From Oscillospiraceae bacterium (GTDB lineage Bacteria > Bacillota > Clostridia > Oscillospirales > JAGBHD01), in NCBI GenBank assembly GCA_018110785.1, contig JAGBHD010000030.1, positions 1 through 62,969 on the forward strand: a DNA stretch of 62,969 nt, in the 5' to 3' direction. Positions 1 through 62,969 of the stretch are shown here, one piece after another. A program made the position numbers and the translations under genes. Each line of letters begins with the position of its first letter. Position 1 is the first letter of the stretch. Below the pieces are notes generated by a model, which was not told the DNA's origin, did no database searches, and saw only the letters and a list, made by a program, of their open reading frames with translations.

Positions 1-758
1 GAAGCGCTTTCGCGGATTGTTCTATCCATCTTGCCTTTTAGAGGAGCATAGAGCGGCAGAGGATTGGTTTTTATAAGCTTTGCCGTTAAAAGATAATCGC
101 CCTGCTTTATAATAACCGTATTATCCCCAATATAAACCGCTTTTGCGCCAAGATAGGTTGCAATGCGGTATTCTTTGCCGTTTATAAGAACAACACCGAT
201 AATACCCTTAAAATTAAACCCAAGCATCGGAATATCCGCAACAGACAGCATTAAAGCGCCGTTTTCAAAAGAACATTCGGTCCAGATATATTCTTTCGGG
301 AAAGAGCTGCCGCAATCCCCCTCGATATACCCTGTTCCGTTTTGAAAATCAAGCTGTTTGCCGTTTATGGTTATTTGCCCGCGAATGCGGTGCTTCATGC
401 TATAAAGGCTATGCTTGCATTGCATAAAAGGAATATAGGAAAAAGGCCCCATAATATCATATCTTATCGGGGAAAGCTCGTAAAAGCGAAGCGCTCCTTT
501 TATATCAAGGTTTTTATTTTGTATATCGAGCCTTAATCCCTTTTCGGAGAAAAAGCAGTTTCCTATTTTTACCGATAGGGGATTTTCGCTGTAAGCTAAA
601 GAATTAAAGGGTAAATTAAAGGCGGAATCATCTGTTATAATTTGCAGAGATGCGGATTTTTTATTATGGTTTTTGTGGAATGCGGGAATGAAAGCGATAG
701 TTTTATCCTCGGTAGAGCATTTGAAATACCAGCCTTTAAAGTAGTTTTTTGCTAACAA
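1..758 (-). CDS. tocopherol-cyclase-like family protein (partial; 3' end lies outside the window)
   Basis: The minus-strand frame is open from a TTG at 758-756 to the window edge. It is absent from the ORF track because the stop lies off-window. GGAGGAATAA sits 2 nt upstream (reverse complement of 761-770). The N-terminus LAKNYFKGWYFKCS resembles the xEGWYFK signature of tocopherol-cyclase-like proteins. Confidence 0.45.
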   Translation of the reverse strand, partial: MLAKNYFKGWYFKCSTEDKTIAFIPAFHKNHNKKSASLQIITDDSAFNLPFNSLAYSENPLSVKIGNCFFSEKGLRLDIQNKNLDIKGALRFYELSPIRYDIMGPFSYIPFMQCKHSLYSMKHRIRGQITINGKQLDFQNGTGYIEGDCGSSFPKEYIWTECSFENGALMLSVADIPMLGFNFKGIIGVVLINGKEYRIATYLGAKAVYIGDNTVIIKQGDYLLTAKLIKTNPLPLYAPLKGKMDRTIRESA

Positions 759-843
759 AGTTATTCCTCCCAAATGATATGCTTCTGTATAGCATTTCTT
801 ATATTCAAATGGATATACTAACGAAAAAGTTTGGGAGGAAAAA

Positions 844-2760
844 ATGAGTAATCGTTTAGAAAATGAAACAAGCCCCTATCTTTTGCAGCATAAGGAAAAC
901 CCTGTAGATTGGTATCCTTGGTGCGAAGAGGCATTTTTAAAAGCGAAAGAAGAGGATAAACCGATATTTTTAAGCATAGGCTACAGCACCTGCCATTGGT
1001 GCCATGTTATGGCGCACGAAAGCTTTGAAGATGCTTCTACCGCCGAAATTTTGAATAAACATTTTGTTTCAATAAAGGTCGATAGAGAGGAGCGCCCCGA
1101 TATAGACAGCGTTTATATGGCGGCTTGTCAGGCATTTACGGGAAGCGGCGGTTGGCCGATGACAATTTTTATGAGCTGGGATAAAAAGCCCTTTTTTGCA
1201 GGCAGCTATTTTCCTAAAAAGCCGCAGTATGGTATGCCGAGCTTTTCAGATTTGTTAAATGAGATTTTAGATATATGGCAAAACGACAGAGAAAAGCTTT
1301 TGCAGTATGCAAAAGAGGTAACGGAGCATTTAAAAAACAAAAAAATCAGCGGTAATGCCGCCGATGATGATTTAGCGCAAATCGCGGCTGGGAACTTTAT
1401 AAAAATATTCGATACCGAAAACGGCGGCTTCGGATATGCCCCCAAATTTCCAACACCACATAATCTGCTATTTTTAATGCTCTATTCAAAGCGCTCTAAG
1501 GAGCTTATAAAAATGGTAGAAAAAACGCTCTTGCAGATGCGAAAGGGCGGTATTTTCGACCAGATAGGCTATGGCTTTTCAAGATATTCAACCGATAAAT
1601 ATTTTCTCGCGCCCCATTTTGAAAAAATGCTTTATGATAATGCGCTTCTGATTATGGCATATTCCGCGGCTTACGAGCTGACAAAAAATAACCTCTATCT
1701 CGATACCGCCGAGAAAACCGCCGAATATATATTTCGCGAAATGACCTCCGAGGAGGGCGGATTTTACAGCGCTCAGGATGCCGACAGCGAGGGTGTTGAG
1801 GGCAAATATTATACCTTTAAGCTTTCCGAAATAACTAAGGTTTTAGGAGAGGAGAGAGGAAAAGAATTTGCAAAGGTTTTCGATATAACCGAAAAAGGTA
1901 ATTTCGAGGGGGTTAATATTCCCAACCTTTTAAAAAGCGGAGATATGAAAACCGATTTTCAAAAGGAAATAAAAAAGCTATATATCTATAGAAAAGAGCG
2001 GGGAAAGCTTCACCTTGATAATAAAATTTTAATATCATGGAATGCCCTTATGATATCGGCACTTGCCATGCTTTACAGAGCTTCGGAAAAAGAAGAATAT
2101 CTCGAAGCGGCAAAGCGAACAGAAGAATTTATAAAGCAAAACTTATCCGAAAAGGAAAAGCTTTTCACAAGCTTTCGCGAGGGAAAGCGCTCCGAAAACG
2201 CTTTTCTCGATGACTATGCTTTCTATATATCAGCGCTGATAGAGCTTTATAATTCTACCTTAGATAAAGAATATATCGAAAGAGCTGAAGCCTTTTGCGA
2301 TGAAGCGGTAAAGCTCTTTTCCGATTCGGAAAACGGCGGATTTTATCTTTGTAAATCTGATAATACCGAGCTTTTTATGAATCCGAAAGAAACCTATGAC
2401 GGCGCGATACCAAGCGGAAATTCTGCTATGGCATATAACTTCGCAAGGCTCTGCCAGCTAACAGGTGATAATAAATATAAAGAGCTTTATCAAAAGCAGA
2501 TGTTATATATGAGCGCAGAGGTAAAAGACTATCCCGCGGGGCATAGCCTGTTTTTAATCGCAAAGCTTATTTATGAAAACGAGCCTCAGAAAATTACTGT
2601 TTCCGTAAAGGATACCGCCGATATACCTTTAATAAAAAAGCCGTTTTTGGCAAATATGTCGGTTGCTTATAAAAACAGTCAATATCCGCTTTTAAACGAT
2701 AAAACAACCTATTATGTCTGTAAAAATAATACCTGTCTGCCGCCTACAAATAATCTTTAA
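844..2760 (+). CDS. thioredoxin-domain protein, DUF255/YyaL (SSP411-like) family
   Basis: 638-aa ORF with RBS GGGAGGA 5 nt upstream. N-terminal thioredoxin-like CHWCHVM motif, followed by a long alpha-helical region typical of this family. Confidence 0.85.
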
Positions 2761-2764
2761 AAGA

Positions 2765-2795
2765 AAATCCGCTGCAATTTGCAGCGGATTTCTTG
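2765..2795. terminator. bidirectional intrinsic terminator between convergent genes
   Basis: Perfect 12-bp stem AAATCCGCTGCA / TGCAGCGGATTT with loop ATT, flanked by A/T runs. Confidence 0.7.
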
Positions 2796-2796
2796 C

Positions 2797-4086
2797 TTAT
2801 TGAAGGCTTAAATCTATGGAGGCTGTAAACTTATCATTTGTTGAAGCGAAGCTGAGCTTGCCGTTATACTTCTTAATTGCTTCCTTTAGAGAGAAGATAC
2901 CAAAGCCGTGAAGCGATTTGTCCTCTTTTGTTGTTGTAATATGATTGCCCGAAATATCAACCTTTTCGTTTACGGGATTTTCTATCTTTAAAAACATATA
3001 TCCGTTTCCGATATCGGAGCTTACCGATATTATCTTCTCTCTGTTATCGGTTATTTTCTCTATTGCTTCTATAGCATTATCCAAGCTGTTGCCGAGAATA
3101 ATGCAAATGTCGGTCGGCTCTATTTTATCAATAGGCAAAGCGCCTTTAAAAACTATATTTCCGCCAAAGCTTTCGGCTAGCATCGCCTTATCCTCTAAAA
3201 GAGCATCGGCAATGCCGTTTCCCGTATCAAACCGTATATTCTCAGAAGAAGCCATATTCTTATTATATTCCTCTAATATTTTAATAGCTTCCTCACATCT
3301 TCCCTCTGCAAGATACTTCTTTAAAGCAAAGCTTAAATTCTTAAAATCGTGCTTGAATTTGCGAATTTTATAATTAGACTCTGCCAAAGCCTTATAATGC
3401 CTCGCTTGATTTTTCATCTGTTCAGTAAATTTAATCGTCAAAAATTTCAAATGGTTGTTTGAAATAGAGGTAGTTACCATAACAGGAATAATAACGCAAA
3501 TAGTAATCAATGTTAAACCGAGTGATACTCTTGCAAAAACAGTCCATTTGATAAAATGCTCGAAAGCAGAACTGTCAAATAATACGGTCGCCAATAACAT
3601 ACCAACAATCAAAGTAACCATACAAAGCCGTTTAATCATTTTGGGAGTCCAATCAACCATTCTTTTTATTTCATACCTTATATTAGAGAATGAAATGGCA
3701 ATATAAATGATTGTAGTTATTGTATTAAAAATGAAATCTACTAAATAAAAATTAAGTAAATTGGATTTAACAAATAGGTTGATAATAGAGATAAATATAA
3801 GATTTATAGAAAATATTACTAAGTATGTAGATATTATGCTTCTTATCATAATTTTTTCAAATAAGACTTTGAATGCTAATAAGAATGCCAAAATATATAT
3901 AGGGAATGTAAGATAAAAAATAGATTTATCTGTAGCAGTTAAAATCATAGGTATAAATAGAAGTAATGGTAGATACACATAAATCTTATGTCGAATGCGA
4001 TATCCTAAAATATTCTTGGAAATAAAGAAGATGCTTAAACAATACAATAAAGTTTCATAGATATAAAAATATCTCATTTTCATCAC
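2797..4086 (-). CDS. GHKL sensor histidine kinase, AgrC-like (multi-TM sensor plus HATPase_c_5-type domain)
   Basis: 429 aa. The N-terminal half is about 6 hydrophobic helices. It is followed by an H-box-like KFKHDFKN and ATPase motifs (GNSLDNAIEA, HGFGI). ATGA stop/start overlap with the upstream LytTR regulator. Confidence 0.8.
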   Translation of the reverse strand: MMKMRYFYIYETLLYCLSIFFISKNILGYRIRHKIYVYLPLLLFIPMILTATDKSIFYLTFPIYILAFLLAFKVLFEKIMIRSIISTYLVIFSINLIFISIINLFVKSNLLNFYLVDFIFNTITTIIYIAISFSNIRYEIKRMVDWTPKMIKRLCMVTLIVGMLLATVLFDSSAFEHFIKWTVFARVSLGLTLITICVIIPVMVTTSISNNHLKFLTIKFTEQMKNQARHYKALAESNYKIRKFKHDFKNLSFALKKYLAEGRCEEAIKILEEYNKNMASSENIRFDTGNGIADALLEDKAMLAESFGGNIVFKGALPIDKIEPTDICIILGNSLDNAIEAIEKITDNREKIISVSSDIGNGYMFLKIENPVNEKVDISGNHITTTKEDKSLHGFGIFSLKEAIKKYNGKLSFASTNDKFTASIDLSLQ

Positions 4087-4790
4087 ACCTTAAAATAGTA
4101 ATTTTTATTAAATTCGCGAAGGACTAAGCTAAATTCAGAGGCTTTGCTGTGTCCTATCTTTATAAGCTCTCCGTTAGTTAAAAGGGCGGTGTGGTTATTG
4201 TGTGAATCAATGCTGTAAAGGTTTACTACATATGATTTATGGCTTCTGTAAAAACAATGCTGAGGTAAAAGCTTATGGGTTTGAGATAGGGTTTTAGAGC
4301 TATAGTATGTATCGGTTGCAGTTCTTATAGTACAATATTTGCCGTTTCCCTCGAGATATAAAATATCCTGAGCCTTTATCATCTTTTGCTCATTATTATT
4401 TATAACGGTTATAGGATATAAAAGCTTTTGTTGCTTTATATAGAGGTTTAAAAGCTCGGATATCTTCTCTTCGGTTATTGGCTTTATAAAGAATCGGAAG
4501 GGCTGAACCTCAAAGGAATCAATCATAAATTGAGGAAAATTTGTAATAAAAACGATGCTGCAGACTATATTTTTAGTCCGCAGCTTTTTTGCTGCCTCAA
4601 AACCGTTGATCCCCGTCATCTGATAATCGAGAAATACAATATCGAATATCCTTTCGGAATTTAAAAGTTTCTCGCCGTTTTCAAATTCCGAAATGGTTAT
4701 ATCGAGGCGGTTTCGAGATTTGGATTTCAGCAAAATTTCTTTGAGATGTTCCCTGAAAGCCTTTTCGTCATCGCAGATTGCAATAAGCAT
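4083..4790 (-). CDS. LytR/AlgR (LytTR) family response regulator, AgrA-like
   Basis: 235 aa. Receiver domain (ICDDE ... VFLDYQM) plus C-terminal LytTR domain (FYRSHKSYVVNL). RBS AAAGGAGTGAA. Confidence 0.9.
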   Translation of the reverse strand: MLIAICDDEKAFREHLKEILLKSKSRNRLDITISEFENGEKLLNSERIFDIVFLDYQMTGINGFEAAKKLRTKNIVCSIVFITNFPQFMIDSFEVQPFRFFIKPITEEKISELLNLYIKQQKLLYPITVINNNEQKMIKAQDILYLEGNGKYCTIRTATDTYYSSKTLSQTHKLLPQHCFYRSHKSYVVNLYSIDSHNNHTALLTNGELIKIGHSKASEFSLVLREFNKNYYFKV

Positions 4791-4940
4791 AAATGTTTGT
4801 TCACTCCTTTTTTTGTTAGTTTAACTCCAAGGTTTCTACAAAATTCTCTTTCCTTATTTTATAACATAAAAAAATTGGGAAAGGAAGTGTATGAATGTTT
4901 ATGTTTATGAGAGAATGGCTTAATTGGTTGATGGGAGTTC

Positions 4941-4985
4941 TCTAAAAACAAAAAAAGCGAGGCTTTATAAGCGGCTCGCTTCATT
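4941..4985 (-). terminator. intrinsic terminator of the XRE gene
   Basis: Hairpin GCGAG..CTCGC overlaps the 3' end of the CDS. On the minus strand it is followed by TTTTTTTGTTTTT. Confidence 0.55.
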
Positions 4986-5321
4986 GTTTTTGGGATTTCC
5001 AATCCGATCATTTAAGCAGAGGAGAATTTCAGCCAGCAAAGAAGTTCTATCCTCAGGCCAGTCTTTAATAATTTCGGATACCTCGGAGTTTTTCGGGGTA
5101 TCTGAGAAGACTGCCCTATCTGATACTAAAAGCGCGATGTCGATATGTAATATTTCTGATATGTCGTAAAGTCGGGATAGGGAAACCTTTGCCGAGCCCC
5201 TTTCAACCTGACTTATATAGCTTTCGGTAATACCGAGCTTTTCGGCGAGGTTTGATTGCGTTAAGGGGACTTTTTTGCGGTAGAAGGCTATTCTTCTGCC
5301 AATGGCTTTGTAATCCAACAT
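4965..5321 (-). CDS. XRE-family helix-turn-helix transcriptional regulator
   Basis: HTH_3 signature LTQSNLAEKLGITESYISQVERG. I prefer the ATG at 5321 (MLDYKAIG) over the longer track ORF, because of the GGGTGA RBS and the typical N-terminal position of the HTH. Confidence 0.8.
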   Translation of the reverse strand: MLDYKAIGRRIAFYRKKVPLTQSNLAEKLGITESYISQVERGSAKVSLSRLYDISEILHIDIALLVSDRAVFSDTPKNSEVSEIIKDWPEDRTSLLAEILLCLNDRIGNPKNNEASRL

Positions 5322-5440
5322 AATTATCACCCAATTAAGTATAGCAGTCATAGATTATATATGGAAGAAATTAGGAGATAATTTATTAAGCTATAGCTGT
5401 GGATACGAGGGGGATTATAGCATAAGGGGGAAGTAGAAAA

Positions 5441-5638
5441 ATGTATAAATGTGTCGAACAAAGGATAAAAAGCGAAGAAAATGGCGAATATAGGTCGTAT
5501 GGCATTCGCGTAAGCCGCGATAAGGTTATAGAAGATGTCAGTACCGATAAGAATTTTGTTGAAGCGCTTACCGAGAAGCTCAACCGCTTAAAGGTCGACC
5601 CTATACATATTTACGATGTTTTAGAAGACGAACTCTAA
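5441..5638 (+). CDS. small hypothetical protein (65 aa), divergent from the XRE gene
   Basis: Strong RBS GGGGGAAG 7 nt upstream of the ATG. Charged, non-repetitive sequence. I do not recognise a family with confidence. Confidence 0.5.
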   Translation: MYKCVEQRIKSEENGEYRSYGIRVSRDKVIEDVSTDKNFVEALTEKLNRLKVDPIHIYDVLEDEL

Positions 5639-5743
5639 GCAATAGCTTAAGTTTTAAATAGAAAGCCCCTTAGAATTCTAAGGGGCTTAAAAAAATGCTT
5701 GCAAAATATAAATATATATGTTAATATAACAAGGTCGAAATAA

Positions 5744-5820
5744 GAGGGTATAGCTCAGTTGGTCAGAGTACTTGCTTGACATGCAAGGGGTCGTTGGTTC
5801 AAGTCCAACTATCCTCACCA
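5744..5820 (+). tRNA. tRNA-Val (anticodon GAC)
   Basis: Hand-folded cloverleaf. Acceptor GAGGGTA/TATCCTC, D arm GCTC..GAGT, anticodon stem CTTGC/GCAAG with loop TTGACAT, T arm GTTGG-TTCAAGT-CCAAC, encoded CCA. Confidence 0.9.
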
Positions 5821-5825
5821 TAAAA

Positions 5826-5862
5826 GGACAAAGGATTTCCCCTTTTGTTCTTTTTTATTTTT
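5826..5862 (+). terminator. intrinsic terminator after tRNA-Val
   Basis: Imperfect stem GGACAAAGG / CCTTTTGTTC followed by TTTTTTATTTTT. Confidence 0.6.
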
Positions 5863-5920
5863 ATGTTGGACTTGAAGCTAATTTCAACTATTATTTTACC
5901 TTAAAATATTTAAAAATAAA

Positions 5921-5960
5921 ATAGTGAAAAATAGTGAAAAAATAATGTAAAAATAGTGGA
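5921..5960. repeat. four tandem 10-bp units (ATAGTGAAAA x2, AATAATGTAA, AAATAGTGGA) upstream of the Fic promoter
   Basis: Direct reading. There are two exact copies and two degenerate copies in 10-bp register. They end about 20 bp upstream of an extended -10 (TGGTATAAT at 5977-5985). Confidence 0.7.
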
Positions 5961-6016
5961 ATTATTCGTTTTGTTGTGGTATAATATAATCAGTAAAAAA
6001 GTAAAGGAATGGCTCT

Positions 6017-7117
6017 ATGATTAAGGTTACCTTGACAAACGACATTTTAAAAAAGATTTCTGCAATCGATGAAAACCGTTTTTCTCTTAAAACAATCGAA
6101 TTGCCCCAAATTACTAAGAATAGATTAAGAAAAAATTCTAAGAAAAAAAGCTCATATGCCTCAAATAAAATTGAGGGCAATCCTCTTACTGAGGCTCAGG
6201 CAAACGAGGCTATGGAAAGAGATGCGCATAAACATTTTTTAAAGCCTGAACAAGAGGTAAGAAACTATTTTCTTGCATTGAATTTTCTCGAAGAAAAACT
6301 TAAAACTAAAGAAGCTTTTTCAAAAGAACTGCTTCTTGAAGTTCAGGCGATGGTTGAAAAAGGAGCGTCGAAAGAGAAAATTGGTCTTAGGGGAGAAATG
6401 CCCCCAGGCGTATTATTTGCTGTATATGATTCAGAAAGCGGAAAGCCTGAATATATTCCGCCTGAATACGGCGATGTTCCCAAGCTTCTTGACGAGCTTA
6501 TAGAATATGTAAACACAACAGATGATCATCCGCTGATTATTGCAGCTGTTGTTCACTATCAGTTGGTTACTATTCACCCTTTTGAAGATGGTAATGGACG
6601 TACAGCAAGACTGATATCGGGGTATATTCTCGATTTTTATGGTTATGGATTTAATGGTATAGGCTCACTTGAAGAATATTTTGCCTATGATCCTGATGAA
6701 TATTATGCATCCCTTCAGATGGGTTTACCTGCCTTATATTATTCGGGAAGAGATAATCCTCCAAATTCTGAAATATGGATTAATTATTTCTTGCGTATGA
6801 TGGAGTTATATTCTAAAAAAGTATGCGAGCTATCTGAAGCATCAACCGATGATGAATTGGAGGGTAGCCTATCGCATTTAAATACAAAAGAAAAAGACTT
6901 ATTAGCGTATTTACTTAATAATCGTATGTTTGAATTCACGCCGATTGAAGTAAGTAAAAAACTTGGCGTTACCAATAAAACTATTATTAACCGTTGCGCT
7001 AAACTTACAATCAATGGTTTTTTAATTCCGAATATCGTAAAAGAGAGAATAAGGACTTATTCTTTGAGTGAGTTTGCAATAAATAATAAAAAACGGATTG
7101 TTTCAAAAATAAGATAA
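6017..7117 (+). CDS. Fic-family protein (probable AMPylase) with N-terminal inhibitory motif and C-terminal wHTH-like tail
   Basis: Canonical Fic motif HPFEDGNGRTARL. SNKIEGN near the N-terminus fits the [ST]xxxE[GN] auto-inhibition motif. 366 aa. Confidence 0.9.
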   Translation: MIKVTLTNDILKKISAIDENRFSLKTIELPQITKNRLRKNSKKKSSYASNKIEGNPLTEAQANEAMERDAHKHFLKPEQEVRNYFLALNFLEEKLKTKEAFSKELLLEVQAMVEKGASKEKIGLRGEMPPGVLFAVYDSESGKPEYIPPEYGDVPKLLDELIEYVNTTDDHPLIIAAVVHYQLVTIHPFEDGNGRTARLISGYILDFYGYGFNGIGSLEEYFAYDPDEYYASLQMGLPALYYSGRDNPPNSEIWINYFLRMMELYSKKVCELSEASTDDELEGSLSHLNTKEKDLLAYLLNNRMFEFTPIEVSKKLGVTNKTIINRCAKLTINGFLIPNIVKERIRTYSLSEFAINNKKRIVSKIR

Positions 7118-7136
7118 TTGTCGAGATTATTAAATG

Positions 7137-7167
7137 AAAAAATGCAGGAAAAAATCCTGCATTTTTT
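7137..7167. terminator. bidirectional terminator
   Basis: AAAAAATGCAGGA / TCCTGCATTTTTT perfect stem with flanking A and T runs, between convergent genes. Confidence 0.75.
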
Positions 7168-8231
7168 TATAACTCTAATTTCATATCGTTTTCTTTTATC
7201 CAGCCGATTTTGCGGAGAATTTCGCTGAAGATAAGAGAGAGTATAGCGGGGAGAAGGAAGCAAACTAATAAAAGACCTATCCAGAACATCGCGTCTTTTT
7301 CGCTTGTTGCCGAGAAGATTCCGAGCGGACCTACAAGTCCGCAGGTACCCATACCTGCCGAAACACCCGTGCATTCCAATTTAAAAACAGCCGAGGCGAG
7401 AGGGCCTGTTATCATAGAAGCGGCGGTTGCGGGAATCCAGATTCGGGGATTTTTAACGATATTGCCCATCTGGAGCATTGAAGTTCCAAGTCCCTGAGCT
7501 ACAAGGCCGCCCCATTTATTTTCTTTAAAGCTGATAACGGCAAAGCCTACCATCTGCGCGCAACAGCCCGCCGCAGCGGCGCCGCCCGCTATTCCTGAGA
7601 TACCTATCATTGCGCATATAGCAGCCGAGCTTATAGGAAGGGTTAGGATAATTCCGACAATTGCCGAAATGATTATGCCCATTAAGACAGGCTGCAATAC
7701 TGTTGCGGTATTTATAAAGTTTCCAAGCTCTGCCATAACCCAAGCTATCGGTCCGCATATAAGCTTTGCTACGCCGAAGCCTGCTAAAATAACCGTAACG
7801 GGGGTAACGAGGATGTCTATTTTAGTTTGTTTATAAACAAGCTTTCCTATTTCACAGGCAACTATAGCGGTTAAAAATGAACCCGCAGGGCCTGCCGCCA
7901 AAACCTTTTCGGCGCCCGCCGCCGTTATATAGGTTATGCCTAAATCATAGCCTATGAGGCCTACTACAGAGGCGCTGTATAAAACCAAGGGCGGAGCCTT
8001 TAGTGCGAAGGCTACCGAAAGGCCCAAAACAGCACCCGTTGCGCTTGTTGCAAAGGAAGCGGCTTGGATTAAGAATAACAGACCTGTATACTGTCCTAGG
8101 GTTTTTAAGATTGTTCCCATAAGTAAGGTTGCAAACAAGCCCTGAGCCATGGCGCCCATTGCATCAACAAAATAAAGCTTCGCGCTTATGTTAATATCTT
8201 TTTTATGAAGAAATTCTTTAACTTTTTTCAT
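7167..8231 (-). CDS. polytopic membrane protein, PTS EIIC-like (PTS_EIIC_2 type)
   Basis: I chose the ATG at 8231 (MKKVKEFLHKK) because GGAGGATTAAAAATG lies directly upstream. The protein is glycine/alanine-rich with about 10 TM helices. The family call is from memory of similar clostridial proteins. No EIIA/EIIB partner is nearby. Confidence 0.55.
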   Translation of the reverse strand: MKKVKEFLHKKDINISAKLYFVDAMGAMAQGLFATLLMGTILKTLGQYTGLLFLIQAASFATSATGAVLGLSVAFALKAPPLVLYSASVVGLIGYDLGITYITAAGAEKVLAAGPAGSFLTAIVACEIGKLVYKQTKIDILVTPVTVILAGFGVAKLICGPIAWVMAELGNFINTATVLQPVLMGIIISAIVGIILTLPISSAAICAMIGISGIAGGAAAAGCCAQMVGFAVISFKENKWGGLVAQGLGTSMLQMGNIVKNPRIWIPATAASMITGPLASAVFKLECTGVSAGMGTCGLVGPLGIFSATSEKDAMFWIGLLLVCFLLPAILSLIFSEILRKIGWIKENDMKLEL

Positions 8232-8381
8232 TTTTAATCCTCCTTTAATAATGAATTGTATCGCTTTTTTGCGTTTTAGGCAACTAAATCGGGTAATTTC
8301 TACAAAATTTATAAAACCGACTTGAACTTGCAAATAAAAAGTAATAAAATAAACAAAAAGAAAGAGCAAGGAGATTTAAAT

Positions 8382-9830
8382 ATGCTTAACGAAACAAACT
8401 ATACCATGCTTCTCGATTATTACGAGCTTACGATGAGTAACGGTTATTTTCTTTCGGGAAAATCAGAAGAAATTGCATATTTCGATGTCTTTTTCCGCAA
8501 AATTCCCGACGGCGGCGGCTTTGCTATCGCGGCGGGTCTTGAGCAGATAATAAATTATATTAAGAACTTAAAGTTTACCAAAGAGGATATTGCTTTTCTT
8601 AAAGGAAAAGGAATATTCGATGATAAATTCTTAGAATATCTCGCAAATTTCAAGTTTACAGGTGATATTTGGGCAGTTCCCGAGGGAACTCCGATTTTTC
8701 CAGGGGAGCCTATTTTAACGGTTCGCGGAAAGTCCTGCGAAACTCAGCTTATTGAAACCTTTATTCTTTTAACTATAAACCATCAGTCCCTTATTGCAAC
8801 AAAGGCGAACAGAATAGTTCGCGCGGCAGAGGGAAGACCGATTATGGAATTCGGCGCAAGACGTGCTCAGGGTATCGACGGTGCTATAAACGGCGCTCGC
8901 GCCGCATTTATCGGCGGCTGCGCCTCAACAAGCTGTACTATTTCCGATCGTCGTTTCGGTGTTCCTGCTGCGGGAACGATGGCGCATTCATGGGTGCAGA
9001 TGTTCGATTCGGAATATGATGCCTTTGTAGCTTATTGCAAAACCTACCCCCATGGGGCTACGCTTCTCATTGATACCTATGATATTTTCGGATCGGGAAT
9101 AAAGAATGCTATTAAAGCTTTTAAAGAGGTTTTAGTGCCTCAGGGAATAAACGATTTCGGAGTTCGTATTGATTCGGGAGATATCGCTTATATAACCAAA
9201 AAGCTCCGCCGAATTTTAAATGAAGAGGGGCTTCCTCAATGTAAAATAGTAGTTTCCAATTCTTTAGACGAGCGAATTATAGCCGACCTTATAAAGCAGG
9301 GGGCAGAGATAGATTCCTTCGGCGTTGGCGAAAGGCTTATAACCTCAAAGAGCGAGCCTGTTTTCGGCGGCGTTTATAAGCTTGTTGCAACCGAAAGGGA
9401 AGGAACTGTTATTCCTAAGATAAAAATCAGCGAAAACCCCGAAAAGATAACCAATCCGGGCTTTAAAAAGCTTTACAGAATATTCGATAAGGAAACGGGT
9501 AAAGCTCAGGCAGATCTTATAACCCTCCGCGATGAAACGATAGATACATCGGCTCCTTTAGAGATATTCGATCCTCAAAACACTTGGAAGCGCAAGACTT
9601 TCGAGAGCTATGAGCTTCGCGAGATGTTGCAGCCGATTTTTGAGGGCGGCAAATTGGTGTATCAGATGCCTACGGCGAAAGAAAGCAAAGAATATTGCCT
9701 TTCGCAGGTCGAATCCCTTTGGGACGAGGTTAAGCGTTTTGAAAATCCGCACACCTATTATGTTGACCTGTCGGAAAAGCTTTGGGATTTAAAGCATGAG
9801 CTTCTTCGCTTTAACAGAAAATCAAAATAA
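8382..9830 (+). CDS. pncB: nicotinate phosphoribosyltransferase
   Basis: The N-terminus MLNETNYTMLLDYYELTMSNGYF and the rest of the protein are typical of PncB. RBS AAGGAGA upstream of the ATG at 8382; the TTG-extended track ORF was rejected. Confidence 0.9.
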   Translation: MLNETNYTMLLDYYELTMSNGYFLSGKSEEIAYFDVFFRKIPDGGGFAIAAGLEQIINYIKNLKFTKEDIAFLKGKGIFDDKFLEYLANFKFTGDIWAVPEGTPIFPGEPILTVRGKSCETQLIETFILLTINHQSLIATKANRIVRAAEGRPIMEFGARRAQGIDGAINGARAAFIGGCASTSCTISDRRFGVPAAGTMAHSWVQMFDSEYDAFVAYCKTYPHGATLLIDTYDIFGSGIKNAIKAFKEVLVPQGINDFGVRIDSGDIAYITKKLRRILNEEGLPQCKIVVSNSLDERIIADLIKQGAEIDSFGVGERLITSKSEPVFGGVYKLVATEREGTVIPKIKISENPEKITNPGFKKLYRIFDKETGKAQADLITLRDETIDTSAPLEIFDPQNTWKRKTFESYELREMLQPIFEGGKLVYQMPTAKESKEYCLSQVESLWDEVKRFENPHTYYVDLSEKLWDLKHELLRFNRKSK

Positions 9831-9832
9831 TA

Positions 9833-9860
9833 AAAAGCCCTCTTTCAAAAGAGGGCTTTT
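9833..9860. terminator. bidirectional terminator
   Basis: AAAAGCCCTCTT / AAGAGGGCTTTT, 12-bp stem with loop TCAA. Confidence 0.75.
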
Positions 9861-9874
9861 ATGTTTGTCCGATA

Positions 9875-10171
9875 TTATTTGAATAGCTCAAATATATCGT
9901 GGAAGAGGTTTTGCCTTTTGCGTTTTCCTATTTCGGGGCATTTGTTAATGAGGATAGTATCCTTTCCAAACATTTTAACATCGCACCAGTCGATTATTAT
10001 ATCATCTTCCGCTCTAAGAAGCCCGAAGCAGCGCCGCCGTCCGAAAACTATCAGGTTTTTAACGGTTGCGGTGTTGCTGTCGACCGTAAAGTCGCAAAGC
10101 CTCCCGATTTTCGCCCCCGTCGTAATATCAATTATATCCCGTTTTACAAGCTCTGTCATCCTAATCATCAT
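9875..10171 (-). CDS. YlmC/YmxH-family sporulation protein (PRC-barrel)
   Basis: About 98 aa. MTELVKRDIIDITTGAKIGRLCDFTVD is typical of YlmC/YmxH. GGTGAT RBS upstream of the ATG at 10171. Confidence 0.7.
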   Translation of the reverse strand: MMIRMTELVKRDIIDITTGAKIGRLCDFTVDSNTATVKNLIVFGRRRCFGLLRAEDDIIIDWCDVKMFGKDTILINKCPEIGKRKRQNLFHDIFELFK

Positions 10172-10225
10172 TTTTATCACCAGTTAATTATATGATGAAT
10201 AACGCTCCTTAATGCCTCTTTTATC

Positions 10226-10254
10226 TTGACTTTAAACCCTTTGAATGATATAAT
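10226..10254 (+). promoter_or_regulatory. near-consensus sigma-A promoter driving the tRNA-Leu locus
   Basis: TTGACT (10226-10231), a 17-nt spacer, then TATAAT (10249-10254) preceded by TGA (extended -10). Confidence 0.7.
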
Positions 10255-10276
10255 GTTTTTCGTTGACAATTTAACT

Positions 10277-10311
10277 TTCCATTTTCAATTTTGCATTTTC
10301 CATTTTCCATT
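10277..10311. repeat. five tandem heptamers TTNCATT (TTCCATT TTCAATT TTGCATT TTCCATT TTCCATT)
   Basis: Direct reading, between the promoter and the tRNA-like fragment. Confidence 0.85.
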
Positions 10312-10319
10312 TAATATAT

Positions 10320-10342
10320 GCACCTGTGGCGGAATTGGCAGC
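10320..10342 (+). pseudogene. truncated 5' fragment of a tRNA-Leu gene (acceptor 5' strand plus D arm only)
   Basis: GCACCTGTGGCGGAATTGGCAG aligns with the first 22 nt of the genuine tRNA-Leu 210 nt downstream. The 13 nt upstream (ATTTAATATATGC) are also duplicated. No matching 3' half (CAGGTGC) occurs downstream. Confidence 0.65.
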
Positions 10343-10502
10343 ATTTTCACCGAGCGCCGCCCCACGGCGGAAGAAGCGAGGTAAAAATGGCGCCGCGGTC
10401 GAAAGTTGTCGCGAATTATGAGCGGAAAACAACTTTCGGGTACCGCAAGAGTATGCGTGTAACGCGTCAGCCGAAGATTTATACAAATTTCGGTAGGAAA
10501 AT
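10343..10502 (+). ncRNA. candidate structured RNA of unknown class, co-transcribed upstream of tRNA-Leu
   Basis: GC-enriched relative to its flanks. It contains several perfect local helices. These are 10357-61/10366-70; an extended hairpin 10395-10408/10430-10446 containing 10410-12/10422-24; 10453-57/10463-67; and 10471-80/10485-93. There is a possible closing helix ATTTTC/GAAAAT (10343-48/10497-502). No credible ORF. Confidence 0.45.
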
Positions 10503-10529
10503 ATAGATTTAAGTAACAATTTAATATAT

Positions 10530-10616
10530 GCGGGTATGGCGGAATTGGCAGACGCGTTAGATTCAGGTTCTAATGGTCGCAAGGCTGTGCAGGTTCGACC
10601 CCTGTTACCCGCACCA
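10530..10616 (+). tRNA. tRNA-Leu (anticodon CAG), class II with long variable arm
   Basis: Acceptor GCGGGTA/TACCCGC, anticodon stem TTAGA/TCTAA with loop TTCAGGT, long variable arm, T arm GCAGG-TTCGACC-CCTGT, encoded CCA. Confidence 0.9.
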
Positions 10617-10623
10617 AATAGGA

Positions 10624-10651
10624 AAAATCCGAGCTTTTGGGCTCGGATTTT
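10624..10651. terminator. bidirectional terminator (tRNA-Leu / pdaA)
   Basis: AAAATCCGAGC / GCTCGGATTTT stem flanked by A and T runs. Confidence 0.75.
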
Positions 10652-10655
10652 CTGT

Positions 10656-11408
10656 TTACTGTAAACTTGCGAGGGAGGAGAAGGAATAGCCTTCGGATAT
10701 TAGCATATCGAGAGCTTCTCCTAAGATTTCGGAATTGGTTTTTGAGGTGGAGTGGAGGAGGATAACAGCGCCGGGGTGGATACGCTCCTTTAGATTAGAG
10801 AGGGCATAATCCTTAGAGGGCTGCTTATCATTTTGCCAATCGTTATAGGCATAGGTCCAGAAAACTGTTTTATAGCCGAGCTCGTCGGCAAAAGAAAGGC
10901 TGTTTTCTGAAAATTTGCCCATGGGCGGGCGGAAAAATTTCGGAGGCTCGCTTCCTACTACTGTTTTATAGATTTCCTCCCAGCCTGTTAATTGCTCTGT
11001 GAACTCTTCTTTTGAAAGGGTAGAGGTATCGGGGTGGGATTTAGAATGGTTACAGAGGAGATGCCCTTCGGCGACTATTCTTTTTGCTAATTCCTCGTTT
11101 CTTTTAAGAAAGTTTCCGTCGACAAAAAATGCGGCGGTTACTTGCTTTTCTTTAAGGGTATCAAGAATAGCTTCGTGGTAACCGTTATCATAGCCTGCAT
11201 CGAAGGTAAGATAGAGGGTTTTCTCTTCGCCGCTTCCGTAATAAATTACCGAATGGTCATTTAATATTTCTTTCGCTTCGGGGATAACCTCGGGCTTGGT
11301 ATTGGTTTTATTGGGTTTAAAATACCAATCGTAGCTCCCTTTAGCAAAAGAGGTAAAAAGGGAAGAGAAGATGAAAAGGGTTAAAGAGAGGGATAGTACT
11401 TTTTTCAT
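10656..11408 (-). CDS. pdaA: delta-lactam-biosynthetic de-N-acetylase (polysaccharide deacetylase, PdaA-like)
   Basis: Signal peptide, then LYLTFDAGYDNGY ... LCNHSKSHPD ... FRPPMG ... LLHS, closely paralleling B. subtilis PdaA motifs. Confidence 0.75.
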   Translation of the reverse strand: MKKVLSLSLTLFIFSSLFTSFAKGSYDWYFKPNKTNTKPEVIPEAKEILNDHSVIYYGSGEEKTLYLTFDAGYDNGYHEAILDTLKEKQVTAAFFVDGNFLKRNEELAKRIVAEGHLLCNHSKSHPDTSTLSKEEFTEQLTGWEEIYKTVVGSEPPKFFRPPMGKFSENSLSFADELGYKTVFWTYAYNDWQNDKQPSKDYALSNLKERIHPGAVILLHSTSKTNSEILGEALDMLISEGYSFSSLASLQ

Positions 11409-11423
11409 TTATTACCTCCAAAA

Positions 11424-11461
11424 TAAAAAAACTACTAACGGGGAATATCCCCATTAGTAGT
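11424..11461 (-). terminator. intrinsic terminator of proS
   Basis: 13-bp stem ACTACTAACGGGG / CCCCATTAGTAGT with one mismatch, followed on the minus strand by T6. Confidence 0.7.
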
Positions 11462-11495
11462 TTTCGCATTTTAAAGCTATAAAAACTTAGAAAGA

Positions 11496-12935
11496 TTAGT
11501 AAGCCTTGCCCCAATAAACCAAATTTTTGGCTTTTTTTCCGCAACATACGCAGACACCGTCTTCCATTTCTTCACCGAAGGGAATGCAACGGGAGGTAAT
11601 TCCTGCTTTCTCTTTCAGCTCTTCCTCGCAAGCAAGCTCGCCGCACCAAAGAGCTTTGATAAAGCCGTTTTTCTCGTTTGCAGTTTTAACGATTTCTTCT
11701 AAATTATTACAAGAATATGTTTTTTCCTTGCGGTTTTCTAAGGCTTTATTATATAAGATATCGTGAATTTCATTTAAAGCGTTTTCAACTTCAGCTTCGA
11801 GGTTATCGAGCGAAACGATTTTCTTGGAGCCATCTGCTCTTAAAGCGAGGACACACTGATTATTTTCGATATCTCTCGGGCCTATTTCGAGCCTTAAAGG
11901 AACGCCCTTCATTTCATACTCGGCATATTTCCAACCTGGGGAATTATTACTTGCATCGAGCTTAACTCTGAAATCTTTTGAAAGACGAGCCTTTAACTCT
12001 TCTGCTTTTTCGATAACGCCCTCTTTATGTGTTGCAACGGGAACGATTATAACCTGAGTAGGAGCTATTCTCGGAGGGAGAACAAGACCGTTATCGTCGC
12101 CATGAGTCATAATAATAGCGCCGATAACTCTTGTTGACATACCCCAAGAGGTCTGATGGGGGAAATGGGGCTTATTATCTCGGCCTGTAAAGGTTATGTC
12201 GAAGGCTTTTGCGAAACCATCGCCGAAATAATGGCTCGTTCCGCTCTGGAGAGCCTTGCCATCGTGCATCATAGCTTCGATAGTATAGGTTGCTTCTGCG
12301 CCTGCAAACTTCTCCTTATCGGTCTTTCTACCTCTTACAACGGGGATAGCAAGACAATTTTCAAAAAAGTCGGCATAAACCTCGAGCATTGTTTCGGTTT
12401 CTTTTAAAGCCTCTTCGGCTGTTTCATGCATTGTATGGCCTTCCTGCCATAAAAATTCTAATGAACGAAGGAAAGGTCTGGTTGTTTTCTCCCAACGGAC
12501 AACCGAGCACCACTGATTATAGAGCTTCGGCAAATCGCGATAGGATTCGATTACATTTTTATAATGGTCGCAAAACAGGGTTTCGCTTGTAGGACGAACG
12601 CAAAGGCGCTCCTGAAGCTTTTCGTTTCCGCCCATTGTTACCCAAGCAACCTCGGGAGCAAAGCCCTCAACATGGTCCTTTTCCTTTTGGAGAAGGCTTT
12701 CGGGGATAAACATAGGCATCATAACATTTTCATGTCCGAGTTCTTTAAAACGCCTGTCAAGCTCTTTCTGAATATTTTCCCAAATTGCATAACCGTAAGG
12801 ACGAATGACCATACAACCGCGGACTATCGAATAGTCAACAAGCTCAGCTTTCTTAACTACATCGGTATACCACCTTGCAAAGTCCTCATTCATAGAGGTT
12901 ATGTCTTTTACCTTTTTAGAGGAATCGTTAAGCAT
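11496..12935 (-). CDS. proS: proline--tRNA ligase, archaeal/eukaryote-like short type
   Basis: 479 aa with class II motifs. It lacks the bacterial insertion (editing) domain. Its C-terminal zinc-binding tail ends YWGKAY, which is characteristic of this ProRS type. Confidence 0.9.
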
Positions 12936-13004
12936 AATAAACTTCCTTTTGATATAATATTTCTAAACTATTATATCTAAAAAGGGAAATCTTTGCAATA
13001 GTTT

Positions 13005-13385
13005 TTAGAGGATATTTTTAAGTTTTGGCTGTTCATGGTCATAGAGCTTTTCTGATAATGTTTCGGCTTTTGAAATTTCGGCTGAAAATTCGCCGAGATC
13101 GCCCGAAGCGATAAGCGGGGAAAGGCGGGAAAGGGTTTCTTCAAGCTCCTCCAGACGCTCATGCTCTAAAAAAACAACTAAAATATCGTTTATTTCCGAA
13201 TAATAATTGTAAAGCTCATCAGAACGAGCGGCTGCGGCAGGTAGATTTTCTTTTTCTATCAATGACGATATTTCATAAAGCTCGGAGGTAATTTTATTTT
13301 TTACCGAGTTTAAATAAAAAAGAGATAAAACGGATAAAGCGGCGGATACTAATAGGATAGAGATTGCTGTTATAAGTCGTTTCAT
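13005..13385 (-). CDS. DUF4363-like small membrane-anchored protein
   Basis: 126 aa with an N-terminal TM helix and a helical remainder. ATGA overlap with the upstream DUF421 gene; the DUF421/DUF4363 pairing is common in Firmicutes. Confidence 0.55.
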   Translation of the reverse strand: MKRLITAISILLVSAALSVLSLFYLNSVKNKITSELYEISSLIEKENLPAAAARSDELYNYYSEINDILVVFLEHERLEELEETLSRLSPLIASGDLGEFSAEISKAETLSEKLYDHEQPKLKNIL

Positions 13386-14062
13386 TTTTTCTTTTCCGCC
13401 TTAACATAAGAGAATTTGTTTTCCTTGCTATAGGTCATAAGAAAAATATCGGAAAGGGATAGGTTTTTGTGTTTTAAAAATTTCAAAACTTCCTTTTCAT
13501 TTGTTCCTGCGGCAGTTAAGTTTTTGTTGAGCAGTTCACCGCCCGATATTATAAGAATAGGGGGCGGGTTTTCGGGAGCAGATATATTTAAATCCGAAAG
13601 AGTAGGCGTTCTTGAAGCGGCTTTGTTATAAACACTTAATGTTCCGTTTGTTTCAACAATAGCGAAAAGCACCTCTTCCAGATGAAATACATTATTGGCT
13701 CTCAGCTCCTCCATAAGGTCCTCTACAGAAAAGCGCAGAAGAGATAACTGCTTCTGGTCGATAACGCCGTTTCGGATAACGATTTTAGGCGAGCCCGACA
13801 TAAGTGTACGAAAGCGCTTAGAATGGAGCGATATTTCGGAAGAGATTATTTCAAGACACATAAATATAAGTATCGGCATAATACCGGAAATTAAAGGCAC
13901 GCTTACATCTTCTATAGTCATAGTTGCGATATTGGAGATAAGGATAGTTACGACAAGCTCAGAGGGCTGAAGCTCGCCGATTTGCCGCTTTCCCATCATA
14001 CGAACGGTAAAAACTATAAGGATATATATGATAATTGTTCTGAGAAAAATAATCGACATCAA
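13382..14062 (-). CDS. DUF421 (YetF-like) membrane protein
   Basis: MGKRQIGELQPSELVVTILISN and the overall layout are typical of DUF421/YetF family proteins. Confidence 0.8.
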   Translation of the reverse strand: MMSIIFLRTIIIYILIVFTVRMMGKRQIGELQPSELVVTILISNIATMTIEDVSVPLISGIMPILIFMCLEIISSEISLHSKRFRTLMSGSPKIVIRNGVIDQKQLSLLRFSVEDLMEELRANNVFHLEEVLFAIVETNGTLSVYNKAASRTPTLSDLNISAPENPPPILIISGGELLNKNLTAAGTNEKEVLKFLKHKNLSLSDIFLMTYSKENKFSYVKAEKKK

Positions 14063-14102
14063 AACACCTCAATATATTTTCCCTTTTTTAAAAATAAATA
14101 TG

Positions 14103-14131
14103 CAAAAAAATAAAGCACCCGAAGGTGCTTT
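14103..14131 (-). terminator. intrinsic terminator of rplU-rpmA
   Basis: AAAGCACC-TTCG-GGTGCTTT on the minus strand, followed by ATTTTTTT. Confidence 0.75.
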
Positions 14132-14143
14132 AAAATTTTTAAT

Positions 14144-14404
14144 TTATTGCTCAACGCTGTAAACGCTAACTTTCTTGCGGTCTTTACCCATTCTTTCGAA
14201 TTTTACCTTACCGTCAATCTTAGCGAATAAAGAATCGTCGCTACCGCGGCCTACATTGTTGCCGGGGTGAATGTGAGTTCCGCGCTGTTTAACCAAAATG
14301 TTACCTGCGAGAACAAACTGTCCGTCTGCTCTTTTAACACCAAGGCGTTTCGATTCGGAATCACGGCCGTTCTTGGTTGAACCCATACCTTTTTTATGTG
14401 CCAT
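14144..14404 (-). CDS. rpmA: 50S ribosomal protein L27
   Basis: [31 protein letters not shown] is a near-universal L27 sequence. Confidence 0.97.
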
Positions 14405-14438
14405 ACTGAATTCACTCCTTTAAAATTTAATCAAAGAA

Positions 14439-14753
14439 TTAAACGTTAATGCTTTCGATCCGAACCTGAGAATAAGGCTGTCTATGACCGAGTTTGCGCT
14501 TAGAATCTTTTTTAGGTCTGTAGGTTAAAACGGTTATTTTCTTTCCTTTACCTGTTTTAACTAAAGTTCCTGTTACGGTTACGTTCTTAACATAGGGAGT
14601 TCCTACGCTCATAGAACCTGCTCTTTTGGAAACGCTAACGATTTTGTCGAAAACAACTTCAGAGTTAGCTTCGCCTTCGAGCTTCTCGACGAAGATTACA
14701 TCGCCGACAGATACTTTGTACTGCTTTCCGCCAGTTTCGATTACTGCAAACAT
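14439..14753 (-). CDS. rplU: 50S ribosomal protein L21
   Basis: MFAVIETGGKQYKVSVGDVIFVEKL ... is a typical L21. Confidence 0.97.
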   Translation of the reverse strand: MFAVIETGGKQYKVSVGDVIFVEKLEGEANSEVVFDKIVSVSKRAGSMSVGTPYVKNVTVTGTLVKTGKGKKITVLTYRPKKDSKRKLGHRQPYSQVRIESINV

Positions 14754-14842
14754 TTTTGAAACCTTCCTTTATTAGACTCGCTGAAAAGTAGGCGTGTTTT
14801 CTTTAAAACAACTTTAAAAAGCCCACAACATGCGGCTATAGC
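14754..14842 (-). promoter_or_regulatory. 5' leader of rplU (possible L21-leader-type attenuator hairpin)
   Basis: 89-nt leader containing the hairpin AGCC..GGCT followed by TTTTT. It occupies the position of the ribosomal L21 leader known in Firmicutes. Confidence 0.3.
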
Positions 14843-14871
14843 ATAATACCACATACGGGGCTTTTTGTCAA
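14843..14871 (-). promoter_or_regulatory. sigma-A promoter of rplU-rpmA
   Basis: On the minus strand: TTGACA, 17 nt, TATTAT, with TG two nt upstream of the -10. Confidence 0.65.
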
Positions 14872-14897
14872 GCATTTTTTTGAAGATAAAAAGGGGT

Positions 14898-15179
14898 TTA
14901 CTTTAAAGCTCTTTCAAGCCATACTGCCGCGATATCCATAGCATCGTAAAGGCTCTGCTTTTCGCTTGTTTTTTGAATTCTTTCCTGCAAGGGAATAGAC
15001 TCATCTGTAAGCCAGAGCTGGATAATAACGCGGGTTGCAACATCGACATCGCCCTTTTTCTCCGATGCCATAATCTGCATAACGATAACATACTGATCAG
15101 ACATCTTACCATAATAGATTGTATTGCCGCTGCGAACGAGGGGGCGGCCTTTATATGTGAAAAAAGATGTTTCGCTCAT
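14898..15179 (-). CDS. small hypothetical protein (93 aa)
   Basis: Non-repetitive ORF with RBS AAGGAGCAAAACAAATG. No family recognised. Confidence 0.5.
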   Translation of the reverse strand: MSETSFFTYKGRPLVRSGNTIYYGKMSDQYVIVMQIMASEKKGDVDVATRVIIQLWLTDESIPLQERIQKTSEKQSLYDAMDIAAVWLERALK

Positions 15180-15332
15180 TTGTTTTGCTCCTTAAAAAAT
15201 ATTTATATTATTCTACCACGAAAAATAAAAAAAGTAAAGTTATTTTTTTGCATCAGATGTGCAGAGATAAATACAAAAATCGGCGTATTTAATAATTTTT
15301 TTCAAAGATGCGACAAAATGGGAAAAATCTAT

Positions 15333-15361
15333 TGACTTTTTTAAAGAAAAACTTTATATTT
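15333..15361 (+). promoter_or_regulatory. sigma-A promoter of potABCD
   Basis: TTGACT, 17 nt, TATATT. Confidence 0.55.
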
Positions 15362-15387
15362 TATATTACTGTTTTAACTTTTAAAAT

Positions 15388-15503
15388 GGGCTCGAATGTT
15401 GCCGCTGTATCAATTGAATTTGACGCCTTTTGCGGGCGGCGGTTGAAAACGAGCTTGTTGGACCGAAACAGGTCTTAAATTCCGCAAAGGGGGTACATAA
15501 ACA
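15388..15503 (+). promoter_or_regulatory. structured 5' leader of potA with anti-Shine-Dalgarno helix
   Basis: P1 is 15388-94/15450-56. There is an inner helix GCCGC/GCGGC (15401-05/15436-40) and a hairpin GACC-GAAACA-GGTC (15461-74). CCTTTTGCGG (15426-35) can pair over 10 bp with CCGCAAAGGG (15482-91), which covers the SD. Confidence 0.45.
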
Positions 15504-16913
15504 GTGGGAAAAAATGTAATAGAGTTAAAAGATATCGTCGTCAGCTATGACGGGGAGCAAATCTTAAAGGGTATTAATTTGGACATTAAGGACAAAGAAT
15601 TTATTACCCTGTTAGGTCCTTCGGGGTGCGGTAAGACTACCACGCTCAGAATTATCGGCGGATTTGTATCACCGGATAGCGGCGATGTTTTGTTTGAGGG
15701 GAAAAAAATTAACGATGTTCCGCCGCATAAGCGAAATGTTAATACCGTTTTTCAGCGCTATGCGCTTTTCCCGCATTTGAACGTTTTTGATAATGTTGCT
15801 TTCGGGCTTAGAATCAATAAAACTCCCGAAGCTGAAATCAAAACCCGCGTTCTCGATATGCTTCAGTTAGTTGACCTTAAGGGCTTTGAGAAGCGCAAGG
15901 TAAGTAAGCTTTCGGGCGGTCAGCAGCAGCGCGTTGCGATAGCGAGAGCTTTGGTTAACGCGCCGAGCGTTTTGCTTCTTGATGAGCCTTTGGGTGCTTT
16001 GGATTTAAAGCTTCGCAAGGATATGCAGATAGAGCTTAAGAAAATTCAGCAGAAGCTTAAAATAACCTTTATTTATGTAACGCATGATCAAGAAGAGGCT
16101 TTAACAATGTCCGATGAGGTTGTTGTTATGAAGGACGGCACTATTCAGCAGATAGGAACCCCTCAAGATATTTATAACGAGCCTGTTAATGCCTTTGTTG
16201 CAGACTTTATAGGCGAAAACAATATTGTTGACGGCGTTATGAAGAAGGATTTTCTCGTTTCCTTCTGCGGACATGATTTTGATTGTGTTGACAGCGGATT
16301 TGGAGAAGGCGAATCGGTTGACGTTGTTGTTCGTCCTGAAGATGTTGAGGTTGTTCCCAGCATTAAGGGTGATATTTCAGGTACAGTTTTATCCGCAGGC
16401 TTTAAGGGTGTTCATTATGAAATGATTGTTGACTGCGGAGGTTTCCAATGGCTTATTCATTCTACCGTATCGCAGCGGCCGGGAGATGAGATAGGCCTTA
16501 AAATCTCGCCCGATAGTATACATATTATGAAAAAAATGCTTCCCTTTGACGAAAATGTTTTAGAGGGCGAGTGTTCATATTTTGATGAAGAAAACTCTCT
16601 TTATGTTATAAAAACCGAAGATGGTGAAATTTCTGTTAAGAGCGATAGCGAAATAGCGGAAGATGCGAAGGTTACGCTTACTTTCAGTCCTGAGGATATT
16701 GAGATCGTTCCCGAAAATCAGGGCGATTTCAACGGATATCTCGAATCGGTTATTGATAAGGCAAGTTATATAGAAATGATAGTTTCTACCGATGAGAAAA
16801 AGTATCTTATAAAATCTCAGAAAGATGAGCAGGTTGGAACTACCGTTTCTCTGAAATTCAATTCTTTAAAGGCTAAAATCGAGGTTTCGGAGGGTAATGC
16901 CGATGAAATCTAA
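15504..16913 (+). CDS. potA: spermidine/putrescine ABC transporter ATP-binding protein with duplicated C-terminal regulatory module
   Basis: GTG start. Walker [10 protein letters not shown], signature LSGGQQQR, Walker B LLLDEP. 469 aa, about 100 aa longer than usual. Confidence 0.9.
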
Positions 16914-17697
16914 ATGGACTGCAACGCCTTACTTTATCTGGATGGCAATTTTTATCATTGTTCCTCTCGGAATGGTGGTTTATTACGCTTTTTCTGATGA
17001 TGGAAAGTTCAGCTTGCAGGCATTTTTAGATATAACGATTTATGCGCCTGTATTCTTTAAATCCCTTTGGCTGGCTTTGATTGCAACGGTTATATCGCTT
17101 GTTATTTCCTATCCTTTGGCTTATATGATGAGCAGAGCGAATGCCGTAACCCAGAAAACTATGGTTATGCTGATTATGCTGCCGATGTGGATGAACTTTC
17201 TTTTAAGAATTTATGCTTTGGTTACCCTGCTTCAGGAAAACGGGCTTGTTGAAAAGTTTTTCTCGCTTTTCGGAATAGAGGTTTCTATTATAAACACCTC
17301 TACGGCGGTAGTTATAGGAATGGTTTATAATTTTATTCCTTATATGCTTATGCCTATTTATACCGTTATGACGAAGATAGACAATAATCTTATTGAGGCG
17401 GCAGCTGACCTTGGCAGCAATACCTTTAATGTATTCAAAAAGGTTGTAATACCGCTTTCGCTTCCGGGTGTCGTTTCGGGAATTACTATGGTTTTCGTTC
17501 CCGCGGCAAGTACATTTTTAGTTGCGCAGTATCTCGACGGAAGCAACAAGCTGATAGGCGATTTTATCGAAAAAGAGTTTTTAAGAGATTACAGCACAGG
17601 CTCAGCCCTTTCGCTTGTTTTAATGGTTGTTATGTTTATATTCATAGGACTTACCAACCGATTCGGAAACGATGATATGGAGGGAATGGTAATATGA
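16903..17697 (+). CDS. potB: spermidine/putrescine ABC transporter permease
   Basis: Six-TM permease with an EAA-type loop (IEAAADLG). I chose the ATG at 16903 because GGAGGG lies 8 nt upstream. Confidence 0.85.
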
Positions 17698-18485
17698 CAA
17701 GACGTTCCCATAAGATATACACCGCTTTAATACTTTTGTTTTTATATATTCCGATATTCATTTTGATTTTCTATTCATTTAACGACGGAAAAACTACCGT
17801 TTTCAAAGGCTTTACCTTAAAATGGTATGTTGAGCTTTTCAAGGATACCGTTATAATGGAGAGTCTGCTTAACTCCTTTATAGTTGCAATAACCTCGGCT
17901 ATCAGCGCAACTATTTTGGGAACAATGGCGGCTATCGGAATTTTCTCAATGAAGAAAAAAACGGGCGATATGGTTTTGCAGGTTTCAAATCTTCCGATTA
18001 TAAACCCCGAAATCGTAACAGGCGTTTCTTTAATGCTTATGTTTGTTTTCTTTTCAGGTCTTTTGGGCTTTGAGCTTGGAATGGGTACCGTTATTTTAGC
18101 CCATATTTCCTTTAGCGTTCCTTATGTTGTTTTAAATGTTTTGCCAAAGCTCAGACAAATGAACAGAAACATTTATGAAGCGGCATTAGACCTTGGCTGC
18201 AGCCCTGCGGTAGCATTCAGAAAGGTTGTTATACCTGAGATAATGCCGGGAGTTGTAAGCGGATTTTTGATGGCATTTACCTTTTCTTTAGATGATTTTA
18301 TTATCACCTATTTTACAAGAGGCTCTAAATTCCAAACCCTCCCTATTGAGATATATACTATGCTCAGAAGAAGGCTTTCTCCCAAGATAAACGCCCTTTC
18401 AACCTTAATGTTTTTAATTGTTTTAATAGCCCTCATTTTAGTAAATCTTAAGGACTACAGACAGGCAAAGAGAGGTGCGAAATGA
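17694..18485 (+). CDS. potC: spermidine/putrescine ABC transporter permease
   Basis: Permease with YEAALDLG loop. ATGA overlap with potB. Confidence 0.85.
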   Translation: MTRRSHKIYTALILLFLYIPIFILIFYSFNDGKTTVFKGFTLKWYVELFKDTVIMESLLNSFIVAITSAISATILGTMAAIGIFSMKKKTGDMVLQVSNLPIINPEIVTGVSLMLMFVFFSGLLGFELGMGTVILAHISFSVPYVVLNVLPKLRQMNRNIYEAALDLGCSPAVAFRKVVIPEIMPGVVSGFLMAFTFSLDDFIITYFTRGSKFQTLPIEIYTMLRRRLSPKINALSTLMFLIVLIALILVNLKDYRQAKRGAK

Positions 18486-19540
18486 AAAAGAAGCTTTGTA
18501 TCTTACTTTGTTTATTATTGAGCCTTCCTTGGTGTTTAACATCTTGCAAAAAATATGAAAGCGAGATAAATGTTTATAACTGGGGAGAATATATTTCCGA
18601 CGGCAGCGAGGATACATATGATGTTATTCGCGAGTTTGAGCTGAAATATAATATAAAGGTTAATTATACTGAATACGATAGCAACGAATATATGTATAAT
18701 GTTCTTAAAAACAATACAGGAAGCGCCTATGATATATTGGTGCCTTCGGAATATATGGTTGCAAAGCTTATTGAAGAGGATATGGTGCAGAAGATAAACT
18801 TCGAAAACATACCGAACTATAAGTATATCGATGAAAAGTATAAAAATCTGCCCTTTGACCCTAATAATGAATACAGTATTCCTTATTTTGCAGGAACTTT
18901 AGGCATTGTTTATAATAAAACAATGGTCGATGAAGAAGTAGACAGCTGGGAGATTTTGTGGGACGAAAAATATAAAGAAAAGATATTTATGATAGATAAC
19001 TCCCGAGATGCTTTCGCTGTTGCCTTGACTGTTTTAGGGTACGACCCTAATAACTGCACCAAAGAGCAGATAGATGAGGCTATGGAGCTTCTTAAAAAGC
19101 AGCGTCCGCTTGTTTATACATACGGAATGGATCAGGTTTTCAACTGCATGGAGCAGGACCAATGCGCTCTCGGAGTTTATTACGCGGGCGATGCGGTTAC
19201 TATGATGGAAAACAACGAAAATCTTGATTTCGTTGTTCCTAAAGAAGGCTCCAATATGTTTGTTGACAGCATTGTTATTCCAAAAAATGCCGAAAACAAA
19301 GAGGGGGCAGAGAAGTTTATAAACTTCCTTTTAGATCCCGAAGTTTCGGCGGCAAATGCGGAATATGTTTGCTATACCTCCTGCAACGAAGCTTCTTATG
19401 AGCTTATTGATGAGGAGATAATAGAAGACGATATCATCTATCCCGATGAGGAAGTTTATGAGCGTTGTTTTTATTTCTCCAATATGGAAAAGGAGCTTTA
19501 CGATTATTTGCAGAAAGCTTGGATAAAGGTTCAGATATAA
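18482..19540 (+). CDS. potD: spermidine/putrescine-binding lipoprotein
   Basis: Lipobox LTSC. INVYNWGEYI is typical of PotD/PotF family binding proteins. Confidence 0.85.
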   Translation: MKKKLCILLCLLLSLPWCLTSCKKYESEINVYNWGEYISDGSEDTYDVIREFELKYNIKVNYTEYDSNEYMYNVLKNNTGSAYDILVPSEYMVAKLIEEDMVQKINFENIPNYKYIDEKYKNLPFDPNNEYSIPYFAGTLGIVYNKTMVDEEVDSWEILWDEKYKEKIFMIDNSRDAFAVALTVLGYDPNNCTKEQIDEAMELLKKQRPLVYTYGMDQVFNCMEQDQCALGVYYAGDAVTMMENNENLDFVVPKEGSNMFVDSIVIPKNAENKEGAEKFINFLLDPEVSAANAEYVCYTSCNEASYELIDEEIIEDDIIYPDEEVYERCFYFSNMEKELYDYLQKAWIKVQI

Positions 19541-19570
19541 AAAAGTCGGCGTTAATTAACGCCGACTTTT
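19541..19570. terminator. bidirectional terminator
   Basis: AAAAGTCGGCGTTA / TAACGCCGACTTTT, perfect 14-bp stem. Confidence 0.8.
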
Positions 19571-19593
19571 CTTCAGTTTAAGGTGAGAGATTG

Positions 19594-19788
19594 TTATTTT
19601 ACAGACTCTTCGTAAGCCTTAATCATCTTTTTAACCATCTGACCGCCAACGCTTCCTGCTTCTCTGGAAGTGAGGTTGCCGTTGTAACCGTTCTTAAGAT
19701 TTACGCCAACTTCGTTAGCTGCTTCCATCTTGAACTTATCAAGCGCTTCTCTTGCCTGGGGAACAACGATTCTGTTCGACTTAGACAT
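19594..19788 (-). CDS. alpha/beta-type small acid-soluble spore protein
   Basis: ALDKFKMEAANEVGV ... GNLTSREAGSVGGQMVKKMI is the classic SASP signature. Confidence 0.92.
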   Translation of the reverse strand: MSKSNRIVVPQAREALDKFKMEAANEVGVNLKNGYNGNLTSREAGSVGGQMVKKMIKAYEESVK

Positions 19789-19859
19789 GGGTTTAACACT
19801 CCTTCGTTTAAAAAATTATTGCGTTTGCAAATATAGTTTGAGCGTTCTTACTTTTGTTA

Positions 19860-20879
19860 TTAGTGGTAATTTCTGTTTTTTAAATTTATTTTTTCCAAAG
19901 AAAAGGCGGTAAAAAAAGCGAAAATTATTAAGAATAGAGAAGCGGGGATATTGCCCGAAAAATCGGGAGCGGGCATTGGAATAAAGGAAACCGAAATGCT
20001 TTGGGGGAAGATTATTAAAAAAAGGCGGAATATGATAGCAGAAAGAATTCCCGAAGATATGCGAAGAAGAAAATATTTGCCTTTCTTTAATGGAATATCG
20101 CCAAGATTAAAAATGACCTGCAGCTGAACGCAAAGGCCGCCGAAGGAAGAAAAAAAGGCTATGGCTAAAAGGGAATAGAGGTTGAAGCTTTCAGACAGCG
20201 AATTTGCAGCGAAGGTTACCTCTAAAAAATAGGCAAGGTAAGGCATTATTTTAAGAGAGGATAGGATATAGCAAATGGCTGAAAAGAGGGTTACAAAGGC
20301 TGAAAGGGTTATAGCGGCGCGGCTGGTATCGGAAACGGGAACGGTTATACACTGCGAAAAAGAGGGAAAAGCGGGAGATTTTTTTAATGTTTTTTTGTCT
20401 TTTTTTGAAAAAAGATATAAAATAAAACAGCTTAAAACCGAGGAGATATACAGAAGCATACCTAAAAAAGGGCTTTTTAAAAGCTTTGCTCCTATTCCGC
20501 CTATTATAAATGCAGGGCCGCCGCATAAAAAACAGTTGTTCAAAAGGATAGCTTCGCTTTCGGAGATCTCTCCATTTATAACCGCTTTTTTAGACTGAAC
20601 TGCACATACGGGGAAGCCGCCTATAAGAGAAAGAATAATAATTTCCCATCGGCTGTTTATAAAAGGCAGACGGCGCAAAAATGCGCTTTCTTTTATAATT
20701 CCGCTAAGCACCATCTGGAAAAAAAGAGAGGGAATCAGAAAGCCCCAAGAGAGGCTGAGTCCATAAAAAACGGCATCCTTACAAAGGGAAGGGTATAGAA
20801 GAACAAAGGCGAAGCTGAAAATAGAAATTATACCTAATATATCGGTTTTTATTTTTGAAAACAATCTTTCTTTATTCAT
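19860..20879 (-). CDS. nucleoside-recognition (Gate) domain membrane protein, YlbJ-like
   Basis: 339-aa polytopic protein. LSLIGGFPVCAV and the overall pattern resemble the sporulation membrane protein YlbJ. Confidence 0.5.
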   Translation of the reverse strand: MNKERLFSKIKTDILGIISIFSFAFVLLYPSLCKDAVFYGLSLSWGFLIPSLFFQMVLSGIIKESAFLRRLPFINSRWEIIILSLIGGFPVCAVQSKKAVINGEISESEAILLNNCFLCGGPAFIIGGIGAKLLKSPFLGMLLYISSVLSCFILYLFSKKDKKTLKKSPAFPSFSQCITVPVSDTSRAAITLSAFVTLFSAICYILSSLKIMPYLAYFLEVTFAANSLSESFNLYSLLAIAFFSSFGGLCVQLQVIFNLGDIPLKKGKYFLLRISSGILSAIIFRLFLIIFPQSISVSFIPMPAPDFSGNIPASLFLIIFAFFTAFSLEKINLKNRNYH

Positions 20880-20958
20880 ATTTTTCTCGCTTTACTCATC
20901 AAATATTTATATTACAAATATATTTTAAAGAGATAAAAATATGAGGGCGGGGAAGCAA

Positions 20959-21171
20959 ATGAACGAAAACAGAATAGAGATTTCAGATAATAACCGAATA
21001 ATATTAGACGGAATAGAATCAATAAAGGAGTTCGGCGAAGGATATGTAACCCTAAAGCTTAAAAAATATTCGGTTAAGGTAGAGGGAAACGATATAACCG
21101 TTTCGGAATTTACAGATGGCTGCGCTGTTTTGGAAGGTCAGCTATTCTCGGTTAGTTTTCTTTATGTTTGA
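20959..21171 (+). CDS. yqfC: YabP/YqfC-family sporulation protein
   Basis: Small beta-rich protein directly upstream of yqfD, overlapping it by 4 nt at the TTG. Start at 20959 preferred (GAGGGCGGGGAAG upstream). Confidence 0.65.
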   Translation: MNENRIEISDNNRIILDGIESIKEFGEGYVTLKLKKYSVKVEGNDITVSEFTDGCAVLEGQLFSVSFLYV

Positions 21172-21182
21172 GGGATAAATTT

Positions 21183-22355
21183 ATGTTTATTCGCTTGATA
21201 AAATACATAAAAGGAACTGTTGAATTCAAAGTTACGGTAGCAGATGGCGATGGATTTATAAAAGAGCTTTCAAAATACGGGAAAATATATGAAATTCGCC
21301 GTAAAGGAATAGACCTTTACGGAAGCTGTACCGTTGCTACATACCGCTCTTTCGCCCCATTGGTTAAAAAATACCACGGGCGGCGGCGGGTTTTAAAAAG
21401 GCGAGGAATTAGATTTCAGATTTATAAAAGACGTGCTCGTTTAGGGCTTCCGATAGGTATTTTGGCGGCTTTTATCTTATTTATTGTTCTTTCGCAGTTT
21501 ATTTGGTCGATTGAGATAAACGGCGAAAATGAGGAACTAAAGGCGGCGCTAAGAGAAGCTTTGCCGAGCTATGGAATAAAAAACGGAGCATACAAAAGGT
21601 CCTTGGATACAAAAAGCTTAGAGAATCAAATTCTTGCTGATTTTCCCGATATAGCCTTTCTTGCTATAAATATTTCCGGCTCTAATATTTCCGTTGAGAT
21701 AGATGAGGTTGATAAAAGCCCCGTTAAAGACAAGGGCGGAAAATTCGGAAACATAATAGCAAAAAGCGAAGGGAAGATAATATCTCCGAATGTTTATAAC
21801 GGAGTTTCGCTTATAAAAGAGGGGGATTATGTTTTTAAAGGGGAGCTTTTGGTTTCGGGTACGCGCGAGGATTATTTCGGGCGGACAATTTTTTTAAATT
21901 CCGATGCCGATATTTATGCCGAAACCGAAAATGCTTTAACTATTAAGCTTCCAAAGGTACAGCTTAAAGAAATACCGACGGGCAAAAAAATTATAAAGAG
22001 ATATATTTCTATTTTTAATTTTAATATCCCGCTTCATCTTCATTTTTTCGATAAGGGTTTTTATAACGATACCGTTACGGGAAAGAGATTCGAGCTTTTT
22101 GGAAAAGAGCTGCCCGTTTTTTATACAAAGGTGGAGCTCGAAGAGGTTTATTATGAGGAGATTATAAAGACTTCTCAAGAGCTGGAAAGAGAGGCGAGAG
22201 AGCTTTTGGAAGCAGAGCTGGAAAACCTCGATGACAGAACGGAGGTTTCTTTAAAGGATATCTCCTTAGAAGAAAACGAGAATGAAATAATTTTAACGGC
22301 GATATATACGGCGGTAGAAAATATTGCGGAATATGTTCCTTTTGAGGTAAATTAA
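21183..22355 (+). CDS. yqfD: sporulation protein YqfD
   Basis: N-terminus MFIRLIKYIKGTVEFKV, a central TM helix, and a conserved yqfC-yqfD-phoH context. GAGGGA lies 7 nt upstream of the ATG at 21183. Confidence 0.8.
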   Translation: MFIRLIKYIKGTVEFKVTVADGDGFIKELSKYGKIYEIRRKGIDLYGSCTVATYRSFAPLVKKYHGRRRVLKRRGIRFQIYKRRARLGLPIGILAAFILFIVLSQFIWSIEINGENEELKAALREALPSYGIKNGAYKRSLDTKSLENQILADFPDIAFLAINISGSNISVEIDEVDKSPVKDKGGKFGNIIAKSEGKIISPNVYNGVSLIKEGDYVFKGELLVSGTREDYFGRTIFLNSDADIYAETENALTIKLPKVQLKEIPTGKKIIKRYISIFNFNIPLHLHFFDKGFYNDTVTGKRFELFGKELPVFYTKVELEEVYYEEIIKTSQELEREARELLEAELENLDDRTEVSLKDISLEENENEIILTAIYTAVENIAEYVPFEVN

Positions 22356-22425
22356 AAAATACTATTCAAAAAGATGTTTTTATGATATACTAAAGGTTGG
22401 AAGTTTATATAAGGGGTGTTTTTCA

Positions 22426-23412
22426 ATAGAAAGAATATTAGAGATAAAGGATACCGAACAGGCTTTTCAGCTTTTCGGAAATTTTGATGAGAACATTAAG
22501 CTTATAGAAAATGAATGGGGCGTTCAGGTTTTAAACCGCGGCGCAGATATTAAAATTATAGGAGATGAAGAAAATTCCTATAAGGCATTTTCCGCTTTAA
22601 ATGCGCTTATCTCCTTAATGGATAAAGGCGAAGCCTTGACAAATCAGCTTATACGATATGTTATATCCCTTACTAATGACGGCAATCTCGACAAATTAAC
22701 CTCTTTAGCGAGCGACTGCATCTTGATTACCTCTAAAGGAAAGGCTTTGAAGCCCAAAACTATAGGACAGAAAAAATATGTTGATGCTATAAATGATAAT
22801 ACCATAACTATTGCTATAGGTCCTGCGGGAACGGGAAAGACCTATCTTGCGGTAGCCTTAGCGGTTAAAGCTTTCAGAAACCATGAGGTTAACAGAATTA
22901 TTTTAACCCGACCTGCCGTTGAAGCGGGAGAAAAGCTTGGATTTTTGCCCGGAGATTTGCAGAACAAGGTTGACCCTTATTTGCGCCCTCTATATGATGC
23001 GCTTTTGGAAATGTTCGGGGCGGAGAGCTTTCAGAAGCATTTTGAAAGAGGCAGCATAGAGGTTGCCCCATTAGCATATATGAGAGGAAGAACCTTAGAC
23101 GATTCCTTTATCATTCTCGACGAAGCTCAGAATACAACGAGAGAGCAGATGAAGATGTTTTTAACGAGAATGGGATTTAATTCCAAGGTTGTTATAACGG
23201 GAGATTCCACCCAGATAGATCTGCCCTCATCTGTTCGTTCGGGACTTTTAGAGGCTTCAAAGGTTTTGAAAAATATTGAGGATATTTCTATTATAAAGCT
23301 TGATAACAGCGATGTTGTAAGGCATCATTTAGTTCAGAAAATAGTTCGCGCTTATGAAAAATATGAGCGCGCGGCGGCAGAAAAGAGGACAAAGTCTAAT
23401 GATAAAAATTAA
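22426..23412 (+). CDS. phoH: PhoH-family ATPase (start codon uncertain, apparently non-canonical)
   Basis: Walker A GPAGTGKT. The conserved N-terminal PhoH domain (QLFGNFDENIKLIE) is encoded upstream of the first ATG (22618), in the same open frame. The only RBS-proximal codon is ATA at 22426, 9 nt after AAGGGG. Confidence 0.75.
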   Translation: MERILEIKDTEQAFQLFGNFDENIKLIENEWGVQVLNRGADIKIIGDEENSYKAFSALNALISLMDKGEALTNQLIRYVISLTNDGNLDKLTSLASDCILITSKGKALKPKTIGQKKYVDAINDNTITIAIGPAGTGKTYLAVALAVKAFRNHEVNRIILTRPAVEAGEKLGFLPGDLQNKVDPYLRPLYDALLEMFGAESFQKHFERGSIEVAPLAYMRGRTLDDSFIILDEAQNTTREQMKMFLTRMGFNSKVVITGDSTQIDLPSSVRSGLLEASKVLKNIEDISIIKLDNSDVVRHHLVQKIVRAYEKYERAAAEKRTKSNDKN

Positions 23413-23875
23413 GCTTATATTATCAAACAGGCAAAAGGAAAGGCTGCCCGAAAAGATAAACTCTTTAATTCGCCGCTCTATAAAAACTACACTCATAGAA
23501 GAGGGCTTTCCATATAATGCCGAAGTTAGCCTTAGCTTTGTTGATAACAAGGAGATAAGAGAGCTGAACAGAGATTTCAGAGATAAAGACTTAGAAACCG
23601 ATGTTCTTTCCTTTCCTTTAGGCGAAAACGGGGATTATGATGAAAACCCTGAAAACGGTTATAAGCTTTTGGGAGATATTGTTATTTCGGTGGAAAAGGC
23701 TTATGAGCAGGCTGATTTGTTCGGACATTCGAAAGAAAGAGAAATAGCCTTTTTAACCGTTCATTCGATGCTTCATCTTTTAGGCTACGACCATGTTAAC
23801 AGCGAAGAGGAAGAACTCGTTATGAGAGAAAAACAAGCGGGAATACTTTTGAAAATGGGGATAAATCGTGAGTAA
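23399..23875 (+). CDS. ybeY: rRNA maturation RNase YbeY
   Basis: HSMLHLLGYDH metal-binding motif. Start at 23399 (MIKIKLIL). Confidence 0.9.
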   Translation: MIKIKLILSNRQKERLPEKINSLIRRSIKTTLIEEGFPYNAEVSLSFVDNKEIRELNRDFRDKDLETDVLSFPLGENGDYDENPENGYKLLGDIVISVEKAYEQADLFGHSKEREIAFLTVHSMLHLLGYDHVNSEEEELVMREKQAGILLKMGINRE

Positions 23876-24761
23876 CATAACAACAAAATGCGGATTTTTA
23901 ACAATTATAGGAAAACCAAACGTAGGCAAGTCTTCTCTTATGAATGCTATTATCGGAGAGAAGCTTGCAATAGTTTCGCCGAGGCCTCAGACAACGCGAA
24001 ACAGAATAACGGGAATTTTAACCGAGGATAATACTCAGCTTATATTTTTGGATACACCCGGTTTTCATAAGCCTTTAACTAAGCTCGGAGAGCATATGGT
24101 TAACACCGTTTCCGAGGCTATCGGAGATGTTGACGCGGCTATATTTGTTACCGAAGCGGGGAAAAAGCTTTCCTCTTCCGAAGAGGAGCTTTTAGAGAAA
24201 GCTTTTAAGAAGAAAATTCCGATTTTTTTAGTTATAAATAAAATTGATACGGTTTTAAAAGAAGCCTTTATTTCAAAGGCAAATGAGCTTCTTTTAAAAT
24301 ACAATTTCAGCGAAGTATTTTACACCTCGGCTATTTCGGGCGAGGGAATAGACGAGCTTATTAAAACATTAAAAGCATCGGCGCCCGAAAGCCCGTTTTA
24401 TTTCCCTGAGGACTATTATTCAACCGACCCTGAAAGGTTTATTGTATCGGAGCTTATAAGAGAAAAGCTGCTTTCTAATCTTCGAGATGAAATTCCGCAC
24501 GGAACTGCGGTTGAGATAGAAAAAATGCGCGACAGAGAGGAAAAGGAAATAACCGATATAGAGGCGGTTATTATCTGCGAAAAGGACAGTCATAAGGGAA
24601 TTATTATAGGAAAAGGCGGAGCTATGCTTAAAAAGATAGGCTCTGAAGCGAGAAGCGATATAGAAAATTTCCTTGGCGGAAAATGCAATCTTAAAATTTG
24701 GGTTAAGGTGCGCTCGGATTGGAGAAATAAGGAAACCTTTATTCGCTCGATGGGATTTTAA
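23868..24761 (+). CDS. era: GTPase Era
   Basis: G1 GKPNVGKSS, G3 DTPG, G4 NKID, and a C-terminal KH domain. Confidence 0.95.
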   Translation: MSNITTKCGFLTIIGKPNVGKSSLMNAIIGEKLAIVSPRPQTTRNRITGILTEDNTQLIFLDTPGFHKPLTKLGEHMVNTVSEAIGDVDAAIFVTEAGKKLSSSEEELLEKAFKKKIPIFLVINKIDTVLKEAFISKANELLLKYNFSEVFYTSAISGEGIDELIKTLKASAPESPFYFPEDYYSTDPERFIVSELIREKLLSNLRDEIPHGTAVEIEKMRDREEKEITDIEAVIICEKDSHKGIIIGKGGAMLKKIGSEARSDIENFLGGKCNLKIWVKVRSDWRNKETFIRSMGF

Positions 24762-24824
24762 TTTCATAATTTTACCTGTTATTTATTCGGGCAGTTTAGC
24801 TTAGAATAATCTCAGGGTGATAAT

Positions 24825-25007
24825 ATGAAAAGCGATAATTACTGGCGAATTTTTATAGAATCGGGAAGCACTGAAGCCTATATAAACTATAAAAAGGCAA
24901 AAAAAGCAGAAAAAGAATTTTTAGAAGAACGAAGCAAACAGCTAACAGAGTTTGCTGATTCAGGGGAGCTAAGAGATGCATATAGCGACCGACGGGATAG
25001 TTATTAA
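24825..25007 (+). CDS. YqzL-family small protein
   Basis: 60 aa between era and recO. WRIFIESGSTEAYINYKK resembles YqzL. Confidence 0.6.
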   Translation: MKSDNYWRIFIESGSTEAYINYKKAKKAEKEFLEERSKQLTEFADSGELRDAYSDRRDSY

Positions 25008-25728
25008 AGAACGCCCGATAGGAGAAAAGGACAAGGTTATAACGATACTTACCCGAACAGAAGGGATAATCGAAGCGATTGCAAGGGGAGTTAGGAATAC
25101 CAAGAGCCGTCTTCTGTCAGGCGTTAGCCTGTTTACATATTCCGATTTCAGCATTTATAAGGGGAAAACCAATTTTATTATAGACAGCGCCGAGGAGAAA
25201 ACCTCCTTTTACGGCGTTTCTGCCGCTTTGGAAAAAACGGCGCTTTGCTTTTATTTTTCTTCGGTTTGCATTTCTCTTTCGCCATCGGGGGAAGAGAGCG
25301 AGGCATTTCTGCGATTATTTTTAAACAGCCTATATCTTCTCGAAAAGGATTTAAAGGATATAAGTCTTGTAAAGGCTGTTTTCGAACTAAAGGTAGCGGA
25401 ATACGGCGGCTTTAGCCCGAGCCTTACTGCCTGCTCGGTATGCGGTGTATATGAAGACAATAAAATGTTTTTAAACCTAAGAAGCGGAGAGCTTTTTTGC
25501 GATAGCCATAAAAGAGGAATGGGGGAGATACCCCTTTCGAAAAAGGTTTTAACCGCCTTTCGGTTTGTTTATTTTAATGAGATAGAAAGGGCCTTTGGAT
25601 TTCAGCTTGACTCGCTTTCATTAAGGCAGTTTTCTTCTGCGGCGGAGATGTATTTACTCGCCCAGACAAATGAGAAGTTTAAAACACTTGATTTTTTCAA
25701 ATCTATAACGGGGAAATATGATGGATAA
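24976..25728 (+). CDS. recO: DNA repair protein RecO
   Basis: 250 aa with an OB-fold N-terminus and the zinc motif CSVCG ... FCDSH. Conserved era-recO context. Confidence 0.88.
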   Translation: MHIATDGIVIKERPIGEKDKVITILTRTEGIIEAIARGVRNTKSRLLSGVSLFTYSDFSIYKGKTNFIIDSAEEKTSFYGVSAALEKTALCFYFSSVCISLSPSGEESEAFLRLFLNSLYLLEKDLKDISLVKAVFELKVAEYGGFSPSLTACSVCGVYEDNKMFLNLRSGELFCDSHKRGMGEIPLSKKVLTAFRFVYFNEIERAFGFQLDSLSLRQFSSAAEMYLLAQTNEKFKTLDFFKSITGKYDG

Positions 25729-28075
25729 AAATTTAAAAATTCTCGAATATGATAAGGTTTTAGAAAAGCTCTCTTTGGAGGCGGCAACCGCTGTTATAAA
25801 AGAGATGTGTTTGAATTTGCGCCCTGAAAGCTCTTCCTTTAAAGCCGAAAGGCTTATGCGAGAAACCGAAACGGCATATATTTTCTGCGAAAAATTCGGC
25901 GCTCCTTCATTCGGCGATGTTTTGGATATAAACGAGCATTTAGAAAAGGCTTCCGTAGGCGCTGTTTTAACTCTTAGAGAGCTTTTAGAGGTTGCGGCGG
26001 TTTTAAGAAATATAAGAACTGTTTCGGATTTTAAAAGAAATATAGATATGTCGGCAGGGCCTTTATCCGATTATTTTAATGCCCTTTTTCCGCTTGTTTC
26101 TTTAGAAAACTCTATCTACACATCTATTGAAAACGAAGATACAGTTTCAGACAAGGCTTCCTTGGAGCTTTACAGAATAAGGCGGCAGATAATATCTTCG
26201 GGAGATGCAGTTAGGGCGAAGCTCGAAGGCTTTATTCGCTCAGCAAGTACACAAAAATATTTGCAGGAGAATATAATAACCAGCCGCGACGGACGGTTTG
26301 TTCTCCCTGTTAAAAGCGAGCATAGAGGCGATATTTCGGGCTTGGTACATGATACCTCTGCCAGTGGACAGACCTTGTTTATAGAGCCTCAGGCGGTAGT
26401 TGAGCTTAATAACGAGATTAAAATTCTTCGCGCTAAAGAGCGAGAGGAAATAGAAAAAATAATAAGGGCTTTATCGGCTTCGGTTAACGAATATTCCGAA
26501 ACGATTCGCCGCTCATATGAAAGCCTTAAAATTTTAGGTCTTATTTTTACAAAGGCGCTTTACGGAATTCGCCTTAAAGGGATTATTCCTAAGTTTCAAG
26601 AAGAGTACGGCTTCCAATTTAAAAAGGCAAGGCACCCGCTTATAGAGAAAGAAAGGGTTGTTCCTATTGATATAAGATTGGGAGAGGATTTTGACACTCT
26701 CATTATAACGGGACCTAACACAGGCGGAAAGACCGTTTCTATAAAAACGGCGGGGCTTTTATCCTTAATGGCGGCATCAGGTCTTATGCTGCCTTGTGAA
26801 GAGGGAAGCTCGGTTTCAGTTTTCTCTGCTGTTTTGCCCGACATAGGCGACGAACAGAGCATAGAGCAGAGCTTATCTACCTTTTCGGGACATATGAAGA
26901 GAATTTCCGAAATTATGGACAGAGCAACTGTTGGCAGCTTAGTATTGATTGACGAGCTTGGAGCGGGTACCGACCCTACAGAGGGAGCGGCTTTGGCAGA
27001 AGCTATAATTGAGGCATTCAGAGAAAAGGGCGCTTTAGTTATTGTTACTACCCATTATGCCGAGCTTAAGGTTTATGCGCTTGAAACAAAGGGCGTTTCG
27101 GCGGCAAGTTCGGAATTTGATATTAAAACCTTAAAGCCTACCTACAAGCTTTCTATCGGCTCTTTAGGAAAATCAAATGCCTTTCTTATTTCCTCTTCGC
27201 TTGGAATTTCAGATGATATAATAAAAAAAGCTTCCGCTCTTATAAAGGGCGAGAGCAGAAGATTCGAGGATATATTATCCGAGCTTGAAAATAAACGTCA
27301 GGAATTAAATCATAGAGAAGAAGAGATTGCAAAACTTGAAGAGGAAATTAAGCATTCTGAATTGAAGCTTCGCAAAAAAACAGAAGAATTTGAAAAAAAT
27401 ATTGAAAGAGAGCAAAAAAGAATAACCGAAAATGCTAAAATGCGCGCCGAAAGGATAACTGCTGAAGCAGAGGCTTTATTAGACGAAATTCGCGAAATTA
27501 AGAAAAACAAAAATAAAGAAAATATAAACGACCTTGCTATTAAGGCTAAAGGAGCATTTAAGGCTCATATCGGAGAGATAGATAAGCTTACGGAGGACAC
27601 CGAAAAGAAAAAGGCTCAGCCCTTTATAGGTAAAATAGCAATAGGGGACAGAGTTTTGATAACCAATATCGGAAAAGAGGCTAAGGTTACGGCTCTTCCC
27701 GATAAAAACGGCAGAGTTGCGGTTGAATTCGGGGCTATAAAAACCAAGGTTGAGCTTTCCGATTTAGCGCCTGTTAAAGCGGCGGCTAAATCTTCTCATC
27801 AGGTTGTAAAGGCTAAGGATAAGCGCTTAAATCCTGATTTAAGGCTCGACATAAGAGGTCAGACGGCTGAGGAAGCTCGAATGGAGCTCGATATATTTAT
27901 TGATAATGCCGTAATGGCGAGGGCTTCGGTTTTAACGATTGTTCACGGCAAGGGAACGGGAGTTCTTAGAAAGATGGTATCTTCCTATCTTAAAGGACAT
28001 AAGTCGGTTGCTTCATACCGCCTTGGAGTTTTCGGAGAGGGAGAAGACGGGGTTACGATTGTAACCTTGAAGTAA
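25718..28075 (+). CDS. mutS2: endonuclease MutS2 (MutS domain plus C-terminal Smr)
   Basis: Walker A GPNTGGKT, a coiled-coil middle region, and a C-terminal Smr domain (LDIRGQTAEEA ... HGKGTGVLR). Confidence 0.93.
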   Translation: MMDKNLKILEYDKVLEKLSLEAATAVIKEMCLNLRPESSSFKAERLMRETETAYIFCEKFGAPSFGDVLDINEHLEKASVGAVLTLRELLEVAAVLRNIRTVSDFKRNIDMSAGPLSDYFNALFPLVSLENSIYTSIENEDTVSDKASLELYRIRRQIISSGDAVRAKLEGFIRSASTQKYLQENIITSRDGRFVLPVKSEHRGDISGLVHDTSASGQTLFIEPQAVVELNNEIKILRAKEREEIEKIIRALSASVNEYSETIRRSYESLKILGLIFTKALYGIRLKGIIPKFQEEYGFQFKKARHPLIEKERVVPIDIRLGEDFDTLIITGPNTGGKTVSIKTAGLLSLMAASGLMLPCEEGSSVSVFSAVLPDIGDEQSIEQSLSTFSGHMKRISEIMDRATVGSLVLIDELGAGTDPTEGAALAEAIIEAFREKGALVIVTTHYAELKVYALETKGVSAASSEFDIKTLKPTYKLSIGSLGKSNAFLISSSLGISDDIIKKASALIKGESRRFEDILSELENKRQELNHREEEIAKLEEEIKHSELKLRKKTEEFEKNIEREQKRITENAKMRAERITAEAEALLDEIREIKKNKNKENINDLAIKAKGAFKAHIGEIDKLTEDTEKKKAQPFIGKIAIGDRVLITNIGKEAKVTALPDKNGRVAVEFGAIKTKVELSDLAPVKAAAKSSHQVVKAKDKRLNPDLRLDIRGQTAEEARMELDIFIDNAVMARASVLTIVHGKGTGVLRKMVSSYLKGHKSVASYRLGVFGEGEDGVTIVTLK

Positions 28076-29102
28076 AAGCCTCTTTTAAAACCGTTACTAA
28101 AACCGGCAGAAATAAAATTCCTAAAATGCCGCCTATTTTAGCGCCTACATAAACAGAAATCAGCATTACTATCGGGGAAAGCCCGATATGCTTGCCGATG
28201 ATTTTAGGCTCTATTATATTTCTTATAACGGTTATTATGAGATATAATATAATAATGCCTATACCGAGAGAAATTCTGCCATAGATGAGGGATATTATCG
28301 AAAAGGGGATTAAAAAGGTTCCGCTTCCGATAACGGGCAGAATATCAAGCGCGGATACCAGCATTGAGAGAACTAAGGCATTCTCAACCCTAAAAAGAGA
28401 TAGTCCGATATAAAGCTCTATAAAGGTTATTATTAAAATAATAAAATATCCTTTAACCATATTTTTAACGGTTGTACCGCAGAGCTTCTTAGCTTCGAAG
28501 AGCTTGTTTCTATGGCGAACGGGGATAAGTTTTGATAAAAAAGAGGTTGTTTTATAATAGTCGGATGAAAAGAAAAATGCCGAAATAACGGCGAAAACTA
28601 CCGATATAACGAATGACGGGAAAGCACGGATAAAGATGGTTATAAAATCGGCTGTAAAGTTTGTTAGCTTTTCAGAGAAAGAATCCATTGCGGCGTAGAA
28701 ATTTTTAAAAAATATCTCATGGTTAACATATGGCTCTAAGGTATCGGCTAAGGAATTTATAAAATTTTCTATAAGCGGGGATATAATTTCAGTATAAACA
28801 GAGGGTAGCTTTTTTAAAAGGTCGCTGCCCTCTTTTATTATGCGCTCTCCCAAAAAGAAGCAGAGAAGTGATATAAAGATAAAGAACAATGCGGTTACCG
28901 AGATAGACCCTATTTGTCTGGGAATAGATGTTTTTCTGCAGAGATAGTCGGAAACGGGCTTTAAGACCATTGCGATAGAAAAGCCGATAATAAAGGGCAG
29001 AAAAAAGGGCAGAAGATATTTAAACCCAAAAAAAGCCGCCGCTATAATCAGGGCATAAAAGGCGATATTTATTATCGTATTTCTTTTTTCGGTAAGTTCC
29101 AT
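28053..29102 (-). CDS. AI-2E family transporter, YtvI-like sporulation membrane protein
   Basis: Roughly 350-aa polytopic protein with the conserved ALDILPVIGSG motif of the AI-2E/YtvI family. Confidence 0.65.
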   Translation of the reverse strand: MELTEKRNTIINIAFYALIIAAAFFGFKYLLPFFLPFIIGFSIAMVLKPVSDYLCRKTSIPRQIGSISVTALFFIFISLLCFFLGERIIKEGSDLLKKLPSVYTEIISPLIENFINSLADTLEPYVNHEIFFKNFYAAMDSFSEKLTNFTADFITIFIRAFPSFVISVVFAVISAFFFSSDYYKTTSFLSKLIPVRHRNKLFEAKKLCGTTVKNMVKGYFIILIITFIELYIGLSLFRVENALVLSMLVSALDILPVIGSGTFLIPFSIISLIYGRISLGIGIIILYLIITVIRNIIEPKIIGKHIGLSPIVMLISVYVGAKIGGILGILFLPVLVTVLKEAFTSRLQS

Positions 29103-29148
29103 CACCAAAAATCTCCTTTTTAATAGAATATTATAAAGGGGTGAAATT

Positions 29149-29445
29149 ATGAATGGTCTTATTGTAAATCGAATTTCCGAAGAAGAGATTTTATCCGCTT
29201 ACGAAAAAGGTTATGAAAAAATAATATTTTATTCTCCTAAAGGCGGACTTTATTTAAATGATGAGCGGCATTTCAAAATCAAAGAGATTACATATGCTAA
29301 GGCGCGAGAGTTTTCAAAAAAAGGCTTTATAGATATAGAGCCTAGGACTATTTTAGCCGCGGAGAGATGCTCTTTGGAGATAGAAATTAAAGGTCAGCGC
29401 GATGAAAGGCCTACTATCATAAGAGGTTATGTTTCCCATTCATAA
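29149..29445 (+). CDS. hypothetical protein (98 aa)
   Basis: ORF with RBS AAAGGGGTGAAATTATG. No family recognised. Confidence 0.45.
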   Translation: MNGLIVNRISEEEILSAYEKGYEKIIFYSPKGGLYLNDERHFKIKEITYAKAREFSKKGFIDIEPRTILAAERCSLEIEIKGQRDERPTIIRGYVSHS

Positions 29446-29524
29446 ATTGTTAATTAGAGGTTGAAGTTTAAGTAATAATTTGCTATAATATTTAATAGTC
29501 TTTTCATAAGGACGTGATTGAAAG

Positions 29525-30757
29525 ATGCAGCTTATGAAAAAGACAATCTCTATTTTTATTTTGATACTTATTTTATTGTCCTCTTGCTCCAAAAGCTTTA
29601 TAGGAAGGCAAGGATATTTGAGAGAGTATCCCGAAACGGTTAAGATAAAGGAAGCGCAAGAGCCGACTGAATACAGAGCTATTTGGTTTTCCTATCTTGA
29701 TTATTCGAAGCACCTTTCGGGGCTTTCAGAGGATAAATACAAAGAGAAGATATCGGCTATTTTTTCAGGTGTTTCGGATTTCGGGTTTAATACCGTTATT
29801 TTTCAGGTTTTGCCGCATTCCGATTCGCTTTATAAATCGGAAATATATCCTACAAGCGCTTTAGCGGCAGGAGCTTTAGGCGGCGCCCTTTTATACGACC
29901 CTTTGGAAATAGCTACAGAGGCGGCGCACGAAAAAGGCCTTAAAATAGAAGCTTGGATAAACCCTTTCAGGGCATATACAGACAGCGATGCCGAAAAGGT
30001 TTCGGAAGATACCTTTTTTGGAAAATGGTATAAGGACGAAGAGGCGAGAGGGGATTATATCGTAAAGGTGGAAAACCGATGGTATTATAACCCTGCGCAC
30101 CCTGAAATCAGGGATATGATAGCGGCGGGAGTCGGAGAGATAGCAAGAAACTATGAGGTTGACGGGATACATATCGACGATTATTTTTATCCGACTACCG
30201 ATGCTTCTTTTGATGAAAAGGCTTATTTAAAATACGGCGGCTCCTTGGAGCTTTCGGATTTTCGCAGAGATAATGTTAATCAAACCGTTAAAGGAATGTA
30301 TGAGGCTATTAAGGCTGAAAAGCCATCGGTTTATTTTGGGATAAGCCCCGTAGGAAACATAGAAAACTGCTATGAGAAGCTTTATGCGGATATATATACA
30401 TGGGTTGAAAACGAGGGCTATGCCGACTATATTGCGCCGCAGTTATATTATAGCTTTAAGCAAAATTTTTATTCATATACTTACGCTTTAGAGAAATGGA
30501 AAGGTCTTTCTTGGAACAAAAATGTTAAGTTTTATATAGGCCTTTCGGCATATAAGCTATCAGGGCTTTATACCTATTCAACAGAAGAAGAGAAAAACGA
30601 TTGGGAAAGCTCTACTGATATGCTCGCCCGTCAGCTTAAAATGGGGCGAGAGGCAGAGAATTTCGGGGGATTTGCTGTTTTTTCCTATTCGAACTTTTTT
30701 CCCGAAGATGATGGGAAAATCGCGGAAGAGAAAAATAATTTAAAAGCGTTATTATAA
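29525..30757 (+). CDS. glycosyl-hydrolase-like 10 (GHL10/DUF187, YngK-like) lipoprotein
   Basis: Lipobox LSSC. The IHIDDYFYP motif and TIM-barrel-like pattern are typical of GHL10. Confidence 0.6.
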   Translation: MQLMKKTISIFILILILLSSCSKSFIGRQGYLREYPETVKIKEAQEPTEYRAIWFSYLDYSKHLSGLSEDKYKEKISAIFSGVSDFGFNTVIFQVLPHSDSLYKSEIYPTSALAAGALGGALLYDPLEIATEAAHEKGLKIEAWINPFRAYTDSDAEKVSEDTFFGKWYKDEEARGDYIVKVENRWYYNPAHPEIRDMIAAGVGEIARNYEVDGIHIDDYFYPTTDASFDEKAYLKYGGSLELSDFRRDNVNQTVKGMYEAIKAEKPSVYFGISPVGNIENCYEKLYADIYTWVENEGYADYIAPQLYYSFKQNFYSYTYALEKWKGLSWNKNVKFYIGLSAYKLSGLYTYSTEEEKNDWESSTDMLARQLKMGREAENFGGFAVFSYSNFFPEDDGKIAEEKNNLKALL

Positions 30758-30770
30758 GGGAGTTTAAGGG

Positions 30771-33632
30771 ATGTTTAAAACAAAAAAGGGGATTATAATC
30801 TGGAGTATTGTATTCGGCGCTGTAACGGCGCTGGTTGTTTCTTTTGCTATGGTTTGCAAAATAGGAATTATAAACCTTACTGATTTGACAGCCTCCTTTA
30901 AAGCTTTATTTTCTTATGAATCTCCTGAAGCCCCGAGCAGAGAGGTTTTAGCAGAGCCGCAAGCTCAGTATCCTAAGTGTGAGCTGCCGTCTTTGATGAA
31001 AGGTGTTTATCTTAATACGAAAGAGGAGCTTGACCTTTCAAAGAGTATTTACGGAATCAAAACCGACCTTTTGAAAAAGGCGGTTTATTACAAGGGCATC
31101 GGAATAAACACCTGTATTTATAATTCAACGGGGAATAATGAAATTGACGCTATGATAGCCCTTTCCTTAAAGGAAAGCGGGTTTTATGCCTTTGAGCTTT
31201 ATTCTTTGTCTTCAGATGGCGCGATTTCGAGCCATAAAACCGAAACCGAGATAAGAGCTTTAAGAGAGCATTTAGAGAAAGCTTCTCCCGATGCGATTGT
31301 TTTTAAGGACTATTATAATAAGATTTCGGAAGTGGAAGAGATATCCGCGGCTTCTGAAAAAACTGTTTCCCGACTCGGCTCTTTATATAAGGCTGTAAAA
31401 GAGGTTTCGCCTACGGTTGCTGTTGGAGTTTTAGCGGATCCCGTTCGCAAAAACGCGGATATAGGCGGCTCTTATAGCTTTGAGGCATTAGCAGACGGTT
31501 TTTTTGATATTGAAGCGCTGCTTGAGGAAACCGAGCTTGACCTCGTTATTACAGATGCGCCCTTTGCGATTTCTAATTCAACCGTTTCTTATACGGGCTT
31601 TTTGAAATACTGGACAGGCCTTGTTAAGGATAAGAAAACCGAGTTTTACACCCTTTTGCATAACGAGAAGCTTGCAAGCGGAGAAGCAGGCTGGAGCAAC
31701 CCCGTTGAAATTGTGAAGCAGGTTATAGAATCTACCAAATACGAGGATTACAGCGGCTTTGTTTTAAACGACGGCGATGCTTTAATTAAAAACAAAACTA
31801 CGACCGCCTCTTTAGTTAAATATATGAACGAGGACCTTGATGCTGAATCTATCTTAAAAGAGCTTACGATGATTCAGCCTACCGCGAGAACATTTTCTAC
31901 CAACGAGAGCACAATTCTTTTCAGAGGTACTACCGATAAAAACTATGAGGTTTTAATTAACGGCTCGCCCGCCGCAAGAAATGAAAACGGCGACTTTGCG
32001 ATGTATGTTAATTTAAAGGTCGGAACTAACAGAATATCCTTTAGCCATAAGGGCAAAACAATAACCTACACAATAACAAGAACGATAAATGTTTTAACAA
32101 GTGTTTCGCCGCTTGAATCCCTTAATTTAGATGGCGGAACGGTACTTTCTTTAAGCGCGGTAGCCTATAGGGAAGCTACGGTTACTGCAACTATTAACGG
32201 AACGAAGATTACATTAAAGCCCGACTTAGCTTCTTCTGAGGCTAACTCGCTTTACTGCACCTTCCACGGAAGCTATAAGCTCCCCGAGGCTACTACAGAA
32301 GCTCAAAGCTTAGGTCAGATTTACTATTATGCTTATTTTTCGGGAATGTCGGGCAGTAAATACGGCTCTTATGTAACGGTTAATAAGATTTCGGTTGAAA
32401 ATGTAACGGGGCTTTTAAAGGTTACAAATACAAATCTTCCCTTTACCTATAGCGGAGATTCTACCTATTATTTCCCTTGTCCCGACCAGACATTTTTACC
32501 CGCGGGAACTATTGATTATACCGTTGGAGATGAGTTTGTTATAAAAGACGGCTCAGATGTTTATAAATTTATAAAGACCAAGGCGGGAAAACGATATCAG
32601 ACTAAGGATATTACCTATATTCCTTTAAAGGATATGGGAATGAACCGAATAAACTCGGCTTCGGCTTCGGTTGAAAACACATATTTAACCTTTAAATTCT
32701 CGATGAACTGGAATGTTCCTTTTAACATTCAAGCGAATTCTATTTCCTATAGGAAGGACAACTATCAGGACTTTAAGATAACATCCTTCTCTCCAAATAA
32801 GCTAACAATAACCTTTAATTATACGGATATTCCCGCAGAGTTTACCCTCCCCGAAAATTCGCTTTTCAGCTCTTATGTGTGGGAGAAGGGAATGGAGAAT
32901 GGCGAAGAGGTTGTAAAGCTTGTTTTAAGCTTAAAGAATAGTCTTTGCTATACGGGTTATGTTACTTCATATGACGATAATGGCAATTTAACAATTAAAT
33001 TTAACCTGCCCTTAAAGGTTTCGGCTTCTTCCAATGAATACGGCGGCGACCTTACAGGCTCGGTTATCGCTATTTCTCCCGGACACGGCGGCGGGGACCC
33101 CGGCGCTATCGGTACTCACGATAAGGTTTACTATGAAAGAGATATCAATACTGCTATAGTTTCTAAGCTTAAAGCAGAGCTTGAAAAGGCGGGGGCAACG
33201 GTTGTTATATGCGATAAGGTAACCTCTAATCTTCCCGATTACAGAGGGCGCTCAAATCAAGCAACCGCCGCGGGGGCACAGGTTCATATAGTTATTCATC
33301 AGAACAGCTCTACTGTTGCTTCTTCGGCAGGATATGAGGTTTGGCATTACAGTCCGTTCTCTTATAAATTAGGAGAATATATGAGAGAAGCTATGAAAGC
33401 CTTTTATCAGAACACCCTTTACGGGGGCGACTATAAAGCGGGACTTGACCGCGGAATATATTTTAGCTGGATTTCGGATACAATGTATCCGACAGCGCCT
33501 ACCGTACTTTTAGAAACCGGCTTTATAAGCAATCAGAAGGAATGCTTAGCTTTAAACAGCGCTGAAATGCAGACTGCTTTAGCAAAAGAACTCGTTAAAG
33601 GAATTGTAAAATATGCGAATGGGCAAAACTAA
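30771..33632 (+). CDS. large cell-wall protein with C-terminal N-acetylmuramoyl-L-alanine amidase (Amidase_3) domain
   Basis: 953 aa with an N-terminal TM anchor and a long beta-rich middle region. The C-terminus has ISPGHGGGDPGA ... HQNS ... LLETGFISN, typical of Amidase_3. Confidence 0.7.
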   Translation: MFKTKKGIIIWSIVFGAVTALVVSFAMVCKIGIINLTDLTASFKALFSYESPEAPSREVLAEPQAQYPKCELPSLMKGVYLNTKEELDLSKSIYGIKTDLLKKAVYYKGIGINTCIYNSTGNNEIDAMIALSLKESGFYAFELYSLSSDGAISSHKTETEIRALREHLEKASPDAIVFKDYYNKISEVEEISAASEKTVSRLGSLYKAVKEVSPTVAVGVLADPVRKNADIGGSYSFEALADGFFDIEALLEETELDLVITDAPFAISNSTVSYTGFLKYWTGLVKDKKTEFYTLLHNEKLASGEAGWSNPVEIVKQVIESTKYEDYSGFVLNDGDALIKNKTTTASLVKYMNEDLDAESILKELTMIQPTARTFSTNESTILFRGTTDKNYEVLINGSPAARNENGDFAMYVNLKVGTNRISFSHKGKTITYTITRTINVLTSVSPLESLNLDGGTVLSLSAVAYREATVTATINGTKITLKPDLASSEANSLYCTFHGSYKLPEATTEAQSLGQIYYYAYFSGMSGSKYGSYVTVNKISVENVTGLLKVTNTNLPFTYSGDSTYYFPCPDQTFLPAGTIDYTVGDEFVIKDGSDVYKFIKTKAGKRYQTKDITYIPLKDMGMNRINSASASVENTYLTFKFSMNWNVPFNIQANSISYRKDNYQDFKITSFSPNKLTITFNYTDIPAEFTLPENSLFSSYVWEKGMENGEEVVKLVLSLKNSLCYTGYVTSYDDNGNLTIKFNLPLKVSASSNEYGGDLTGSVIAISPGHGGGDPGAIGTHDKVYYERDINTAIVSKLKAELEKAGATVVICDKVTSNLPDYRGRSNQATAAGAQVHIVIHQNSSTVASSAGYEVWHYSPFSYKLGEYMREAMKAFYQNTLYGGDYKAGLDRGIYFSWISDTMYPTAPTVLLETGFISNQKECLALNSAEMQTALAKELVKGIVKYANGQN

Positions 33633-34368
33633 AAAAATATTAAATATTATTTTAGGTTTTTTGGGCTTGTTTTTAATGGCTTATGCGGTTTGGCCTAAGG
33701 GAATATCCTATAATAATGTTGGAATATGGGCTATCTTTCTTTTAGGCTTTGACATAGCTTTGAATTTCCTTTTTCTTTATCGAGTAAAAAAGAAATGGGC
33801 TGAAATTTCAAGACGGATTTTATCGGGCTTATTATTAGTTGCCTTGATAATTATAGCCGCGGGGGCTGCAATAATCTATTCGACTCCCGAGCCGCTTCCC
33901 TTAAATGAAGACTGCACCTTAATAGTTTTAGGGGCGAGGACTTTCGGAGATAAACCCGGCGGAGTTTTAAAAACGCGCCTTGATACGGCGGCTGAGTTTT
34001 TAAAAGAAAACCCCGAGGTTTCCAGTATTGTAACAGGCGGCAAAGGGGCAGACGAAACACACAGCGAGGCTTCGGTTTCCAAAAAATATCTTATTGAAAA
34101 GGGAATAGATGAGAAAAGAATAATAACGGAAGAGGCTTCCACCAGCACGGGAGAGAATCTTTCCTATTCCTTGCTTTTAGCCAAAACCTATTCTGTTTCG
34201 GAAAATTTTCTAATCTGTACCGACCCTTATCATCAATATCGCGCATCGCTTTTCTGCGATGAGCTCGGCATTAATTCTTATGCTTTAAGCACTTCGATTA
34301 ATTTGAAAATCGAGCCTATATATTTGGTCAGAGAGATTTTGGCGGTATTTTATTATTTCGTTATTTAA
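33613..34368 (+). CDS. YdcF/DUF218 (SanA/ElyC-like) family protein
   Basis: N-terminal TM helices, then GGKGADETHSEA ... STSTGENL, typical of DUF218. Confidence 0.75.
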   Translation: MRMGKTKKILNIILGFLGLFLMAYAVWPKGISYNNVGIWAIFLLGFDIALNFLFLYRVKKKWAEISRRILSGLLLVALIIIAAGAAIIYSTPEPLPLNEDCTLIVLGARTFGDKPGGVLKTRLDTAAEFLKENPEVSSIVTGGKGADETHSEASVSKKYLIEKGIDEKRIITEEASTSTGENLSYSLLLAKTYSVSENFLICTDPYHQYRASLFCDELGINSYALSTSINLKIEPIYLVREILAVFYYFVI

Positions 34369-34397
34369 AAATGCGGGTAAATTTACCCGCATTTTTA
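34369..34397 (+). terminator. intrinsic terminator
   Basis: 22-nt perfect palindrome ATGCGGGTAAATTTACCCGCAT followed by TTTTT. Confidence 0.75.
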
Positions 34398-34428
34398 ATC
34401 TTTTGAGTGAAAAAATACCAAAAAACAC

Positions 34429-34457
34429 TTGCAAAAGGTAAAACAGTATGGTATATT
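34429..34457 (+). promoter_or_regulatory. sigma-A promoter of rpsB-tsf
   Basis: TTGCAA, 17 nt, TATATT with an upstream TG. It is followed by a ~110-nt structured leader. Confidence 0.5.
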
Positions 34458-34572
34458 AATATGGTTGCTAAGCAACAAAACACACGCCGCTAAAGAGCCC
34501 CGCTCCTGAGTCGGTTTCGGCTTTTAACGGGATAATCTCGGCGGAGGAAAAATTAAAAGGAGGAATATTACT

Positions 34573-35481
34573 ATGGCAGTAATATCAATGAAACAGCTTT
34601 TGGAAGCAGGCGTTCATTTCGGACACCAGACCAGAAGATGGAACCCGAAAATGGCTCGTTACATTTTCACAGAAAGAAACGGAATCTACATTATCGACCT
34701 TCAGAAGACCTCTAAGTGCTTAGATGAAGCTTATGAGTTCGTTCGTAACCTTTCTGCTGACGGCGGAGAATTGCTCTTCGTTGGAACAAAGAAGCAGGCA
34801 GGCGAGTCGATTAAAGAGGAAGCTATCCGCGCAGGCGCTCATTATGTAAATGCTCGTTGGCTCGGCGGTATGCTTACAAACTTCAAAACAATTAAAACAA
34901 GAATTAACCGTTTGGCTCAGCTTCGTAAAATGGAAGAAGACGGAACCTTTGATCTTCTCCCCAAAAAGGAAGTTGTTAAGCTCAAATTAGAGATTGAGAA
35001 GCTCGAAAAATATCTCGGCGGAATTAAAGAAATGAAGAAAATTCCCGCTGCTATGTTCATCGTTGACCCCAAGAAGGAAAGAATTGCAGTTGCAGAGGCT
35101 AAGAAGCTTGGTATGCCTATCGTTGCTATAGTTGATACAAACTGCGATCCTGATGAGATTGACTACGTTATCCCCGGAAACGATGACGCTATCCGCGCTG
35201 TTAAGCTTATCGCAGGCGCTATGGCTGATGCTATAATCGAGGGTCGTCAGGGCGAGCAGGTAACTGAGGCTGAGGTTGAGACTGTTATGACAGAGGCTCC
35301 CGCTGAAGCTGCAGAAGCTCCCGCTGAGGAAGCTCCTAAGAAAAAGCCCGCAGCTAAAAAAGCTCCTGCAAAGAAAGCAGAAGCTCCCGCTGAAGCTACA
35401 GAAGCTGAAGCTGAAGAGGCTCCCAAAAAGAAGACTACAAGAAAAACCGCAGCTAAGAAAACAGAAGAGGCTGCTGAATAA
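34573..35481 (+). CDS. rpsB: 30S ribosomal protein S2 with Ala/Glu/Lys/Pro-rich C-terminal extension
   Basis: [27 protein letters not shown] is canonical S2. About 70 extra C-terminal residues of EAPA/KK repeats. Confidence 0.97.
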
Positions 35482-35499
35482 TTAACGGAGGTTGAATTT

Positions 35500-36420
35500 A
35501 TGGCTTTCACAGCAAAAGACGTTCAGACCCTCAGAGAGAGAACCGGTTGCGGTATGATGGACTGCAAAAAGGCTCTTACCGAGACTAACGGCGATATGGA
35601 AAAGGCTATTGAAGTTCTCAGAGAGAAAGGCCTTGCAGCGGCTGCTAAAAAATCCGGCCGTATTGCAGCAGAAGGTGTTGTATGCGTTAAAGTAGAGGAT
35701 GGCGTTGCAGCTATCGTTGAGGTTAATGCTGAAACAGACTTCGTTGCTAAAAACGAAACCTTTATTGCATTTGCTAACGATATTGCTAAAACTGTTATTT
35801 CTGAAAACCCCGCTGACCTTGATGCTCTTATGACATTAAAGCTCAACGGCTCTGATATGACAGTTGAAGAGGCTTTAAGAGATAAGATTCTTGTTATCGG
35901 CGAGAATATGAAAATTCGCCGTTTCGAGAGAGTTGAAGGCGATGTTGTAGGCTATTCCCACGGCGGCGGAAGAATCGGCGTTCTTGTTAAAATGGAACTT
36001 GAGGGCGCTGCAAAGGGAAATGCTACCGCTTTAGAGGCAGGAAAAGATGTTGCAATGCAGATTGCCGCTTTAAATGCTCCTTATCTCGACAAAGAGAGCG
36101 TTCCCGCTGAAGTTTTAGAGAGCGAGAAGCAGATTACTATTGCTCAGTTTAAAAACGATCCTAAACATGCTAACAAGCCCGATCAGGTTTTAGAGAAAAT
36201 GGTTATGGGCAAAATGGGCAAGTATTACGAGAACAACTGTGTTCTTTGTCAGGCATTCGTTAAGGATGGCGACAAGACTGTTAGCCAGTATCTCGCTGAT
36301 GTCTCTAAAGAAGTTGGCGGCAAGGTTAATGTTACCGGATTTATTCGCTTTGAGAAGGGCGAAGGCCTTGAGAAGAAGCAGGATAACTTCGCTGAAGAAG
36401 TTGCAAGCATGATGAAATAA
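35500..36420 (+). CDS. tsf: translation elongation factor Ts
   Basis: VQTLRERTGCGMMDCKKAL is a canonical EF-Ts N-terminus. 306 aa. Confidence 0.97.
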   Translation: MAFTAKDVQTLRERTGCGMMDCKKALTETNGDMEKAIEVLREKGLAAAAKKSGRIAAEGVVCVKVEDGVAAIVEVNAETDFVAKNETFIAFANDIAKTVISENPADLDALMTLKLNGSDMTVEEALRDKILVIGENMKIRRFERVEGDVVGYSHGGGRIGVLVKMELEGAAKGNATALEAGKDVAMQIAALNAPYLDKESVPAEVLESEKQITIAQFKNDPKHANKPDQVLEKMVMGKMGKYYENNCVLCQAFVKDGDKTVSQYLADVSKEVGGKVNVTGFIRFEKGEGLEKKQDNFAEEVASMMK

Positions 36421-36432
36421 GCATTTTGCTTT

Positions 36433-36466
36433 AAAAATTGCTCTCCGTTTGGGGAGCAATTTTTTT
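36433..36466 (+). terminator. intrinsic terminator of rpsB-tsf
   Basis: ATTGCTCTCC-GTTT-GGGGAGCAAT followed by T6. Confidence 0.8.
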
Positions 36467-36477
36467 ATATAGGATTA

Positions 36478-36699
36478 AGTTTTATAGCAAACTAACGTTT
36501 GCAGTTGTATTTTTGCCTAAAGGCAAAAGTTATATTGAAACCACAAAGTTTCAGTGTTATTTTATCCTACGGTAAAACTTGCGAAGCAAATAACACTTGG
36601 CAAAAGCCAAATATCACTACGAAGTAATATAACTCGCCGATAGGCGAATAAAACTGTGGACATTTCAAAATAAATCTCCACACACTGTGAGGTTTTTTA
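36478..36699 (+). repeat. box-plus-mini-hairpin array forming a predicted ladder of nested junctions (unknown element; possible ornate ncRNA)
   Basis: The 9-nt box AGTKNTATW starts at 36478, 36503, 36528 and 36553, an exact 25-nt period. Its reverse complement AATANMACT starts at 36589, 36610, 36626 and 36647. Each gap holds a different perfect 4-6 bp hairpin. The box pairs 36553-61/36589-97 and 36528-36/36626-34 are 9/9 complementary, and 36503-11/36647-55 is 8/9. The segment ends with a hairpin plus T6 at 36677-36699. No ORF. Confidence 0.8.
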
Positions 36700-36759
36700 T
36701 AATAAATTCGTCTAATTAAGTGAAAGGGTTAAAAACAACTTTCAGAAAGGAGAGGGACA

Positions 36760-37308
36760 ATGGATAACGGTGCAAGTAGCTACCGCCGTTTTCTTGATGG
36801 CGACGACAGCGGATTTGTCCAACTCATTAAGGATTATAAAGACGGACTTATTCTATATCTGAACGGAATCGTAGGGAATATTCATACCGCAGAAGAGCTT
36901 ACAGAGGATACTTTTTTTAAAGTAATAACAAAAAAACCTAAATTTCGGGGAAAATCCTCCTTTAAAACATGGCTTTATGCTATAGGAAGAAATGTTGCAA
37001 TTGATTACCTAAGACGCTCCTCAAAGGCATCTATGGTATATCTTGACGACGGTATTGCTGATGAGATAGATTTAGAAGAAAGCTATATAAAAGAGGAAAG
37101 AAAAATTATTATTCACAGGGCGCTTTCGAAGCTTTCTCCTGATTACAGACAGGTTTTATGGCTTGTTTACTTTGAAGAATTTACAAATAAGGAAGCCGCG
37201 GCTGTTATGAAAAAGAGCGTTCATAATATAGAAACTCTCCTTTACAGAGCAAGGCAGAAAATGAAAAAAGAACTTGAGAAAGAGGGATTTGTTTATGAAG
37301 AACTATAG
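36760..37308 (+). CDS. ECF-type RNA polymerase sigma-70 family factor
   Basis: 182 aa. Region 2 (FKTWLYAIGRNVAIDYLRR) and region 4 (FTNKEAAAVMKKSVHNIETLLYRARQKM). RBS AAAGGAGAGGG. Confidence 0.88.
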   Translation: MDNGASSYRRFLDGDDSGFVQLIKDYKDGLILYLNGIVGNIHTAEELTEDTFFKVITKKPKFRGKSSFKTWLYAIGRNVAIDYLRRSSKASMVYLDDGIADEIDLEESYIKEERKIIIHRALSKLSPDYRQVLWLVYFEEFTNKEAAAVMKKSVHNIETLLYRARQKMKKELEKEGFVYEEL

Positions 37309-38008
37309 CGAAATGGCGAATGATATTTTTAGGCGCAGAGATGAATACGAAATAAAGCTCAATAAAAAGAGAAAGGTTATAAAACGGGCGGCGGTATCGG
37401 CGGGAAGTTTTTGTGTTGCTGTTGTCTTAGGTTTTTATGTAGCCGAAAGCGGACTTTTAAGTAAATCTACGGGGACTGATTTAGAAGATGCCGTGTACCC
37501 TGGGACACAGGATTATTTTGATGAGTCGAACAAAATTGTTATAAGCCCTATGGAGGGTGTTTCCGACGGAAGAATGGATGTAGCGCGTTTTCGTGAAGAT
37601 TTTATCCGAATGGAAAAGGAAGAGCTAAATAAATACTATGGCACAAATGTTTTCCCCGAAGTTCCTGAGGATTTGAAAGAGTGGGGACAGGTTTATGGAA
37701 TATATAGGCGAGAGGGCGGCAAGGGAGAGCTTTATTGTGACAGAAATCAGATAACCTATGATAATGGCGATATATCAAGGTCACTTAATGTTTCTGTTGA
37801 AACGGCGGGTGTTCCTGCAAATACTCCTGTTTTTTATGATAAGATACCCGAAAAATCAGTCATAAACGGAATTTCGGTTGCAATCGCCAAAAGCAAAAGA
37901 GGAAATCTTTACAGTGAATTCACCTACAAAAACACCTGCTTTTTTATCTTTGCAACGGGGTTTTCAGATGAAGAATTTGTTTCGGTTATAAAATCTTTGA
38001 TAAAATAA
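37295..38008 (+). CDS. single-pass membrane protein, probable cognate anti-sigma factor
   Basis: It overlaps the sigma gene by 14 nt. A short cytoplasmic N-terminus, one TM helix (AAVSAGSFCVAVVLGFYVA) and an extracytoplasmic domain. The role is inferred from context only. Confidence 0.55.
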   Translation: MKNYSEMANDIFRRRDEYEIKLNKKRKVIKRAAVSAGSFCVAVVLGFYVAESGLLSKSTGTDLEDAVYPGTQDYFDESNKIVISPMEGVSDGRMDVARFREDFIRMEKEELNKYYGTNVFPEVPEDLKEWGQVYGIYRREGGKGELYCDRNQITYDNGDISRSLNVSVETAGVPANTPVFYDKIPEKSVINGISVAIAKSKRGNLYSEFTYKNTCFFIFATGFSDEEFVSVIKSLIK

Positions 38009-38044
38009 AAAGATGTGTGGAATTTTTTCCACACATCTTTTTTA
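38007..38044. terminator. bidirectional terminator
   Basis: AAAAGATGTGTGGA / TCCACACATCTTTT, 14-bp stem with a T-rich loop. Confidence 0.8.
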
Positions 38045-38119
38045 ATGAAGTATTTTGAAAAATCAAAATATGAAGTAATTATCTCCTGATAATTATGAAG
38101 TATTCGGGATTTATTTTAT
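38045..38119. repeat. three ATGAAGTA boxes at exact 25-nt spacing, the first two followed by unrelated perfect 8-bp hairpins
   Basis: Boxes at 38045, 38070 and 38095. Hairpins are TATTTTGA-AAAA-TCAAAATA (38051-38070) and TAATTATC-TCCT-GATAATTA (38076-38095). Confidence 0.75.
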
Positions 38120-39477
38120 TAGTTTTTCAAACTATGTATCGGAGCGGGGATTCTGCCGCCGCGGTGAATGAATTTTGCGGGGGAAGATGTATTGAGGCTC
38201 ATTATAGGAGCATAGCCTAAAAGTCCGCCGAAATCGACCTTATCGCCGACGGTTTTACCATAAGCGGGGATAACTCTGACGGCAGTTGTTTTAGTATTGG
38301 CGACACCTATGGAAATTTCATCTGCTATAATTCCGCAGATAACCTCTTCGCTTGTATCTCCCGGAACGGCAATCATATCAAGGCCTACTGAGCAAACGGC
38401 TGTCATAGCTTCGAGCTTTTCGAGAGTAAGAGAGCCTTTTTCAACTGCGGCTATCATTCCCTCGTCCTCAGAAACGGGGATAAACGCGCCCGAAAGACCG
38501 CCGACATGGGAAGAAGCCATAACTCCGCCTTTTTTAACTGCATCGTTAAGCATGGCAAGAGCGGCGGTTGTTCCGTGTCCTCCGCAGATTTCAAGGCCCA
38601 TATTTTCTAAAATTCTTGCAACCGAATCGCCAATAGCGGGGGTAGGAGCTAAGGAAAGGTCAACGATACCAAACGGAGCGCCAAGACGGTCAGCCGCAAG
38701 GGAAGCTACTAATTGCCCCATACGGGTTATTTTAAATGCGGTTTTCTTGATTATTTCGGCAAGTTCAGAAAGATTGCAATCGCCTGCGCGGGCAATAGCG
38801 GAGCTTACAACTCCCGGGCCTGAAACGCCGACATTTATAACGCAGTCGGGCTCGCCGACACCATGGAAAGCGCCTGCCATAAAGGGGTTATCCTCGGGGG
38901 CATTTGCGAAAACAACTAATTTTGCGCAACCGATTGAATTGTTATCTCTTGTAAGATATGCGGTTTCCTTAATGGTTTTGCCCATTAAAGCTATAGCATC
39001 CATATTTATACCTGCTTTTGTTGTTGCAACATTAACAGAGGAGCAGACATAATCCGTTCTTTTTAAAGCTTCGGGAATGGCAGAAATAAGCCTTGCTTCT
39101 GCGGGGGTTATTCCCTTATGAACTAAAGCGGAGAAGCCGCCTATAAAGTTTATCCCTGTAGCCTTAGCGGCTTTATCTAAGGTTTCTGCAACGCGGATAA
39201 AGCCTTCTTTGGAAAGGTTTCCTCCTACTAAAGAAACGGGGGTTACCGAAACGCGCTTATTAACTATCGGGATACCATACTCTTTTTCGATATCGCAACC
39301 CGTTTTAACGAGGTTTTCGGCTTTTTTTGTTATTTTATCATAGATTTTGCGACAAAGAACATCTTCGCTATCGCTTACACAATCGAGAAGAGAAATTCCC
39401 ATTGTTATCGTTCGGATATCGAGATTTTCATCGCGTATCATATTTATAGTTTCTAAGATATCGGAAGTTTCTAACAT
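38119..39477 (-). CDS. UPF0210/DUF711 (PFL-like) family protein
   Basis: 452 aa. [24 protein letters not shown] is typical of UPF0210. Conserved pairing with the upstream ACT-domain gene. Confidence 0.85.
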
Positions 39478-39488
39478 TTATCTACCTC

Positions 39489-39758
39489 TCAAATTTTATG
39501 CATTGCGCTGAATATTTCCTCATGCATTGTATGGATATCGAGCGCATTTTCTTTTCCTAAATTTGCGAGCTTATCAACAAACTCTGTAAAAGGGATTTTA
39601 AGCTCATCTATCTCTGTTAACATAATCATTGCAAAATATTCCTTTAAAACACTTTGCGAGATATCAACGATATTAGCGCCGCTTTCAGCGCAGATGGCGC
39701 TTACCTTTGCTATAATTCCTACTGTATCCTTTCCTGTAACGGATATAACAGCCTTCAT
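39489..39758 (-). CDS. ACT-domain protein (UPF0237 family)
   Basis: 89 aa. MKAVISVTGKDTVGIIAKVS is typical of the UPF0237 ACT proteins. Confidence 0.85.
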   Translation of the reverse strand: MKAVISVTGKDTVGIIAKVSAICAESGANIVDISQSVLKEYFAMIMLTEIDELKIPFTEFVDKLANLGKENALDIHTMHEEIFSAMHKI

Positions 39759-39901
39759 ATTAAAACTCCTTTTTTGATAAATTACCTATTTATTATACAA
39801 CAGTTTGTTTTTTTAAGCAAGTATAAACCGAAAATAATTGAATAAATAAAGCAAATAAAACCGATAATATTTATATGATTTTTCCATATAGGAGGATTTT
39901 T

Positions 39902-41218
39902 ATGAAAAAGACGACATCACTTATTATCGTTATGCTATTATCTATTGGTATTTTTTCTTCCTGCAGACGGCAGCAGCAAACTGCTGCAGGCTCGGTTTAT
40001 TATTTGAATTTCAAGCCTGAACAGGATGCGGCATGGCAGGAATTAGCGAGGGAATATACCGAAGAAACGGGCGTACAGGTTACTGTTTTAACGGCTTCTG
40101 AGGGAAACTACGAGGCTACGCTGACTTCCGAAATAGGAAAGAACGACCCGCCGACACTTTTTCAGGTTAACGGGCCTGTTGGATTGCAGAACTGGAAGAA
40201 CTATTGCTATGATTTATCTTCCAGCGCTGTTTATTCAGAGCTTACAGACAAGAATTTTGCTTTAACTGAAAACAATATGGTTTACGGCATAGCTTATGTT
40301 ATAGAAACCTACGGGATTATTTACAACAAGACTCTTTTGAATAAATATTTTGCATCGACCTTTTCTACCATTAAATCTGTTGACGAGATAAACGGATTTG
40401 ATAGCTTCGCAACCGTTGTAAGAGAAATTCAGGCGAACAAGGAGTCTCTCGGTGTTTCGGGAGCATTTACCTCGGCGGGAATGGATTCTTCCTCCGACTG
40501 GCGATTTAAGACTCATCTTGCAAATATGCCGATTTATTATGAATATAAAGATGAGAATATAACCTCGACCTCGGCAATTAAAGGAACCTATTTAGATAAC
40601 TACAAGCAGATTTGGGATTTATATATTGAAAATGCTACTGTTCCAAAGACTGCTATTGCAACTAAAACTGCAACCGATGCTCAGACGGAATTCAAAACGG
40701 GCAGAGCAGTATTTTATCAAAACGGAACATGGGAATATTCTAACTGCAAATTTGACCCTGCGAGCGGAGAGGGGCTTTTAGATGCCGAATTCGGAATGCT
40801 TCCTATATATATCGGTGCCCCAGGTGAAGAAAATCAAGGACTTTGCACGGGCTCTGAAAACTATTGGTGCGTTAACAAAAATGCTTCGCCCGAAGATATA
40901 GAGGCTACCTTACAGTTTATTAACTGGGTTGTAACCTCGGATACGGGGACCGAAAGCTTAGCTGAGGATATGAACTTTGTTTCGCCCTTTAAAAATGCCG
41001 AAAGCGCAGATAATCCGCTTGTAGATATTGCGAACGAATATATTGAAGACGGAAAGATAAGCGTTTCATGGAACTTTTCTACTATTCCCTCAGATGCTTG
41101 GAAAAACGGTGTTGGAACGGCGCTTACTCAGTATGCTGCGGGCTCGGGCTCTTGGGAAAGTGTTAGAAAAGCATTCGTTGAGGGTTGGGCTTCGGAATAT
41201 GCAGCTGCAAACAGATAA
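39902..41218 (+). CDS. carbohydrate ABC transporter substrate-binding lipoprotein
   Basis: Lipobox FSSC with GGAGGA RBS. Family 1 solute-binding pattern. Confidence 0.8.
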   Translation: MKKTTSLIIVMLLSIGIFSSCRRQQQTAAGSVYYLNFKPEQDAAWQELAREYTEETGVQVTVLTASEGNYEATLTSEIGKNDPPTLFQVNGPVGLQNWKNYCYDLSSSAVYSELTDKNFALTENNMVYGIAYVIETYGIIYNKTLLNKYFASTFSTIKSVDEINGFDSFATVVREIQANKESLGVSGAFTSAGMDSSSDWRFKTHLANMPIYYEYKDENITSTSAIKGTYLDNYKQIWDLYIENATVPKTAIATKTATDAQTEFKTGRAVFYQNGTWEYSNCKFDPASGEGLLDAEFGMLPIYIGAPGEENQGLCTGSENYWCVNKNASPEDIEATLQFINWVVTSDTGTESLAEDMNFVSPFKNAESADNPLVDIANEYIEDGKISVSWNFSTIPSDAWKNGVGTALTQYAAGSGSWESVRKAFVEGWASEYAAANR

Positions 41219-41236
41219 TAAAAAGGGGAGAAGAGA

Positions 41237-42106
41237 ATGAAAAGGCTACTCAGCCGCTGGTTTCCGATATTTTTTCTGCCGACAGCTTTGTCTTTCATTA
41301 TAGGCTTTTTATATCCTTTTATAAGCGGAATATATCTTTCCTTTTGCAGCTTTATAACTACCTCTGATGCTACCTTTATAGGAATAGAAAACTACAAGGC
41401 GGTTTTTTCCGACCCCTCGTTTTTATATTCCTTTTTATTTACTATAGCTTTCGCTTTGGTTTCGGTTGTTCTTATAAACCTTATAGCTTTTATGATAGCC
41501 TACGCCTTAACCTCAGGGATAAGAGGTGCAAACCTTTTCAGAACGGTATTTTTTATGCCGAACCTAATCGGAGGAATAGTTTTAGGCTATATATGGCAGC
41601 TTATTTTCGACGGAATACTCTCCCGCTACGGGACAAGCATTTCTTTAAACCCGACCTATGGCTTTTGGGGGCTTATAATACTAATGTGTTGGCAGCAGAT
41701 AGGTTATATGATGATAATTTATATTGCAGGGCTTCAGAGCGTTCCAGAGGATATATACGAAGCGGCAAGGATAGACGGAGCAGGAAAATGGCAGATACTG
41801 AAAAAGGTTACTGTTCCTATGGTTATGCCCTCTATTACGATATGCACATTTTTAACCCTTACCAACTCTTTCAAGCTATTTGACCAAAACCTAAGTCTTA
41901 CGGCAGGACAGCCCGGAACGGTAGGGGCGGGGGGAAGAACGGTTTATTTAACCGAAATGCTCGCTCTTAATATTTACAACACCTTTTACCGAAACAACAA
42001 TACAAGAGGTATAGGTCAGGCAAAGGCGGTTATATTCTTCCTTATTGTAACGGTTATAGCCCTTTCTCAGCTTTATTTTACAAGGCGAAAAGAGGTGCAA
42101 CAATGA
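41237..42106 (+). CDS. carbohydrate ABC transporter permease
   Basis: Six-TM MalF-like permease with EAARIDGAG loop. Confidence 0.85.
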   Translation: MKRLLSRWFPIFFLPTALSFIIGFLYPFISGIYLSFCSFITTSDATFIGIENYKAVFSDPSFLYSFLFTIAFALVSVVLINLIAFMIAYALTSGIRGANLFRTVFFMPNLIGGIVLGYIWQLIFDGILSRYGTSISLNPTYGFWGLIILMCWQQIGYMMIIYIAGLQSVPEDIYEAARIDGAGKWQILKKVTVPMVMPSITICTFLTLTNSFKLFDQNLSLTAGQPGTVGAGGRTVYLTEMLALNIYNTFYRNNNTRGIGQAKAVIFFLIVTVIALSQLYFTRRKEVQQ

Positions 42107-42939
42107 GAAAAATCAGAAGTCATCTGACCAGTTTATTTTTCGCGGTTATATCTATTATATATGTTTCTCCTATTTTTATAGTTTTGATGAACTCCTTTAA
42201 GCGGAGAACTGCGATAAGCTCAGAGCCTTTTAAGCTCCCGAATGCCGAAAGCTTTATAAGTTTAGGTAACTATATAACGGGTATGACATTCGGAAACTAT
42301 CCATTTTACAAATCGGTTTTATATAGCTTTATTATAACTATTGCTTCTGCTCTTTTAATTCTGATTTGTACCTCGATGTGCGCTTGGTTTATTGTAAGAG
42401 TTGATAACAAGATATGCAAAATATTCTATTATCTTTGCATTTTTTCGATGATTGTACCCTTTCAGATGGTAATGTACACCCTTTCCAAAACGGCGGATTC
42501 ATTAAGCCTTAACACGCCTTTTACAATTCCTATAATTTATCTCGGTTTCGGGGCGGGCCTTGCTGTTTTTATGTTTGTGGGGTTTGTAAAGTCAATTCCC
42601 TTGTCAATGGAGGAATCGGCTTCAATAGACGGTTGCGGTCCGATGAGGACTTTTTTCGAGGTTATTTTACCAATAATGAAGCCGACCTTAATTTCGGTTG
42701 GAATTTTACAGATAATGTGGATATGGAACGACTATCTACTTCCTTATTTGGTTCTTGATATAAAAAAATACAGAACGATTCCTATTCATATACAATATCT
42801 TAACGGAAGCTATGGGCAAACCGATATCGGCGCTATAATGGCGCTTATAGTTTTAAGCATTATCCCGATAATTATTTTCTATTTTACCTCTCAGAAATAT
42901 ATTATTAAGGGTATTATAGCAGGATCGGTTAAGGGGTAA
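42103..42939 (+). CDS. carbohydrate ABC transporter permease
   Basis: MalG-like permease with EESASIDGCG loop. ATGA overlap with the previous gene. No ATPase gene in the cluster. Confidence 0.85.
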   Translation: MRKIRSHLTSLFFAVISIIYVSPIFIVLMNSFKRRTAISSEPFKLPNAESFISLGNYITGMTFGNYPFYKSVLYSFIITIASALLILICTSMCAWFIVRVDNKICKIFYYLCIFSMIVPFQMVMYTLSKTADSLSLNTPFTIPIIYLGFGAGLAVFMFVGFVKSIPLSMEESASIDGCGPMRTFFEVILPIMKPTLISVGILQIMWIWNDYLLPYLVLDIKKYRTIPIHIQYLNGSYGQTDIGAIMALIVLSIIPIIIFYFTSQKYIIKGIIAGSVKG

Positions 42940-43010
42940 TTTTTAGAATTTGATGGGTTATCGTGTTTCCCTCGCCCGTCGGCTTTACGCTGAGGGGGGA
43001 AGAGAAAAGG

Positions 43011-43042
43011 AAAAAAGAGTCTGAAAAATCAGGCTCTTTTTT
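43011..43042. terminator. bidirectional terminator
   Basis: AGAGTCTGA-AAAA-TCAGGCTCT flanked by A6 and T6. Confidence 0.75.
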
Positions 43043-43046
43043 CTGT

Positions 43047-45065
43047 TTAGAATATAAGATTTGTAAAAGCGCATAGGATAAAGCCGACGGATAAGGGAAT
43101 AAGACAGGAAGCTAAGGTCCATTTTAGGCTTCCTGTTTCTTTTTTTATGGTTAAAATTGTTGTAGCGCAGGGCCAATGGAAAAGAGAAAAGAGCAGAAAG
43201 TTTAGGGCGGTAAGAAATGTCCAGCCGTTTTCCCTTAAAACATTTCCAATCAATGTTACATCTTCTATCATTGGCATACTGCCGCCTTCGGTATATATCA
43301 TAATTGTTAGAGGAAGAATTATCTCTGCCGCAGGAAGACCTAAGATAAAGGCGGCAAGGATAATGCCGTCGAGTCCCATTATTTCGCCGATAGGATTTAA
43401 GATTGAGGTTAAATAAAAAAGAATACTTCTGCCGCCGATTGTTAGATTTGCAAGTAGTTTTATTATAATTCCTGCGGGGATAGAAACGGCTATGGCGCGG
43501 ATAAGTATTTTTAAGGTTCTGTCTAAAAATGAGCGGACAAGCACCGAGATAAGGCGGGGCTTTCTATAGGGCGGAAGCTCCAATATAAAGGAAGAGGATA
43601 GGCCTTTCAGGATAGTTTTTGATAAGATTTTATTTATTAAAAAGGTTATTCCTACTGCGATGCCTAACACCAAGAGGAGAAGTAAGCTTTGCCAAATGGT
43701 AGAAAAGCCTTTTAAAAATGCGGGGGCGAAAAAGAGGGTTATTACCGCTATAATTATAGGAAATCTGCCGTTGCAAGGCATAAAGGAATTGGTGAGGATT
43801 GCTAAAAGCCGCTCTCTCGGAGAATCTATTATTCGGCAACCGTTTACCGCGGCGGCATTACAGCCAAGTCCCATACACATTGTTAGCGCTTGTTTCCCGC
43901 AAGAGGAGCATTTTTGAAAAGGCTTATCGAGGTTATAGGCTACTCTCGGCAGATACCCTGAATCCTCTAAAAGGGTGAAAAGGGGAAAGAAGATAGCCAT
44001 TGGCGGAAGCATTACCGATACTACCCAAGCGGTTGTTCTGTAAGCGCCGTCGACTATTAGGGCTATTAAAAATTCCGAGAGGCCGATAGCTTTAAAAGCT
44101 GAGGTTATGGGGACTTCGAGCGAGAAAAGCAGCTTTGAGAGCATTTCCGAGGGATAGTTAGCTCCGCTTATAGTTAAAAAGAGGATTATTAAAAACAAAA
44201 CGAGCATAAAAGGAAAGGCGGTATATTTGCCCGTTAAAACCCTATCGAGCTTTCGGCTTCGTGTGTCTTCGGAGGTTTTTTCATATGTTACCGTTTCTTT
44301 AGCAATTTCTGAAGCCTTTCGCGTTCTTATTTCTGCTATTTTTTCGCTTAAAGCTTTCGGAGAAAAGCCTGCTTCCGAAAGGAGCTTTTTTTGGGTTTCA
44401 AGTTCTTTTAAAAATATATCGGGGGGATTTATTTTATCTATAAACGCCTTTTCTTCCAACAGAAGATTTAAGCTTTTAAATCGGCGATTGGTTTCGGAAA
44501 ACAAAGCTTCGGATAAGCTGTCCAAGGCTTTATTGACGGGGGCGGGGAGGTCGAGAGAAAAAGGAGAGGGGGCGGGAAGATTATCGAGCGCCTCTCCGAT
44601 TTTTTTTACGCTTTTCTTTTTATTGGCGGATACACCCAAAACGGGACAACCGAGGATAGAAGAAAGCTTGTTTAAATTTATTTTTATGCCGCGGCGGGAA
44701 GCTTCATCAAGCATATTAACCAATATTATAACGCTTTTTCCCGTTTCGATAATTTGAAGCGCGAGGTTTAGGTTTCGAGCCATGGCGGTAGAATCGAGGA
44801 CTACTAAAACCGCATCGGAGTTTCCAAAGCATATATAATCCCTTGTTACCTCTTCTTCTTGACTTTTGGCGCTGAGAGAATATGTGCCAGGGGTATCAAC
44901 TAAGGTATATATAGCCTTGCTTGTTTTAAAAAAGCCCGTAGCGCCTGAAACGGTTTTGCCGGGCCAATTGCCTGTATGCTGATGAAGTCCTGTTAGGGCA
45001 TTGAAAATCGTGCTTTTGCCAACATTCGGGTTTCCCGCTAAGGCTATGGTTTTTTCGGCAGTCAA
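43047..45065 (-). CDS. feoB: ferrous iron transporter FeoB
   Basis: N-terminal G domain (GNPNVGKST, DTPG, NMLD) plus a polytopic membrane domain. 672 aa. Confidence 0.93.
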   Translation of the reverse strand: MTAEKTIALAGNPNVGKSTIFNALTGLHQHTGNWPGKTVSGATGFFKTSKAIYTLVDTPGTYSLSAKSQEEEVTRDYICFGNSDAVLVVLDSTAMARNLNLALQIIETGKSVIILVNMLDEASRRGIKINLNKLSSILGCPVLGVSANKKKSVKKIGEALDNLPAPSPFSLDLPAPVNKALDSLSEALFSETNRRFKSLNLLLEEKAFIDKINPPDIFLKELETQKKLLSEAGFSPKALSEKIAEIRTRKASEIAKETVTYEKTSEDTRSRKLDRVLTGKYTAFPFMLVLFLIILFLTISGANYPSEMLSKLLFSLEVPITSAFKAIGLSEFLIALIVDGAYRTTAWVVSVMLPPMAIFFPLFTLLEDSGYLPRVAYNLDKPFQKCSSCGKQALTMCMGLGCNAAAVNGCRIIDSPRERLLAILTNSFMPCNGRFPIIIAVITLFFAPAFLKGFSTIWQSLLLLLVLGIAVGITFLINKILSKTILKGLSSSFILELPPYRKPRLISVLVRSFLDRTLKILIRAIAVSIPAGIIIKLLANLTIGGRSILFYLTSILNPIGEIMGLDGIILAAFILGLPAAEIILPLTIMIYTEGGSMPMIEDVTLIGNVLRENGWTFLTALNFLLFSLFHWPCATTILTIKKETGSLKWTLASCLIPLSVGFILCAFTNLIF

Positions 45066-45298
45066 TTTATTTTAGCCTCCTTTATAAAAATCTTTTTTAA
45101 ATCCTTTTTGCGTACCGCAATAACGCTTCCCGAAACCTCAATTGCATAAGGGTCGCCAAAGGGGCTTTTGTGAAGACAGGTTACGGTAGCGCCGGGGATA
45201 AGACCTATATCATAAAAGCGGCGAAGAAGCTCTTTTTCTGTCGATATCTTCAAAACAACAGCCCTTTCGCCGAGAGGGACAGATAATAGCGAGGACAT
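45062..45298 (-). CDS. feoA: FeoA-family protein
   Basis: 78 aa from the ATG at 45298 (MSSLLSVPLGERAVVLKI). SH3-like FeoA pattern. ATGA overlap with feoB. Confidence 0.85.
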   Translation of the reverse strand: MSSLLSVPLGERAVVLKISTEKELLRRFYDIGLIPGATVTCLHKSPFGDPYAIEVSGSVIAVRKKDLKKIFIKEAKIN

Positions 45299-45388
45299 AT
45301 ATAAGCACCTTTCTTTTCTTTTTTCGCGGAGAATGAACTCCGTCAAACTATCCTATTCTGAGAGAGGAATTTCCGTTACGCTCAACTG

Positions 45389-45417
45389 TTGACAAAACTT
45401 TACAAGATAGGTATAAT
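45389..45417 (+). promoter_or_regulatory. consensus sigma-A promoter of the class I lysS gene
   Basis: TTGACA, 17 nt, TATAAT. Confidence 0.7.
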
Positions 45418-45450
45418 AATATGGTTAAAAATATTAAGGAGAATGTTAAA

Positions 45451-47460
45451 ATGCATTGGTCGGAGGAAATAGCAGAAAAGATTATTAAGAGAAATCCCGA
45501 TAAGGAAGAATATGTTTGCGCGGCAGGTATATCTCCATCGGGCTCTATTCATATAGGAAATTTCCGCGATATTGCAACAAGCTATTTTGTTGTTAAGGCG
45601 CTGAGAAAAAAGGGTAAAAAAGCAAAGCTTCTTTTCTCTTGGGACGAATTTGACCGTCTTCGCAAGGTGCCTGTTAATGTTGCGGCGGTAGCAGAGGGCT
45701 TCGAAAAATATATCGGTATGCCTTATGTTGATGTTCCCGATCCTTTCGGAAAAGAAAAAAGCTATGCCGTTTATTTCGAGAAGGAATTCGAAGAGGCTAT
45801 AAAGAAATTCGGGATAGAGATGGATTACCGCCATCAGGCTGAGATGTATCGCAGCGGAAAATATGAAGAAAATATTATCTTTGCTTTGAAAAAGCGCAAG
45901 GAGATTTTTGATATTATCGATTCTCACCGCACTCAAGAGGCGGCAGATGGCGAGAGAGATGCTTATTTCCCTGTTAACATTTATTGCGATAAGTGCGGCA
46001 AGGATACGGGAAAGCTTACATCTGTTAATGACGACTGCACAGAGGGAGAATACTCCTGCTCTTGCGGACACTCGGGACATATTGATTTCAGAAAAAATCA
46101 TAATGTTAAGCTTTTATGGAAGATAGACTGGCCGATGAGATGGATGTATGAGGGGGTTGATTTCGAGCCCGGCGGAAAGGATCATGCTTCTTTAAACGGA
46201 AGCTATGACACAAGCCGAGAGATTTGCGAGAAGATTTTTGGCTTCCCCGCTCCTATTTTCCAAGGCTATGAGTTTATCGGAATTAAGGGAACAACGGGCA
46301 AGATGAGCGGCTCTTCGGGACTTAATTTAACACCCGACGCGCTTCTTAAGATTTATCAGCCTGAGGTTATTTTATGGCTTTATTCCAAAACAGAGCCTAT
46401 GAAGGCATTTGACTTCTGCTTTGATGACGGAATTTTAAGACAGTATTTCGAGTTTGACAAGATGAATGCGGCTGTTAAAGACGGAACTGCTGACGAGAGA
46501 ACTGAGAGCATTATTTATAATACTGTAGTTTCGGGCAGGGAAGTTAGAGAGGTTCCTATGTCGCTTTTAGTTCAGCTCGGAAGTATTGTTGATTTTAATG
46601 TTCCGATGCTTGAAACTGTTTTCTCGAAAATCGGAATGTCCTATAAATATGAGGATTTCAGCGACAGATTGGAAAGGGCTAAATACTGGCTTGAAAACTG
46701 CTCACCTGAAAATGTTAATAAGCTTCGCGAAACCCGCAATTTTGAGGTTTATGATGCTTTAACCGAAGCCGAAAAGGCTAATATCGCAGAGCTTTATAAA
46801 TATTTATCGGCGGGTGGATACACCTTAGATGAGCTTAATACCGAGCTTTATGCTATACCGAAAAGAACAGCGGGAGAGGTTTCAGAAAAAGAGCTTAAGG
46901 CTCAGCAGGGAACGTTCTTTAAAAATGTTTATAAGCTTTTAATTGACAAGGAAAAAGGTCCGCGTCTTTATCTTTTCTTATACGCTATAGAGCCTGAAAG
47001 ATTCTTGGGCCTTTTGGATTTCTCCTATCCGAAAACCGAGGAGGAGATAGCAAAGGAAGCGGCTTTATCAGCTCCGACGGAAGAGAAAAAAGAAAAGGTT
47101 TACGGCGAGCCTGACCCTGTTTCGGAAGTAGCTCCTGAGATAGTTATGGAAGATTTCGATAAAATTGATCTTCGCGTTTGCAAGATATTAAAGGCGAGCG
47201 AAATCAGAAAGAGCCATAGCTGCTTAAAGCTTACCTTATTTGACGGGCTGAAAGAGCGCGTTATTGTGTCTTCCATAAAGAATGATTATGCTCCCGAAGA
47301 GTTAATTGGAAAGAAGATAATCGTTTTAGCAAATCTCAAAAGCGCGAGATTTTCGGGTGTTGAGAGCGAGGGAATGCTCCTTGCGGCAACAAACAATGCC
47401 TGCGGCTGCAGAGTTATCTTCTTAGACGACGATATTCCCGAGGGGACAAGACTTCATTAA
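45451..47460 (+). CDS. lysK: class I lysine--tRNA ligase fused to a C-terminal Trbp111/EMAP-like tRNA-binding domain
   Basis: HIGN (SIHIGNFRD) and KMSGS class I motifs, and a Cys-rich insertion CDKCG ... CSCGH. The last ~110 aa (DLRVCKILKASE ... VESEGMLLAA) match the OB-fold tRNA-binding domain seen at the C-terminus of MetRS. RBS AAGGAGA before the ATG at 45451. Confidence 0.85.
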   Translation: MHWSEEIAEKIIKRNPDKEEYVCAAGISPSGSIHIGNFRDIATSYFVVKALRKKGKKAKLLFSWDEFDRLRKVPVNVAAVAEGFEKYIGMPYVDVPDPFGKEKSYAVYFEKEFEEAIKKFGIEMDYRHQAEMYRSGKYEENIIFALKKRKEIFDIIDSHRTQEAADGERDAYFPVNIYCDKCGKDTGKLTSVNDDCTEGEYSCSCGHSGHIDFRKNHNVKLLWKIDWPMRWMYEGVDFEPGGKDHASLNGSYDTSREICEKIFGFPAPIFQGYEFIGIKGTTGKMSGSSGLNLTPDALLKIYQPEVILWLYSKTEPMKAFDFCFDDGILRQYFEFDKMNAAVKDGTADERTESIIYNTVVSGREVREVPMSLLVQLGSIVDFNVPMLETVFSKIGMSYKYEDFSDRLERAKYWLENCSPENVNKLRETRNFEVYDALTEAEKANIAELYKYLSAGGYTLDELNTELYAIPKRTAGEVSEKELKAQQGTFFKNVYKLLIDKEKGPRLYLFLYAIEPERFLGLLDFSYPKTEEEIAKEAALSAPTEEKKEKVYGEPDPVSEVAPEIVMEDFDKIDLRVCKILKASEIRKSHSCLKLTLFDGLKERVIVSSIKNDYAPEELIGKKIIVLANLKSARFSGVESEGMLLAATNNACGCRVIFLDDDIPEGTRLH

Positions 47461-47463
47461 AAT

Positions 47464-47495
47464 AAAAAAAGTCCGTTGAAAAACGGGCTTTTTTA
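47464..47495 (+). terminator. intrinsic terminator
   Basis: AAAGTCCG..CGGGCTTT hairpin followed by TTTTTT. Confidence 0.7.
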
Positions 47496-47564
47496 TTTAA
47501 ATAATTGCTAAAAGGCTTATATTGTGGTAAACTAAACATAATTGATTGTTTAAGGAGTTTTGAG

Positions 47565-49076
47565 ATGCGCTCGAGCGGAATTTTAATGCCGATTTTTTCT
47601 CTTCCTTCGTCTCACGGAATAGGAACATTCGGAAAAGAGGCTTACAGATTTGTTGATTTTTTAAAAAAGGCAGGGCAGACCTATTGGCAGATACTGCCCT
47701 TAAATCCTACCGATTTGGGGGATTCGCCCTATCAATCCTTTTCCTGTGCGGCGGGAAATCCTTATTTTATAGATTTAGACCTTTTAAAAGAGGACGGGCT
47801 TTTAACGGAGAAGGATTATAAAAATATTTTCTTTGGAAGTGATTCCGAAAGGGTTGATTATGATGCGCTTTCTAAAAACAGATATGCTGTTTTAAGAAAG
47901 GCATATGAGAATTTTACCGATAAAAAAGGGGAGCTTTGCGCCTTTAAGGAAGAGCAAAAAGAATGGCTCCAGCCTTACTCTTTATTTATGGCTATAAGGG
48001 ATTTTCTTGGCGGAATTTCTCTTATAGATTGGCCTATAGAGCTTCGTTTTAAAGAGCCGAAGGCTATAGAAAGAGTGACTGAAGAGCTTAAAGAGGAAAT
48101 CGGATTTTACTCTTTTATTCAGTTTCTTTTTTACCGCCAATGGGCGGATTTGAAGGCTTATGCGAATAAAAATTCGATTAAGATTATCGGGGATATGCCG
48201 ATATATGTTTCTTCCGACAGCGCAGATGTTTGGTGGGAGCCGAAATGTTTTCAGCTTGATAAAAACCTTTTGCCAAAGGTTGTTGCGGGAGTTCCGCCCG
48301 ATGCTTTCTCTGAAGACGGACAGCTTTGGGGAATGCCCGTTTATGATTGGGGATATATGCAAAAGCAAGAGGAGCCTTACAGCTTTTGGAAGAGAAGGCT
48401 AAAAAATGCTTTTTCGCTTTATGATGTTGTAAGGATTGACCATTTCAGAGCTTTTGAGGCTTATTTTACCATACCTCGCGGCGCTGAAAGCGCCAAAGAG
48501 GGCGTTTGGAAGAAAGGTCCCGGAATGAAGCTTTTTAAAGAGCTTAAAGCTTATTTCGGCACGGAGCTTCCTATTATTGCAGAGGATTTAGGCTTTTTAA
48601 CAGAGGGCGTTAAAAAGCTTCTAAAGGCAACGGGATTTCCCGGAATGAAGGTTTTGCAGTTTGCCTTTGATTCGAGAGAAGAGAGCGACTATTTACCTCA
48701 TAATTATCCTAAAAACTGCGTAGTTTATACGGGAACTCACGATAACGATACTATTTTAGGCTGGGCTAAAAGCGCTCCTAAAAGCGATGTTGAATACGCG
48801 ATGAAATATATGAATGCTGAAAAGGATATTCATTGGGCTATGATGAAAACGGCTTTGGCTTCTGTAGCCGATACGGCGATTTTAATGATGCCCGATATTA
48901 TAGGGCTTGGAAGCGAGGGCAGAATAAATACCCCCTCTACTATCGGCGGAAACTGGGCTTGGAGAATTAAAGGGGAATGCATAAACGATTGGTTAGCTTC
49001 GGTTTTATTGGAAAACACCCAAGTTTATAAAAGAACGGCGAAAAATTACTCTAAAACTATGGAAATTTTAAAATAA
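47565..49076 (+). CDS. malQ: 4-alpha-glucanotransferase (amylomaltase, GH77)
   Basis: [22 protein letters not shown] ... DSPYQS ... RIDHFRAF are classic GH77 motifs. AAGGAG RBS before the ATG at 47565. Confidence 0.92.
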
Positions 49077-49119
49077 CTGTGGTAAAATAATACTATTCTA
49101 TATTTCGAGGAGAAGAATA

Positions 49120-50511
49120 ATGGCATATATCAATCTGCGAGAGATTTTCAGAGACAGAGAAAGCTTTTATGATAAAGAGGTTTTGATAGGCGGCTGGGTG
49201 CGCTCTAACCGCGATAGCAAGGCCTTTGGTTTTCTTGTTGTTAACGATGGAACCTATTTTGAGCCTGTTCAGGTAGTTTATTCCGATAAGATAAATAATT
49301 TTGATGAGATAAGACGACTTAATGTTGGAACGGCAGTTTCGGTTAAGGGAAAGCTTATTGCAACGCCGACTGCTCCTCAGCCTTTTGAAATTCAGGCTGA
49401 AGAAGTTTTGGTAGAAGGCGCTTGTCCTCCCGATTATCCTTTGCAGAAAAAGGGACATTCGATGGAGTTTTTAAGAAGCATTTCTCATTTAAGAGCGAGA
49501 ACTAATACTTTTCAGGCGGTTTTCCGCGTTCGCTCGCTTGCGGCATACGCTATTCATAAATTTTTCCAAGAGCGTGGCTTTGTTTATGTTCATACTCCGA
49601 TTATAACCGCGAGCGACTGCGAGGGAGCGGGCGAGATGTTCCGCGTTACAACCCTTGATATGGATAATCTTCCTAAAACCGACAAAGGAGAGATTGATTA
49701 TTCTAAAGACTTTTTCGGAAAGTCTGCCAACCTTACAGTTTCGGGACAGTTAAACGGCGAGACCTATGCTCAGAGCTTTAAAAATATTTACACCTTTGGT
49801 CCTACTTTCAGAGCTGAAAATTCCAATACCGCGCGCCACGCGGCAGAGTTCTGGATGATTGAGCCTGAGATTTCCTTTGCTGACCTTAAAGACGACATGG
49901 TACTTGCTGAGAGCATGATTAAATACATAATCAGATATGTTTTAGAGAATGCTCCGAAGGAAATGGAATTTTTCAACAAGTTTATTGATAAAGGACTTAT
50001 TGAGAGATTAAATCTTGTTATGTCTTCTGATTTCGGCCATGTTACCTATACAGAGGCTATTGAGATACTTGAGAAGAATAACGATAAATTTGATTACAAG
50101 GTAAGCTGGGGCTGCGATTTGCAGACTGAGCATGAAAGATATCTAACCGAAGAAATCTTTAAGCGCCCTGTTTTCGTTACCGATTATCCGAAAGAGATTA
50201 AGGCTTTCTATATGAAGCTTAATCCCGACGGCAAGACTGTTGCGGCGATGGACTGCTTAGTTCCCGGTATCGGCGAGATTATCGGCGGAAGCCAGCGCGA
50301 AGACGATTTGGAAAAATTAACCCAGAGAATGGACGAATTAGGTCTTAAAAAAGAGGATTACGGCTTCTATTTGGACCTTAGAAAATACGGCTCTTCCCGC
50401 CACGCAGGCTTTGGTCTTGGATTTGAGCGCTGTGTTATGTATTTAACGGGTATGTCTAACATCAGAGATGTTCTTCCGTTCCCGAGAACAACGGGAAGCT
50501 GCGAGCTTTAA
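49120..50511 (+). CDS. asnS: asparagine--tRNA ligase
   Basis: 463 aa. Class IIb motifs ([29 protein letters not shown]). Confidence 0.93.
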
Positions 50512-50534
50512 ACCTAAACACTATAATATCCATT

Positions 50535-50562
50535 ATGGCACACTTATCTAAAAGTGTGCCAT
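50535..50562 (+). terminator. terminator-like hairpin after asnS
   Basis: 11-bp perfect stem ATGGCACACTT / AAGTGTGCCAT. There is no clear T-tract. Confidence 0.4.
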
Positions 50563-50582
50563 AGTTGCTGATTGGAGAGATT

Positions 50583-50966
50583 ATGAAACCGATTTTTATT
50601 CTCTCGGGAGAGATTGTTCACGGGAAAGAGATAGGCAGAAAAATGGATATGCCGACAGCCAATCTCGATATTTTAAAGCAAAGCTTGCCGCCTTTCGGGG
50701 TTTATGCTTCGGTTATAGAAATAGGGGACAAAAGCTATATGGGAATTACCAATATAGGGTTTCGGCCTACCATAGATAACGAAAAAACGGCAACTGCCGA
50801 GACCTATATTTTAGATTTTAGCGGCAGCATTTACGGCGAGAGGGTTATCTTAAAGCTTTATGAAAAGCTAAGGGAAACTTTTCGTTTTTCCTCTAAAAAG
50901 GCTTTAAGAGAGCAGATAAGAAAAGACGAGGAAAAGACGAGGACTATACTACACCATCTTTTTTAA
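50583..50966 (+). CDS. stand-alone riboflavin kinase domain protein
   Basis: 127 aa. GEIVHGKEIGRKMDMPTANLDI ... NIGFRPTI ... ETYILDF matches the C-terminal kinase half of RibF. No FAD synthetase half is attached. Confidence 0.75.
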   Translation: MKPIFILSGEIVHGKEIGRKMDMPTANLDILKQSLPPFGVYASVIEIGDKSYMGITNIGFRPTIDNEKTATAETYILDFSGSIYGERVILKLYEKLRETFRFSSKKALREQIRKDEEKTRTILHHLF

Positions 50967-51642
50967 AGCAACGGTGCAGCTTTTCTAAGGCTCTTTTTTC
51001 TATTCTCGAAACATATGAGCGGGAAATGCCGAGAAGCTTTGCGGTTTTAAGCTGGGTTAAGGCGGCTTTGCCCGAAAGACCATAACGAAGGCAGATTATT
51101 TTTTGCTCTCTCTCATCGAGGGCGGATTTTATATATCCCCGAAGGCGCTTTGCTTTCATTTGGGAATCGAGAGAATCTATCATATCGAAGTCTTCCGATA
51201 TTATGTCCCCTAAGGTTAGGGTATTGCCCTCGCCATCGGTATCAATAGGATCGCTTATAAAAACGTCTTGCGAGGTTTTCTTGGTGCTTCTGAAAAACAT
51301 TAAGATTTCATTTTCGATACATTTAGAGGCATAGGTTGCAAATCTTGTGCCCTTTTCATAAGAAAAAGAAGAAACAGCCTTGATAAGCCCGATTGTTCCT
51401 ATTGAAATTAAATCCTCATCTCCGCCGCCTGCGGAATAATATTTTTTGATGATATGGGCCACAAGCCTCAGATTATGCTCGATAAGCTTGTTTCTTGCCT
51501 CTTCATCGCCGCTTTCCCGAAGCCTTTCGAAAGCCTCTTTTTCTTCCTTGGCAGACAGCGGCTTTGGAAATGAGCCCGGATTTTCGAAATAGAGAGAAAA
51601 AAACAAGACCTTTGTAATAAGATTTGATATAAGCTCTAACAT
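50944..51642 (-). CDS. sigK: sporulation sigma factor SigK (uninterrupted)
   Basis: A pro-sequence followed by SFPKPLSAKEE ... LIEHNLRLVAHIIKKY ... ISRSYVSRIEKRAL. This is closer to SigK than to SigE signatures. GAGGTG RBS before the ATG at 51642. Confidence 0.8.
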   Translation of the reverse strand: MLELISNLITKVLFFSLYFENPGSFPKPLSAKEEKEAFERLRESGDEEARNKLIEHNLRLVAHIIKKYYSAGGGDEDLISIGTIGLIKAVSSFSYEKGTRFATYASKCIENEILMFFRSTKKTSQDVFISDPIDTDGEGNTLTLGDIISEDFDMIDSLDSQMKAKRLRGYIKSALDEREQKIICLRYGLSGKAALTQLKTAKLLGISRSYVSRIEKRALEKLHRCFKKDGVV

Positions 51643-51777
51643 AAATTTACACCTCAAAAAGAGGTTATGCTCTTTTTAGTTTGTACCATTCCGCATTCGG
51701 TAAAATGTATAAATTACGACATTCAAAACGGCGGGATATGTGCAAGAGGTAAAATTTTGAAAAAACATAAATAGTTG

Positions 51778-51846
51778 TTGCATATTTATTCAAAATATGT
51801 TATTATTATTCACGTAGAAATTAAATAATTTGCATATTATGCATTT
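51778..51846 (+). promoter_or_regulatory. putative ArgR operators (ARG boxes) and promoter of the arg-pro cluster
   Basis: TTGCATATTTATTCAAAA (51778-51795) and the palindrome TGCATATTATGCA (51831-51843) resemble Firmicute ARG boxes (TGMAT-AT-rich-ATKCA). The second lies between the promoter region and the argG RBS. Confidence 0.5.
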
Positions 51847-51859
51847 GGAGGAGTTAGAA

Positions 51860-53089
51860 ATGAATAAAAATGGTATAAAAAAGGTAGTTCTTGCATATTC
51901 GGGCGGACTTGATACTTCTATCATCATTCCGTGGCTTAAAGAAAACTACGGAAACCCCGAAATTATCGCAGTTTCAGGTAATGTTGGACAGGCTGATGAA
52001 TTAGAGGGACTTGAAGAAAAGGCGCTTAAAACAGGAGCAAGCAAGCTTTATGTTGAAGACCTTACAAAAGAGTTTTTAGAGGATTATGTTTTTCCCTGCG
52101 TTCAGGCGGGAGCTTTATATGAAAACTATATGCTCGGAACAGCTTTTGCCCGTCCGCCTATAGCAAAAAGAATTGCTGAGATAGCAATTAAAGAGGGAGC
52201 TGACGCTATTTGCCACGGCTGCACAGGTAAAGGAAACGATCAGGTTCGTTTTGAACTTGCTATTAAGGCTTTTGCTCCCGATATGAAGATAATTGCTCCT
52301 TGGAGAGAATGGGATATCAAGTCCCGCGAGGAGGAGATAGCTTACGCTGAGGCGCATAATGTTCCTTTAAAAATAAACCGCGAGACCAACTATTCTAAGG
52401 ATAAAAACATATGGCACTTATCTCATGAGGGATTAGACCTTGAGGATCCCAAAAACGAGCCGACATATAATAAGCCCGGATTTTTGGAGATGGGTGTTTC
52501 TCCTGAGATGGCTCCCGATAAGCCTACATATGTTACAATTCATTTCGAGAAGGGCGTTCCTACCGCGGTTGACGGCAAGGAAATGGGCGCTGTTGAATTA
52601 GTTTCTACCTTAAACAAGCTCGGCGGAGAAAACGGAATCGGACTTTTGGATATCGTTGAGAACCGCTTGGTTGGTATGAAATGCCGCGGAGTTTATGAAA
52701 CTCCCGGAGGAGCTATTCTTTACAAGGCGCATGAGGTTTTGGAAACAATTTGTCTTGATAAGGAAACCGCTCATTACAAGGCGCTTGTTGCTCAGAAGTT
52801 AGCTGAGCTTGTTTACAACGCTCAGTGGTTTACTCCTTTAACCGAGGCTATTCTTTCCTTTGTTAAAACAACCCAGAAGACCGTTACCGGTGATGTTACC
52901 TTAAAGCTTTACAAGGGAAATATGATAAATGCAGGGGTTACATCTCCTTATTCACTTTACGATCCTGAGATTGCAACCTTTGATGAAGACGATGTTTATG
53001 ATCAGGCTGAATCAGCAGGCTTTATCAACCTTTACGGACTTCCGACAAAGGTTTATGCTAAGATGAAGGCAAAAAACAATTTAAAGTAG
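51860..53089 (+). CDS. argG: argininosuccinate synthase
   Basis: [15 protein letters not shown]-PPase motif. About 409 aa. Confidence 0.95.
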
Positions 53090-53098
53090 GGTTTTAGT

Positions 53099-54475
53099 AT
53101 GGAAAAAATGTGGGCAGGAAGATTTTCTAAGGCGCTTGATAAGATAGCTGACGATTTTAATTCTTCAATTCATATTGATTCAAGAATGTACCGTCAGGAT
53201 ATAAAAGGCTCGATGGCGCACGCGGCTATGCTCGCCGCTAAAGGAATAATTTCCAAAGACGACAGCGACAAGATTATTGACACCTTAGGGGACATACTTT
53301 CTGATATTGACAGCGGTAAAACGGAAATAGATTTTAATGCCGAAGATATTCATATGTTTATTGAAGCAGAGCTTACTTCTCGTATTGGCGACATTGGCAA
53401 GAGGCTTCATACCGCAAGAAGCAGAAACGATCAGGTTGCTTTGGATATAAGACTTTATTTAAGAGATGAGACCGAAGAGATCATTTCTTTGATTAAAGCT
53501 TTAATCAAGGCGATAGCCGGCAAGGCTTCAGAAAATAAAGATGTTATTATGCCCGGATACACCCATCTTCAGAGGGCTCAGCCTATTTCCTTTGCTCATC
53601 ACATTTTAGCCTACGCTATGATGCTTGTTCGGGATATCGGACGGCTTGAAGACGCTGCCGCGCGGATGAATTTTTCTCCGCTCGGCTCTTGCGCTTTAGC
53701 AGGAACAACCTATAACACCGATAGGGAAATGACCGCTAAGGCTCTCGGATTTGACGGATACACCTTAAACAGCATTGACGGTGTTTCGGACAGAGATTTT
53801 GTTATAGAATTACTCTCTGCATTATCTACGGTTATGATGCATCTTTCCCGTTTTTCGGAGGAAATAATTCTTTGGTCAAGCTGGGAATTTAAGTTTATAG
53901 AGCTTGATGACAGCTATACTACGGGCTCGAGCATCATGCCGCAGAAGAAAAACCCCGATATGGCGGAGCTTGTTAGAGGAAAGACGGGCAGAGTTTACGG
54001 CGATTTATTTACAATCCTTACCATTTTAAAGGGACTTCCCCTTGCATACAACAAGGATATGCAGGAGGATAAAGAGGCTATATTCGACGCTTTAGATACC
54101 GTTAAGGTTTGCCTTGAGGTTTTCGCGCCGATGATAGAAACTATGAAAACTATCCCTGAAAATATGGAAAAGGCGGCGTCGGGCGGTTTTATAAACGCTA
54201 CCGACCTTGCCGACTATTTGGTTAAAAAAGGTATGCCTTTCAGAACAGCCTATAAGCATGTTGGCGAGATTGTTGCTTACTGCATTAAAGAGGGGCTTGT
54301 TTTAGAAACAATGCCGATAGAGAAATACAAAGAGTTTTCTCCTTATTTTGATAACGACCTTTATGATGAGATTTCGCTTGTTTCCTGCGTTAAAAAGCGC
54401 ATTTCGGCAGGAGGAACAGGCGAAGACTCGGTTTTAAAACAGATTGAATTTGTTACGGAGTTTTTAAATGCTTAA
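53099..54475 (+). CDS. argH: argininosuccinate lyase
   Basis: MWAGRFSK N-terminus and the GSSIMPQKKNPD signature. Confidence 0.95.
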   Translation: MEKMWAGRFSKALDKIADDFNSSIHIDSRMYRQDIKGSMAHAAMLAAKGIISKDDSDKIIDTLGDILSDIDSGKTEIDFNAEDIHMFIEAELTSRIGDIGKRLHTARSRNDQVALDIRLYLRDETEEIISLIKALIKAIAGKASENKDVIMPGYTHLQRAQPISFAHHILAYAMMLVRDIGRLEDAAARMNFSPLGSCALAGTTYNTDREMTAKALGFDGYTLNSIDGVSDRDFVIELLSALSTVMMHLSRFSEEIILWSSWEFKFIELDDSYTTGSSIMPQKKNPDMAELVRGKTGRVYGDLFTILTILKGLPLAYNKDMQEDKEAIFDALDTVKVCLEVFAPMIETMKTIPENMEKAASGGFINATDLADYLVKKGMPFRTAYKHVGEIVAYCIKEGLVLETMPIEKYKEFSPYFDNDLYDEISLVSCVKKRISAGGTGEDSVLKQIEFVTEFLNA

Positions 54476-55403
54476 AAAGATTTTTATTGACGGAAGCGCG
54501 GGAACAACGGGGCTTAGAATAAGAGAGCGCTTGGAAAAGAGAGCGGATATTTCTTTAATTACTCTTCCCGAAGAGAAAAGAAAGGATACAGAGGCTCGAA
54601 AAGAGGCTTTAAATAAAGCCGATATTGCTTTTCTTTGTCTTCCCGATGCGGCGGCTATAGAGGCGGTTTCTTTAATTGATAACCCCGATACGATAGTTAT
54701 AGACACCTCTACAGCCCACAGAACTAATCCTAACTTTGCTTATGGGTTTCCTGAGCTTTCCGAGAAATTCTATGAGAAGATAAAAAATTCTAAGAGAATT
54801 GCAGTTCCAGGTTGCCACGCGAGCGGATTTATAGCTTTGGTTTATCCTTTGATAGAAAAGGGGATTTTAGCTCCCGATGCGCTTTTAAGCTGTACTTCCT
54901 TGACCGGCTATTCGGGCGGCGGAAAGCAGATGATTGCCGAATATCAAAGCGGTGAGCGCGATGAGCTTTTAGGCGCTCCCAGACAATACGGTATTTCTCA
55001 GAAGCATAAGCATTTGCCCGAAATGAAAGTTATTACGGGAATAGAAACCGAGCCTTTGTTCATTCCGATAGTTGCCGATTTTTACAGCGGCATGGAGGTT
55101 ACGGTTCCTGTTTTTAAAAAGATGCTTAAAGAAGGCTCTTCGATAGAGGATATAAAGGCTATATATAAAGAGAAATACAAAGGTCCTATTGTTTCCTATA
55201 ACGAGGCGACAGACGAAAGCGGATTTTTATCGGCTTTAAGCTATTCGGGAAAGGATAGCATGGAGATATCTGTTTTTGGAAATGAGGACAGAATTTTACT
55301 TACAGCAAGATACGATAACCTCGGCAAGGGGGCTTCGGGCGCTGCTGTAGAGTGTATGAATATATGTTTAGGTGTGGAGAAGACCACAGGATTGGAGATA
55401 TAA
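54468..55403 (+). CDS. argC: N-acetyl-gamma-glutamyl-phosphate reductase (short type)
   Basis: 311 aa with a GxxGxxG N-terminus and active-site PGCHASG. Confidence 0.88.
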   Translation: MLKKIFIDGSAGTTGLRIRERLEKRADISLITLPEEKRKDTEARKEALNKADIAFLCLPDAAAIEAVSLIDNPDTIVIDTSTAHRTNPNFAYGFPELSEKFYEKIKNSKRIAVPGCHASGFIALVYPLIEKGILAPDALLSCTSLTGYSGGGKQMIAEYQSGERDELLGAPRQYGISQKHKHLPEMKVITGIETEPLFIPIVADFYSGMEVTVPVFKKMLKEGSSIEDIKAIYKEKYKGPIVSYNEATDESGFLSALSYSGKDSMEISVFGNEDRILLTARYDNLGKGASGAAVECMNICLGVEKTTGLEI

Positions 55404-56617
55404 TGGACATAATTTCCGGCGGCGTTTGCGCCGCAAAAGGTTTTTTAGCTAACGGAATACACTGCGGAATTAGAAAAAACCGCTCTAAAAGGGATTTAGC
55501 TCTTATTGTTTCAGAAAAAAGAGCAAATACTGCCGCAGTTTATACGACCAACCTTGTAAAGGGTGCGCCCTTGACAGTTACTAAGGAGCACATTTCCGAC
55601 GGTTTTGCAAGAGCTATAATCTGCAACAGCGGAAACGCTAACACCTGCAACGCTGACGGCATTGAGATTGCCGAGAAGATGAGCGAGGCTTTAGGAGAAA
55701 AGCTTAAAATAAGCCCTTCAGACATAGTTGTTGCATCAACGGGTGTTATCGGTCAGCCCTTGGATTTAACCCCTATAAAAAACGGAATCCCCGCTTTGGT
55801 AGAAGGTCTTGCGGCTGATGGCTCTGATTTTGCGGCTGAGGGAATTATGACTACCGATACCCGCCTTAAAGAGGTTGCTGTCAGCTTTAAGATAGGCTCT
55901 AAGGAATGCAAAATCGGCGGTATAGCTAAGGGCTCGGGAATGATTCACCCCAATATGGCAACTATGCTTGTTTTTATAACTACCGACTGCGCTATTTCTT
56001 CTGAGATGCTTAAAAAAGCATTATCCTCTGATATTCAGAATACCTTTAACATGGTAAGCGTTGACGGGGATACATCAACTAACGATATGGTTGTTGTTAT
56101 GGCGAATGGTATGGCTGAAAATGAGGAGATTATCGCTGAGGGCGAGGAATTTTCCGAGTTTATGAAGGCTTTAAATACAGTTACCGTTAATCTTTGCCGC
56201 AAGATTGCCGCAGACGGAGAGGGAGCTACAAAGCTGCTTGAATGCTCGGTTTCGGGAGCGAAATCCTTAGAAATTGCGAAGACTGCCGCTAAATCGGTTA
56301 TCTGCTCCTCCCTTACAAAGGCGGCTATGTTCGGCGCTGATGCTAACTGGGGAAGAATTTTATGCGCTATAGGTTATTCGGGCGCTGATGTTGATACCTC
56401 TAAGATTGATGTTTCCTTTAAATCCAAAAAGGGCGAGATTGAGGTTTGCCGCGGCGGCGCGGGAATAGACTTTTCGGAAGAAAAGGCAAAAGAGATTTTA
56501 TTGGAAGACGAAATTGAAATTATTGTATCCTTAGGCGACGGGAAATACGCCTCCACCGCTTGGGGTTGCGATTTAACATATGATTATGTTAAAATAAACG
56601 GAGATTACAGAACTTAG
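55403..56617 (+). CDS. argJ: bifunctional ornithine acetyltransferase / N-acetylglutamate synthase
   Basis: The autoprocessing site GMIHPNMATML is typical of ArgJ. The ATG overlaps the argC stop. Confidence 0.93.
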   Translation: MDIISGGVCAAKGFLANGIHCGIRKNRSKRDLALIVSEKRANTAAVYTTNLVKGAPLTVTKEHISDGFARAIICNSGNANTCNADGIEIAEKMSEALGEKLKISPSDIVVASTGVIGQPLDLTPIKNGIPALVEGLAADGSDFAAEGIMTTDTRLKEVAVSFKIGSKECKIGGIAKGSGMIHPNMATMLVFITTDCAISSEMLKKALSSDIQNTFNMVSVDGDTSTNDMVVVMANGMAENEEIIAEGEEFSEFMKALNTVTVNLCRKIAADGEGATKLLECSVSGAKSLEIAKTAAKSVICSSLTKAAMFGADANWGRILCAIGYSGADVDTSKIDVSFKSKKGEIEVCRGGAGIDFSEEKAKEILLEDEIEIIVSLGDGKYASTAWGCDLTYDYVKINGDYRT

Positions 56618-56628
56618 GAGTTTAGTTT

Positions 56629-57510
56629 ATGTATATTGATGACATTACCAATGCGCAGAGAGCTGAGGTTTTAACTCAGGCTCTCCCTTACATCAAGGAA
56701 TATTACGGCAAGACTATCGTTATCAAATACGGCGGAAACGCTATGATAAACGAGGATTTAAAGCAGCAGGTTATGGAGGATGTTATTTTACTTTCTCTTA
56801 TCGGAGTTCGCGTTGTTTTAGTTCACGGCGGCGGCCCCGAAATTACCGATATGCTTAAAAAGGTTGGCAAAGAGGCTGAGTTTGTTGACGGACTCAGAGT
56901 TACCGACCACGAAACTGCCGAGATAGTTCAGATGGTACTTGCGGGAAAGGTTAATAAAAGTCTGGTAAACCTAATAGGCGTTAAGGGCGGAAAGGCTATG
57001 GGAATATCGGGAATGGACGCTCATCTTATCGAAGCCGAGGTTAAAGACGAAAGGCTTGGTTTTGTAGGTAGGATAACGAATGTTAATGTTCAGCCTGTTT
57101 TAGACCTTTTGGACAAGGGCTATATTCCTGTCATTTCAACCGTTGGCTGCGATAACAAGGGTAATGTTTACAACATAAATGCAGATACTGCCGCCGCTTA
57201 TATTGCGGGGGCTTTAGAGGCTCACAGACTTATTTCCATGACCGATATTGCGGGAATTTTAAAAGACAAAGATGACCCCAGCTCTTTAATCCCCGTTATT
57301 GATACGAAAGAGGCGGTTGAGCTATTCAATGACGGTACTATTTCGGGCGGAATGATACCGAAGGTTGAATGCTGCTTAGATGCTATCAGCCGCGGTGTTA
57401 AAAAGGTTATTATTATGGACGGCAGAGTTCCTCATTCGCTACTTATCGAAACCTTAACAGATGAGGGCGCAGGAACGATGGTTATTGAGGATAAAAACAA
57501 TGAATACTAA
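56629..57510 (+). CDS. argB: acetylglutamate kinase
   Basis: VIKYGGNAM ... VHGGGP are amino-acid kinase motifs. Confidence 0.93.
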   Translation: MYIDDITNAQRAEVLTQALPYIKEYYGKTIVIKYGGNAMINEDLKQQVMEDVILLSLIGVRVVLVHGGGPEITDMLKKVGKEAEFVDGLRVTDHETAEIVQMVLAGKVNKSLVNLIGVKGGKAMGISGMDAHLIEAEVKDERLGFVGRITNVNVQPVLDLLDKGYIPVISTVGCDNKGNVYNINADTAAAYIAGALEAHRLISMTDIAGILKDKDDPSSLIPVIDTKEAVELFNDGTISGGMIPKVECCLDAISRGVKKVIIMDGRVPHSLLIETLTDEGAGTMVIEDKNNEY

Positions 57511-58663
57511 AGAGTTTGACAGCAAATATATAGCGGGCACTTATGCCCGCTTTCCTATAAATTTGGTTTCGGGAAAAGGTTCTTTGCTTTATGATAATGA
57601 GGGCAAGGAATATATTGATTTAATGAGCGGAATTGCCGTTAATACCTTTGGAACGGCTGATGAAGAATGGGTTTTAGCGGTAACTGAGCAGTTAAATCGG
57701 CTTCAGCATACCTCTAATTTATTTTATTCAGACCCCGCTCCTCGTTTAGCTTCGCTTTTATGCGAAAAAACGGGAATGAAAAAGGTGTTTTTCTCGAATT
57801 CCGGCGCGGAGGCTAACGAATGCGCTATTAAGGCGGCAAGAAAATATGCCGCTTTAAAAAAGGGCAAGGACTGCTATAAGATAATAACCCTTGAAAACAG
57901 CTTCCACGGCAGAACTATTACAACCCTTGCGGCTACCGGTCAAGAGGTTTTCCATAAGGATTTTCTTCCTTTAACCGAGGGCTTTATTTATGCTAAGGCT
58001 AACGATATCGAGGATTTAAAGCAAAAGGCTTCGGGCGAGGATATAGCCGCTATTATGTTTGAGGTTGTTCAGGGCGAGGGCGGAGTTATGCCGCTAAACC
58101 CGCAGTTTGTATCGGCTATAGCAGAGATCTCCAAAGAAAAGGATATTCTTTTAATAGCCGACGAGGTGCAAATAGGAAACGGAAGAAGCGGAAAGCTTTA
58201 CGGTTATATGAACTATGATATAACTCCCGATATAGTTACGACTGCAAAGGGGCTTGGCGGCGGACTTCCCATAGGGGCAACCCTTTTTGCTGAGAAGGTA
58301 GAAAGCGTTTTTTCCTTCGGCGACCACGGCTCTACATTTGGCGGCAATCCCATAGCCGCGGCGGGAGCTATAAGCATTATGGAGAGGCTTGATGATGAGC
58401 TTTTAAAGAGTGTTTCAGAAAAGTCGGACTATATTATTTCGGCGCTTTCGGGCAAAAAAGGCATAAAATCGGTTTCGGGAATGGGACTTATGCTCGGAAT
58501 TGAAACCGAAAAGGACGCTTCTTTAGTTATAAAGCAGTGCCACGAAAAGGGCGTTTTAGTTATTAAGGCTAAAAACAAGGTTAGGCTTTTGCCGCCCTTG
58601 AATATTCCTATGGAGCTTTTGAAAAAGGCTGTGGATATTATAATTTCGGCTTGTGAGGGATAA
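57500..58663 (+). CDS. argD: acetylornithine aminotransferase
   Basis: Class III aminotransferase (SGAEANE, DEVQ.G.GRSG, TTAKGLGGG). Start at 57500 with GAGGA RBS. Confidence 0.9.
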   Translation: MNTKEFDSKYIAGTYARFPINLVSGKGSLLYDNEGKEYIDLMSGIAVNTFGTADEEWVLAVTEQLNRLQHTSNLFYSDPAPRLASLLCEKTGMKKVFFSNSGAEANECAIKAARKYAALKKGKDCYKIITLENSFHGRTITTLAATGQEVFHKDFLPLTEGFIYAKANDIEDLKQKASGEDIAAIMFEVVQGEGGVMPLNPQFVSAIAEISKEKDILLIADEVQIGNGRSGKLYGYMNYDITPDIVTTAKGLGGGLPIGATLFAEKVESVFSFGDHGSTFGGNPIAAAGAISIMERLDDELLKSVSEKSDYIISALSGKKGIKSVSGMGLMLGIETEKDASLVIKQCHEKGVLVIKAKNKVRLLPPLNIPMELLKKAVDIIISACEG

Positions 58664-58666
58664 ATT

Positions 58667-59650
58667 ATGAATTTAAAAGGAAAGAGCTTTTTAAAGCTTT
58701 TAGATTTTTCTAAAGAAGAGATTGAATATTTAATTTCTCTTGCCGCTGAATACAAGCGCAAGAAAAAAGAGGGGATACCTCATCGCGAAAAAGAGGGCAA
58801 AAACATAGCGCTTATTTTCGAAAAGACAAGTACGCGCACCCGTTGCAGCTTTGAGGTTGCATCCTTTGACCTTGGAATGAATGTTACATATTTAGACCCC
58901 AAGGCTTCGCAGATAGGCAAAAAGGAAAGCATTGCTGATACTGCGAGGGTATTGGGCTCGATTTATGATGCTATTGAATACAGAGGATTCGGACAAGAGA
59001 TTGTTGAAAAGTTAGCTGAATATTCGGGCGTTCCCGTTTATAACGGGCTTACAAACGAATTCCACCCTACTCAGATTTTAGCCGATTTCTTAACAATTAA
59101 AGAGCATTTCGGCCATTTAGAGGGTATCAATTTTGTTTATATGGGCGATGCGAGATACAATATGGGAAATTCCTTGATGGTAGGCTGCGCTATTATGGGG
59201 CTTAATTTTACAGCCGCCGCGCCGAAAAAATATTTCCCCGACCGCGCTTTAATTGAAAAATGCGAAGAGCTTGCAAAGAAAAGCGGCGCGACGCTTCGCT
59301 TCATAGAAGACCCCATGGAAGCTACAAAGGGAGCAGATGTTATTTATACCGATGTTTGGGTTTCAATGGGCGAGCCTGAAGAGGTTTGGGAAGAGAGAAT
59401 AAAGGAGCTTTCTCCTTATGCCGTAACAGCTGATATTATGAAAAATGCAGGAGAAAAAGCGGTATTTATGCATTGTTTACCTGCTTTTCATAACAAGGAA
59501 ACTGAGATAGGCAAGGAAATCGGAGAAAAGTTCGGTCTTTCTTCTATGGAGGTTACAGAAGAGGTGTTTGAATCGGCTCAGTCGATAGTTTTTAAAGAGG
59601 CTGAGAACAGAATGCATACTATTAAGGCGGTTATTGCCGCAACATTATAA
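58667..59650 (+). CDS. argF: ornithine carbamoyltransferase
   Basis: [13 protein letters not shown] and HCLP motifs. Confidence 0.93.
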
Positions 59651-59661
59651 GGGGTTAAAAA

Positions 59662-60432
59662 ATGAGGATAGTTATAAAACTCGGAACTTCGACCTTGGCT
59701 CACGAAACGGGACTTTTGAATATTCGCAGGTTAGAAGAGCTTACAAAGGTTATGAGCGACCTTAAAAATGCAGGAAACGAGATAATTTTAGTTTCCTCGG
59801 GCGCTATCGGAATGGGTGTGGGGAAGTTATCTCTTTCTTCAAGACCTTCTGATATTCCGACAAAACAGGCGGCTGCCGCTGTTGGACAATGCGAGCTTAT
59901 GTACACCTATGATAAGCTTTTTTCCGAGTATAACCATACTGTAGCTCAGATACTTATAACCGGCGAAGATGTTGAGGACAAAGAGCGAAAGCATAATTTC
60001 GAGAATACTGTTCGCCGCCTTTTAGAGCTTGGAGTTATCCCGATTTTGAATGAAAACGATACTATCGCAACAGAGGAAATTGAAATAGGGGACAACGATA
60101 CCTTAGCGGCTATTGTTACGGCAACCGTTAATGCCGACCTTTTAATTATCCTTTCGGATATCGACGGTCTTTTTACCGCCGACCCGCATAAGGATAAAAA
60201 TGCAAAGCTTATCCATAGGGTAGAGAATATAACCGAAGAAATAGAAATGCTTTGCGGCGGAACTGCTTCGGGGCTTGGAACGGGCGGAATGACAACCAAG
60301 ATAAGGGCCGCCAAGATTGCAACTAAGGCAGGCGCTGATATGGTTATTGCGAACGGCGATGATCCGATGAAGATTTACGATATAGTTTCAGGGAAAGATA
60401 TCGGAACAAGGTTTTTATCGAAGGGAGAATAA
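59662..60432 (+). CDS. proB: glutamate 5-kinase (short form without PUA domain)
   Basis: VIKLGTSTL ... SSGAI ... amino-acid kinase fold. 256 aa. Confidence 0.9.
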   Translation: MRIVIKLGTSTLAHETGLLNIRRLEELTKVMSDLKNAGNEIILVSSGAIGMGVGKLSLSSRPSDIPTKQAAAAVGQCELMYTYDKLFSEYNHTVAQILITGEDVEDKERKHNFENTVRRLLELGVIPILNENDTIATEEIEIGDNDTLAAIVTATVNADLLIILSDIDGLFTADPHKDKNAKLIHRVENITEEIEMLCGGTASGLGTGGMTTKIRAAKIATKAGADMVIANGDDPMKIYDIVSGKDIGTRFLSKGE

Positions 60433-60435
60433 CAA

Positions 60436-61668
60436 ATGGTATCAACTAAGGAAATTTTAGTTAATGCGAAAGCCCTTTCTCTTTCGGCTCCTTTGACGGA
60501 AGATATTAAAAACCGCGCTCTTGAAGCTATGGCTAAGTCTTTAATAGACAGTACTGATGAGATATTAAAGGAAAATGAAAAGGACATAGATGCGGCAAAA
60601 GGCAAAATAAGCGATGTTATGATAGACCGACTTCGCCTTACCTCTGAAAGAATAGAGGGAATGGCTAAAGGAATTTTAGAGGTTAGCTCTTTATCTGACC
60701 CTGTAAATAAGGTTTTAGAAAGCTGCGAACATAAAAACGGGCTTTTAATTGAAAAGACCTCTGTTCCTTTTGGGGTTGTTGCTATTATTTACGAGAGCCG
60801 ACCGAATGTTACAAGCGATGCGGCGGCGCTCGGATTTAAAAGCGGAAATGTTACAGTTCTTCGCGGCGGAAAAGAGGCTTATAATTCGAGCCTTGCTATT
60901 GTTAAGGCTCTTAAAAAGGGGCTTAATAATGCAGGGGTTTCTGAAAACTATATCTCTTTAATTGAGGACACTACCAGAGAGAGTGCGAATGAGCTTATGA
61001 CGGCGAGAGGTCTTGTTGATCTGCTTATTCCGAGAGGCGGCAAGGGCTTGATTTCAGCCTGTACCGAAAATGCTACAGTTCCTGTTATAGAAACGGGAAC
61101 GGGCATTTGCCACATTTTTGTTGATAAAAGCGCGGATATAGAAATGGCGCTGAATATTATAGAAAACGCTAAAACAAGCCGTCCTTCGGTTTGCAACGCG
61201 GCTGAGGTTTGTCTTATACATAAGGATATTGCGCCTAAAATTTTAAAGGCGCTTTATGAAAAACTTTCTAATAAGGTTGAATTCAGAGGCGACAGCGAGG
61301 TTTTAAAGCATATTCCTGCTTTAGCGGCTACCGAAGCCGATTTTGATACGGAATTTTTAGATTACATAATGGCATTAAAGGTAGTTGAGGGTGTAGAAGA
61401 GGCTGTAGCGCACATTGCGGCTCATTCTACTCACCACAGCGAAAGCATTATAACTGAAGATACTGCGGCGGCTGAGTATTTTACTCAGAGGGTTGATTCA
61501 GCGGCAGTTTATGTTAACGCTTCTACCCGCTTTACAGACGGGGGAGAGTTCGGACTTGGCTGTGAGATGGGTATTTCTACCCAGAAGCTTCATGCCAGAG
61601 GACCTATGGGACTCAGAGAGCTTAATACCTACAAATATATAATTAAGGGTAAAGGACAGATAAGATGA
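60436..61668 (+). CDS. proA: glutamate-5-semialdehyde dehydrogenase
   Basis: 410-aa ALDH-like protein with catalytic CNAAE and VNASTRFTDG. Confidence 0.92.
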   Translation: MVSTKEILVNAKALSLSAPLTEDIKNRALEAMAKSLIDSTDEILKENEKDIDAAKGKISDVMIDRLRLTSERIEGMAKGILEVSSLSDPVNKVLESCEHKNGLLIEKTSVPFGVVAIIYESRPNVTSDAAALGFKSGNVTVLRGGKEAYNSSLAIVKALKKGLNNAGVSENYISLIEDTTRESANELMTARGLVDLLIPRGGKGLISACTENATVPVIETGTGICHIFVDKSADIEMALNIIENAKTSRPSVCNAAEVCLIHKDIAPKILKALYEKLSNKVEFRGDSEVLKHIPALAATEADFDTEFLDYIMALKVVEGVEEAVAHIAAHSTHHSESIITEDTAAAEYFTQRVDSAAVYVNASTRFTDGGEFGLGCEMGISTQKLHARGPMGLRELNTYKYIIKGKGQIR

Positions 61669-62471
61669 AAACTTTATTTGGATTTATCGGAGCCGGAAAT
61701 ATGGGCGGCGCTTTAGCTAAGGCTGTAAGCTCTTCCGTGTCGGGCGAGAATGTTTTGATTTCGGATAAGGACAGCGCAAAGGCTTCTGCTTTAGCATTAG
61801 AGATAAAGGCTAAAACAGAGGACAGCGCGGAAGTGGCTGAAAAGGCAAAGTTTATATTCTTAGGTGTAAAACCGCAGGTTATGGCGGTGGCTTTAGAAGA
61901 GATACTTCCCGCTCTCAAAAGCCGCACCGACAGATTTGTATTAGTTTCGATGGCGGCGGCAGTTTCTATAGAAAAAATAAAGGAAATGACCGATAAAAGC
62001 TTTCCTGTTATAAGAATTATGCCGAACACTCCCGTTTCTATCGGTAAAGGCGTTATACTTTACGATGCCTCTGAAGAGGTTGAAACGGCGGAAATAGCCG
62101 AGTTTGAAGCGGCTTTATCGGGAGCAGGTCTGCTTTCGGCATTACCTGAGAAGCTTATTGACGCGGGCTCGGTAGTTTCGGGCTGCGGTCCTGCATTCGT
62201 TTATCTTTTCGGAGAGGCTTTAGCCGATGCGGGGGTTGAATGTGGACTTCCGAGAGAAGCGGCTTTGAAATTCGCGGCGGCAACCCTTTCGGGCGCAGGC
62301 GAGCTTCTTTTAACAAGCGGCAAACACCCCGGAGAGCTTAAAGATGCTGTTTGCAGTCCCGGCGGAACTACCATTGAGGGGGTTCATTCCCTTGAGGCTT
62401 CGGGCTTCAGAGGGGCAGTTATGGACGCTGTTCGGGCTGCATTTGAGAAAACTAAAAAGCTTAGCAAATAA
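61665..62471 (+). CDS. proC: pyrroline-5-carboxylate reductase
   Basis: FIGAGNMG N-terminus and C-terminal SPGGTT motif. Confidence 0.92.
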   Translation: MKTLFGFIGAGNMGGALAKAVSSSVSGENVLISDKDSAKASALALEIKAKTEDSAEVAEKAKFIFLGVKPQVMAVALEEILPALKSRTDRFVLVSMAAAVSIEKIKEMTDKSFPVIRIMPNTPVSIGKGVILYDASEEVETAEIAEFEAALSGAGLLSALPEKLIDAGSVVSGCGPAFVYLFGEALADAGVECGLPREAALKFAAATLSGAGELLLTSGKHPGELKDAVCSPGGTTIEGVHSLEASGFRGAVMDAVRAAFEKTKKLSK

Positions 62472-62500
62472 AAAAGTCGGAGAGGTTCTCCGACTTTTTT
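62472..62500 (+). terminator. intrinsic terminator of the arg-pro cluster
   Basis: AAAAGTCGGAGA-GGT-TCTCCGACTTTT followed by TT. Confidence 0.8.
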
Positions 62501-62611
62501 GATAAATTGCTTTGCAGATAAATCGCCTGCGGCGGGTAAATTGCCTTCGGCAAGTAAATAGTTCGCTAAAGCTCAACGGCTAAGGTGTCAGCTTAGGCTG
62601 ACGGATTTAAT
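62501..62611. repeat. RRTAAAT boxes alternating with unrelated GC-rich mini-hairpins
   Basis: Boxes GATAAAT (62501), GATAAAT (62517), GGTAAAT (62535), AGTAAAT (62553), and an inverted ATTTAAT (62605). Intervening hairpins are TGC-TTT-GCA, CGCC-TGC-GGCG, TTGCC-TTC-GGCAA and GTCAGC-TTAG-GCTGAC. Confidence 0.7.
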
Positions 62612-62645
62612 ATGTAGGTTTAAGAGAATAGAGGGTTGATAAAAT

Positions 62646-62963
62646 ATGAGTTATAATGAAGAATACAATTCTTTTAAAGAGATAACTGAAAACCCTATTG
62701 TTTTGGATTTTGAGGGTTGCCACAATTTAGGTGAAATCCACCTTATTTTAAAAGAAAAATGTGGGCTTCCCGAATATTACGGCGAAAACCTCGATGCATT
62801 GTGGGACTGCCTTGATGGTCGTTTTGAAGGGGAAGTTTTAGTAGAGGTAAGAGGTTATGCTTCTCTTTCCGAAGAGTTAAAAAGTACCTTGCTACAAATT
62901 TTCGATATGTTCCAAGATTTAGAAAAAGAAAATACCGAATTTAGGTTTAATATAGTATCATAA
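62646..62963 (+). CDS. barstar-family ribonuclease inhibitor
   Basis: LPEYYGENLDALWDCL is identical to the core helix-2 motif of B. amyloliquefaciens barstar as I recall it. 105 aa. Confidence 0.88.
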   Translation: MSYNEEYNSFKEITENPIVLDFEGCHNLGEIHLILKEKCGLPEYYGENLDALWDCLDGRFEGEVLVEVRGYASLSEELKSTLLQIFDMFQDLEKENTEFRFNIVS

Positions 62964-62969
62964 AGAGGA

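Follow-up and report, generated by a model that had tools for sequence, protein, structure and literature searches.

The spacer between tsf and an ECF-type sigma gene in the window (the whole 62,969-nt stretch of DNA analysed here) is occupied by an inserted repeat rather than by an element dedicated to sigma control. Membership of this repeat in the Gut-1 family (Rfam RF01706) is established at the level of architecture and covariance-model similarity. On balance, we favour the view that it is a copy of a mobile, intergenic Gut-1-family repeat which acts as a single strand and whose boxes are read by a trans-acting protein. The features to which we refer are as follows.

36433..36464, no strand assigned: tsf terminator (A-run, stem, T-run), in the flank outside the element
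36470..36683, minus strand: the complete insert of 214 nt, which the window has and sister contig L321 exactly lacks (alignment A4)
36478, plus strand: forward box AGTTTTATA
36503, plus strand: forward box AGTTGTATT
36528, plus strand: forward box AGTTATATT
36553, plus strand: forward box AGTGTTATT
36478..36561, plus strand: array 2, the 'R half' of the minus strand, which is the forward set of the sequence-only reading discussed below
36487-502, 36512-27 and 36537-52, plus strand: 16-nt hairpins of array 2
36535..36563, plus strand: promoter-like site inside the element (TTGAAA, 17 nt, TG-n-TATTTT), a consensus match only
36562..36579, minus strand: central segment
36559-36567 in plus-strand coordinates: 3' part of the central segment, GGAUAAAAU on the minus strand, which can pair with box 1 (P1)
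36580..36655, minus strand: array 1 (the 'B half'), to which the Rfam Gut-1 model aligns; compensatory changes occur here in relatives
36635-46, 36619-25, 36598-609 and 36580-88, minus strand: hairpins of array 1
36647-55, 36626-34, 36610-18 and 36589-97: reverse-complement boxes, in array 1
36646-36654: box 1 plus one base, GUUUUAUUC, the P1 partner of the central GGAUAAAAU
36656..36681, minus strand: P0, the terminal hairpin GUGGAGAUUU..AAAUGUCCAC, weak and AU-rich in the window copy
36684..36726, plus strand: conserved flank block ACTGTGAGGTTTT..CGTCTAATTAAGTGAAAGG, upstream of the sigma gene

The gene order in the window is rpsB, tsf, the tsf terminator, the sigma gene, a probable anti-sigma ORF and DUF711. 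An exact-protein look-up of the sigma factor returned only an identical contig. Its closest homologue (93% identical) is encoded on contig L321, in the same rpsB-tsf-sigma-antisigma-DUF711 order, and the tsf-sigma spacer there measures 124 nt, versus 339 nt in the window. Alignment of the two loci (alignment A4) indicated that L321 is without exactly window positions 36470-36683, while the flanks are near-identical. The missing block starts 2 nt outside P0 and extends 8 nt past the last box, and its insertion point lies 3 nt past the T-run of the tsf terminator, which could, to judge from its layout, act in both directions. We observed neither a target-site duplication nor terminal inverted repeats, the marks of a MITE (a cut-and-paste non-autonomous transposon), at the exact junctions in A4. 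The element is thus polymorphic in presence between close relatives, and its exact absence from the sister contig marks it as an insertion/deletion unit, not a sigma leader. The polymorphism could have arisen by precise deletion in the sister lineage rather than by insertion.

The flank block ACTGTGAGGTTTT..CGTCTAATTAAGTGAAAGG is also found in the L321 empty site and before the 72%-identical sigma gene of L322-L324, where a different box family lies upstream. Given this conservation, the block is probably the sigma gene's own promoter region, against which the element was directly inserted; we infer that it is an ECF-type promoter. An earlier reading of this DNA, made from the sequence only, had proposed, as one candidate, a leader or non-coding RNA that controls the sigma gene and ends in a hairpin plus T6 at 36677-36699. 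The hairpin and T-run are present as sequence, but they span the junction between the end of the element (36683) and the flank, and a terminator there is not supported: the T-run is flank sequence that is also present in the empty site. Control of the sigma gene fares no better, as L321 is without all 214 nt and yet keeps the promoter-like block, and relatives of the element adjoin unrelated genes, not sigma genes. We also compared tsf loci from related genomes, and none of the 80 (with Tsf at most 67% identical) had such a box array in the spacer. Four of these spacers, when read, each contained an ordinary terminator, with pyrH next in both of those that had a readable downstream gene. Matches to hairpin density among the 80 loci were dismissed as AT-rich noise or terminators.

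The description of boxes and hairpins in the sequence-only reading proved accurate. The forward box AGTKNTATW occurs at the four positions that it gave, with a spacing of exactly 25 nt, and each copy is followed by a perfect 16-nt hairpin, with all stems different. The inverted boxes begin at 36589, 36610, 36626 and 36647, with intervening hairpins of 12, 7 and 12 nt. Complementarity between the two sets was confirmed for 36553-61 with 36589-97 (9/9, or 10/10 including one flanking base) and for 36528-36 with 36626-34 (9/9), and the outer pairing joins 36478-85 to 36648-55 (8/8). Box matches number 17 in 63 kb, with 8 of the 17 inside 178 nt of the element, and the two-box-plus-spacing pattern occurs three times in the window, always within the element, versus 0.18 expected. 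Folding against shuffled controls gave z-scores of -5.5 and -6.2 for the plus and minus strands, respectively, and 0 out of 200 shuffles equalled the element. The arrangement had been called improbable by chance, and the pattern count and shuffle folding indeed far exceed chance.

The building block is a module that consists of a conserved 9-nt box of the AAUAUCACU / AGUGAUAUU type and an adjoining short hairpin; in the window, this box type is degenerate, as AGTKNTATW. Four modules run one way and four face the other, with P0 at one end, and a match of 9-12 bp between box 1 and the centre brackets one array. The P0 of the window copy has a folding energy of only -7.9 kcal/mol. The promoter-like site inside the element points towards the sigma gene. 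L184 and L318 carry this same site at the corresponding position, and it was not found in L316 or L136. We rejected a central bidirectional promoter as a general feature, since the site occurs in only some members and a GUGAAAU-type member has P1 without it.

A permissive Rfam scan produced only one strong match, to RF01706 (Gut-1 RNA motif), at 36585-36656 on the minus strand (48.9 bits, E = 6e-9, model positions 1-77 of 77). The gathering score of RF01706 is 50 bits; the window copy falls under this curated cut-off and was not listed in a gathering-threshold scan. Relatives with the same architecture exceed the threshold, with 59.1 bits for L313, 58.4 bits for L174 and 56.6 bits for L121. 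The search against Rfam thus found a known family, and the earlier statement that no described element has this organisation has to be withdrawn. Indeed, the RF01706 model consensus, three hairpins with GUGAAAU linkers between them, is the very organisation thought to be undescribed. In alignment to this consensus, the linkers of the window copy are AGUUUUAUU, AGUUAUAUU, AGUGAUAUU and AGUGUUAUU, and the hairpins between them measure 12, 7 and 12 nt. The window therefore has the three hairpins and the conserved GUGAAAU-like linker copies of the family, and its hairpins show compensatory changes among members. The model also matches array 2, on the opposite strand, in L290 (46.4 bits) and L136 (38.5 bits), which indicates that the element is made of two mirror-image Gut-1-like arrays.

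Gut-1 was reported from human-gut sequences as probably a non-coding RNA and was rated 'RNA: Y, cis-regulatory: n' (Weinberg et al. 2010, PMC2864571); in the literature found, coverage of the motif amounts to one line in that paper. The supplementary alignment of 2010 holds more: in most seed flanks, the 77-nt motif is followed by an inverted AUAUCAC/AUUUCAC box set with 16-18-nt hairpins, some seed contigs repeat the motif in tandem with a period of 240 nt, and one sample contains near-identical copies whose flanks differ. Seed sequences copied from that supplement were used qualitatively only and stand outside the covariation and loop statistics given below. The window element and Gut-1 share three or four short hairpins of variable sequence with a conserved 7-9-nt linker (GUGAAAU / GUGAUAU) between them, as well as an origin in gut metagenomes with variable gene neighbours. 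They differ in that the window linker is degenerate (GUKNUAU) and the score of 48.9 bits lies below 50. Moreover, the published model spans 77 nt, whereas the element is about three times larger (P0, two arrays and the long-range match), is insertion-polymorphic and usually sits beside a PF05635 gene.

Relatives were collected from several sources. A metagenome scan for a three-box pattern gave 120 loci, including seven true relatives (six recognised at once and L136 later), and most of the others were plain tandem repeats with identical spacers. A scan of viral contigs yielded true relatives in 3 out of 111 cases, and neighbouring-gene look-ups added three further loci. The phage collection contained one faecal 'Bacteriophage sp.' record, unverified and equal to a Gut-1 seed locus, and the plasmid collection gave no match. 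The many viral-contig matches from sample 3300045988 were discarded as phage TGATATCA palindrome arrays unrelated to the element; sample 3300029305 contributes three loci.

The architecture is conserved in 14 loci from the pattern, similarity and gene look-ups, and the layout of two inverted sets described for the window recurs in all relatives found. Read in Gut-1 orientation (the window's minus strand), the shared layout begins with a strong P0, followed by box 1 and then array 1, and P0 directly adjoins box 1 in every relative. Array 1 of the relatives has three or four short hairpins, with AGUGAUAUU-type boxes spaced 21, 16 and 21 nt. It is followed by a central segment ending in GGCGAAUAnAAU and then by four AAUAUCACU boxes at 25-nt spacing with 16-nt hairpins. 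The genes after which relatives lie include proC, a tRNA gene, a radical-SAM methyltransferase gene, a hexapeptide-transferase gene, a his-operon gene, a glycosidase gene and an ACT-domain gene that adjoins a phenylacetate-CoA ligase-like gene (named by eye). Solo copies were found in the window (one copy in 63 kb), L121, L174, L168, L290 and L207, and sit mostly between convergent genes. L322 carries a second box family, in which ATATCATCA boxes are followed by TGATGATAT boxes under the same module rule, with the two sets in opposite order. Two copies of this family lie within 900 bp, each directly after a terminator, and no Rfam family matched them.

To separate supported pairings from incidental ones, we used an alignment of 14 locus-derived copies (alignment A3). 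Compensatory changes were present in every inter-box hairpin, at 2/3 pairs in hp3, 3/3 in hp4, 3/6 in hpA, 6/6 in hpB and 4/5 in hpC. The covariation score was 0.184, versus 0.081 in shuffles, and 0 out of 500 shuffles reached the observed value; the 14 sequences are not independent, as several are close relatives. The inference of selection on structure in a discrete, non-random element is thus borne out, since every hairpin is kept through compensatory changes while the stems differ among relatives. In the hairpins, selection is on pairing and not on sequence.

The perfect nested ladder of box pairs that had been proposed is a different matter. It is not the minimum free energy (MFE) structure, and forcing it costs about 4 kcal/mol on either strand; of its rungs, the minus-strand MFE structure does contain the outer one (8 bp) and the inner one (9 bp). 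Across the 14 sequences, rungs are invariant wherever the boxes are invariant. At variable box positions, however, the rungs are unpaired in about half of the sequences, without partner preference, and boxes 2-4 prefer no one inverted box; we therefore rejected partner-specific covariation of the rungs on this alignment. By contrast, box 1 has a variable dinucleotide that is complementary to the central segment in 13 out of 14 sequences but to its ladder partner in only 3 out of 13. The resulting 12-bp match, P1, is 95% paired across the 14 relatives, with UA in eight, AU in three and CG in two at its variable position. RNAalifold independently predicted P1, alongside an alternative hairpin that re-uses the released arm. 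Kissing loops between UNNC and GNNA were discarded after a check by eye, in which their complementarity was inconsistent.

Evidence on the active strand conflicts. In array 1, 36 out of 56 hairpins have C-UNC/UNNC-G loops on the Gut-1 strand, versus 0 out of 56 in reverse. Read on the other strand, these loops are C-GNA/GNNA-G and include the exact heptamer GCGAAGC, a very stable DNA mini-hairpin. Array 2 has C-GNA/GNNA-G loops on the Gut-1 strand in 13 out of 40 hairpins and in reverse in 0 out of 40. The G-U pairs of array 2 favour the Gut-1 strand by roughly 8 to 2, and GNRA loops are present on that strand in P0 and array 2. Thus, the G-U pairs and P1 speak for the Gut-1 strand, whereas the array 1 loops speak for the other. 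P0 together with the U-rich box 1 was called as an intrinsic terminator in L318 and L316, and no conserved promoter was found upstream of P0. We rejected P0 as the terminator of a leftward transcript: the T-run lies 9-12 nt from the hairpin, which is non-canonical, and in the window it is flank sequence. The mirrored loops, the P0 terminator and the reversed set order in the L322 family point to the box-plus-hairpin module as the unit of function. The element resembles REP/BIME-type repeats more than a classical sRNA.

Eight loci carry a cassette that comprises the element, a promoter and a gene for a four-helix-bundle protein of 117 aa (PF05635 / TIGR02436). Five of these were found through the element, and the other loci are all three of the PF05635-homologue loci that we looked up. 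In the cassette loci (L314/315, L316/317, L318-320, L184, L090, L105, L136 and L313), the element lies directly upstream of the gene, and the flanking genes differ. The last box abuts or overlaps the promoter in eight loci. A promoter was called as TTGAAA-16/17-TATAAT (11/12 matches) in L184 and L318 and as GCGACA-18-TATAAT in L316, and none was called at the last box in L136. Four cassette loci also share a conserved tail of about 60 nt 3' of the gene. The window itself has no PF05635 gene.

The PF05635 protein has 6404 close homologues, mostly on very short contigs, a pattern typical of repeats that break assemblies. Its nearest solved structure is PDB 2RLD (E = 5e-30), and defence-system profiles gave no match to it. 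Proteins of this family resemble Avd of diversity-generating retroelements (PMC10053308), and the family also includes the ORF inside rRNA intervening sequences (bioRxiv 10.1101/2024.02.27.582315). Like Avd and the ORFs of 23S rRNA intervening sequences, the cassette gene belongs to a family typically encoded in or beside structured, insertion-like nucleic-acid elements. We saw no reverse transcriptase or rRNA gene in the loci inspected, however, and the window copy is without the gene. By adjacency only, the Avd-like PF05635 protein is the obvious candidate for the reader of the boxes.

Three known systems offer useful comparisons. REP/BIME repeats (REPINs) of enterobacteria and pseudomonads have a conserved palindrome and variable linkers. 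The window element likewise consists of short extragenic hairpin units in inverted clusters at gene 3' ends, in dispersed contexts and with presence/absence polymorphism, and a further likeness would be protein recognition of a short single-stranded motif at the hairpin base, as we propose for the element. The element nonetheless reverses the REP pattern, with conserved linkers and variable palindromes: its stems differ both within and between elements, so that no conserved palindromic unit is present. We noticed no RAYT-type gene in the loci inspected. IS200/IS605 elements transpose as single strands, have non-autonomous derivatives and carry one subterminal hairpin per end. The element shares with them the lack of target duplication and of terminal inverted repeats, hairpin-marked ends and stable DNA-type loops (C-GNA-G, including GCGAAGC), but it has eight hairpin modules and no TnpA or TnpB gene nearby. 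CsrB/RsmZ sponge RNAs repeat a short motif between or on many small hairpins. The element similarly repeats a short motif among small hairpins, but it carries both the motif and its complement and is insertion-polymorphic.

The main rival to a mobile repeat that acts in single-stranded form is a stand-alone minus-strand sRNA of about 200-260 nt, that is, Gut-1 RNA as in Rfam, which we consider rather unlikely. Such a transcript would run from a weak promoter (TTCACT at 36724-36719, 17 nt, TATAAA at 36701-36696) to the bidirectional tsf terminator and would contain, in order, P0, array 1 with P1 as its closing helix, and array 2. Its repeated boxes would serve as single-stranded sites for binding protein or RNA, like the motifs of CsrB-type sponge RNAs. 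The Rfam match and its orientation fit this proposal, as do the rating of Gut-1 as an RNA that is not cis-regulatory (Weinberg et al. 2010, PMC2864571), the covariation of P1 with the RNAalifold prediction of a hairpin re-using its released arm, and the G-U pairs of array 2 and the GNRA loops of P0 and array 2, all on the same strand. However, P0 with box 1 forms a canonical terminator against incoming transcription, with no conserved promoter upstream, and the stable-type loops of array 1 number 0/56 on that strand and 36/56 on the other. The opposite order of the two sets in the L322 family and the dispensability of the element in the sister strain also argue against an sRNA. The ladder structure of the sequence-only reading, a plus-strand RNA of about 200 nt that folds into stacked four-way junctions and acts as a leader or attenuator of the sigma gene ending in the hairpin plus T6, is highly improbable and is already largely refuted by the empty site. 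It can draw on three exactly complementary nested box pairs in the window, on a folding energy within about 4 kcal/mol of the MFE and on the internal promoter-like site directed at the sigma gene. Yet about half of the relatives do not form its rungs at the variable positions, no rung is partner-specific, the GG/CC match of L184 does not recur in L314 and L318, the T6 hairpin arises where insert meets flank, and the element is absent in the sister strain and is not beside sigma genes in its relatives.

Alternatively, the element could be a regulatory region of double-stranded DNA in which the boxes are operators, for example for the PF05635 protein, that control an abutting promoter: the promoter of the four-helix-bundle gene in the cassettes and, here, the sigma block or the internal TTGAAA-17-TATTTT site. 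The overlap of the last cassette box with the -35 element of the strong TTGAAA-16/17-TATAAT promoter (11/12 matches) would suit operators, as would the conservation of the boxes as sequence, not via pairing, and of the internal promoter-like site shared by the window, L184 and L318. We nevertheless regard operators as improbable, because compensatory changes in every inter-box hairpin imply selection for intrastrand pairing, which a duplex would not need, and box spacings of 25, 21 and 16 bp keep no single helical phase. Moreover, solo copies lie mostly between convergent genes, and the sister strain has the sigma promoter block without the element.

Under the reading that we favour, a Gut-1-family mobile repeat with boxes read by a trans-acting protein, the 214-bp copy was inserted between the tsf terminator and the sigma promoter region, unless the sister lineage lost it by precise deletion. 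The element would spread or be lost as a unit, in the manner of REP/BIME repeats. It would fold when single-stranded, either as DNA in replication or transposition or as RNA if transcribed. A trans-acting protein may then recognise the single-stranded box at the foot of each hairpin; the PF05635 protein is a candidate, and an HUH/Y1-type enzyme is an alternative. The window copy would be a solo and probably non-autonomous passenger, which at most might insulate the sigma promoter from tsf read-through. Several observations count against this reading. No transposase, target duplication or terminal inverted repeat was seen, the window has a single copy and no PF05635 gene, and what is conserved is the linker and not the palindrome, contrary to true REPs. 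Moreover, P1 covaries like an RNA helix, which, like the G-U pairs of array 2, would fit a long transcript.

Since its description in 2010, Gut-1 has remained an orphan motif with a 77-nt RNA model. The results presented here indicate that the real unit is about 214 nt and consists of two mirror-image arrays plus a terminal hairpin, that this unit comes and goes between close strains, and that it is usually accompanied by a PF05635 (Avd-like) gene. The two strands mirror each other in loop chemistry, and one may therefore ask whether Gut-1 is an RNA at all. For annotation, the consequence is that the tsf-sigma spacer is to be described as an inserted repeat rather than as a dedicated sigma control element. 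More tentatively, Gut-1 and at least one sister family, that of the ATATCATCA / TGATGATAT boxes, might belong to one superfamily of mobile module arrays, from gut Clostridia, that act single-stranded and are bound, regulated or propagated by the small PF05635 protein of the full-length cassettes, with solo copies such as that of the window as non-autonomous derivatives. If true, an orphan 'RNA motif' and the PF05635 members outside diversity-generating retroelements (DGRs) would both gain a function. With the size, polymorphism, gene company and loops of the unit described above, a hitherto unexplained motif now yields testable hypotheses about protein binding, strand-specific expression and copy-number dynamics.

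On contig L322, one of those compared with the window, we found a second family of box-and-hairpin arrays, present in two copies 900 bp apart:

L322:566-800, first array copy
L322:1465-1700, second array copy

Three boxes of sequence (G)TATATCATCA are followed by three inverted boxes, TGATGATAT, and the hairpins between the boxes differ from one another. Both copies lie directly 3' of a terminator, that of a tRNA gene in one case and that of a DUF218 gene in the other, and one copy is located upstream of a homologue (72%) of the window's sigma gene. The L322 arrays matched no Rfam family, and the family that they represent is apparently undescribed.

Palindrome arrays of TGATATCA, with ~22-nt spacing and situated upstream of a gene, were observed in ~55-kb phage contigs (at L217:1760-1890 and in some 25 more IMG/VR contigs, sample 3300045988). 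These arrays look like operators. They have no hairpins between their boxes and are unrelated to the window element. Separately, the window carries short tandem repeats of AAAATAGTGAA (3.8 copies, 5902-5958) that closely follow a tRNA gene (5744-5817).

At the sigma locus of the window, two further features were delimited:

36684-36726, block ACTGTGAGGTTTT..CGTCTAATTAAGTGAAAGG, preceding the sigma gene
37274-38008, ORF of 244 aa that overlaps the sigma gene at its end

The block, which looks like an ECF-type autoregulated promoter, is kept in the empty site of the sister contig, which lacks the element, and in L322-L324. Within it, the perfect TATAAT (36698-36703) is a feature of the window alone; the sister contig has CGTAAATAAT at that place. 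The ORF gave no Pfam match and presumably encodes the cognate anti-sigma factor.

The insert begins with TAGGAT (36470-36475), 6 nt that are complementary to the central ATCCTA (36564-36569). On the plus strand, this pairing would close the other array much as P1, the long-range match of box 1 with the central segment, brackets one array. Complementarity of this type was not found in the relatives checked (L184 and L174), and it may be due to chance. Whole Gut-1 units can form tandem arrays, since the seed contig BAAZ01000130 contains four Gut-1 matches at exact 240-nt intervals (Weinberg 2010, supplementary file 95).

The contig of one solo element, L121, also carries a cobalamin riboswitch (RF00174, 49 bits) at positions 1-148; this element is preceded, at a distance of 100 nt, by a tRNA gene on the opposite strand. 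In four cassette-bearing relatives, a conserved tail of ~60 nt follows the PF05635 gene:

L184:4351-4415, tail
L314:2945-3010, tail
L318:2873-2935, tail
L090, reverse strand, tail

The tail contains two hairpins, TTTGGGC-TTA-GCCCAAA and GCATTTGTA-CA-TACAAATGC, terminates in the box-resembling GGTTCTAT, and may represent the right-hand boundary of the cassette.
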